Below are positions 1 to 64,000 of a stretch of 64,000 nucleotides of DNA, one piece after another (the stretch's first letter is position 1; each line of letters starts with the position of its first letter). The translations under genes were made by a program, and so were the position numbers. The DNA is taken from NCBI RefSeq assembly GCF_048593235.1, contig NC_133623.1, forward strand, positions 57,378,066-57,442,065, read 5' to 3'. Under the pieces are notes generated by a model. That model did no database searches. It was not told the origin of the DNA and saw only the letters and a list, made by a program, of their open reading frames with translations. This DNA is from Sminthopsis crassicaudata (taxonomy: Eukaryota).

Positions 1-540
1 AAACAGGGACAGAAAGGAGAGTGAGAGAGACATACAGAGAGAAACAGACAAATAGAGGAGACAAAGATAGAAAAGAGACAGACAGACAGACAAAGGAGAG
101 AATAACAAAGATAAAAGAGACAGAGAGATAAAGGAGAGACACAGGAAGAGAAACAAAGACAAAGGAGGAGGAGACAGATTGAGAGACAGACAGAAATAGA
201 CACAGGAGACAGAAAGGGGGAGATGGCAAAACATAAGGGGAGAGAGAGAGGAGAGACACACAGAGAAATAAAGACTCCAAGGGGGAGAGAGACAGACATA
301 AATGGAAGAGAGACAGGGAGAAACAGATAAAGGAGAGAGAGAAAAGAGACAAGAAACAGGAAGAGAAAAAGGAGAGGAGAACAGAGAAACAGAAGTAGAG
401 GAGACAGAAAGAGGTAGAGACAGAGAAAGGGGGAGAAAGAGAAGCAGAGACAAAGGGGGAGAGAGAGAGACAGAGAGTGGAGACCGACACAGAGAGAGAA
501 ACAGGAAAGCTGGAGAGGAGACAGACACAGAGGAAGGGGT
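1..540. repeat. GA/purine-rich low-complexity repeat (AGAGAC/GAGA)
   Basis: Almost exclusively A/G with interspersed AC; the E/R/G-rich ORF 302-580 is a by-product. Confidence 0.9.
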
Positions 541-943
541 TCTGGGAGGGGAGGGCCCGCGTGAGCAGAATGTTTCTTAGCCTGAGCAGAGCTTGGACTT
601 GGAGCAAGGAGAGTGCAGAGCACTAGGCATGAGCACATTGAGGGAGGGACTCTCAGCCCCCCGAGCGCCCGGCAGGGACCTTCCCAGGGGTCCTGTCTGC
701 ACTGCCCGGGCCCCAACCAATCAAAGAAGCAGGAGGCCAGAGCAGCTGAACAGTCCTTTATGGAAACAGGCAGAGCTGGGGGGACGGGAGGGGTCACGGA
801 GCCAAGCCCCGGCAGCCACCCCTTCCCTGGGCACCCTCCTTGCACAGGGGGGTCCCGCAGGCTGGCCTGGCAGGGCCCTCTCAGGTGCACAATAGCTGGG
901 GATGGAGGGGGGTGGAGGTTGGGGTGGGGGGAATCTCTGTGTA

Positions 944-949
944 TTTATT
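944..949 (-). terminator. HIPK4: HIPK4 polyadenylation signal AATAAA
   Basis: TTTATT on + strand ~115 nt beyond the HIPK4 stop codon. Confidence 0.7.
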
Positions 950-1063
950 TTTTCTGTAACTATAATCTGGATTTCTAGGTAAGCGCATCTCAGGGCGAGG
1001 GACGAGTCAAACGAAGCAGGCACCAGGTCGTGGCTGGCACGGCCCAGGGAAGGGGGGTGTCCA

Positions 1064-1258
1064 TCAGTGATGCCCGCCGACGTGCTGGAGGAAGCCAGTG
1101 ACCCGGGGAGGCCCGTGGGGGTGGGGGTGGCGGGGCGGGGGGGCCTGACCCCGGGCCCCCCCGCCACCCTCCAAGCTCCAGTCAGGGTCGCTTAGCCACT
1201 CCCCTGGGCAGGGGGGCAAGGGGGGTGCACCTGCGTCGTACAGCTCCGGGGCAGCCCT
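1064..1258 (-). CDS. HIPK4: Homeodomain-interacting protein kinase 4, coding exon 4 (last; RAAPELYD...FLQHVGGHH*)
   Basis: ctctctgcAG acceptor (AG at 1260-1259), phase 0, 65 codons incl. TGA; C-terminus CPGEWLSDPD...FLQHVGGHH matches mammalian HIPK4. Confidence 0.93.
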   Translation of the reverse strand, partial: RAAPELYDAGAPPLPPCPGEWLSDPDWSLEGGGGARGQAPPPRHPHPHGPPRVTGFLQHVGGHH

Positions 1259-1495
1259 CTGCAGAGACAGGAGGGAGTCCTGGAGGCCGCTCGGCGTCCT
1301 CCCCTCCGCCCCCTTGCTGCGGGCCCTTGGCTCCATGACCGGGCCTGTCACTGCCCGGCAGATCCCCGGTGCTCCACCCTGTGCTTTCCCAGGCTGCTCC
1401 CACATCACCCCCTGTGCCCCGGTTGCCCTCTAGACCCCCCACCCGTCCTGGGACCGTCCGCCCCTCGCTCCGCATCCTCCCCCGGCCCCCGGTAC

Positions 1496-2916
<1,421 letters not shown>

Positions 2917-3156
2917 TCAGGAGGCAGGACGGGGCAAGGGTCTCTCCTCCGGGGTCAGAGCGGCCATGGGAGCCGCCCGAGGGCATAGTGCCCGGGAGGT
3001 GAGGGCGGGCACGGGGCTGGGGAGGGGCCCCGTCAGTCGCGCCAGGGGGAGCACGGAAGAGGGGGAGCCGGGCGGGCAGCGTCCTCGGAGGGCCGAGGGG
3101 GCTGTGGGGACAGGACCCTCCCACCCGTCCCTCTCCCCCGGACCCCGTCCCCAAAC

Positions 3157-3621
3157 CTTGACCCTGAAGGGACACCGTGTCTGGTCAACCAGCATGATGT
3201 TCTCCGGTTTGAGGTCAGCGTGGATGATGGCCAGTTCCTTGAGGCGGGCCAAGGCCCGGAGCACCTGCAAGGTCACCGTGCGGATGTGGCGGGCCGCCAG
3301 GGGCGCAAAATTGTTCTCCTTTTGGAACTCGAAAAGGTTCTGCTCCAGCAGCTCGAAGACCAGGTAAAACTTGAGGGCGTCGTGGAAGAACTCGAGGAAG
3401 CGGATGATGTGGGCCTCGTCCGGGTCCAGGCCCCGCATGCAGCGGAGCAGCTTCAGCTCGTTCTTGATGATGCGATTACGGTACGCGTCATTCTTCAGGA
3501 TCTTGATGGCCACCATCTCGCCCGTGCTCCGGCGCCAGCCCTTCGCCACCTCACCAAAGGTCCCCTTACCCAGGACCTCGATGATGTCATAGCAGTCGGT
3601 TTCAGACTGGATGGTGGCCAT
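3157..3621 (-). CDS. HIPK4: HIPK4 coding exon 1 (MATIQSETDCY...FRVK)
   Basis: GCCATGG Kozak start at 3621, GKGTFG loop, VAIK lysine, HADLKPEN; AAG|GTTTGG donor; 465 nt. Spliced total 628 aa. Confidence 0.96.
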
Positions 3622-4768
3622 GGCCCGGCCGCTGCCCTCGACCCGCCGCCGCCGAGGGCGCCCGCCCCGCCGCCGGCCCCGGGGCCCGAGCGGGGGAAAG
3701 AGAACCGCACTCGTGCCGCCCAGGGACAGCGCCCTCTCCGCCGCCCCGCCCCCCCCCTCTCTGGAGTGCGAAACTGCTGGGGCCTTCGCCCCTCCCCCCC
3801 ACCCCGGGCTCGGGATGAGCCCCCCCCCGGACCCCGATCGGTTCCGGGGTTGCTGAGCGGGATGGGTTCTGTTGTCGGAGACCCTCCTCTGGACCCTGAT
3901 GCAGAATGGACTGTCGTGTTCCAAGTAGGGCCTCTCCCCTCCCCCGATGGATGGCAGAACCCAGGGTGGGCAGTGGGCAGTGCCTGCAGGCTCGGGGCAC
4001 TTAGCCTTCCTCTGGATGGTAGGACCGGGCGACGGGAATCCGTTTCCCCTCCCCATTTGAAGAAGCCACCATTGGGAAGGTGTCTCTGCTAAGCCCGGCC
4101 CCAGAATTCTCTACTCATGCGGGGGGCTCGTACAGTCGGGGGCGCTGCGGGGGGAACTCCTCAGACCCAGGGTAGGATAGCTGCCCTCCGAGGCCTCATC
4201 CATCTCTGAGATTTTGCGATTCATGTGGTCCGCCTTGAGCCAGCTTCCGAGTCCCCTCCTGAGGAGCGGGGAAGAGAGTACTGAGCCCCCTAGAGGAGCG
4301 GGGCCCCGCTAGAGAAGACGGGCCCTCTGGGCCCCCCGAAAGCCCCGTGGGTGCTGCCAACCCAGGCAAATGGTCTCATCCAGAATGCCAGGAAAAGAGG
4401 TTCCTGGAAGGGGGTCCCCGCTGAGTCAGCTCTGCCATCTGCCCCTACCCGCCCCACCCCACCCCCACCATACCAACTGAGCTCCCCGGCCTCCTGGCTT
4501 ACAATGCCCCAAGCCCCGCCCCGCCCTGCCCTGCCCTGCCCTCCCAGTCACTGGGCAGGCACAAGAGTGCCGTCCAGCTCGGACACCCAGCAACCGGATG
4601 ACCCTCTCCCTCCTCCCCCCCAGGGAATATGAGTTAACAAAGAGCCTCCTGTGGACTCACACACATACCCCTCCCCGGATTCTACCTGGTGCCTGGGCTG
4701 GGGAGCAGGGGCGGGGGCCTTCCTCTGGGCTGGGAGTCCTGAGACACAGTCCCGGGGCTTCCCAAAAC

Positions 4769-7700
4769 GGGACCCTATTTTCCGCCAGCTCTATCTCCTG
4801 CTTTCTAAATGGGCTCACTATCTTTCACCGACTCTAGCTCCCACTCTATAATGGGGCTCACTATCTTCCACTGGCTCTATCTCCCACTCTATGAAGAGGG
4901 CTCACTATTTTTCACCGGCTCTAGCTCCTACTCTATGAAAAGGACTCACTATCTTCTACCGGCTCTATCTCCCACTCTATAAAGGGGCTCACTATCTTCC
5001 ACCGACTCTAGCTCCCACTCTATAATGGGGCTCACTCTCTTCCACTGGCTCTATCTCCCACTCTATGAAGAGGGCTCACTATCTTCCACTGGCTCTATCT
5101 CCTGCTTTCTAAATGGGCTCACTATCTTTCACCGGCTCTAGCTCCCACTCTATAATGGGGCTCACTATCTTACACCGGCTCTAGCTCCCACTCTATGAAG
5201 AGGGCTCACTATCTTCTACCTGCTCTAGCTCCCACTCTATAAAGGGGGCTCACTATCTTCTACCTGCTCTAGCTCCCACTCTACGAAGAGGGCTCACTTT
5301 CACCGGCTCTAGCTCCCACTCTGGGGGCTCACTATCTTCCACCGGCTCTAGCTCCCACTCTATAAAGGGGCTCACTATCTTCCACCGACTCTAGCTCCCA
5401 CTCTATAATGGGGCTCACTATCTTCCACTGGCTCTATCTCCTGCTTTCTAAATGGGCTCACTATCTTTCACCGGCTCTAGCTCCCACTCTATAATGGGGC
5501 TCACTATCTTACACCGGCTCTAGCTCCCACTCTATGAAGAGGGCTCACTATTTTCTACCTGCTCTAGCTCCCACTCTATAAAGGGGGCTCACTATCTTCT
5601 ACCTGCTCTAGCTCCCACTCTACGAAGAGGGCTCACTTTCACCGGCGCTAGCTCCCACTCTGGGGGCTCACTATCTTCCACCGGCTCTAGCTCCCACTCT
5701 ATAAAGGGGCTCACTATCTTCCACCGGCTCTAGCTCCCACTCTATGAAAAGGGCTCACTATCTTCTACCTGCTCTAGTTCCCACTTTATAAAGGGAACTC
5801 ACTATCTTCCACTGGCTCTATCTCCCACTCTATGAAGAGGGCTCACTATCTTCCACCGGCTCTAGCTCCCACTCTATGAAAAGGGCTCACTATCTTCTAC
5901 CTGCTCTAGTTCCCACTTTATAAAGGGAACTCACTATCTTCCACTGGCTCTATCTCCCACTCTATGAAGAGGGCTCACTATCTTCCACCGGCTCTAGCTC
6001 CCACCCTATAAAGGGGGCGCACTATCTTCCATCGGCTCTATCTCCCACTCTATGAAGAGGGCAAACTATCTTCTACCTGCTCTAGTTCCCACTTTATAAA
6101 GGGGGCTCACTATCTTCCACCGGCTCTAGCTCCCACTCTATAAAGGGGGCTCACTATCTTCCACTGGCTCTAGCTCCCACCCTATAAAGGGGGCGCACTA
6201 TCTTCTACCTGCTCTAGTTCCCACTTTATAAAGGGAGCTCACTATCTTCCACCGGCTCTAGCTCCCACCCTATAAAGGGGGCGCACTATCTTCCATCGGC
6301 TCTATCTCCCACTCTATGAAGAGGGCAAACTATCTTCTACCTGCTCTAGTTCCCACTTTATAAAGGGGGCTCACTATCTTCCACTGGCTCTATCTCCCAC
6401 TCTATAAAGGGGGCTCACTATCTTCCACTGGCTCTAGCTCCCACTCTATGAAAAGGGCTCACTATCTTCTACCTGCTCTAGTTCCCACTTTATAAAGGGA
6501 ACTCACTATCTTCCACTGGCTCTATCTCCCACTTTATAAAGGGGGCTCACTATTTTTCACCGGCTCTAGCTCCCACCCTATAAAGGGGGCTCACTATCTT
6601 CCACCGGCTCTAGCTCCCACTCTATGAAGAGGGCTCACTATCTTTCACCTGCTCTAGCTCCCACTCTATAAAGGGGGCTCACTATCTTCCACCGGCTCTA
6701 GCTCCCACTCTATAAAGGGGCTCACTATCTTCTACCGGCTCTAGCTCCCACTCTATGAAGAGGGCTCACTATCTTCTACCTGCTCTAGTTCCCACTTTAT
6801 AAAGGGGGCTCACTATCTTCTACCGGCTCTAGTTCCCACTCTATAAAGGGGCTCACTATCTTCTACCGGCTCTAGCTCCCACTCTACGAAGAGGACTCAC
6901 TATCTTTCACTGGTGCTAGCTCCCACTCTATAAAGGGGCTCATTACCTTCCACCGGCTCTAGCTCCCACTCTATAAAGGGGCTCATTACCTTCCACCGGC
7001 TCTAGCTCCCACTCTATAAAGGGGCTCATTACCTTCCACCGGCTCTAGCTCCCACTCTATAAAGGGGCTCATTACCTTCCACCGGCTCTAGCTCCCACTC
7101 TATAAAGGGGCTCACTATCTTCTACCGGCTCTAGCTCCCACTCTATAAAGGGGGCTCACTATCTTCTACCTGCTCTAGTTCCCACTTTATAAAGGGGGCT
7201 CACTATCTTCCACTGGCTCTAGCTCCCACTCTATAAAGGGGCTCATTACCTTCCACCGGCTCTAGCTCCCACTCTACGAAGAGGGCTCACTATCTTTCAC
7301 CGGCGCTAGCTCCCACTCTATAAAGGGGCTCATTACCTTCCACCGGCTCTAGCTCCCACTCTATAAAGGGGCTCATTACCTTCCACCGGCTCTAGCTCCC
7401 ACTCTATAAAGGGGCTCACTATCTTCTACCGGCTCTAGCTCCCACTCTACGAAGAGGGCTCACTATCTTTCACCGGCGCTAGCTCCCACTCTATAAAGGG
7501 GGCTCACTATCTTCCACTGGCTCTAGCTCCCACTCTATAAAGGGGCTCATTACCCTCCACCGGCTCTAGCTCCCACTCTATAAAGGGGCTCACTATCTTC
7601 TACCGGCTCTAGCTCCCACTCTATGAAGAGGGCTCACTATCTTTCACCGGCGCTAGCTCCCACTCTATAAAGGGGCTCACTATCTTCCACTGGCTCTAGC

Positions 7701-8066
7701 TCCCACTCTATAAAGGCGCTCATTACCTTCCACCGGCTCTAGCTCCCACTCTACGAAGAGGGCTCATTATCTTTCACCGGCGCTAGCTCCCACTCTATAA
7801 AGGGGGCTCACTATCTTTCACCTGCTCTAGCTCCCACTCTACAAAGGGGGCTCACTATCTTCCACTGGCTCTAGCTCCCACTCCATAAAGGGGGCTCACT
7901 ATCTTCCACTGGCTCTAGCTCCCACTCTATAAAGGGGCTCATTACCTTCCACCGGCTCTAGCTCCCACTCTATAAAGGGGCTCACTATCTTTCACCTGCT
8001 CTAGCTCCCACTCTACAAAGGGGGCTCACTATCTTCTGCTGGCTGTAGCTCCCACTCTATGAAGAG
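4769..8066. repeat. Minisatellite, 43-44 bp unit, about 75 copies (GGGGCTCACTATCTTCCACCGGCTCTAGCTCCCACTCTATAAA)
   Basis: Directly visible; measured periods 43 (6938, 6981, 7024) and 44 (5709 to 5753). Confidence 0.98.
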
Positions 8067-8446
8067 AGACTCCCTGAGGGTGGGAGCAAACCACATTGCC
8101 CTCTCAGGAGATGAGAGGATTTTTTTATCTGGGGCTGCAGCTCTGTCGTCCTCCCGCCCTTGACCGGGAGGACTCCTAAAAGCAGGCAATGTCATCCTTG
8201 TCCCCTCTAGAACAGCCTTCCAAGAGGAACCGTCCACAGGCTACTTACACAAGGGCCAGGGCTCCATGCACCTGCCCTCCCCAATCACCCACCCCTGTGG
8301 AGGGGGCTCTCTGAGGCCAGCCATAGATTCCCTCCAATCTCTGGCTTCTCCTGGTAACTTCTTACCCAAGGGTGATGGACAGGGGCCACAGTGAAGGCCC
8401 AGACCTTGCTAGAAGTGACCAGACAGAGTAGCGGACTTGGGGTTAC

Positions 8447-8452
8447 TTTATT
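8447..8452 (-). terminator. PRX: PRX polyadenylation signal AATAAA
   Basis: TTTATT on + strand ~190 nt downstream of the PRX stop. Confidence 0.75.
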
Positions 8453-8639
8453 CATACTGGTTGGCTCTTGGCCAGTACATAATTTCTTCCCCGAGAAGCG
8501 TGCAGCCTGAGCGGGAGCCAGTGCCCAGTGGTACCTGGGCCACCCCCACCTCTCAGGCCTCGTAGGGTTAATGCTAATATCTAACACACAGGATTGTAGG
8601 GGGTGGACAGGGAAGACGCCGCTACCTCCCCCAAAGTAA

Positions 8640-11600
8640 CTAGACAGCTGCCGTTGGGGCCCCCTCCATCTTGGCAGTGCCCAGTGGGTTTGGCTCGCTG
8701 TCGGTTTCCGTCTCGGAGAAGCCCACTTTAGGCAACCGGACCCTGAACATTCCCTCCTCCTCCCCACCTGGGGCTCCCTTGGGCACCCCCTGTGCCTTGG
8801 GGCTCAGTGACACCTTAGGGAAGTGGAATTTGGGGGACTTGTCACCAGGGGACCTCTGGGATCCCTCAGGCTCCCCTTCCTCCTTGGAGCGGCTGGAGAA
8901 GGGTGAGCGGAAACGAGCGGGCCGCAAGGCAGCAAAGGGGCTGAGATCCACCCCCACCGGGCTCCGGCCGAACTCGGGCTCCTGTTCCGGGCCCTTGTAC
9001 AAAGAGGCAAGTTCCACTTGGGGCAGGCCCACACGGGCAAAGCGGCCCGTGGAGGCACCATTGTGCAGGGCTATGGCGGCCCCCTCCTCCTCTCCCGGGG
9101 AGCCGCTCCCGTTGGTGTTGGGGGAGTCCCCCTTGGCAAAGCCCACTTTAGGCAGTCTTAGCTTGGGACTCCGGACCCGGCCGCCGGCCTCGCCACCCCC
9201 TTCTCCAGAACCGCCCCAAGACAACAGGAGACTAGACTTCCCTGACCCTGGGGAGACTTTGGCGGCTCCCTCGCCGTCCTTGCCCGTCCTCTTTGCCAGT
9301 TTCTTCCCCTTGGCCTTCTCCCCATCCTCTCCCTCTTCTCTCCCTAGCAAGAGCCCAAATCGAGGCAATTTGATTTTGGGCCTGCGCCCGGCCTCGCTTT
9401 CCAGCCCGTCCCCTGCCACCTGGTACTCGGCGTGGCTGCCCATGGGCGGTGGGGAGAGCTCCACCTCGGGCATCCAGGAGCGGAGCTTGCTCCCTTCTGG
9501 GGGGGTGCCTGCCTGGGCAGCTCCTGGCTCCACTGTGAAGCCCACATCTGGAAGGGACAGGTGGAAGGGATGGTCAGGGGCTGCTCCGGAGGGGCCCCCA
9601 GGCTGCCCATCACCTTCCCCACTGGCTTTGAAGGTGGGCATCTTCAGCCGGAACCTCTCCTCTCCCGCGGCTTCGGCCACCGCCCGCCCCTCTCCAGCCA
9701 CCGGGCCATCCTTGGTCCCCTCTGTCTTGTGCCCGAGCCCCACATCCAGTTCAAGCTGGGGCACAGTCACACCGGGCATCTTGAACACTCCCTCTCCCAC
9801 GAGAATCTCCCCTCCCTCTACTTGGGCACCAGGGAGAGAAAGGTCCACCTGGGGCAGCTGTACCCGGAAGCCCCCGCCGCCCACGCCACCCTCTGTTGCT
9901 GCAGCCCCCCCTTCCTGCTGTCTCTGAGAAGCTCTGACTTCAGCCCCTGTCCCTTCACCAACAACCCCCCCAAAACCAGTCAGCTCTACCTGGGGTACTG
10001 TGATTCCCAGTGTGGACACCGTCACCTCTGCCTTGTGGCTCCTGACATCCTTCTCGGAGACCTCCGTGCCTACCTGCTCTGCCCCCCTCGCCGGCCCGGG
10101 CACCGAGATCCGAAAGACCGGCAGCTTGACCTCTCCCCCTGCCATCTCCACCTCCCCTCCCTCTTCCTGGGTCATCAGCGTAGGCAGCTCCACTTGGGGT
10201 ATTTTCAAGGCAGCGTGCCCTACGTGTAATTTTTCCTCAGGGCCGCCCTGGTCCCCATCCTCCACCTCCCTTCCCCGCGCCAACCCAAACGAGGGCATCT
10301 TAAACTTGGGCATCTTCACCTTAGCCTCCCACGCCCGGCCTTTGCTTTCTGCTTCCCCCTCCCCCAGCACCATCTCTCCAGCTTCTGCATCCTTGCTCTT
10401 GGCCCCAAACTTGGGCAGTGCAAACTTGGGACCTTTGAGTTTGACATCGGGCAGCTCGCTGGGCACCTCCACTTTGCCTGTGGGCAGTGGGACATCCAGG
10501 CTGAGTTGGGGGACAGTGACCCCCAGGGCAGACAGCAGAGGGGCCTCCCCAGATTCCTTGGGCTCCGCCTCGACGCCCGTCCGGACCTTGGGGAAGCTGA
10601 TGCCGAACTTGGATGTCTTCAGTTTGGCCCCACGGACGCCCCCTTCGCCGTCCCCTTCCCCCCTTCCCACCTTGGGGGCCGAAAGACCAAACTTGGGCAG
10701 GGAAAACTTGGGCGATTTGAGTTTGGGCTCGGCCACTTCCAGCTTTCCCTCTGCCTCTCCTTCGGGAAGCTTTGGGGCGGCTATCTCGACAGCCGGCAGC
10801 ACCAGGCTGGGCATCTTGAACCCGGCCTCCCCCACCTCCACTGCATCGAGAGAGATCCCAGAAAGCTCTGCGGGAAGCTTGGGAGCGGGGGCGGCTCCCT
10901 TTGGGGGTGCTGCCTCAACTCTAAGGGGCCCTTGGAGCCCGGCTCCGGACAGCTCCAGCTCCACCGAGGGCAACGTAACAGATGGGAACGCGAGCCGGGC
11001 CTCGGGCCCCTTGCTGGCCAGCTCGCGGCTGGGCGACGGTTCCCTGCGCCCTGTGCCCTCGGGGCTCACCACCCCAACCTTGGCCCGGGGGGGAGATCCC
11101 ACCCGTCCCAACTTGGGTATGGACATCTTGGGCAATTTGAAGCCAAAGTCCAGGCCCTCCGCCCGCTCTGCCCCACGGGTTGCCATGGACTCTTGGGAAA
11201 GCTGCACATCTGGGGCTTTGGGCATCTTCATCTCGGGCATCTTAGGGAGGTGCATCTCGGGCATCTTGGGCATCTGCATCTCAGGCACTTTGGGCAGCTG
11301 AACATCTGGAAGGTGCACATCTGGGATGGACATGTCCGGGACTTTGGGCAGCTTCATCTCGGGCACTTTGGGAAGCTGTACTTCTGGAAGGTGCACATCT
11401 GGGATGGACATGTCCGGGACTTTGGGTAGCTTCATCTCGGGCACTTTGGGAAGCTGCACTTCTGGAAGGTGCACATCTGGAATGGACATGTCCGGAACCT
11501 TGGGCAGCTTCATCTCGGGCACTTTGGGAAGCTGCACATCTGGAAGGTGCACATCTGGGATAGACATGTCCGGGACCCTGGGAAGCTTCATCTCTGGAAC

Positions 11601-12998
11601 TTTTGGGAGCTGCACCTCTGGGAGGTGCACATCTGGGATAGACATGTCCGGGACCTTGGGAAGCTTCATCTCGGGCAGCTTCATCTCGGGCACTTTTGGG
11701 AGCTGCACATCTGGAAGGTGCACCTCTGGGATGGACATGTCCGGGACCTTGGGCAGCTTCATCTCGGGCACCTTTGGGAGTTGGACCTCTAGGAGCTGCA
11801 CCTCTGGGATGGACACTTCAGGCCCCTTGGGCATCTTCATCTCGGGCAGTTTCATCTCGGGCACCTTTGGGAGCTGCACCTCCGGGAGCTGCACCTCGGG
11901 GATGGACACCTCCGGTCCCTTGGGCATCTTCATCTCGGACACCTTTGGGAGCTGCACCTCTGGGAGGTGCACCTCTGGGATGGAGACTTCGGGCCCTTTG
12001 GGCAGCTTCACCTCAGGAACTTTGGGCAGCTTCACCTCTGGGGCTCTGGGCAGCTTTGCTTCGGCCCCGGACACCCCAATGCCAAAGGAGGGCATCTTGA
12101 TCGTGGGCAGTTTCAGCTTGCCTTCCACGGGGGGCTCGGGTGCAGCTGGCCGGGACTCCAGCAGGGAGAGCCCAAAAGTGGGCATGCGCAGCTTGGGCCT
12201 CTTGGCCCTGGCCTCAGGACTGGCCCTCACTCCTTTGCCGGCCTTCCCCTCGCCCTCCAGCCCCACCCCTTCCTTCCCCCGAGCGCCAAAGCGGGGAAAG
12301 GTGAGCCAGGGAACCTTCAAGGCAACCTCGGGCCCTTCTTCCCGGACTTCAGCCGGGGCTCCGGGCAGGGCCAGGTCCACCTCCATGGATGGCACAGACA
12401 CATCGAGGGCGGGGGCTGCCATGGCGACGCCCTCTCTGGCCTCTAGGCATGGCAGTTTGGTGAGGGGAGGCAGCTCGACCTGGGGTACCTGGATGCTCCC
12501 TGGGGCCACCTCAGGCACAGGGGCTGCTGGGGCCGAGAGGCCAAATGTGGGAAGGTGGAGGCTAAACCCCGCGCCCGGAGGCTCTGGAACTTCAGCCACC
12601 ATCTCAGCACCTGCCCTCTGGGGCCCGACCAGCTCCAGCTGAGGGGTTCCAAAGCGTGCACCCAAGGATGGCTCCTCTCCAGGCAGGGCACCCTCCTCCT
12701 TGGCCTTCCTGCTCCCCAGGAAGGGGATGGCGGCCAGGGAAGACACCAGGGTGGCCGGCTCAGCTGGAGGAATGGGGCCCGCCACCTCCCTCACCCTCAG
12801 CCGGGGGAGACGCAAACGTCGGTGGGCGGGGGCGGCCAGCGCGGGCCCCGGGGCCACCTCGGCCTTTGCCCGTCGCAGCCTCGAAAACTTGGGGAAGGAG
12901 AATTCAACATCAACAGGGACCAGGTCTGAGGGGATTCCCGGGGCCCCAGGCACAGCTAGGACCTTCTTCTTCTTCACTGGGGACAGGCTCTGGATGTT
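8640..12998 (-). CDS. PRX: Periaxin, large last coding exon ([12 protein letters not shown]...MEGAPTAAV*)
   Basis: ctctccccAG acceptor, 4359 nt open; basic NLS/DRP2-binding region, PEVK-like repeats, AHNAK-like region, C-terminus like mammalian L-periaxin. Spliced L-form 1579 aa. Confidence 0.97.
11200..12070 (-). repeat. PRX: Coding tandem repeats of periaxin (pentapeptide [13 protein letters not shown]; 78-bp/26-aa higher unit)
   Basis: CTGGGATGGA recurs at 11321 and 11399 (period 78); unit [26 protein letters not shown]. Confidence 0.95.
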
Positions 12999-13591
12999 CT
13001 GGGGAGAGAGGAGAGAGGCGGGAGGCGGGGGAACAATAGGGAGTGCCAGCAGAATGGGGAGGGCTGGAAACAGCAGCCGGTGGGGGAGGGCAAGGCCTGC
13101 CTCCGCCAGCTCCATTGGGCTCTTCCCTCATTTACAGTGTCCAGTTACCAAGACTTCAGGGCAACGGGGCTCAAAAACGGCCCCCGAAATCCCCAAGCAT
13201 CCCCGGACAGAACGGTTTCCCTCATATTAGTGGGAGGCTTTCATTTCTAACGCGGCAAATGTCACTAACTCCCTTCTAAATCAAAGCTCTCTGGGCAGCC
13301 CTCCCGGATATTTAAGGGTAAAGGGATTTTGAGAGCAAAAAAAAGGGAACTTGAGGAGCTCTGCTGTGGGGAGATCGGCCTTAGCCGGCAGCTGGAAATC
13401 CGCAGGCGGTGCCCGAGCGGACGGACAGACAGGCTGGGGGGGTGGGGAGGCTAAGGGCAGAGAAGGCCAGAATCGCAGCCGTGCTCGGGGCATTGTGGGG
13501 TAAGGGGGCGCTTGAAGGAGGCTGGGGCAGGGACAGGAGGAGGAAGGTTAAAAGCTGTGTTAGTCCCCTTTGGCCAGACAGCCGGGCGGGC

Positions 13592-13924
<333 letters not shown>

Positions 13925-15479
13925 TCAGGGCCGGAAGGGACCTCCAGCGGCATCCCATCTAGCCCCTTGCGGATGCCCCGGTTCCCTCTGGTTCTTCCCC
14001 AAAGTTAGCTTCTGCTTGCTTCTTTCCAGCCCTGGGGCACTCACTACTTGCTGAGGCATTTCCCTGTCTGGACAAAGCTGAAATCTGCCTCCCGGGACTG
14101 GTCCTAGCTGCATGAGAGGTTAGGGGAAGGACGCCTACCAGAAGTTCTGGGGGCCAGTGGGCACCTTCTCTGGACCTCATCAGGCCTGGGGCAGAGCCAG
14201 ATGCCTGTAAGTGTTGGAGGTGAGAGCCGAACTCTCACGGTCCACAGGGGCCACAGCAATTCGGGCCTGGTAGAACTGAATTTCTCGCCAGGGTCCTCGC
14301 CATCCTGCGTCTGGGGCTCACTGCCGAGGGGGCGCTCGAGCCCGACCGCTTTGGGAAGCCTCGTGATTACAGCGGGGCTGGAATCCTCGGCCGCCGGCCC
14401 CCCTTCCCCACATCCACCACCCCACACCCATTGTTTTGGGCGGCATCCCCTGGCGCCCAGCACAACGGGGCCGACCTCTTCCCCCACATGGCGGCCTTTC
14501 ACATTCTTGAAAGACAGCCACGAGTCTTCCTCCTAGCCTCCTGCCCAGTGTCCTGACTCTGTTATCCAGCCGGGACAGATGATAAACCATCCCCCTCCTC
14601 GATTCTGGACTTTTTTTCCCCTTTTTTAGGCAAGTGGAGTTAAAAGACTTGCTCAGGGTCACACAGCTAGGAAATATCTGAGACTGGATCCACTTTGCCG
14701 CCAGCTGGACCTTTGAACTAAAGGTCCCATTGGGGTAGGGGTAGAGGCTTGGCCATAGCGGGGCGGCCAGGCCTCTCAGGGGGCTGGGCCTCCGTCCTGG
14801 ACAGCTCTAAATGACTGAACTCTTACTCCTGTGCAAGCCTTTTAAGCTCAGTGCTGGCTGAACTACTTCCACAGCATCCTGGGAACGTGAATCCTAGCTT
14901 GCTCAGGGGGAGTGGGACAGCTGGTGCCGTCCAGCTTACAGCTGAGGAAACTGAGGCACTGAAAATGGTCTACAGTCTCGAGGACTTAGAAGTGAAAGGG
15001 AGACCGTACAGTCCCACCCTCTCGTTTTCCAGATGAGGAAACTGAGCCAGAGAGCTACTCAGGAGTAACTTTTCTAAGCTCCTGAGCCTAGTGCAGCTTG
15101 GCTCCCAGCCCTTTCTCCATGGCTGGGAAGTAACAGAGCAAGACTTCGTGCCCTCTTTCTCGAACTCGGAACCAGGCCTCTGTTCCTGAATCAAGCTCCC
15201 CATCAGCTACACTGAAGCCTTACCTCCCCTTGCTCCCATTCACCTCGGATTCTTGCTAACGGAGGATGAAGCTGGCCGTCCCCAGAGACCCCTGTCTTCC
15301 AGCTATGTTCAAGCACTAGCTTTCAAGAACCACCTCCTCCAAGGAGCCTTCAGTCAGCAGTTATTAAGCCCCAATTACATGCAGGAACTATCCTTAAAAC
15401 CAGAAAGGCCTGGTTCTGAAACCAGAACTGCCTCTGAAACATACGTGGAGGCAGGTGGACTTCAGGGGCCTGGAGTCTG

Positions 15480-15635
15480 AGTCCTTACTAGCTGGGTGAC
15501 CCTGACCAAGTCACTTCCCTCTGTTTGCCTCAGTTTCCCTATCTGTAAAATGAGCTGGAGAAGGAAAAGGCAAACCCCTCCAGTATCTCTGTCAAGAAAA
15601 CCCCAAATGGGGTCCCCAAGAGTGGGACATGACTC
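15480..15635 (+). mobile_element. CORE SINE with RTE-derived tail (Mar1-like)
   Basis: CORE gtgaccctgaccaagtcact...cctcagtttccctatctgtaaaatg followed by gagctggagaaggaaaaggcaaacccctccagtatc...aagaaaacccc tail. Confidence 0.7.
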
Positions 15636-16003
15636 CCCTCTTCCTACCCCTAGTCATGCATTTCCTTAGAATTCCCTGACGGCATTCCCTCCCTCCCCCC
15701 CCAGCTATCCTAAGATGGTGATTTAGGCTTGACCCGTCTTGGTCTACACAGCCCCGGACATTGTGCCGTAGAATCTAGAGCAAGAAAGGATCTCAGAGGC
15801 CGTTGAGTTCAACTCCTTCCTTTCATAGACGGGGAAACTGAGGCACAAGTAACTGGCCCGAGCTGGAGACAAAACCCAGGATCTGTGACTTCAAGCCTCC
15901 ATAGTCCAGCTGACATGGCCGCCACTCCCAGGGTTCTTAAGTCTGGAAATTTTACTCTCTGCCATGCCCTGTGCCCGCCACCCCTTCTCCCAGCCCCCCG
16001 TAC

Positions 16004-16160
16004 CTTCCTGTAAACTGAGGGTCTTGGCGGCCGGGGAATCTTTGAGCAGTTCCTTGATGAAGATTCCTTCCTTCCCGCCTCCTGCCACATTGATGCCGCT
16101 GACCCCCGTCTCAGCCTCGGTCTCCACGATGATCTCCACCAGCTCTGCCTTCCTGAGCTC
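16004..16160 (-). CDS. PRX: Periaxin coding exon, first half of the PDZ-like domain ([16 protein letters not shown]...LSLQE)
   Basis: cccccAG acceptor, G|GTACGG donor, 157 nt phase 0-1. Confidence 0.96.
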
Positions 16161-16390
16161 CTGGGGGCAGAGGAGGACGGGGGAGGGGAGGTCAGGTGGG
16201 CAAGGAGCAGCCCATCTCCCAGAAGGAGGCGGGAAGAGACCAGCGGAGCCCCAGACTCCTGATCTGCGGGACCCAGTGGCCCGCTGCCCTGGAGAATGTG
16301 GGTCACGTCAGGGCCCCGGCCCCCCTCGACCTCCCGGGAGCAGACTTAGACGCCCGTGATGCTGCTCCCCTGGCCCAAGGACTTGTGTAC

Positions 16391-16417
16391 CTCAGCGCTC
16401 CTACTCCTGGCCTCCAT
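16391..16417 (-). CDS. PRX: Periaxin canonical start exon (MEARSRSAE)
   Basis: GGCACCATGG Kozak, GAG|GTACAC donor, 27 coding nt. Confidence 0.95.
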
Positions 16418-16519
16418 GGTGCCTCCAGAGGTTGAGGCTGGAGCCCCAAATGCAGCCCACCTCTCTCCTTTCTTCTGTAAAACCTGCTTCAGCTCTGCAT
16501 GGAGCAGAAGCTTCTGGGC
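16418..16519 (-). other. PRX: 5' part of the PRX start exon (102 nt, open in frame: AQKLLLHAELKQVLQKKGERWAAFGAPASTSGGT)
   Basis: cctcccactgcAG acceptor (AG at 16521-16520); hand translation has no stop up to the ATG. Confidence 0.75.
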
Positions 16520-17168
16520 CTGCAGTGGGAGGAGTAAGGGGTTGTGAGGGAGAGCACTGGTCTCATAAGGGACCAGAGAACAGGAGCAGGTAAGGGCTGG
16601 GGCGGGGGGGGGGAGGGTGTGGGACAGGGAGCACCCCCCCCACTAATGCTTAAGGAGATGTAAGATAGGACCTGGGGAAATATCCAGGACAAGCCGGCCC
16701 TTTAAAAGGATTGGGGACTTGCCCAGGATCCCTTGCACTTGGAGCTGGAGGAAATCCAGCCCAGCCCTCTAACTCCATTGGGAGAGATGGACAGACCCAG
16801 GTCCTCCTGAGAGAGCACCGACTTCTAGGCAAGGGAGATGGGTTTAAACTGGGCTCTGGGGCTCCCCCAGCCCCCTCTCAATTTTAAGCTGTGTGGCGTC
16901 GGAAAAGTCGATCGACCTTTCTGAGTCTCGGGTCCCTCATTTGCAAAATGGGATTCGTATTTGTATGGCCTCCCTCACGGGGTTGGACAGATGAGGAAAC
17001 AAAGGCACAGGACATAAGTGACTTGCTCGGGGAGCCTAGCCCGGGGGTCCACCTCCCCCGCCTCCCGTTGCCTGCTCCGGTGGGGGCCCAAGCACCAATG
17101 GGGGTCCAGGAAGAAGACCCAGCTTCCGAGCAGCCCCGTCTCCTCCCCCTAGTAGTTGTGATTCTCAC

Positions 17169-17261
17169 CGCCCTCTCGGCGCAGTGCCCGGCTGCGGGGG
17201 GGCGCTGGGCCCAGAGCACTTGGGGGTCCGCCGCTCTCCCCTTCTCTCCTGGATCACTCGC
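17169..17261 (-). other. PRX: Predicted upstream PRX exon, 93 nt
   Basis: cttcctcccccacAG acceptor and GCG|GTGAGA donor; open in phase 0-0. Confidence 0.65.
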
Positions 17262-17398
17262 CTGTGGGGGAGGAAGCAGCAGCCAGAGACTGAGGAAGAG
17301 GCTCAAGCAGCAACTGAGAACAAGCCTTTAGGTGCCTGCGGTGCCGGGCCCGGCCTGCCCTGTCCTCTGAGCAAGGCGGAGGGTCCTCGGCTACTCAC

Positions 17399-17454
17399 CT
17401 CAGTGCCGACTCCTGCCCCGGGAAGGTTCTTGGTCTGAGACTGCCTGGGGGACC
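17399..17454 (-). other. PRX: Predicted upstream PRX exon, 56 nt
   Basis: cctgctctcttcccAG acceptor and GAG|GTGAGT donor; open in phase 1-0. Confidence 0.7.
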
Positions 17455-18390
17455 CTGGGAAGAGAGCAGGTGATGAGGAGGCCTTCCGGCCAGCACTTAG
17501 CTGGGATCTGAGCTCCCAGCAAGTCCTCATGGGATGGGAGGGATCACAGAGCGGAGGATATTTGCCTAGAGTCACATAACTACTTTCGGGGGGCCCAATA
17601 TGGAATCCGAGCAGGCTCCCATCTTGGAATCTCCTCACTGGGAGCTCCCAGCAAGTCCTCACAGGATGTGAATCAGAGAGGGGAGGATATTTTCCAGAGC
17701 CTTGGGCTTTCCCATTCTCCCCCGCTGCCTGCCCTCTGGATGAGGTAGAAATCGGGAGACGCAGGGGCAGGGAGAAGAGTACAAGCTGAGAACGGGGAAA
17801 AGACCGGGGAGAGGGAAGGATACCGCCCGACACCCACAAAATAGCCTCTGAAGCCTAGCTTGGCTTAGCCCCAGAGAACACAACTGGCAGAAGGAGCCAA
17901 GAACAGCAGAGATCAGAGGCCGGGCTCTTTCTACAGGTGGGGAAACTGAGGCACGAGGAGGCTAAATGACAGGCTTGTAGCTCCAGAGCTGGACGGGCTC
18001 TCGGTATCCACACACTAAAACACGATTTTACAGAGGAGGACAAAGCTGAGAAGGTGAAGCACTTGCCCAAGTTTCCGCAGGCGGGGAGCAGCAGAGATGG
18101 GAAGATTTGAGCCAAAGAATTAGTTTTCTAACAGACAGAGCCGCCCCAGAGTCACGGGCTGGTTCATGAGGTGGCGGGGTCCCCGTCCGTGGGGCCTTCA
18201 GGTAGAGAGGGTGATTTGTTTGCCCAGGAAAGGGCTAGATTCCTGCCTGCCTGCCCAGAGCCTGACCTAGGCAAAGGCTCTCAGCCTCCCAGCCTCAGTT
18301 TCCTCATCTGCAAAGTAAAGGGGTTGGACGACGTAGATCTCGAGTCTCCCCCTCTGAATCCTGGCCTTCTGGGCAAGGCTGGTGACTCAC

Positions 18391-18574
18391 CCCCCCCAGA
18401 CCTCTCCCGAGGCGCCGGCCCGAAGGTCCGCTCTAGCTCTGGGACTTGGTCTCTGGGCCACTCCCTTGCCCCCACCTGGGCTCCCCCCCCTCCTGGCAAG
18501 CCCATCCCCCAGTGGGGTTGGCATCCTGGCTTCGCCCCCACTCTGGCTGAAAGGTCAGCTTTCACAAGGCCCAT
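18391..18574 (-). other. PRX: Candidate alternative PRX first exon with in-frame ATGs (18574, 18505)
   Basis: G|GTGAGT donor leaves phase 1 in ORF 18281-18643; AAAATGG and GGGATGG Kozak contexts; TSS unknown. Confidence 0.35.
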
Positions 18575-21467
18575 TTTCAGGAACAATAGGGCCCCTCCCC
18601 ACCCCTCCCTGCTGGTCAAATTCCCACCCCCTCCAAACCGCACAAAGCCCCTTCAGAGCCCACCTCCAGCAGGCCGATGGATCCCTGGGAGCATTTTGGT
18701 GACCCAGGGGCCCCTCTCCCCCTCCAAGGGCCTCTCCGCCAACACAGAGCCTCAGGCCCGTCCTCCCTCCCCTTCCCTTCCCCTCCCCTCCCCTCCCCTC
18801 CAGACTGGAGGACCAACAAACAGACCAGTTGCCTGAGTTACAGGATACCTGGCACTAGAAATGTGATCTGCAGCAAGTGCCTGCCCCTTTCTGGGCCTCG
18901 GTTTCCCCAGCTGTAAAGTGTGCTGGCTGGTATGGGGCTGACTCCCTCCACAAGCTAAGGAGACCGTGATTATCCCTGTTTATAGATGAGGAAACTGAGG
19001 CAGGAAGAAGTAGCAGGCCTGGGTCACAGCTAGCACGTGAACCTGAGGCTGTCCACAAGGAGATATGTCTTTCAGGAGGCCAGTGTTGGCACCCGGGTGG
19101 CCCTTGAGACCTGGGCCGTCCATCACGACCCCTCGTCTGTCTCCCTCCCTCTCTGGCCCCCACTCCTGTCTCTCTCTCTAGATCAGTCTCTGAGCGCGGC
19201 TGCTGCTCTCCCAGCTGTTTCCTCTTCTGGGGCCCCAAACCCCAGCCCCAGGTGCCACAGTGCCCGTCACTCGGAGGCAGAGCTAGAATAGCTCCCCGGG
19301 ATCCCAGGGAGGGTCCCAACTGGACTCCGATGCCCCGGCAGGCAGGGGCAGGGACAGGAAGACCAGCCGGGCGGGCAGGCAGGGTGGGGAGCAGAGGAAG
19401 ACTTCTGTCCTTAGCCTAGGTGGGTGGGGCAGGACATCCCCTTTTCTTCCGGCCTCCCCTCCCTTTGGGCCCGGCCACACCCTCTCGGTACCCTCGGTCT
19501 AGCTCTTACAAGGAGAGAAGAGGGGGCAGGAAGTCCACCTTGTCTCAGTTCCTGCCCTTGCCTGTCTTTGACTCACCCCGGATCCAGTTCAGCCCTTCCA
19601 CTTGTACAGAAGGGGGAAATTGGAGCCACCAGACCAGGAGCCTTAGACCTAGAACGGCCTTTAGGAACCACCTGATGCAAGGAGGAGCTTATTTTCCAAC
19701 TGATAATTGCACTGCAATATCATTGCTTTCCAGTGCAATCCCCTTTTTATTCTACACGGTTAAGAACAGGATTCTGGGAAATGGTCCCTAGTTTTCACCA
19801 GGCTGGCCAAGAAGGAAGACCCCGGTCTAATCCAGTTCCTCCATTCCCAGAAGAGGCTGACGGCTCCCACGGCTAAGTGGGCTGGGTGGCCACAGTGCCC
19901 AGAGATTGAAGTCGGGGTCCCCAACTCCAACCTCGGGGCCCTTGGCCATCCCAGGGCAAGCCGGAGTCAGGCCGTACTGGCCATTATTTTACATGATTCA
20001 CGTCATGATTAAGCGCGAGCGTAAATAAAGGAATTGCTTGAGAGAATCCTAGAATATTTGAGCTAGGAGGGACTCCTGGGTAGTAGAGCCCATCCCTCCT
20101 GCTACACACAGCCTGTGTTTGGGGAACCCCCCCTTGGAAGGGACCTCCAGTCCTGGCTTAGGAGGCTAAGTGATCCAAGGCGGGCCTTAGAGACAGCCCG
20201 GTCCAAAAGCCCTTGAGTCACAGGGGAGGGAACAGAGGCCCAGAAAGTTAAGGCATTTGCCTCCAGGAAGTGAACCTCTGAAGCAGGGTTTGCCCCCAGC
20301 GCTCTCCACAGCAGTCCCAGAAGCCTTTCCACAGGGTCATGCTGCCGGGCCCAAACCCGGGTTCCCCAACGCAGGGGAGGATTCGGGTCTCAGTTGGCTT
20401 CCCTCAAATAGGAGATGGAGAACTTCTGAGAAGCTCGTGTTACAAGGCAGGGAAGAGGCGGTAAATCTGGACCCCTGAGATTCTCTGACCCTGTGGGACA
20501 AGCCCACTGCTTCCCCTTGCCCAGAGAAAGATAGTGCAGTGCAGTGGCAAGAGCTGCCAACTTGGGATTCTGAGAGCTTGCCCTGGAAGGGGGGCTTTGT
20601 TGCCAGCTTTTTGACTTGGATAATGACTGCCTCTCCTGGGTCATCTGCGAAGGAGGGTTCTCGATTAGCTGGCACGGAAGACCCCCTAAAAGCCCAGGAT
20701 CCTGAGTACCCCTGCTCTGACACCGCCTAGGCAAGTGGGGAAGATGCTTCTGAACCATGTGGGTGAGGAGACTGATTTCAGCTCTCCCCGTTCAGATCCT
20801 GCTTCTGCCCTTACAAAAGCTAGTCCCTTTCCCAGGCGCTCCATTCCTCCTATTTAAAAAAATGGGGAGGGGGGGATCAGACTGAGGCTTTCAATCCCCT
20901 CAGAAGTGCCAGATTCAGGTTGTCCCCACCCTGGTTGCGGGTTCTGGAGAAGTTGCCCTTTCCTCCATTGATGGCCCAAAAAACATGGATGGGCAAGGGG
21001 GACGGTGGGAGGGCTCCCCCATTGGAGGGTCTAAGGTGGGGCCTGGAGGCCGCTGGCTTGGCGGAAGTCTGGGGTCCCAATAAAGGAGCCGGCCCAGTGG
21101 CCAGTTCCTCGCCCCCAGCTTCTTCCCCTCAGTTCTCCGTCACTCCCGTGTCTGAGCCTAGAACTTAGAGAACCTTGACTCTGGAGCATTCTCTTCTCAG
21201 GGCTTTGCCCACCTGGTCTCCACCCAGCTTCCCCCCCCCAGGGTATAGGTATCCAGCCCTCAGCCTTTCCTTCCAAGGTCTCGGCATGCTGGCCCCCAGC
21301 TCTCTCTCCCAGAATTTAGGCTTCAGCCTCCATCACCTCTCCAGCCCAGGCCCAGGTACCTGCCCCTCAAACTTCTCCCCCCTGGCCCGGGCATCCCAGC
21401 TCCCTGGGCTCATCTTCAGATCTCGGGGCTCTGAACCCACAGCTGCTCCCACAGGGGGCTCCCTTAC

Positions 21468-21530
21468 CGTCCGCCTGGACCGCCGGCTCTGGATGCCCTG
21501 CCTGCTCTGCCCAAGCCAGGGGAAAAGGAA
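21468..21530 (-). other. PRX: Candidate non-coding PRX first exon (distal promoter)
   Basis: ACG|GTAAGG donor at 21467-21466 below a G-rich, EGR/SP-like promoter-type stretch (21530-21700); 5' boundary approximate. Confidence 0.35.
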
Positions 21531-22204
21531 CTGGCCCGGGAAGGGGGGCAGGGGGGTGGTGGGAGGGCTCATCTCATTGGCAGATGTCATGAGGGGCTGG
21601 GAATGGGGGAGGGGTGGCTCTCCCTCCCCCCATCCCCCTCTAGTGCATGCCCCCCCCCTTTCTCTATTCTTTGCAAGGGGAGGCTGCTGTCAAAGGCGCT
21701 GGGCTTGGTGCTGGGGAGCTTGGGACCCGGCTGAAGGAGCCTGGCCTTTGAACCCTCCTCGTACACTTACTGATCCTGGGCAAGTCAACATTAAAAATCT
21801 TTTTCTTCTGATTTTTTTCTCTTGTGGTTTTCCCTTTTGTTCTGATTTTTCTCTCCCAACATGATTCATAAAGAAATATGTATTTTAAAAAAATGTACAG
21901 GTATAATCAGAAAATTAAAACACCAAAAAAAAAAAAAAAAATCTGAGCCTGAGTTAACTCATCTACAAAATGGGAATAATAGCATCTGTTCCATTGGAGC
22001 CGGGGAGTTTGAGTGGGATAAGATGGAACGGGGCGGGTCTGGATTTCATTGGCACAGAAAGTCCCAGGTGAGGAAATTCCTTCTCCTGCTGCAGATCAGC
22101 ACGCTCACAGGCACCATAGCCTTAGAGGCTTGCCCAGCAAAGGTAATTAGCAGGGATTTGCCCGGAGTCGCCATTCAGACCCAGCTTGAACCCAAGACTT
22201 CTTG

Positions 22205-22440
22205 AGGCAGGTGGTGTTGTAGTGTATAGGGTGCTGGACCTGGTGGCAGAAAAAGCAGCCCCAGTCCCTTAACTACAGTGACCCTGGCCAAGTCACTTTA
22301 CCCCATCTGCCTCAGTTTATTTAACTGTCAAATGGGGATAGTATAATAGTCATTTCCTGGAACGGGTTGTGAGGATCAAACATTTCTCAATTAATTAGCA
22401 CAGTGCCTGATATACAGTAGGTGCTAAATACATGTTTATC
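22205..22440 (+). mobile_element. MIR SINE
   Basis: gtgaccctggccaagtcactttacc...cctcagttt...aaatggggata...gttgtgaggatcaa...agcacagtgcctg. Confidence 0.75.
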
Positions 22441-23144
22441 TTCCCTCTCCTTATTCCCAGGCTTCAAAGCTGATTGTCCATAATACCACATACACTATGT
22501 GTAAAACACTTTGCAGGCTGTAAAGTGCTATGGACATATTGTTATTGTGGTCTTGGGTAGGTCCCTTCTGTTTGTGACTCAGTTTCCTTCTCTGTAAAAT
22601 GAGGTGGCCTAGGAATGTGTGCTCTCTTCTGATTCCGAGTCCTCGGATGCCATGCCTTTTATCAAGATCGGTTTTTGAGGGCCAAAGTTTTCCAGGGGTC
22701 AGCCAGGGAGAAGGCAGGGGAGAAGGTTTAACAACCGGCTCTCCAAAAGACCAAATACGTACCCACCTGACATAGTTTAAAGTTTATATCATTATTTTCT
22801 CTGTCACTTTTTTAGGTCTAGGATATCTACAGAACATCACCTGGATTGGGCAGGGCTGTCTTCCTTTTAACCCTTGCCAATTTCTGTGGCATTCTCATGA
22901 CCAGAATTGGAACTATCGGTTTGCTGGTGGAAGCTAGTTCCAGCCCGACCCTTGCGGGGAGTCCTGGGGAAAGGTTTGGGGGTACTTCGGGGCCTCCGGG
23001 TGTCAGGACCAACATACCAAGGATGGAGAGGCCAGTGGCATTCTGGGAAAAGACACATTCCTCTTCCCTCCTCCTCTGCTAATTGCGTCCTAGAAAAAAT
23101 AACTAGATCCCAGAGGGAGTGTGCAAGCTTGTGTGCTGGAGTGT

Positions 23145-23232
23145 GCACACACACACACACACACACTCTCTCATACACACACACAATAATGCACACAATC
23201 ACACATACAATCACAGACACAATTACACCCAT

Positions 23233-23268
<36 letters not shown>

Positions 23269-23470
23269 TCATACACACACAATAATGCACACAATCACAC
23301 ATACAATCACAGACACAATTACACCCATACTCGCACACACACACACACACACACACTCACTCTCATACACACACACAATAATGCACACAATCACACATAC
23401 AATCACAGACACAATTACACCCATACTCGCACACATACTCATACACACACACAAGACACAATCACACACA
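23145..23470. repeat. 96-bp tandem repeat x3+ built around (CA)n
   Basis: AATAATGCAC at 23185, 23281 and 23377. Confidence 0.9.
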
Positions 23471-24589
23471 CCCTCAGATCCTCTGCATGCTCTTGAGGAA
23501 TGCCTTCTCTCACTGCCTCAGTTTCCCCGGATGTTAATGCCCATTTTACTAGCATGACCACCTAATAACAGCCATCCAAAATGATATTTTCTGTCAATTT
23601 AAGAACTTTCCGGGACCCAGTCCCATTTAATCCCACAGCAGCCCCGTAACCACTCCATTTCACAGAGGAGGAAGCTGAGTCTCAGGCTGTAGGGGGACTG
23701 TAGGTGAGGGTCCAAGGTGGGGCTGAAGCCCAGGACTTGCTGACCGGGTACTCCGGGCTCCCAGTCTGCTGGTTCCCGAGCCCCTTGGGGTTCCCAGGGT
23801 TTGAGGATGGAATCAAGTGAGGAGGAATGTGGAGACCACTGGGGAGATGGGGGGCGGCCTCCTTATCCTTTGCCCACCAGGCTCCTGCCTGTGCCAGAAG
23901 TCTCGGCCCTTCATTCCCAGGCTATCCTGCTATCTGATGCAGGGAAGGTCACTGGAGGGGGGGTGGTGGGGGCCAGAACCTGAGGTTTGTGTTCCAATTC
24001 TGCCTGTGTTATGGAATCTTGAGCACTTTGCTACTCTGAGCCTCAATTTTCCTTTCAGAGAATGGGAATAATACCTTATAGATTGGCTGAGCTCCTGAGG
24101 GACTCTACTAGGACTAAGGTGGAGCCCAAGGGCTCCTGGAGGAAGAGCTTGCCCTGGGCTTTTCCGAGCTCTCCTCCCTCTGCTATCCCATTCTCTCCCA
24201 GACTCACCTGGTCCCGCGGATTGGCACAAGGAGCAGAAGTAGGTCCACATGGCCCCGTCCTGGGCAGAGCTCCCTGTCTGTGGCTCCCCGCCTGGCTGAA
24301 GCTCCTCTGCGCCCCAGGGAGAGGGGCCCACGAGGTCTGGGGGATTAGCTCAAACTGCCTGTCAGCAGCTTTCGGGCACTCGCCATTGTCCCTGTCCAGG
24401 GGACCGCTGCCGTGGCTGCCCTGCTCCTGCACTTACCCAGCACGCCCTGGCCCAGGACCCCCGGATCCAGCAGTCTAGAACTCAGACCTGGATGAACAAA
24501 AGAATGCCTAATGTCTAAACTGGGGAGGCCCGAAGAGTGGAGACTGTTAAAGACAGAGACCTTAGAATATAGAACATGGAATGCCGGAA

Positions 24590-24875
24590 CCAGAGGGGCC
24601 TAGAACCTGTTAGAATTAGAGGGACCTTAGAACCCAGACCAAATACCAGAACCAGAGGGCCCTAGAACCCAGTTGTTCGACCAGGAGAGACCTTAGAACC
24701 CAGACCAAGGAATGCCAGAACTGGAAGGCCCTAGAACCCAGCTGTTCGACCAGGAGAGACCTTAGAACCCAGACCAAGGAATGCCAGAACCAGAAGGCCC
24801 TAGAACCCAGCTGTTCGACCAGGAGAGACCTTAGAACCCAGACCAAGGAATGCCAGAACCAGAGGGCCCTAGAAT
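24590..24875. repeat. 69-bp minisatellite, about 4 copies, TAGAACC-rich
   Basis: CCTAGAACCC at 24661, 24730 and 24799. Confidence 0.92.
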
Positions 24876-36399: not shown

Positions 36400-37100
36400 T
36401 CCGGACTGGAGGCGGGGCAGGGGCCCGAAGCCTGTGCTTGTTACCCCAAGGCAGCCCAGTCCACAGCTCCGCCGCTCACAGCGACTGGCTAAAGCCTGAC
36501 CCGCGCCACGCGCTGATTGGCTGGCTGAGGTTACCGATCCGACTACAGGTGATGTTCGTCTCCTCCAGCTCCTCCTCCTCCTTACCTGCGCCCCGGGCCA
36601 TTTAAAGACCTGTGCCGCGTGACTACCAGATTAACTAGCCTCTCAGGTCTGCCTCCCGGAGTCGGCGCAGGTCCCTCCTCCCTGAACCATCTAAAAGCCC
36701 AGAGGGAGGAGGTGAGTTGGGAAGGAGAAAAGAGTTATTTTCGCTAGGGCGGGCGGAAAGGGGACCCCGCCCGGCCCCGCCCACTCGCACTCGGCTGCAT
36801 TGACAACGCTGGCGTAAAGGGACGGCAAACGCAACTGTCCCAAGCCCCTCCAGCAGCCAATCACAGCGGCCCGAGGCGGAGGAGGAGAAGAGGTGTAGGA
36901 TTGCCATGGCGACCAGGATCCAGCCTCCTGGGACTCTCCGAGGCTCCGCCTCGGAGGCACCCGAGGTTGGGGAAGGCCAGGATCTATCCTGGGCGGGGCG
37001 GGACCGGGTTCTGTGCCTCCCTTTTTCCTCCCTCCCTCTGCCGCTCCCCTCCACTTACATATACACACGCGCACGTGCACGTGTGCACACACACGTGCAC
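36400..37100 (-). promoter_or_regulatory. SERTAD3: SERTAD3 CpG promoter and non-coding exon 1 (donor CAG|GTAAGG, exon ends 36586)
   Basis: CpG island, CCAAT and GC boxes, YY1-like GCCATGGCG at about 36903, consensus donor. Confidence 0.7.
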
Positions 37101-38551
37101 GCACAGTCTGGTATCCGAGGGGATGGGAACTAACTGAGATAAAGACAGCTAGGGGAGGAGAAGGCGGGAGTAAAAACAGGAAAGACAAGATAGAAAAGGA
37201 AAAACCCTTGAGGGGGATAGACGGGAATGGAGAAAAGGGAGGAAAGGATAGAGAGACATTGACTTGGAGACGCAGAGGGAAAGAAATGTAAATAGCCACA
37301 AGTGAAATGGTTATAGACCAGGACGTCAGATTAGGTGGAGAGAGAAAAAGATCGACAGACCCCAGAGGACATAGAGGGGAGAGACCTAGGAAAAGACCCA
37401 CAAGGAAGGTGATGAAGAAGTCAAAGCAAGGAAGAAGAGGTAGGAGACAAAAGACAGAGCGAAGGAGAAACGGAGAGAAGAGTCAGAGGAGGAGAGACGG
37501 AGGGAGGGAGCCAGAAATAAAGCTGGGAGAAAGTTATTCTGTTTTTCTCTCGGCTCCCCCACCCCCCAACTAATTGTATTCACCAGGTATTAATGAGGCG
37601 TTACTGACCGCAGAGATAAGCCCACTTCTCAGATTAAATCCTGGGGAGAACAATGGGGTTTGAGAAGAAAACAAATTAGCCAGCCCTGGAGAACTTCAAA
37701 AAGTGAAATCTAAGGAGTTTAAGGCTCTGGGGCTCTTGGGTTGTGGCCCGAGATCTCAGCTGGGGGTAAATGGATTTACCCTCCCCAGCTTCTGCATCTC
37801 CCCAGAAATTGCCCAGAGAGAGACTTTCCCGTCAGAGATTAGAGAGTTCCTTGGTTCAATAGAATTTGAGGGACCTAGGACATCAGGATACACAGGAAGC
37901 AAAGCAATTCCAAGGTCCTTGCTCTGGTAACCAAGAAGTTCTCAGCCTAGGAATCTGGGATGGGAGCACTCTACTAAGAAAAGACTTCCAGGGCCGGCAG
38001 TGCTAGAAATTGGGTGCTGAATGCCCCACAATGTTGCCCTCTGAAATTTGAGCTCACTCTTCTCCCAAGCCTGGAGCATATAATATAAATTGGGGTTCAC
38101 TCTCCCACAAATACATATTTGTGGGAGAGTGAACCCCAACTTATATACTCAGTTTCTTGCCATGCCATCTATCTTCATTGATAGCTTTTTAAATGACTAA
38201 GCTTGGTTACTGCAGGTTTGTGAGTTATAGTTCTAATTTGCTTGTTTGGGGTTTTATTTTTTATTTTTATTTATTTATTTATTTATTTTAAGGAGTGAAA
38301 ACCTAAGAGAACCTTCCCTGTAGAGCAAACATTAGAAATGAACCAGAGAGGATGTTATGTGGACAAAGAAAGAGAAAGAGAGGGACAGAAGAGAGAGAAA
38401 GGGAAAGGAGAGAGGAGGGAGACTGAGAAACAGAGGTGGGGGAGACAAAGAAGGAAGAGAGGGAGAGAGAGCAGGAGAAGAAGGAGGAGGAGAGAGGGAG
38501 GGAAGAGAAGAAAGGGAGGGAAGTCCAGGAGTCCATATGACTCAGTATTTT

Positions 38552-38557
38552 TTTATT
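38552..38557 (-). terminator. BLVRB: BLVRB polyadenylation signal AATAAA
   Basis: TTTATT on + strand ~150 nt beyond the stop. Confidence 0.75.
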
Positions 38558-38707
38558 ATTCTATTTCCTGCCTTCTTCTTGTAGCCAGCCCTGGTCCTGT
38601 TCAGCAGTGGGTCATCCCTGCTTTCCAAGGACAGGACGGCCCGATGCTCCTTCTCCCTCATGATCCAGGAGAGTGGGGGCGGCACTCATGGCACCGTGCT
38701 GCCATCT

Positions 38708-38868
38708 CTAAGCATACTGATGGGAAGGGTAGACGCTATGCCCATCATACTCAGTCGTGGTGAGGCATCGAAGCATGAAGTGTCCCAGGTCATGTTTGGA
38801 GATCACTCGGAAGGGGCCCCGTCCGTCCACAGTCACGTTGTAGGCCTTTGTCAGGGGCTGGTCCCCGG
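38708..38868 (-). CDS. BLVRB: Biliverdin reductase B / flavin reductase, exon 5 ([10 protein letters not shown]...YPSHQYA*)
   Basis: cccactgcAG acceptor, 161 nt, phase 1; [16 protein letters not shown] motif. Confidence 0.95.
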
Positions 38869-39169
38869 CTGCAGTGGGAAGAGGAAGAAAAAGCATCTTG
38901 GAGCTCAACTGCCCTTTGCTCTCTTGCCCTGTCCAGAAAGGGAGATGGATGTGCTCTGGGTTCTAAATGAGGGCATGTCCTGGAGACTGTGGAGACTCAG
39001 AATCAGGATTATAACGGGCAAGACCAAAGCTCCAAGGCCACTTCCACCATGTGGAAGGGTCTCACAGGTTTTCAGATGAGCTAAGCATCCTTCCCCCCAC
39101 CCCCCAGGAAGTCTTTAAGGAGGGATGAACAAGGAAGAGCCCAGAGCCCCCTCTCCCGAAGTCACCGAC

Positions 39170-39298
39170 CAATATGTGGGGGCATCACAGCCACATAGTT
39201 CAGACCCGACTCCAGCAGCAGCTTATGCATCCGGATGTGGTCATCAGTCACCGCCTGGAGCCGGGCAGGGACCTGAGCTGGGTCCCACAAGAGGAAAG
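39170..39298 (-). CDS. BLVRB: BLVRB exon 4 (AFLLWDPTQVPARL...VAVMPPHI)
   Basis: ctttctgcAG acceptor, G|GTCGGT donor, 129 nt. Confidence 0.95.
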
Positions 39299-39416
39299 CT
39301 GCAGAAAGAGCAAGAGCGGAACAGCGTCACAGACTGGAGTGGGCATCCCTGGCCCACTACCCCGAGGAGCGGGCACACATCATCCATGAAAGACTCCTAG
39401 TGATGGGGAGCTCATT

Positions 39417-39420
<4 letters not shown>

Positions 39421-39450
<30 letters not shown>

Positions 39451-39580
39451 GAGGCAATTGGGGTTAAGTGACTTGCCCAGGGTCATACAGCTAGAAGTGT
39501 TAAGTGTCTGAGGTCACATTTGAACTCAGATCCTCCTGACTTCAGGGCTGGTGCTCTATCCACTGCGCCCCCTAATTGCC
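39421..39580 (-). mobile_element. WSINE1-like tRNA-headed SINE with poly-A tail
   Basis: Reverse complement of GGCAATTAGGGGGCGCAGTGGATAGAGCACCAGCCC...GTTCAAATG; CTCATTCCCT on both flanks (TSD). Confidence 0.85.
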
Positions 39581-39940
39581 GCTAACTCATTCCCTCTTAA
39601 GGCAGGATGTTTCATGTCTGGACAACACTCAGCGTTAGGAAGTTTGGGGGTCTCCCCCCATTAGTGAATTTCTTTTTAGCAGTTTTTAATTCATGAAGAA
39701 ATTAAAGATAGTTATATAAGAAAAGAAGAAAATTATAGAAATACAAAAAGATAAAAAAAAAAAAATCTCAACACCTAAATAATTGGGCTTAATTGTGTTC
39801 CGTCCCAATAAGCTCTATATAAGTTTAGATAAAACTTTGATGATGGTAGATTATGTCCAGTAGTGCAGAAGAGAGCCTTCCACAGTTTCTCATATACTTT
39901 CTCACTCTTTCAGGTTTTGTCCATTTTGTGTGTGTTCCAG

Positions 39941-40070
39941 GGAGATGGGGTAAAGTGACTTGCCCAGGGTCACACAACTAGGAAGTGTTAAGTGTCTGAG
40001 ATTAGAGTTGAACTCGGGTCCTCCTGACTCCATTGCCGGTGTTCTAGCCACTGGGCCACTTAGCTGCCCC
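39941..40070 (-). mobile_element. WSINE1-like SINE (more diverged)
   Basis: Same head/CORE layout ending in tagctgcccc. Confidence 0.8.
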
Positions 40071-40199
40071 TGTCCGTATTTTCATTAGGCAGTTTTTGCT
40101 TGTTTGTTGGCTCTAAGGTCGATTTGGAATCTGCCTCTCTGAAGCTTCTCCTACCCAAAGCGCTTAATTTTCCCATCTAGGGGAAAACAGAATAAGTCT

Positions 40200-40690
40200 A
40201 ATTTCTCTTTCTTGAAATAATAATAGTAATTACAGCTAACATTTATATATAGACTTACTATGTGCCAGATGCTGCACTAAGCACTTTATAAGTTTATCTC
40301 ACTTGATAATAATGATAACATTTATGTAGCACCTACTGTGTGCCAGGCAATGTGCTCAGCATTTTATCAATATTAACTCACTGAATAATGATAATAATAG
40401 ATAAGATTTATATAGTGCCTACTATGTGCCAGGCACTGTGCTAGGTGCTTTACAAATATCCCCTAATAATGATAATAACAGCTAACATTTATATGATAAT
40501 AATAAGAGCTAACATTTATATAGTACCTACTATGTTCCAGGCAATATGATAAGTGCTTTTACAAACTGTATCTCCTTTGCTCCTCACAACCACTTTGGGA
40601 AACAGGTACTGTTTTCTTCATTTTACACATGGGGAAACTGAGGCAAACAAGTTCATCGACTTGTTCAAGGTCACACAACTAGAAAGTTTC
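40200..40690 (-). mobile_element. MIR-like SINE with its 3' tail tandemly reiterated about 4 times
   Basis: aataataacagctaacatttatatag..cctactatgtgccaggcactgtgct repeated, then ggggaaactgaggca CORE. Confidence 0.7.
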
Positions 40691-40981
40691 TAAAGACTTC
40701 CTCCCTCCAAATCTGGCCAATCTTAAAAGACAGTTAAATATCCTAAGCTCCCCAACCCTGCCCCCCATCCTAGCTAAGTATCTCCAGATCAGTCACCTTG
40801 CCTGGTCTCTAGACAACTTTCCAGTTTGGCTGCCCTTTTCTGTATCCCCTCAATCAAGATTGGAGGATGACACTCATGACCTTTTTCAGATTCCCCCACT
40901 TTTTCCAGTGTTCCCCCACCCCCCAATCTTCTGTGGGCTAGCTAAGGCCCCCGGAAGGTCCAAAGTCCCCGCTCCACCCAC

Positions 40982-41071
40982 CCGAGGTGCAGGCCACGAC
41001 CTTGAACACGCCGTGGACCTTCATGGCAGCCACAATATTCTGGGTGCCCTCCGACATCACGGTGGTGGGAC
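40982..41071 (-). CDS. BLVRB: BLVRB exon 3 ([14 protein letters not shown]...VVACTS)
   Basis: ccctccaAG acceptor, G|GTGGGT donor, 90 nt. Confidence 0.95.
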
Positions 41072-41210
41072 CTTGGAGGGGAGGACAGAGAGTGACGGTC
41101 ACTTGTTGGAGGGGGTGGAGGCAGCGGGAGTGGTGGAGGTGGTGGGGGTGGTCGTGGCTGAGGGGGCCGGGGCACAGGGACAGGCCGGGGGCACAGGGGA
41201 GGTTCAGTAC

Positions 41211-41375
41211 TCAGGTCGCTGCCGGTGCCCAGCAATATAATGACAGCATCCTGCCCGGCCACGGTCTCCTCCACATTGGTTGCTTTGAGGACATCACCCA
41301 CCACCACCCGGGCTGGCTGGGGACCGTCAGATGGTAGCTTGGAGGCATCCCTCACCAGCACTGTCACTTCATAAC
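41211..41375 (-). CDS. BLVRB: BLVRB exon 2 ([10 protein letters not shown]...LLGTGSDL)
   Basis: cgtctAG acceptor, A|GTACTG donor, 165 nt. Confidence 0.95.
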
Positions 41376-41712
41376 CTAGACGTGGACGAGAGACAAAAAG
41401 ATAAACAGAGAGGTCAGGGGGGGTCTGGGAACCAGGAGCCCAAGACTCTGTCACTTAGAATGACTCAATGTCAACCAACCAAGTAGAATTTATTAAACCT
41501 CTACTCTATGTCAGGGACTGTGCTAAGGACGCAAAGAAGGGAAAAGACAAAGCTTTCTTTGGGAGCTGGAAATCTAATGGGAGGGGAGGGGACACAACAT
41601 GCAAACAAGGATGTCCAAATGACACATAAACAGGATGTATCAGGAGTAGCCTCAAAGGAAGGCTAAGATCAAGGAGTCCCCCAAGAGATCATGCAGATCA
41701 AGTCACAACTCC

Positions 41713-41845
41713 NNNNNNNNNNNNNNNNNNNNNNNNNNNNNNNNNNNNNNNNNNNNNNNNNNNNNNNNNNNNNNNNNNNNNNNNNNNNNNNNNNNNNNNN
41801 NNNNNNNNNNNNNNNNNNNNNNNNNNNNNNNNNNNNNNNNNNNNN
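41713..41845. other. Assembly gap (133 N)
   Basis: N run. Confidence 1.
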
Positions 41846-42404
41846 GACTAACATTGTATGAGAAGCAAGGATGGTATAGAAAGCAAGTTCTAAATTTGGA
41901 GTCAGAGACCCCGGATTCAAATGCTATCTCTGAAACCTTTACCAGCAAAGTGACCCTGAACAACTTAACCTGTTTGCCTCAGTTTCCTCATCTGTAAAAT
42001 TAAGGAGTCAGACTAGATGGCCTTTGAGTCCATCTCCGTTCTAGTTCTAGGATCCTGTGACCCCAGTTCTCTGGAGAGGTAAATAATGCATGCAGGAGAC
42101 CAGAGACGAGGATCTGAACTCAAGGTTACTGAATAGCACAAAACCAGAATTCTCTTCCTTTCCACCTACACCAAGCAGGCTCTTACTAGTTAAATAACGC
42201 CCATTTCTAGAAAGGGCTTTCCTCTCGGGAGGAAGGCCAGACAGCGCATTTTACAGAGGAGGACACTGAGGCCCAGGGACTTGTCCAAGAGTTTTCCGAT
42301 GAGTCTGTGTTGGAACTGGCACTCAGACCCCAGGTCTCTCTTTCCTCAGTTCCAAGGCACCAGGCTCCCCCTAAAACAGAGGCTCCTTGGGGCTCTCCTT
42401 AACT

Positions 42405-42955
42405 TAGTGATACGTGAAAGAAATGACCAGCAGGAGGATTTCAGAGAGGCCTGGAGAGACTCACAGGAACTGATGCTGAGTGAAATGAGCAGGACCAGGA
42501 GATCACTGTACACTTCAACAATGATACTATATGATGAGAAATTCTGATGAACGTGGCCCTCTCCAACAATGAGATGTAACAAATCAGTTCCAATAAAGCA
42601 GTAATGAACTGAACCAGCTACACCCAGCCAAAGAACTCTGGGAGACGACTATGAACCACTACATAGCATTCCCAATCCCTCTATTTTTGTCCGCCTTCAT
42701 TATTTATTTTCTTCACAGGCTAATTGTAACTGTTTCAAAGTGCGATTCTTTTTGTACAGCAAAACTACGGTTTGGACACGTATACATATATTGTACTTAA
42801 CTTATACTTTCACATATTTAACATGTATTGGTCGACCTGCCATCTGGGGGGAGGAAGGAGGGGAAAAATTGGAACAAAAGTTTTGGCAATTGTCAATGTA
42901 GTAAAATTTCCCATGCATATATCTGGTAAATAAAAACTATAATTAAAAAAAAATC
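42405..42955 (+). mobile_element. L1 3' fragment (ORF2 end, 3'UTR, poly-A)
   Basis: RNDQQEDFREAWRDSQELMLSEMSRTRRSLY is typical of the marsupial L1 ORF2 C-terminus; AATAAA and A-tail. Confidence 0.88.
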
Positions 42956-43599
42956 ATAGAGCTATGTGAAACTAAGGTCTGGGGGGGTCAAGATGTCCAG
43001 ACTCCCACACCCCATCATGTGCCTTAGCTCCCAGGGTGCAATCCCAATGGTGAGCAGTAGGGAGGGAGAAGGAGGGGGCAGGAGGAAGTTGGGAAAGGAA
43101 TGACTCAGCAACTCCCAGCTTCCTCCCCTCCCCACATTGCCCCCCTACTCTCGAAATCCTAGTCAGCAAGAACATCTCCTCTTTCTGCTTCCTCTCCATA
43201 TCCCATGTCACCAAAGGGCATCCCTTGGACATTGGGGGATGGGAGGGGTGTTGGTCCGCGTTAGGGAGTGTCATTTCCAAGGTGCCCAAGCTAGATACCA
43301 GGGGCACAGCCCCCACCGGTGTGGGGCCCTCAGATACCCGTTATCTAGCTCACCGCCTGGGCCCTCATTCGCGCTGGCTGCCAGGTGGTCTATCTGTGGA
43401 CTAGGCAGGGAGCCGGTCCCCTCCTGTTCTCCCCAAAGGGAGCCGCTGCCCCTCTTCCGCATTCAGCTTCTGCTCCCAGCCCCACGGGGTCCCCTTCCAG
43501 CAGTTGCCACAGTAAATCACTGTGTCCCAGGCCGGGCCCCCATCTGACTTTGCCTCTAGATCTGTGTTTTCCCAAGACATCTTGTGGACGTCCCAGAAA

Positions 43600-44700
43600 G
43601 CCAAGCGCTCTCTCTGGGCCGGCCTTGCCCCTCTGCCCGTCCGCACGTGCCCTCGCAAAGATCCCGGGCCCTAAAGAATCCCCCCCATGTCCTCCAGAGT
43701 CCCCTGCTCCCGCCTCCGACGGCCCAGAGTCTCCTGCGTCCTACCCTGCCCCCCATTTCCAGGTTTCCCCAGAACCCCGCGCCCCCTCCCCGTGCCTTCT
43801 CCGGGCACCCGTGTCAGTCTGTCCCAGCTCAGCCTCCCAGTGCCCGCTCTTGCCCCAGTACCCTTTGCCCCGTCCCATGCCCTCCCGACCCAGAGCCTCT
43901 CCGGTCTCCCGCTGCTCTCCAGAGCCCTCGGTTTTCTGTGCCCCTCCCTCCGCGTCCTCTCCCCCCCCCCGCCCTTCTCTGCGCCCCCAGAGCCCCCCGG
44001 GCTGCTCCCATCAGAGAGAGCCCGCCCCCAGTCCCCGCGCCCCCGCCCCGTGCCTGCTTGCACAGCCTGCGCCAGGGTGGCGAGCCCGGTCCGGCCGGTG
44101 GCTCCAAAGATCGCGATCTTCTTGACGGTCATGCTGCCGGGGCCCGGGGAGGGGGACAAAAATCGCGCCTCGCGGCGAAACGTCGGACCCGGATCTAAAG
44201 CCCCGAGCTCGGGTCGCCTGCCCCCAGCCTCAACCGGGCCCCGCCTCCTTGGGGGGCGTGTCCTCGAGAAGGCCCCGCCTCCGGACAGACTCCGCCCACG
44301 GCCCGCCTCCTCAGCCGGGGGAAAGCCGTCCTCAGCCCTCCAGCTTTACTTTAAAGGTCCCTGTAGTAGACAAAGTCCATTTCTGGGCGTCCGGCTCACT
44401 CAGAGAGATCCTCCACACCTTTAGTTTACAGGTGAGGAAACTGAGGCACAACTCAATTTAAAGCCAATTCACCTCAGCCAGTCAGTCAGTGCAAGGCAGA
44501 AACAAAGCCATCCCCACCTTCCAAGAGCTTGTTTTTCGGGCAAAGCCCAGGACAAAGGGCGGAGAATATTTGTATTTCCCTCGCTCTCTCCCTCGGGCTC
44601 CACGTTCCGAAGAGATAGTTCCTAAAGCAGAGTCCGCACTTCGCCCTCCCCTGCGCAACAATTACCAGTGGCTCTCTCTTCCCTCCGGAATCGGATGCAA
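43600..44700. promoter_or_regulatory. BLVRB: BLVRB CpG island/promoter with GC boxes
   Basis: CpG-rich, several CCCGCC boxes at 44238-44310. Confidence 0.65.
44054..44132 (-). CDS. BLVRB: BLVRB exon 1 (MTVKKIAIFGATGRTGLATLAQAVQA); spliced protein 207 aa
   Basis: Rossmann GATGRTG motif; 79 nt phase 1; donor is AG|GCACGG (GC-AG intron). Confidence 0.93.
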
Positions 44701-45460
44701 AGCTCTGTCAAAACTGGGCTCCGACCTCTTTCTGGGGGCTGCCACAGGTTTCTGCTTCTGTGGCTGTTCCGTTCCGTGTCTCTGTTTTTTTTTTTGTTTT
44801 TTTATGTCTGTTAGAATCTCTCTGTCTCATGCTCTCTGGATGTAAGGTGGTGGGCTTGAGAGGAAGACGTAAGCTGTTTTTATCCCTAACAACTAGCACG
44901 GTGCCCCGCATATCCGGGTAAATAATTTCTGTATTGGCTTGGAACTGAGTGGAGATGGAGGGGGATGGGTAGAGAGGGAAAGAATGGAGGAGGACCTGAA
45001 GGGGACAAGAGGGGGATGGAGCACTGGGGAGAACCGGGCAAGTTTGTTGGAAGAACATACTTAGATCCAAAGAAACGCGTTCCCTTTGAGGGCTAGGAGG
45101 ATGTCCACAAGGAGCTGTCCAGCAGATAATGCAGGAGAGAGAGTAGGGTTGCAAGTTGAGGTTGGGGAATCATCTGTAGAGACCTCATTGAACCTATGGG
45201 GGCAAGGGAGATCATTAAGAAAGAGCATGGGGGAGAATTAGTCCCGGGACGTAACCTTGGGGAATTCCTGCAATTAGTGTTAGAAGATGGATGACAATTT
45301 AGCAGACTAATGAAGAGGTCTGACGAGTAAGAGGAACACCGGGGGAGGGCGGTGTCAGGAAAATCAAGGAAAGAACATGTTGAAGGGCATGGTTGATGGT
45401 GTCCCAGGCTGCAGAGAGGCAGAGAAGAATAAGGACTAAGAGAATAAAGATTTATAATCA

Positions 45461-45551
45461 CACAGGGATAATGTTGTGAAAAATTACCTATGCATATGTA
45501 CTGTCAAAAAATGTTATAATTATAAAATTAATTAAAAAAAAAAAAAAAAAA
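45461..45551 (+). mobile_element. Extremely 5'-truncated L1 3' end with poly-A
   Basis: aaaattacctatgcatatgtactgtcaaaaaatgttataattataaaattaattaaaa(A)n; same 3' end type as the element at 45921. Confidence 0.75.
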
Positions 45552-45561
45552 AAGACTTACA

Positions 45562-45706
45562 GGGGCAGCCAGGTGGCGCAGTAGATAGAGTACCAGCCCT
45601 GAATTCAGGAGGACTTGAGTTCAAATCTGCCCTCAGACACTTAACACTTTCCAGTTGTGTGTGACCCTGGGCAAGTCACTTAACCCCAGCCTGGTGGGGG
45701 GGTGGG
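45562..45706 (+). mobile_element. WSINE1-like SINE with G-rich tail and TSD AAGACTTACA
   Basis: GGGGCAGCCAGGTGGCGCAGTAGATAGAGTACCAGCCCTGAATTCAGGAGGACTTGAGTTCAAATC; A and B boxes; TSD at 45552-45561 and 45707-45716. Confidence 0.92.
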
Positions 45707-45920
45707 AAGACTTACAATCAGTAATTGATAACCTTGGGAAAAGCAATCTCGGTTGAGTTTTAAGATTCAAAGTCAAGTTACAAATGATTGAGAAATGAAG
45801 AGATGGTGAGAGAATGAAGGGATGATGGTTTTACTAAGCTATGAAAGGGATATAGAAATATAGAACAATAATTTAAGGGGAAGACAGTTAAATGAAAGTT
45901 TTTCAGGGATGGGAAGTTTT

Positions 45921-47351
45921 TAAAAATTTTTTTTAAATTTTTAAAAATTTATTTTTATTTTTTTTTAATTTTATTTATAAATTTTTTGACAGTATATATG
46001 CATAAGTAATTTTTTATAACATTATCCCTTGTATTCATTTTTCCAAATTATCCCCTCCCTCCCTCTACTCCCTCCCCTTGATGACAGGCAATCCCATACA
46101 TTTTACATGTGTTACAGTATAACCTAGATACAATATATGTGTGTAAATCAAATTTTCTTGTTGCACATTAAATATTAGATTCCGAAGGTATAAGTAACCT
46201 GGGTAGATAGACAGTAGTGCTAATATTTTACATTCACTTCCCAGTGTTCCTTCTCTGGTTGTTTCTGCCCATCATTGATCAACTGGAAGTGAGTTGGATC
46301 TTCTTAATGTTGAAGATATCCACTTCCATCAGAATACCTCTTCATACAGCACTGAAGTGTACAGCGATCTTCTGGTTCTATTCATTTCACTCAGCATCAG
46401 TTGATGTAAGTCTCTCCAAGCCTCTCTGTATTCCTCCTGCTGGTCATTTCTTACAGAGCAATAATATCTCATAACCTTCATATACCATAATTTATCCAAC
46501 CATTCTCCAATGGATGGGCATCCATTCAACTTCCAGTTTCTGGCCACTACAAAAAGCCACAAACATTTTGGCACATACAGGCCCCTTTCCCCTCTTTAGT
46601 ATTTCTTTGGGATATAAGCCCAATAGCAGCACTGCTGGATCAAAGGGTATGCACAGTTTGATAACTTTTTGGGCATAGCTCCAAATTGCTCTCCAGAATG
46701 GCCGGATTCTTTTACAACTCCACCAACAATGTATTAGTGTCCCAGTTTTCCCACATCCCCTCCAACATTTATCATTATTTGTTCCTGTCATCTTAGCCAA
46801 TCTGACAGGTGTGTAGTGGTATCTCAGAGTTGTCTTAATTTTCATTTCTCTGATTTGGAACACTCTTTCATATGAGTGGATATAATTTCAATATCATCAT
46901 CTGAGATCCTTTGACCATTTATCAATTGGAGAATGGTTTTGATTTCTTATAAATCAGGGTCAGTTCTCTATATATTTTGGAAATGAGACCTTTATCAGAC
47001 CCTTTAACTGTAAAAATATTTTCCCAATTTGTTACTTCCCTTCTAATCTTGTTTGCATTAGTATTGTTTGTGCAGAAACTTTTTAGTTTGATGTAATCAA
47101 AATCTTCTATTTTGTGATCAATAATGATCTCTAGTTCTCCTCTGGTCATAAATTCCTTTCTCCTCCACAGGTCTGAGAGGTAGACTATTCTCTGTTCCTC
47201 TAATCTATTTATGATCTCATTCTTTATGCCTAAGTCATGGACCCATTTTTATCTTATCTTGGTATATGGTGTTAAGTGTGGATCCATATCTAATTTCTGT
47301 CATACTAATTTCCAGTTTTCCCAACAGTTTTTTCGAAATAATGAATTTTTA
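45921..47351 (-). mobile_element. 5'-truncated L1 (about 1.4 kb; ORF2 C-terminal Cys-rich region plus 3'UTR)
   Basis: ORF pieces [15 protein letters not shown]...[16 protein letters not shown] and YIKLKSFCT...DKGLISKIY; TSD AGGGATGGGAAGT at 45905-45917 and 47352-47364. Confidence 0.95.
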
Positions 47352-48318
47352 AGGGATGGGAAGTCTTAAGCATGTTTGTAGGTGGTGGAGGAGAGACAGA
47401 GGAGAAGAAAACACAGAGAGTGAGAGAGTTGAAAGAGCCAAAGGGGCAAAGCTCCTGGATATGGGAGAGGTGGGAAGTAAGGGCACATGTGGAGAAATTG
47501 GCCTTGGCCAAGAAGAGGACTACCTCTTTCTCACAGACTAGAGTAAGAGAAAGGAGAGTGTGGGGGGGTCATGAGGAAGGGTTTTGAGGTATTAAATAGG
47601 GAAGAAAAGAGCTCTGATGGTGAATGACCTTGATTTTCTTAGCAAAGTAGAGGTGAGACTCATGTGGGAGTGGGGGAATAAGGAAGAGGAGAGTCTGAGA
47701 AAAGAAAACTACTGGGAATTTAATTTTAAAAAAAAAGTCAGTGAGAGAATACAAAAAATTATATATGCAACAGGGATGATCTAGTCCTGATCAGACATCA
47801 TGAGGTTTTTCAGCCAGCGTGGTTGAATGGTTTTCCCCAGGAGTGTGTAGAATATGAGGAATGGAGAAGGAGGGTAGAAGGGTGGGCCAAATTTGTAGTT
47901 CAGCAAAGCAAGAGAAAGGTGTAAGGGATCGATTCAAAGGTAAAGGAAATGTGAAATTCAACTGGTCGTTCATAGAATTCAAGAGTGTAAAGGGAAGGAA
48001 AGTAGAGCCAAAGTGGGAAAATGAACTGAGAGAAGAGGGAAGGGGAAACACTGGAAGTTTTGATATAGTTTTGAGTAGGTCTGAGGAAGATGGAAGGCCA
48101 TGATCAGAGAGAGGAATTTCAGTGTTGAAAGTTATGGAGATAACATAATGGTGGGTGATTGTGAACCTTCAACTGCAGGTGACCAAGCTGTGTGTCCCCA
48201 AGGTGGAGGGACATTGTAAGTCACGGAAAATGAAGAGGCTGAGGAAATACTGATTTTGCAATAGTCGGCCTTTAGGGTTTTTTGTTTGAGGAGTTTAGTC
48301 TCTGACTTTTATCTTCCT

Positions 48319-48437
48319 GGCTTGAGAGGAAGATGGAAGGTGCTGGGCTTGAGAGGAAGATGGAAGGTGCTGGGCTTGAGAGGAAGATGGAAGATAATGG
48401 GCTTGAAAGGAAGATGGAAGGTGCTGGGCTTGAGAGG
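48319..48437. repeat. 27-bp minisatellite, about 4 copies (GGGCTTGAGAGGAAGATGGAAGGTGCT)
   Basis: Directly visible; gives SPAPSIFLS repeats in ORF 48272-48850. Confidence 0.9.
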
Positions 48438-49169
48438 GCCAAACTCCTCAAATTAGAACCGTTAAAGGCCAGGAGTGCCAATAGATAAATATCACAAAGA
48501 TCTGGCCGCCGTGCCATGGACCAATGGAGTGATCTCGGAGGATGATGGGGACAAAAGGATGGTTTGGAAGTGGCGGTGAAAAGCAGTGTTTCCTTCTCCC
48601 TTAGTTTAGTGTCACCTAGTGGGGACACGAGGGAAGTACTCATCGCTGGAGATGGTGGCCAAGGATGATTCAGAGGCAGGTTTCTCAGTGCCAGAAGATA
48701 GATGAGTTCTAGGAAGAAAGGGAGTTTCAGAGGCTCCATGGGACATGGTAGATCTGGGTGGGCAGAGAACAGAGCCTGGGGAACAAAAGATGAGCCCCCT
48801 TTAGGAATGAGGATTCGGAATGGGGAAAGGTGAGTTCCTCCCAAAGTCAAGCTTAGAGTTTGTCATAAGCAAGCTTTTCAGAATCCGAGCCCAGCTCTTC
48901 CTCTTGAAGCAGCTTGCGTCTGGGTGTCTATTTGCATCCCATTGCTTATTGTTTTGCTTTTGAATGTAAGCTTCATGTATCTGTCAGTTGGCTGGCATGT
49001 GTGTGGCGTCTCTCTCCCTGTGACCTGTTTGTCTGCAGAGGTTTCGGGGTGTCTGTGTCGGTTCCATTGCGCGTCTCTAGTTTTGATGTCTGTCAGAATC
49101 CCTGTGTCTTATGCTCTCTACAGGTCCTACCCCTGTGTACTTCTTGAGAGACAAGCCCTGAAGACTAAC

Positions 49170-49440
49170 TCCTAAGAGGGATGTGCACTGCGTGTTTCTT
49201 CACGGTTGTCCAGAGTAGAGGCTGCTCTCTCAGCCTCAGTTTCTCTTTCTGTTGTGCCCACTTTTGTGATCCTGTGGGCCATATAGCACGTCAGTACTGG
49301 CATGGGGTTTTCTTGGCAAAGATTCTGGAGTGGTGAAGGAGAACAGAGTTTAAGTAACTTGCCCATGACCGCATGGCCAGTAAGAGGTGTGAGGGCGAAT
49401 TTGAATTCCTGTTTTCGTGATTTCCGGCCCAGCACCCGTC
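49170..49440 (-). mobile_element. CORE-RTE SINE (Mar1-like)
   Basis: ggggttttcttggcaaagattctggagtgg RTE tail plus aagtaacttgcccatg...gaatttgaattc head. Confidence 0.6.
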
Positions 49441-50199
49441 CATTGGGACAACTTACTGCTTCTTTCCTTCAGTATCAAGGCCCAGTTCCAACCCTGCCCC
49501 TTGCGGGTGGGGGCTGTTCATAAGGACTTCTTCTGGCTGGGTAGTAAAAGTGCTTTGAAGGCTCAGAAGGGGGGGCGGGGAGATGAGGATTTCCAGTTTT
49601 GGGAAGCTGGGGGTCCCAGCCAGGAGGTGGGAGGTGGCTTCTGAGGGAGGGGGGTGTTTGAGGGTAAGCTGGGAGCAAGCTGGCAAGACAATGCACCAGG
49701 CTGGCTTTAGGGAGGCTCGAGCAGGGGAGGGCCAGGGAGGAGGGTCTCCTGCTGGGTCTGCTGTTCCCGGATGGAGCTTGGGGCTCCTGTGAGTTGAGGG
49801 GGTGAAGATGGGGGAGGGATGAATAGGTGTTGGTGGGGAGAGAGAGAAAGGCTTCAGGCTGAGCTTGGGGGATCCAGGACAATGACGTTTGGGGCGGGAG
49901 TTGGGGTGGGCCTGAGGCTGGGGGAGAGCTTGAGAGTAAAAGGAACTTGGGGGACAAAATCCTGGAAGCTCACACGTGGTCACGCTGAAAGGGAGGGGAG
50001 GGGTGCACGGTAGAGGGAGGAGGGGGCTAGAAAAGAGTCTCAGGGATAGCTTGGGGGGTTCGGTTAGCGGGGTGGAGTGAGAGGGGAGCAGGTGGGGGGG
50101 TGTGGAGAGGGGAGAGTTTAGGTCGCATGCAGCCGAGGGGGTCAGGATGGTGAGGGGAGAGAGGCTGGATGAAGGGTGTCAGGCCGGGCTGGGCTGCGG

Positions 50200-51050
50200 A
50201 GAGACAGAGTACAAGGAGGGGCCGGGGTCCCGGATCACGGTTGGCTGACGGAGTCGGTGGGGGAGGGGGAGCTGAGTAGAGGGGACTTGCTCCAGGGGTC
50301 ACATGTCAGACGGAGCAGGGCATGAGGGGGTCCCTGGCTAAGTGGGCGAGGGGGGACTCAGGGGGGTCCGGGGGCCCGTGGAGGGCGGGGGGTGAAGGAG
50401 CGGGCCGCCGCCGTGGCTCCCGGAGGGCGGAGGGGAGCGCGCGGAGCTGGGGGGCGGGGGGCCAGCGGCGCATCGGCTGTGGCTGCTGCGGCGGCGGCGC
50501 ATGCGGCCCAGGCCCGAGCCCGGCGGCGGCGGCGGCGGCGGCGGTCAGAGCACCCGGGGCCAGCCGGAGCTCGGGCAGCGGCTGCTGCGGCAGCTGCGGC
50601 GGCATCGGAGGAAGAGGAGGAGGAGGGGCGGCGGGAGCGCGGAGGCAGCGGCCCGGGCCGGGCGGGCGCAGGTGAGACCCGGGGCGGCGGGCCGGGCGGC
50701 CGGGCGGGGAGGGCTGGGGACCGGGCCGGGACCCAGCCTGCCTCCTTTCCCTGCGCTGGCCGAGGCCCCGCTCCGCCCGGACGGGCCGCACCTGAGGCAG
50801 GGAGGAGGGAGCAGGAGGAGCGAGGCGGAGGGCATCTTCCCACGGGCGCTCTCGATTCTCGGCTCTCTCCCGGCCCCCACCCCTGGTCTGGGGGCTGGGG
50901 CTGCCCGCCTCGGGAGTACGTGTGGGTGCGGGGCTGCTAACGGGCCCCGTTCCCATGGGGTCTCCGTCTCTGGAGGACCGTGGGACAGGACGGGGTCAGG
51001 ACGCCCTCCCGAGCCCCGGATCTGGCTCCCTCCCTTCTCATCCCGGGCTC
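50200..51050 (+). promoter_or_regulatory. SPTBN4: SPTBN4 CpG island, promoter and non-coding exon 1 (donor CAG|GTGAGA, exon ends 50671); (CGG)8 at 50521-50544; NRF1-like GCGCATGCG at 50497-50505
   Basis: Extreme CpG density, consensus donor, the only CpG island upstream of coding exon 2. Confidence 0.75.
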
Positions 51051-52025
51051 ATCACCTGTCATCCCAGTGTCTCAGAACTGCGGGGGTGGGGTGGGGTGGG
51101 GGGGTAGGACCGGAGGTTCTGGGCCTGCGGGAGGGCCGGTCTGGAGGGTAGAGACCAGAGCAGTCACTTCCCCGCATTCACACACCCAGCCCCAGCTCCC
51201 TCCAGCCCACTCCTGGCTCCCCGGAACCACGTGGTGCTTTAGGCATCCCCAGGATCCCCTAGTCCTTGTTCCGTCCCTGCCTCTCTATGGCCCCGCTAGG
51301 CCCCGAGAACATTTGCCATCTCCCAGGTCAGGCTTTTCCTCTCCCCACCCCTGCTCTTGATCCTCCCAGAAAAGAATACCTTGTCCCCCTCTCCTGTTCA
51401 CCCGAAGAGGGGAGTGTGGGGGAGCCAGGGACCCCCAGAAAGGATGGGTCATATACCCAGAGATCCCAGGATTAAGTCTCCCCCACTTCACCCCTGTAAC
51501 CCCCCAAGCTAACAAAGAACTTCTTCCTCTCCTGGGATATAGAATCTTGAGGGGGATTAGAAATTGGGTGATCTCTCTCATCTTTTAGCTGAAAAAACAG
51601 CCCTCTCCCCACATCTCAGGCCTAAACCTGCGCCTCTGACTTTAGGCTGTCTTCATTGCTTCCCCGGTCCTCCCTTCCCTAACTCAGGCTCTGAATGACC
51701 CTTTCCCTGAACCAAAGAATCATGGCATGTCATCCTGTCAGAGCTTAAAGACTCCTGACCAGAAAGCTTCTGTCCTTTTGATCACTTTCTGTTCTTTCCC
51801 AGCACTCTTAGCAAGAGCCCTCAAGTCACACCTTCAGTCTACATCCTCCATCCCCTCACTCCCTACTCACTTTCCAATCTGTAGTACCCTCAGCCCTTCT
51901 CCTGTTCCCAAACTATCCATCTCTTGCTAAATCCCAGGCCTCTTCCGCCTAGATCTTTGAGTAGCTTTTGATATGGGTGCCAGTATCTCTCTTCTGGGCT
52001 TTCTCTCCTCCTGTGGCTTGGGTGA

Positions 52026-52223
52026 NNNNNNNNNNNNNNNNNNNNNNNNNNNNNNNNNNNNNNNNNNNNNNNNNNNNNNNNNNNNNNNNNNNNNNNNNNN
52101 NNNNNNNNNNNNNNNNNNNNNNNNNNNNNNNNNNNNNNNNNNNNNNNNNNNNNNNNNNNNNNNNNNNNNNNNNNNNNNNNNNNNNNNNNNNNNNNNNNNN
52201 NNNNNNNNNNNNNNNNNNNNNNN
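52026..52223. other. Assembly gap (198 N), abutted by a partial SINE at 52224-52295
   Basis: N run. Confidence 1.
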
Positions 52224-52632
52224 CTGAGGTCATATTTGAACTCAGGTCCTCCTGACTTCAGGGCTGGTGTTCTATCCATTGTGCCATCCAGCTTGTTTTC
52301 TTTGCAGAGGTCATCATACATTTATTTTCCTATTCTTTAAGCATGCAACCTTGTCTATTGGCTAGCAGTGCCTACTTCTTCCTCACTTAATCCTCATGAT
52401 TTAGAGAATCATCAGCTGCACCTAGAAAACCACCTCTGCTCTCATCTCCATCTCCCTCAGTCTTAGACCTCCTCAGATCTGTACCCTCCCCTTCCACAGT
52501 AGCCCTGGAACCCTTCTGTGCTCAGTCAGGAACATACTAGTTGGTTAAGAAGTAACCTTCAGGGGCAGGTAGGTGGCACAGTGGATAGAGCACCAGCCTT
52601 GAATTCAGGAGGACCCGAGTTCAAATCTTGAC

Positions 52633-52760
52633 NNNNNNNNNNNNNNNNNNNNNNNNNNNNNNNNNNNNNNNNNNNNNNNNNNNNNNNNNNNNNNNNNNNN
52701 NNNNNNNNNNNNNNNNNNNNNNNNNNNNNNNNNNNNNNNNNNNNNNNNNNNNNNNNNNNN
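52633..52760. other. Assembly gap (128 N) interrupting a WSINE1-like SINE that starts at 52562
   Basis: N run after GGGGCAGGTAGGTGGCACAGTGGATAGAGCACC...GTTCAAATC. Confidence 1.
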
Positions 52761-53039
52761 CCTTCTCTATTGTGCACTTTTCCTTCTTCTGCTACTCAGG
52801 GAAAACTGAATCCCTAAGGAGAGATGGCCTCCTTGGGTATTCTGTCCGGTATTAGCCACCCTTCCTGTTATTTCCCTTCCCCTAAGTTAATATTTATTTA
52901 ATATTTTTATTTTCCCATTACATATAAGATAATTTTTTACATTTGTTTTTAAAACTGAGTTCCAGATTCTCTTCCTTCCTCCCCACCTTCACCCCATTTT
53001 AAAAAGGCACTTGTGAAGTTATGCAAACCCTCAAGGTCA

Positions 53040-53930
53040 TTTCTAGACCTTACCATCCCTCAGAATCCTTTCCTCTTTTGAGATCCACTCCTCCTGGATC
53101 AATCCCCCTATCCAGATCTAAGCAGGAGTTATCTGTCAGATAATTAACTACCTTGCTCACACTCTCCTTCAGAACTCCAGCATCGGCCTTTATGCTTGGA
53201 GACTTTACCATGTGTATCGATGTTCATTTATCAACTTCCTCAACATACACAGCTACCCACAAAGGTGATCACGCCTTGGTGATCTCATCGTCATCCATGA
53301 ATGTTCCACTCCCAAGACAAGAACTATGAAATCTGTCCCATTATCCCTTAGCCTTTCATTACTCACTGAGTCGTGTCCCTTCCAATTTTATTTTTTGCCC
53401 TTACAATCACCTCCAGTCCTTCCATCCCTTCTTCAAGGCCATCATCTCCCCTTGGCTTTTACTTTGCTCCTTGCCCAGTCTTGATCCAGAAGTTAACCCC
53501 ATCAGCCTTTGCCCTTTCTAAACCCTAACCACCTAAACCTATCCTCTGTGTTCTCCACTCTTACTGAAATTGTCCTATAAATGCTCTGACAGGGTCCACC
53601 ACAAATGGTTATTATCCAGTCTCCATTGGGTTCTTATGTCCACAAAGCAATCCAATCGAGTCTCTGCTATTGGACTCCTTACGTCAGTAACTTTTCCAAA
53701 TCTTTTTTCCCTTCCTAACCTTCCACGTTATTTCCTCCTTCGTCCTTACAAAGGGCCTCATCTCACACTTTACTGAGAAAATCAAGATTATTGAATGTCC
53801 TTTCCCTCTCCTCTCTTCTGACTTTCAAGATCCCTTCGCATCTTTGCCCGTTTCTTCTCCTCACTAAGGCGAATCCCTCCATTTGCTTCCTCTATCCCAT
53901 CCCTTCCTTTTTCCTCTAGCTACTCATATA
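53040..53930 (+). mobile_element. Ancient L2-like LINE fragment
   Basis: Pyrimidine-rich decayed sequence with a PTHxxGHxLDL-like remnant (acccacaaaggtgatcacgccttg). Confidence 0.5.
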
Positions 53931-54096
53931 AGAAGCATTTATTAAGTGCTTTATGTGTGCTAAGCAATGGGGATATGGCGAAAAGCAAAAACAATCCCTG
54001 CCTTCAAGGAGCCTCCATTCTAATGGGAGAAAACAGGATTGGACCTGATTTTTTAGTAACCCAGGGAATTCCTACATGATGAAACTCCTTTGTCTT

Positions 54097-54250
54097 TTTT
54101 TTTTTTTTTTTTTCCTTCTTTTTCTGAGGCTGGGGTTAAGTGACTTGCCCAGAGTCACACAGCTAGGAAGTGTTAAGTGTCTGAGATTTGAACTCGGGTC
54201 CTCCTGAATTCAAGGCTGGTGCTCTATCCACTGCACCACCTAGCTGCCCC
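54097..54250 (-). mobile_element. Young WSINE1-like SINE, 15-bp perfect TSD AAACTCCTTTGTCTT
   Basis: TSD at 54082-54096 and 54252-54266; long poly-T on + strand. Confidence 0.92.
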
Positions 54251-54294
54251 AAAACTCCTTTGTCTTAATATAACTTTTCAGTTTCTTACCTAAC

Positions 54295-54560
54295 CTTAGT
54301 CACTGAACAGGTGGTTACCTCAGTCAAATTGAGACTTGTTAAAGATTTTAGCTTAAAAAGGCCAAGCTCTCCACTGCCTCCAGGCCCATCTCCAGTCTTC
54401 CTGCTCTATATCTTGCTGCTGGATGCAGATGGCTCCAGAGGAGAAAGTGAGGCAGGTGGTCTTGCACAGCCCTCCCTCCCTCAAATCCGATTCACTTGCA
54501 TGTCATGACATCCCTTCCCTGATGCCATCTTCAAAAATAAAGGACAAACAACAACTTTTT
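54295..54560. mobile_element. Marsupial RTE-related SINE (WALLSI/Mar family, tentative)
   Basis: gagaaagtgaggcaggtg..cttgcacagccctccctc..tcaaatcc.attcacttgcatgtcatg..aaggacaaacaacaac. Confidence 0.55.
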
Positions 54561-56949
54561 CAGCAACTTAAGTATTCGAGAGTGGTTTAGATCCCAGCTT
54601 CTTAAATTGTGGCTCGTGACCCCGTATGGAGGATTCATGACTGAATGTGAGGGTCATGAAGTACTATTAATAAATGTTTGATTTGTAGACTTACTTTATA
54701 TACTTATATGCCCAGAGTCACATACAAATTCCACCTTTTTGTTGTTGTTGAGAAAGTTGGGGTTAAGTTATTTACCTAAAGTCACACAGCTTAGTAAGTG
54801 TTATGTCTGAGGCTGGATTTGAACTTAGGTCCTCCTGACTTCAGGGCTGGTACTCTATCAACTGTGCCTTCTAATTCCCCCTCACATAAAAAATTCCAGG
54901 GCAAAACGGGGTCAAGAGTAGGAAAAGCTAAGAAGTCCTGGTCCAGATCACTAAGTGTTTAAATGGCCAATGCAGGGTCACACAGGATGTGTCAGAGACA
55001 GGATTTGACACAGAGTCTTCCTGGTTTGAATTCAGCTTTCTCTCCATCACACCATGCTGCCTCCTACAAATATGTGCATATAAGGTACATACACAATAGA
55101 TGGAAGATGACTAAGGGGTGAAGACTCCCGTATAAAATAAGCCAAGTGGTTGAAATGGATAAAATGCTGGGTCTGGAATCAAGAAGTTTAGTTCAAATCT
55201 AGCCTTGGAAACTTACTAGCTGTGTGGTCCTGGGCAAGTCATTCAACCTTTGTCTGCCTCAGTTTCCTCAACTGGAAAATGGCGATGTTAATAGCCCCTA
55301 TTTCCTAGGATTTTCAGAAGGATCAAATGAGATAATATATGGAGAAATGCCTTGCACGATGCCTGGTACATATGTAAATGTTAGCTATTCTTATTCTTAT
55401 CAATATTATAATTGGAGCACTTTGCTATACAAATTTTAGTTATTATTTTCTTCCAATTCCTCCTAGCCTACCGGCTCCTTCCTTCCTTCTTGTCTATCTC
55501 ATCCCTAAAAAGTCTCAACCTGACTGAATCGTTCCCACATGCTTTATGGCTCTGCTCTTTCACAATGAAACCTAGAAAGAGTTGTTCAATATTGCCATCT
55601 TCTCACTTACTTTTCAACCTTTTGTTGTTTCACTTCCGACTTCTTGTTCCGCTTCCATCCTCGTCACTCAACCACACTTAATTGTTCAAGGCTAGCAAGG
55701 TTCTCTATTTTAAAGAAACTAGCTTTTGCTCTTATATCACCTAGATTCCCTACTTCATCTTTCTCTTCCCTGCTCCCTTCCAGAGAGATATCTCTTATAG
55801 TAAATAATTTTTTTTAAAAGAAAAGAAAAAAGTTCATCCAAAACAACCAACTTATCAAAAAAATCTATGCAGTATCTCTTAGTCATGGCCCCCCCACCTC
55901 TGGTAAATGGGAGGAAGTGTCTTTTTATGGGGCTTCTTTGAATCCAAGCTTGAGTCATTTTAATTCCAGGAATTCGTTTTGTATTTTCTTTTTAATGGTT
56001 CTTTCTCGCTTACATCATTACAGTTATTTTTTGGACTGCCTTTTGCCTCTTTTCATATTCCTGGCACATAGAAAGTACTTGACGAACTTGACAAACAATT
56101 GTACCTTATTTTCCTGGCTCTGCTTCCTCCCTTCTGCATCAGTTCATCTAAGTCTTCTCACCTTCAATATCTGCCCATATTCTGAATCGATTCCATTCCA
56201 TGTCATCAGACACTTTGTCACAGGTCCATGATGCGGACACTGAGCTCTCAGAGCCATTTCCATGCCATCTATATTCATCATTGTTTCCTGTTGCACAGTG
56301 ACAATGTGACATAGGTCAATTTGTTCAGCCATTCCCCAATCAACAGACATAAACTTTATTTCTGCTTCTTTGCAGACGAAGGGAGTCCTGCTATTGATAT
56401 TTTGATGTGTAAGGGAACTTCATTTTTGTCACTGACCTCCCATAGGTAAATGTCTAGCAGTGGAAGTTAAAAGGCATGGGCATTTTAGTCGCTTTTTTCA
56501 GTATTTGAAACTTTGATTTCCCTCTCCTCCTGGATGTAAACTTCTCTGTTCTTGGTTCTTTTTCTTGGTTCTCCTTGGTTCTATGTATCTGTTCCTTTTC
56601 AATCTCCTTTTTTTGCCCCACGTCTTCCAGTGGCAGATTTCCCTAAGATTCTTTGTCTCTCTTTTGATCTCTTTCTCTGCCTCTCCTTCTGTTTCTATCT
56701 CTGAGGGTTAAGTGACTTGGCCAGGATCACATAGCTAAATCAATTTCTGATGCTAGATTTGAACCCAGGTCTTTCTGACTCCAGAGGTGCTCTATTTACT
56801 TCACAACCCAGCTGCCTTGTCCCCCAAGATTCATTCTTGAGTTTTCTTCACTTTTCTATCTGCTCTTTTTGACCATCAGCTCCTGTGGGTTCATTGTTAG
56901 TCATTGTTAAGCCTGTGTTCAAATTTCTGCCCTGAACTCTGTTCTCATA

Positions 56950-57790
56950 CCGTCAAGGGGAACCCAGTGAACTCACTGGGTGAGGACAGCCAACCCCCTG
57001 GCAGTCAGACCCCAAGAGATCTTGACAGCTTAGAGCTTTGGCTTGGATCTAATAAGATCCAATTCAATTGTGATTAATGGAAAACTTGACATGGGTTCAA
57101 ATGCTCAGAAGGCGGCACACAGGATGTGGAGGGTGTGTGTAGGCAGTTCTGAAAAAGAGCCTGGGGTTTTAGTAGACTACAAGGTCATGTGAGTCAGCAG
57201 AGTGATGTGCCAGCCAGGAAAATGAAAGAGCTTTGGGGCTTCATGGAGAGGCCGAGCTTCTAGGAACAAGGAGGGGAGGATTACACTGTAGCTTGCCCCA
57301 GGCAGAGCACAGCTGGATGGTTGTGGGGTCCGTTGTTGGGCCACAGTTTAAGAGGGCAGCAAACAGCTGGAGTGCAGAGGGCTATAATGAGGATGATGGG
57401 AGCCATGGCATAGGAGGATCATTTGAAGGAACTAGGGATGTTTAGCCCCGAGAAGAGGAAAGCATGGTCTCTCTTCAAAGGTTAGAAAGACCGTCCCGTG
57501 GAATAAGGCTTATATTTGTTTTAACCTTAGAGGGCAAAACCGGATGGCAAGGGGAAGTGAGGGGAGTAGAGAATTGCAAAGAGGTCAAGTTAGGTTTGGT
57601 TTCAGGGAACCTTCTGGACAATGAGAGCTGGCCCCTAGTGCTGTGGGCTGCCTCGGGAGACAAACGGGTTCTTCTTCTCAATGGATTTCTTCAGGCAGAG
57701 GTTAGATGATCACTTGCAAAGGATCTTGTAGCAGGGATTTCTTGGGGGCCTGAGTTGGACTGGATTCCACCGAGAATAACATCCAGCTCT
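56950..57790 (+). mobile_element. L3/CR1 LINE 3' fragment
   Basis: gtgagtcagcag.gtgatgtg.cagcc...gggccacagtttaagaggg...ctggag.g...cagagg pattern of the CR1 RT end. Confidence 0.7.
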
Positions 57791-59934
57791 AAAATTCTGT
57801 GATTCTTTGACCTACCTATTGGCCATTTTCCGGTGGATGTTCCAGGGGCATTTTATCTGGATGTGTTCAAAGCAGAACTCTCTGTCCACCTCCCTCAAAA
57901 ACACTCCACTGTCTAATTTCTCTCTCTGACAAGGTATTGCCACCTGTCCAGCTACCCAGAATCACAAACTGGGTGTCATCCTCCATTTCCCCCTCTTCCT
58001 CATTTCCCAAGTCTGATTAGCCTTTAAGTCTCGCCCCATCTCCCAAATGGCTTCTACCCTCACGTGGCTCTTATTTGGCCACTACCCTCTCTCCCAGATT
58101 CTGTTGTAGAGACCGAGTTCAATCCTTCCTCAGACACTCACTAGCTATGTGATCCTGAGCAACTTATTTAAACTCTCTATCATCTGGAAAATAATAGAAT
58201 TTATTCCATGAGGTGGTTAGATATATAAGATGATAAATATACAGCACTTTGAGAATCTTAAAGTACTGTATAAACGTTAGCTAATATTATTTCCCTGCCT
58301 CCTGTTGATATTCTTTTGCTGTTCCTAAAGCAGAGGCCCTGTGATGTTATTCACCTGCTCAAGAAACTGCATTGGCTCCCTATCCCTGTTAGGATCAAAC
58401 ATAAACAACTCTCTTCCTGCCATTTAAAGCTCTTCCCATTTAGGGCTCCAGCCTCCCTCCTTCCCAGGCTTATTACATTACACATTTCTTTTCCCTTTCA
58501 CACGCTTCATTGCCACTGCCCTGACCTACTTGCTGTTCCCTGATTGCCACCTTCCATCTCCTCGTCTCCTTATTTTTTGCCTTTTCACAGGCTGACCATC
58601 CCCCGGTTCTGGAAAGCTCGTCATCCTCTCTGCTTTGTAGGATTATGTAGGAACATGGGGATCTTCCTGATCCTCCCCCTGGCCATGGTACCCTCCCCTT
58701 TAAATAGCGCTCTTTATTCACCTCATATTTTGTATTTATGTCTCTATATCTGTTATGTCCCCCCATCCCCAAAGAATGGAATCTTTGAAGGCAGGAATTA
58801 TTTTGGCTTTGTGTATTCAGTTCCTGGTTTATGGGGGGATAGAAAGTGGAATTGAGATTTCAATGAGAATCTAAATTATTAATTCAAGTCCGCACCTCCT
58901 CTGTAGTCTTATAGCGTTGCCCAGGTGAAAGTCTTGTTCAGGGTCACACAGCCGGCTTGTGTTAGAGAAAAGACCCAAGTCTTCCTCGCTGTGAGGGCCC
59001 ATGCTTCCCATCTAGCACATAACACTCGATAAATGATTGTCGGATGAATGATTGGGTCATCTAGGACTCCTCCCTGCATCCTCTTCCTGGTGAGCTCTGC
59101 TGCTCCCATGAGTTCATGGGTCACCTCCGCCAACACGATTTCTAGATCATCGTCTCCTGAATCCCGCTCTCTCTCCTAAGCTCTGGTCTCATACCTTTGT
59201 TTGCCTGTTGGGCAGCTTCTTTCAGACTTCCCACCAGCACTGCAGACTCAGTCTCCCAATAGGCTTCCTCTGTTTCCTCCCCTAAACCTAACTCTTCTCC
59301 CAATTCCCCATTGCTCTTCAGAGGAGTAACATCTTCCATCTCACTCACCCACACATAATCTCCAAATCACCGGTGACTTTACGCTCACTAACTCTCCTCA
59401 GATCTAATCAGTCACTAAGTGTTGTCCATTCCATGGCCCTAACATCTCTGGATCTTGCTTTCTCCTTCCTATTTGGACAGCCACCTCGGCAGTTCACACC
59501 CCCATCACCCCTTGCTTTGAGTCTTGCCCTAATTGGATGCCTTCTTACCTTTCCCTTTCTCCTGCTTTCCAACGCATCTGCCATGAAACTGTGAAAACAG
59601 TCCTTCTGAATTCAAGTTGGATCAAGACTATTCAGTAGCTCCCTATTGTCTCTTGGATAAAATAAAATTAAAAAATCCTCTGCATGGCATTCTCCTCAGG
59701 CTCCAGCTGACTTTTCTAGACTTGCATGTAATTCCCCTTTACATACTCTAGAGTACTTGGAGTTCAAGCTAGGAAAACTTGGGTTCAAATTCAGCCTCAG
59801 ACTCTTACTTGCTAATAACGACCCTAGGCTAATCATTTAACCCTGTTTTGCTTTAGTTTCTGCATCTGTAAAATGGGGATAATGATCATCTATCTCCCAG
59901 GATTGCAGTAAAGATCAAATGAGATTAATAATTG

Positions 59935-60345
59935 CTTTTTTTTTTGTTATAGCTTTTAATTGACAAAACATATGCATGGGTAGTTTTTCAGCATTGACCT
60001 TTGCAAAAACTTCTGTTCCAACTTTTCCCCTCCTTCCCCCCACCCCCTCCCTTAGATGGCAGGTAGTCCCATATATGTTAAATATGTTAGAGTAGATGTT
60101 AAGTACAATGTATGTATACATATTGATAGTTATCTTGCTGCTCAAGAAAGATGGGATCTAGAAAGAAGGTTAAAAACCTGAGAAGGAAAACAAGAATGCA
60201 AGTGGACGTAACAGAAAGAGTGAGAAGGCTATGTTGCGGGCCACACTCATTTCCCATAGTCCTCTCTCTGGGTGTAGCTGATTCTCTTCATCACTAAATA
60301 AGTGGAACTGGTTTGGATCATCTCTTTGTTGAAGTGAGCCCGTCC
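59935..60345 (-). mobile_element. L1 3'UTR fragment inserted into a MIR (MIR halves 59760-59934 and 60346-60420)
   Basis: TSD ATGAGATTAATAA(T/C)TG at 59919-59934 and 60346-60361. Confidence 0.85.
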
Positions 60346-60954
60346 ATGAGATTAATAACTGTAAGGGGCTTAGCACAGTACCTGGCACCTTCTAAGCACT
60401 ATATAGATAATAACTTTTATTATTTTTTTATACTACCATTACTTGCTATTACTTAGCTGACCTTGTCCTCCCAGCTGCCAGCTCCTTGCCTCCTCACTCT
60501 ACCGTTCTCACTTCCCCTTCTTAAGGCTTCCATCTTCTTTCAGGGTTCCACTCATGTGATACCTTCTTTTCTGACTATTGCTCTCTCCTTCCTCTTCAAA
60601 CTAGACTGTGACTAGAAACTCCTTGAGGACAAAGGCTGTTGTTAACTGTATCTCGGTTGCCCAATTGCCAGTGTCTTATAAGGCACTTCAGAAATATCCA
60701 TTGGCTAGGATGGGATGCAATGGGTACACCCCTGACGTTCCGGTCTTATCTGACGTGCTGGCTCTTCATGGGCTTTACTGTTCCTCAGACATGTTCTGTG
60801 CCCCCCAATCTGTTGCTTAGATTGTTCCCTGGATGCAAAGTCCTCCCTTCTGCCACAGGGGAGGAAAGCCCTGGCCAGCTTAGCAAGTTCTAGGCAGTTC
60901 CCTATCTCTAAAATCCAATGCTCAAGGTCTTTCAGCCCTAAGTTCCTTATTTGT

Positions 60955-61107
60955 TATTTTTTTTTTTCTTTTTTTCCTGAGGCTGGGGTTAAGTGACTTG
61001 CCCAGGGTCACACAGCTAGGAAATGTTACGTGTCTGAGACCAGATTTGAACTCCGGTCCTCCTGAATTCAAGGCTGGTGCTCTATCCACGCGCCCCCTAG
61101 CTGCCCC
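60955..61107 (-). mobile_element. Young WSINE1-like SINE, TSD TCCTTATTTGT
   Basis: TSD at 60944-60954 and 61108-61118. Confidence 0.9.
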
Positions 61108-61483
61108 TCCTTATTTGTAAAATAGAGGTTTTTTCCATCTCCACATCTGGGTGCTCATCATCTGTTTGCTCCTCAGTTTACTCCTCTATAAAATGGGAAG
61201 ACTGGACCAGATGGCCCCTATAACGCATATTATGTTTACCAAGCTCCCTGCTCAGAGCTCTGCATGTGGGGCCAGTGTCATGCTTTAGTGAATGGATGGG
61301 TGGATGGGAGCAGGGACATTACAGGTTGTCTAAGTGAAATGATTCTAGGGATGCTGGGGCCCGTGTCTGGAGTATGAGGAGGCTGGGTCCTGCTGGGGTA
61401 CTGGTACTGCTGAACCGGGATTGAGACTCTGCTGATGGATTTCCTTCTCCTTCTCTCCCTCCCAAAGGCCTGCGCGTTCCCCG

Positions 61484-61682
61484 ATGGCCCACATGCCGGG
61501 AGGCCCTGGGGAAGTGGACAACATGGAGGGGCCCCCTTCTATCAATAACAACAACCCTACCCGATGGGAGAGCCCTGAGCGGGCCTGGGACCGGGAGCCC
61601 ACGGCGGCCCCAGCACCAGCTTCCGGATCAGCCAACGCAGCCGCCTCACTCTTCGAGTGTTCCCGGATCAAGGCCTTGGCAG
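61484..61682 (+). CDS. SPTBN4: Spectrin beta chain non-erythrocytic 4 (betaIV-spectrin), first coding exon (MAHMPGGPGEVDNMEG...LFECSRIKALA)
   Basis: Acceptor cccaaAG (exon starts 61468), ATG 61484, CAG|GTGGAT donor, 199 nt phase 1. Confidence 0.95.
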
Positions 61683-61872
61683 GTGGATGGTGGGAGGCCG
61701 GGGAGCCAGGGCAAGTGGGGCAGGAGGTCGGGGCTTTGGGACAGGATAAGACCAGAACCCAGGGGACCGAGGCAGTGGGGAGCTCAGGGCCATGACATTG
61801 TGGGAGGCTGGGCACGGGAGGCTGACGGGTCCGGCTGGACTGGGGAAGAAGCAGGGTGACCTTGCTCCCTAG

Positions 61873-62024
61873 ATGAGCGGGAGGCGGTGCAGAAGAAGAC
61901 ATTCACCAAGTGGGTGAATTCTCACCTGGGCCGTGTGGGCTGCCGCATCAGTGACCTGTACGGAGACTTGCGTGATGGTTATGTGCTCACCCGACTTCTG
62001 GAGGTGCTGTCAGGAGAGCAGCTG
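61873..62024 (+). CDS. SPTBN4: SPTBN4 exon 3, CH1 domain ([19 protein letters not shown]...LSGEQL)
   Basis: ccctAG acceptor, CTG|GTGAGG donor, 152 nt. Confidence 0.97.
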
Positions 62025-62140
62025 GTGAGGAGAGCTTGGGCTGGGGCTGCCTGGGGAGCAGGAGACCCAGGGAGTTGGACCGCTGGGGGCGGCCGGGAAA
62101 GGATAGCTCTGCATTCCCTGTCCACCCCCTTCCTCCCCAG

Positions 62141-62314
62141 CCACGGCCCACACGGGGCCGGATGAGGATCCACTCCCTGGAGAACGTGGACAAGGCGTTG
62201 CAGTTCCTGAAGGAGCAGCGCGTGCACCTGGAGAATGTGGGCTCCCATGACATTGTGGATGGGAACCACCGGCTCACCCTGGGGCTGGTCTGGACCATCA
62301 TTCTTCGCTTCCAG
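62141..62314 (+). CDS. SPTBN4: SPTBN4 exon 4, CH1 domain ([20 protein letters not shown]...IILRFQ); gene continues beyond the window
   Basis: ctccccAG acceptor, CAG|GTACTG donor, 174 nt. Confidence 0.97.
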
Positions 62315-62320
62315 GTACTG

Positions 62321-63320
62321 ATGACCCAGAATCCTGTCTCCCCCAGGGAGAGTGGAAGTATTGTCCTGATACGGAACCTTCTCTCTGCCCCTGTCCCTTG
62401 TTCTGACCTTGAAATTCCTCTGTGAAGGCAGGAGTCTTTCCTGACCCACAGCCCAAATCCAGTGTCCTACATAAAACTCTCAAACTCTTGGACCTCAGAA
62501 GTCAATTCTCATTTCTTGCGCCATGAACCCGGGATGCTTACCTTGACCCAGAACTCAAGCCTAGAACCCTCATCTAGACATTTACAACTCTTGTTCTGAC
62601 CTATAATTCAGTCCTGCAAAATCTTCCCTCATTCAGGAATCTGAAACATTCACTGTGACCTAGAATGACTAACCATCTGTCTGGAAATCTCACTTTGACC
62701 CAGAATTCAATTCCTGTACTCGTCTAGGAGATTTAATCTTTCAACCTGACTTAGAACTCAATCTCAGAATTTGCAACTCTTACCTAGACCCAGAATTCCA
62801 GTAAAATTCCCAACTGGAAATAAGACCCAACACAAGAATCTCTCCTCCCTCCTCCCCAAGATTTGAAATACTTACCTTGACCTAGAACCACCAGCAGGGA
62901 GTCTTAAAAAACCCACTTTACTTTGAACTAGAACATTCTCCTTCTTGAGAATCTGGAATTCTTGTTGTGATCCAGATTCTAAAACTCCCTGTGCCTAAGG
63001 AGGCTACAATTTTCATCCCTACTCAGAACCATTTCTGGAACCTGAAGACCCTGAGAATCTGAAACTTTCATTTTGACTCAGAGACGATCCCATAATTTCC
63101 AATAACATAGAACTTTCTCCTCTTCCTTTTAGAATATAGGAATAACAGTGATACCCTAATATTACCCTCTGGTTCCCTAGAATTCTGAAGTGTTTACCCT
63201 AACCTAGAACCCATACCTGGGGATCTGAAAGATTCATTTTGAACTACAGCATTCCCCTACTTAGGAGTCTAGGACTCTTGGACTTTCATCCTGTCCAGGA
63301 ACAAACTCAGAATTTTCCCT
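62321..63320. repeat. Old degenerate tandem array (about 45-55 bp) with recurring TGACCYAGAA core
   Basis: Exact core at 62322, 62544, 62656, 62696, 62878 plus many near matches. Confidence 0.6.
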
Positions 63321-63859
63321 TGGTAACCTTTCCTCCCTCCCACTAGCAATCAAGTTATTTTTCCCCCTCTATCCCAATTGTACAATTGCTGGACAACCGA
63401 TGTCTGCCTCAACTTGTCCAACTGTAAAATGGGTATTAATCTTTACCTCCCAGGCTTGTTGTTAGGATAAAATAAGATATTTATAAAGTGCTTAGCATAG
63501 TATGTGATACCCAGTAGTCACAAATAAGTGCATGTTCCATTCTCCTTCCTTCCCAAATATTCATAATCAAACAAAAGAAAATTATCCTATTGGTAATGTC
63601 CCAAAAATGTATGTTTCATTCTGTATATTTAGTCCCTTATCTTTCTTGTCATTTTATCTATTATAAAGGTGATTATCTATTTCTACTGATATACATTTTT
63701 AACATCACCTATATTTTTTATTTTATATAGATATCTATTTCTTGTCATTTGATCTATTCCCCAGTCCCTCCCCCAAAGGCACCTTTTATAATAAACATTT
63801 TAACATAATATAATTTAATATATAATATTATCATATATATTATTTAATGTAATAATAGC

Positions 63860-64000
63860 ATTTTTTTTCTCATTACACGTACAATTTTCAACATTCATCT
63901 CCATAAGATTTTGAGTTCCAAATTTTTCTTCCTCCCTCCCCTCCCTTTCCCAAGATGCCAAGCAATCTGATATAGATTAAGCATGTGCAATCATGTGAAA
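63860..64000 (-). mobile_element. L1 3' end fragment, runs off the window
   Basis: ttttttctcattac...aacattcat...ttttgagttccaaattttt...cctccc...aagcaatctgatata. Confidence 0.65.

What the first reader, a model, noticed from the sequence alone, without database searches (positions are those of the whole stretch)
16418..18574. Hidden N-terminal extension of periaxin: the 5'UTR exons form one open frame with upstream strong-Kozak ATGs
Predicted exons 17454-17399 (56 nt), 17261-17169 (93 nt) and 16519-16418 (102 nt) have consensus splice sites and join without a stop in frame with the canonical ATG: G-SPRQSQTKNLPGAGVGTE / ASDPGEKGRAADPQVLWAQRPPAAGHCAERA / AQKLLLHAELKQVLQKKGERWAAFGAPASTSGGT / MEARSRSAE. 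They need a phase-1 upstream exon. The G|GTGAGT donor at 18390 gives exactly phase 1 in an ORF with ATGs at 18574 (AAAATGG) and 18505 (GGGATGG), adding 145 or 122 aa. KLLLHAELKQVLQKK looks like an amphipathic helix rather than UTR. This suggests promoter choice switches between canonical and N-extended periaxin, for example nerve versus lens or endothelium. I recall, unverified, that a longer human isoform has been annotated.
Basis: partly seen in the sequence, partly recalled or inferred. Interest (0 to 1): 0.7.

Follow-up and report, generated by a model that had tools for sequence, protein, structure and literature searches.

The report
Conserved N-terminal extension of periaxin

Summary
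The window holds PRX (periaxin) of the fat-tailed dunnart on the minus strand.

The ATGs at 18574 and 18505 and the donor at 18390 lie on a conserved intron-1 element with two SOX core motifs. The donor is not conserved, and no protein model retrieved here uses it.

The real first exon lies at 24250-24208. It has a conserved ATG, 43 nt and a CAG|GTGAGT donor in phase 1. RefSeq XP_074134536.1, from this same scaffold, matches the exon 1-2-3-4 translation over 107 of 107 residues.

Across dunnart and seven eutherians:
- Exon-length differences preserve the frame.
- A codon model gives omega 0.47-0.54 in this frame (2dlnL 13-20) and about 1.0-1.4 in both control frames.
- Constraint sits in the exon 1 peptide (MWxYxCSLC) and an LLHAELKxVL segment, which also occurs in ray-finned fish periaxins.
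- The frame is broken in naked mole-rat and Galemys, and exon 1 was not found in a muroid.

The scan had no earlier periaxin note.

The parts
24208..24250 (-). Coding part of PRX exon 1. ATG at 24250-24248, then 14 codons plus one base (MWTYFCSLC...), with donor CAG|GTGAGT (GT at 24207-24206) in phase 1.
   Evidence: Sequence. tblastn with eutherian extended isoforms. blastn orthology to exon 1 of six eutherian loci. Identical to the start of RefSeq XP_074134536.1. omega 0.215, 2dlnL 10.4.
24350..24352 (-). First in-frame stop (TGA) upstream of ATG 24250, with no in-frame ATG between. ATG 24250 therefore opens the ORF.
17399..17454 (-). Exon 2, 56 nt (44 nt in eutherians). Linker with little amino-acid constraint.
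   Evidence: omega 0.98.
17169..17261 (-). Exon 3, 93 nt (99 nt in eutherians). Frame-neutral cassette that some eutherian models skip. Weakly constrained linker.
   Evidence: omega 0.77.
16418..16519 (-). Leader part of exon 4, 102 nt. Encodes the conserved LLHAELKQVL segment.
   Evidence: omega 0.34, and 0.185 for the 20 helix codons. The motif is shared with fish periaxins.
16391..16417 (-). Canonical start ATG (optimal context caccATGG) and MEARSRSAE, to the end of exon 4.
16498..16500 (-). The only other ATG in the leader. It is out of frame, opens a 3-codon ORF, has a weak context, and is conserved in all eight species because it lies inside the His-Ala codons of the helix.
16002..16160 (-). 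Exon 5 (first part of the PDZ domain).
   Evidence: Pfam PF00595 on P0121.
13709..13903 (-). Exon 6 (rest of the PDZ domain). Read-through into intron 6 (13708-13592) gives the S-periaxin tail of XP_074134536.1.
8640..12998 (-). Large repeat-rich exon 7 of L-periaxin. The ORF runs 13115-8640; the exon start is estimated from the [12 protein letters not shown] alignment.
18391..18574 (-). Present as sequence, but not supported as an exon.
   Evidence: present. (donor and ORF not conserved). (not used by the RefSeq model).
18400..18680 (.). Conserved non-coding block in intron 1, about 1.2 kb upstream of exon 2. Two SOX core motifs (18647-18642, 18587-18582) and TGACCTTT (18557-18550) keep their positions in the dunnart and six eutherians. 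Candidate Schwann-cell enhancer.
   Evidence: Published EGR2/SOX10-responsive Prx intron element (PMC3413122); identity with it is inferred only.

Best explanation
**What it is.** The stretch is the 5' end of the periaxin gene (PRX) of a dasyurid marsupial, on the minus strand. Exons 1-3 and the first 102 nt of exon 4 are described in the literature as untranslated. Together they form one 98-codon reading frame.

**Structure of the frame.**
- It opens at a conserved ATG in exon 1 (24250).
- It leaves exon 1 in phase 1 at 24208.
- It runs through exon 2 (17454-17399), exon 3 (17261-17169) and exon 4 (16519-16418) into the canonical ATG (16417).

**Proposed product.** A ribosome starting at the exon 1 AUG would make periaxin with an N-terminal extension, in both the S- and L-forms. 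The extension has two constrained modules joined by a poorly constrained Pro/Gly/Ala-rich linker (exons 2 and 3):
- a cysteine-bearing N-terminal peptide, MW-x-Y-[LF]-C-S-L-C;
- a predicted helix, AQ-x-x-LLHAELK-x-VLQ-x-KGE, about 45 residues before the PDZ domain.

**Choice of start (inferred).** The exon 1 AUG has G at -3 and T at +4. The canonical AUG is in an optimal context. Leaky scanning on one mRNA, or variation in the transcription start within exon 1, would therefore yield both the extended and the classical protein.

The ATGs at 18574 and 18505 with donor 18390 are not part of this frame. They lie on a conserved intron-1 regulatory element.

**Shown versus inferred.**
- Shown: the exon structure, the open frame, its conservation, frame-specific selection, and identity with a RefSeq model.
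- Inferred: that the extension is translated, how the two starts are chosen, and any function. The two cysteines suggest S-palmitoylation and membrane anchoring, as in PSD-95. That rests on my own knowledge and was not tested.
For: 1. **Exons.** All exons have AG/GT sites, and the joined frame is open.
2. **Annotation in this species.** RefSeq XP_074134536.1 (Sminthopsis crassicaudata, same 89,927,176-bp scaffold) matches the exon 1-2-3-4 translation over 107 of 107 residues. It then follows exons 5 and 6 and the retained intron.
3. **Eutherian structure.** The same architecture occurs in six eutherian loci (the muroid lacks exon 1). ATG to donor is 43 nt, as in the dunnart. Exons 2, 3 and the exon 4 leader are 44, 99 and 99 nt against 56, 93 and 102 nt in the dunnart, so every length difference is a multiple of three.
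4. **Unbiased sample.** Three loci chosen through models without the extension (Trichechus, Galeopterus, Bos) still have the full open frame.
5. **Codon model.** GY codon model, leader frame: omega 0.483 (5 eutherians, 2dlnL 13.3), 0.466 (6 intact species, 20.4), 0.543 (all 8, 16.6). Control frames +1 and +2: omega 0.95-1.44, not significant.
6. **Where the constraint lies.** Exon 1 omega 0.215 (2dlnL 10.4). Helix codons 0.185 (12.7). Exons 2 and 3 about 0.8-1.0.
7. **Stop counts.** Zero stops in this frame in 7 of 8 species, against 1-5 in each other frame.
8. **Fish.** Periaxins of paddlefish, sardine and a catfish carry ER..QK.KLH[AS]ELKQVL at the same distance from the PDZ domain, inside their annotated CDS. 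BLASTP of the dunnart extension against the paddlefish N-terminus gives E = 6e-6.
9. **Other mammals.** Predicted isoforms with the extension occur in primates, bats, carnivores, pangolins, perissodactyls, ruminants, a sirenian and a possum.
10. **Human variant.** c.-243G>A is described as the last base of 'non-coding exon 1' (PMC12957058). This fits 44+99+99 = 242 nt between exon 1 and the ATG, assuming the human exon lengths equal those of the eutherians read here (no human DNA was examined).
Against:
- There is no ribosome or peptide evidence.
- The frame is not universal. Heterocephalus has two in-frame stops. Galemys has a 7-nt duplication that shifts the frame. No exon 1 was found within 6 kb in the muroid Scotinomys.
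- Overall omega of about 0.5 is mild, and exons 2-3 show no detectable amino-acid constraint.
- Annotation pipelines pick the longest ORF, so the predicted isoforms are not independent proof of translation.
- If the transcript starts far upstream, two short uORFs (ATG 24577 and 24386) precede the ATG.
- The AlphaFold model is poor (mean pLDDT 42).
- The literature treats these exons as non-coding.
Confidence: 0.7

Rival explanations
1. An alternative promoter or first exon at 18.4-18.6 kb (ATG 18574 or 18505, donor 18390) splices to exon 2 and supplies a 145- or 122-residue extension.
For: The ORF, the two ATGs in good Kozak context and a G|GTGAGT donor in the right phase exist. RNA reads were not available to exclude its use.
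Against: - The stretch aligns to a conserved intron-1 block in six eutherian loci. There the first ATG falls in a GGAATG motif, indels break the ORF and the donor has no counterpart.
- The RefSeq model of this species uses exon 1 at 24250-24208.
- The possum and devil models use other upstream exons (23804-23697 and 21558-21466), never this one.
- A conserved exon 1 with the same phase already explains the frame.
Confidence: 0.05
2. The leader is truly non-coding. The exons are conserved as RNA or DNA elements, the open frame is incidental, and annotation pipelines simply report the longest ORF.
For: - In one species the open frame has an 11% chance probability.
- Exons 2-3 have omega near 1.
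- The frame is broken in Heterocephalus and Galemys.
- The clinical and cell-biology literature uses the MEARSRSAE start.
Against: - omega is below 1 only in this frame, with both other frames at or above 1 on the same nucleotides.
- Synonymous changes are in excess at the Leu, Cys, Tyr, Pro and Gly codons of exon 1.
- All net exon-length changes over about 160 My are multiples of three, except Galemys.
- The ATG and the 43-nt distance to the donor are conserved.
- The helix motif is coding sequence in fish.
Confidence: 0.15
3. A relic. The extension was the ancestral vertebrate N-terminus. In therians the internal MEARSRSAE start has taken over, and the upstream frame is decaying: it is still mostly open, but translated little and dispensable.
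For: - Fish proteins include the motif and lack an internal Met at the mammalian position.
- There are independent disruptions in three eutherian lineages.
- Bird and reptile models start close to the PDZ domain.
- The exon 1 ATG has the weaker context.
Against: Purifying selection is detectable within eutherians alone (omega 0.48, 2dlnL 13.3). It is strong in two modules (0.19-0.22), which a decaying relic should not show.
Confidence: 0.1

Closest known systems
RefSeq XP_074134536.1, 'uncharacterized protein LOC141549109' of Sminthopsis crassicaudata (P0121)
   Same: Same scaffold. Its first 107 residues are identical to the translation of window exons 1-4, and the rest follows exons 5 and 6 and the retained intron 6. 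It is the extended form of S-periaxin.
   Different: It is an automatic model, named 'uncharacterized' and not linked to periaxin by name. It carries no statement about conservation, selection or translation.
Predicted N-extended periaxin isoforms of eutherians, for example XP_054566602.1 (Eptesicus fuscus), XP_036903351.1 (Sturnira hondurensis), and P0037, P0088, P0024
   Same: Same four-exon architecture, same phase, same MW.Y.C.LC start and LLHAELK helix. The extension is 95 residues, or 62 when exon 3 is skipped.
   Different: Exon lengths are 44/99/99 nt rather than 56/93/102 nt, and the linker sequence has diverged. Some models start instead at an ATG just inside intron 1 (MLTLFFLE...), which looks like a product of unspliced transcripts.
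Classical L- and S-periaxin as described in rodents and man (start MEARSRSAE, PDZ domain at the extreme N-terminus)
   Same: Same gene, same PDZ domain, same exon 7 repeats, same S-form by intron 6 retention.
   Different: The classical description counts exons 1-3 as non-coding (PMC12957058). In the two rodent loci read here the extension is unavailable: no exon 1 ATG was found in Scotinomys, and Heterocephalus has two stops.
Periaxin of ray-finned fishes (Polyodon P0135, Sardina P0130, Pangasius P0127)
   Same: About 115-130 residues precede the PDZ domain. They include ER..QK.KLHAELKQVL at the same spacing and a cysteine-bearing N-terminus (MC.CL...).
   Different: There the region is ordinary annotated CDS, with no internal start at the mammalian position. 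Outside the helix the sequences do not align. Exon structure was not examined.
PSD-95/DLG4 N-terminal isoforms (from my own knowledge, not tested here)
   Same: A PDZ scaffold protein whose alternative 5' exons give different N-termini, one of them a short di-cysteine palmitoylation motif that targets the protein to membranes. This is a functional analogy for the MW.Y.CSLC peptide.
   Different: No sequence relationship was shown. Palmitoylation of periaxin is a hypothesis only.

Membership tests
Periaxin gene (PRX) | Large repeat-rich last exon homologous to L-periaxin | tested here: met
   The 1491-aa ORF 13115-8640 hits periaxins of Antechinus (88%), Sarcophilus (85%) and more than 100 mammals at E = 0.
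Periaxin gene (PRX) | N-terminal PDZ domain encoded by exons 5-6 | tested here: met
   tblastn places exon 5 at 16160-16002 and exon 6 at 13903-13709. Pfam PF00595 on P0121, E = 7e-7, above the cut-off.
Periaxin gene (PRX) | S-form by retention of intron 6 | tested here: met
   The C-terminal 38 residues of XP_074134536.1 are the read-through of 13708-13592.
Periaxin gene (PRX) | Synteny with a HIPK4-like kinase and a PLD3-like gene downstream | tested here: inconclusive
   A protein kinase gene and a phospholipase D gene (Pfam families only; the HIPK4 and PLD3 names are my inference) follow PRX in all fetched loci. The ORFs at 1430-4092 of the window were not examined.
N-terminally extended proteoform from an upstream in-frame AUG | Upstream AUG present in the mature mRNA and in frame with the main start | tested here: inconclusive
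   The frame is shown, and a RefSeq transcript model contains the AUG.
N-terminally extended proteoform from an upstream in-frame AUG | No stop codon between the two AUGs | tested here: met
   Zero stops in the dunnart, Smutsia, Trichechus, Galeopterus and Bos. Not met in Heterocephalus (2 stops) or Galemys (frameshift).
N-terminally extended proteoform from an upstream in-frame AUG | Coding-type conservation of the extension | tested here: met
   omega 0.47-0.54 with 2dlnL 13-20 in this frame only. Modules at 0.19-0.22. In-frame length changes. The fish motif.
N-terminally extended proteoform from an upstream in-frame AUG | Direct evidence of translation (ribosome footprints, peptides) | not testable with these tools
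   No paper in the library holds the peptides QLLHAELK or MWGYLCSLC.
   In six eutherian loci the block aligns, but the donor aligns to gaps and indels break the ORF.
   Not used by XP_074134536.1, the possum model P0008 or the devil model P0165. RNA reads were unavailable.
Schwann-cell intronic enhancer of Prx (EGR2/SOX10-responsive) | Conserved non-coding block in an intron of PRX with SOX sites | tested here: met
   A block of about 200 bp at 18680-18400. Two SOX cores and TGACCTTT keep their positions in the dunnart and six eutherians. EGR-like sites are variable.
Schwann-cell intronic enhancer of Prx (EGR2/SOX10-responsive) | Identity with the rat fragment bound and activated by EGR2/SOX10 | not testable with these tools
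   PMC3413122 gives only rat genome coordinates. The primary paper (PMC2605513) is not held.
N-terminal S-palmitoylation motif | Cysteines within the first ten residues, flanked by hydrophobic residues, and conserved | tested here: met
   Cys6 and Cys9 are invariant in the seven species with exon 1. Two of the three fish N-termini (Sardina, Polyodon) start MC.CL.
N-terminal S-palmitoylation motif | Acylation shown | not testable with these tools
   Hypothesis from analogy only.

The most novel reading that the evidence does not exclude
Periaxin's true ancestral N-terminus is the exon 1 start. It has a lipid-anchor-like di-cysteine peptide and a helix conserved from ray-finned fish to mammals, placed ahead of the PDZ domain. 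In most therians this extended protein is made alongside, or in some tissues instead of, the textbook form. The textbook start was fixed on rodents that have lost the upstream start. Human '5' UTR' variants of PRX, such as c.-243G>A, would then be coding changes as well as splice changes.
Probability: 0.3. Interest if true: 0.7.

Novelty: new member of a known kind. Interest (0 to 1): 0.5.

Why it matters
- **Clinical reading of variants.** Periaxin is a myelin and lens scaffold protein, and its loss causes Charcot-Marie-Tooth disease 4F. Clinical reports still draw exons 1-3 as non-coding (PMC12957058, 2026). If the extension is translated, variants there can be missense, nonsense or start-loss changes.
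- **Protein function.** The PDZ domain would not sit at the extreme N-terminus in that proteoform, which bears on its dimerisation and membrane targeting.
- **Model organisms.** Rodent models may be blind to the extended form.
- **What is new here.** The sequence itself is not new, because automatic annotation in many mammals, including this dunnart, already carries it. What is added is the evidence that it is selected as protein, where its real start lies, and that its core motif is as old as bony vertebrates.

Tried and rejected
- **RNA reads.** No read evidence exists in this report. Those places were sent to no search tool afterwards and were masked in later local BLAST databases.
- **Marsupial genomic DNA.** Look-ups for Antechinus, Monodelphis and Trichosurus gave no record or no DNA because the files are too large. 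Two further look-ups found no record. Marsupial comparison therefore rests on proteins only (P0008, P0165).
- **Structure.** The AlphaFold2 model of residues 1-225 on a 25-sequence alignment was too poor (mean pLDDT 42) for any fold search.
- **Pfam.** No family was found for the extension. A DUF6919 match at E = 0.026, below the cut-off, was dismissed.
- **Amphipathic helix.** Rejected on a hydrophobic moment of 0.04-0.22.
- **Devil model's first exon.** It maps to 21558-21466, but in the dunnart it has a stop and no in-frame ATG, so it was rejected as a start here.
- **A human RefSeq extended isoform.** My memory of one could not be verified. No paper holds the accession numbers I tried, so it is not used as evidence.
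- **Human sequence.** No human contig was fetched or compared. A human protein appeared in a hit list and was only listed with the other hits (N-terminus printed), not analysed further.
- **Joined model.** The joined exon model was built only inside local scripts, for translation and codon analysis. It was never sent to a search tool. Searches used stored protein ids or single references.
- **Unused searches.** The large representative-protein search and the third word search were not used, because the answer did not depend on them.
Full report
**What the window holds.** The region is the 5' half of PRX (periaxin) on the minus strand.
- The 1491-aa ORF at 13115-8640 matches periaxins of Antechinus (88%), Sarcophilus (85%) and more than a hundred other mammals at E = 0.
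- That was confirmed here. RefSeq protein XP_074134536.1 of Sminthopsis crassicaudata sits on a scaffold of the same length as the window's and is encoded exactly by the window.

**The observation.**
- Exons 17454-17399 (56 nt), 17261-17169 (93 nt) and 16519-16418 (102 nt) have good acceptors and GT donors.
- Joined, they read without a stop into ATG 16417 and MEARSRSAE.
- The ORF with ATGs at 18574 and 18505 ends one base before G|GTGAGT (GT at 18390), so the stated lengths of 145 and 122 codons are right.
- Taken alone this is not remarkable. Shuffles of the G+C-rich leader keep the required frame open in 11% of trials, and a donor of matching phase can always be found in a kilobase of intron.

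**Where the frame really starts.**
- Many predicted eutherian periaxins carry about 95 extra N-terminal residues. These begin MWGYLCSLC and contain AQRQLLHAELKLVLQQKGE just before MEARSRSAE.
- tblastn with these placed the start at window 24250-24208. The sequence there is ATG, 14 codons (MWTYFCSLC...), one further base, then CAG|GTGAGT. That is phase 1, which is what exon 2 needs.
- An in-frame TGA lies 34 codons upstream with no ATG between, so this ATG opens the ORF.
- The full extension is 43 + 56 + 93 + 102 = 294 nt, or 98 codons.
- A word search with the possum N-terminus then returned XP_074134536.1 of the dunnart itself. It has 263 residues, and its first 107 are identical to the translation of exons 1-4 as I had joined them. 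The rest follows exon 5 (16160-16002), exon 6 (13903-13709) and read-through into intron 6.
- It is an N-extended S-periaxin, filed as an 'uncharacterized protein'.

**Comparison of genomic loci.** Marsupial assemblies gave no DNA. Seven eutherian loci were fetched: giant pangolin, manatee, colugo, a singing mouse, yak, naked mole-rat and Pyrenean desman.
- In the six with exon 1, ATG to donor is 43 nt, as in the dunnart.
- Exon 2 is 44 nt and exon 3 is 99 nt in all seven, and the exon 4 leader is 99 nt in five (yak 102, desman 106 with a 7-nt duplication). All sites are AG/GT.
- Against the dunnart the differences are +12, -6 and +3 nt, all multiples of three. Yak has one extra codon.
- The frame from the exon 1 ATG to the canonical ATG is open in the dunnart, pangolin, manatee, colugo and yak. 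Three of these loci were chosen through models that lack the extension, so this is not an ascertainment effect.
- It is broken in the naked mole-rat (TGA in exon 3, TAG in exon 4) and in the desman (a 7-nt tandem duplication in exon 4).
- In the muroid Scotinomys, exons 2-4 are open, but no exon 1 was found in the 6 kb upstream.
- The other two frames carry 1-5 stops per species.

**Test for selection on the protein.** The model was GY + F1X4 on a fixed species tree.

| Species set | omega, leader frame | 2dlnL against omega = 1 |
|---|---|---|
| Five eutherians | 0.483 | 13.3 |
| Six species with intact frames | 0.466 | 20.4 |
| All eight | 0.543 | 16.6 |

- The same nucleotides read in frames +1 and +2 give omega 0.95-1.44, with no significant departure from 1.
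- The eutherian set has almost no gaps, so the protein-guided alignment cannot explain the result.
- By segment:

| Segment | omega | 2dlnL |
|---|---|---|
| Exon 1, codons 2-14 | 0.215 | 10.4 |
| Exon 2 | 0.98 | not significant |
| Exon 3 | 0.77 | not significant |
| Exon 4 leader | 0.34 | 12.2 |
| The 20 helix codons | 0.185 | 12.7 |

- The picture is two constrained modules joined by a free linker. Exon 3 is a frame-neutral cassette that some models skip.

**Depth of conservation.**
- Short periaxin models of paddlefish, sardine and a pangasiid catfish have 115-130 residues before the PDZ domain.
- In all three, about 45 residues before the domain, stands ER..QK.KLH[AS]ELKQVL. The dunnart has ERAAQKLLLHAELKQVL.
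- BLASTP of the dunnart extension alone against the paddlefish N-terminus gives E = 6e-6.
- Two of the three fish proteins (sardine and paddlefish) begin MC.CL, again with cysteines at the very start. They have no methionine where mammals start the classical protein.
- Bird and reptile models start near the PDZ domain.
- The helix segment is thus coding sequence in fish and is kept in the mammalian 'UTR'.

- blastn of 18700-18380 against the eutherian loci hit one syntenic place in intron 1, 1.0-1.5 kb upstream of exon 2, in six of seven loci.
- The alignment shows a block of about 200 bp. Two SOX core motifs (window 18647-18642 and 18587-18582) and TGACCTTT (18557-18550) keep their positions in all seven aligned species.
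- ATG 18574 aligns with a GGAATG motif of the eutherians. Downstream, indels destroy the ORF, and the GTGAGT donor aligns to gaps.
- An EGR2- and SOX10-responsive element in a Prx intron is published (PMC3413122). Whether it is this block could not be checked.

**How it probably works.**
- The exon 1 ATG has G at -3 and T at +4. The canonical ATG sits in caccATGG.
- Between them there is only one other ATG. It is out of frame, opens three codons, has a weak context, and is conserved because it lies inside the His-Ala codons of the helix.
- One mRNA could therefore give both proteins by leaky scanning. Transcription starts on either side of 24250 would do the same. Neither was tested.
- The helix is predicted (residues 57-87) but at low confidence in a poor model, and it is not clearly amphipathic.
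- The conserved Cys6 and Cys9 suggest a lipid anchor by analogy with PSD-95. This comes from my own knowledge and is untested.

**Known or new.**
- The protein sequence is already in public automatic annotation for many mammals and for this species.
- The literature searched here does not discuss it. No paper holds its peptides, and none combines periaxin with an N-terminal extension of this kind.
- A 2026 clinical report calls exon 1 non-coding while describing c.-243G>A at its last base. That position fits the 242-nt distance found here in other eutherians, and in the extended frame it would be the first base of codon 15.
- No human DNA was examined.

**Limits.**
Transcription, splicing and translation in the dunnart are therefore inferred from the RefSeq model and from conservation.
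- Those places were sent to no search tool afterwards.
- The joined exon model was used only inside local scripts and was not sent to any search.

Noticed in passing
window 18400-18680: Block of about 200 bp in PRX intron 1, conserved between the dunnart and six eutherians. Two SOX core motifs and TGACCTTT keep fixed positions. Candidate Schwann-cell enhancer, possibly the published EGR2/SOX10-responsive Prx intron element.
   Followed up: partly
L006 9686-9784 and 9902-10027 (Heterocephalus glaber): The leader frame carries two in-frame stops (TGA in exon 3, TAG in exon 4), although exon 1 with its ATG is intact. This is an apparent lineage-specific loss of the extension.
   Followed up: partly
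L007 8327-8459 (Galemys pyrenaicus): A 7-nt tandem duplication (GAGCCTG) in the exon 4 leader puts the upstream frame out of register with the canonical ATG. It may be a real loss or a draft-assembly error.
   Followed up: no
L004 1-6070 (Scotinomys teguina): No counterpart of exon 1 or its ATG lies within 6 kb upstream of exon 2, although exons 2-4 are open. No muroid protein in the hit lists carries the extension. This may be why the rodent-based literature starts periaxin at MEARSRSAE.
   Followed up: partly
window 24577 and 24386 (minus strand): Two upstream ATGs open short ORFs of 20 and 13 codons, the second in a good context (acaATGG). They would act as uORFs if the dunnart transcript starts as far upstream as the devil and possum models imply.
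   Followed up: no
window 23697-23804 and 21466-21558 (minus strand): Pieces of intron 1 that a possum Gnomon model (P0008) and a devil GenBank model (P0165) use as extra or alternative 5' exons. The second ends in a phase-1 G|GTAAGG donor in the dunnart, but has a stop and no in-frame ATG there.
   Followed up: partly
many eutherian proteins; L001 about 12356-12613; L004 9995-10090: A third N-terminus, MATPRRPPQ joined to ELRR..., replaces MEARSRSAE in models from mouse, cattle, squirrels and others. It is read from the sequence directly upstream of exon 5, which suggests an alternative start inside intron 4.
   Followed up: no
L001 10001-10016, L002 about 9536-9551 and other loci: The models starting MLTLFFLE... 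or MLLFLE... begin at an ATG in the polypyrimidine tract just upstream of the exon 2 acceptor. They are probably artefacts of unspliced or intron-1-initiated transcripts.
   Followed up: partly
window about 18250-18350 and 16900-16965 (minus strand): Stretches with the ...GATGAGGAAACTGAGGC... signature typical of MIR-type SINEs, judged from memory of the repeat consensus.
   Followed up: no
window 1430-4092: Several long overlapping ORFs in very G+C-rich DNA downstream of PRX, where the other species' loci have a protein kinase gene (probably HIPK4). Not examined.
   Followed up: no
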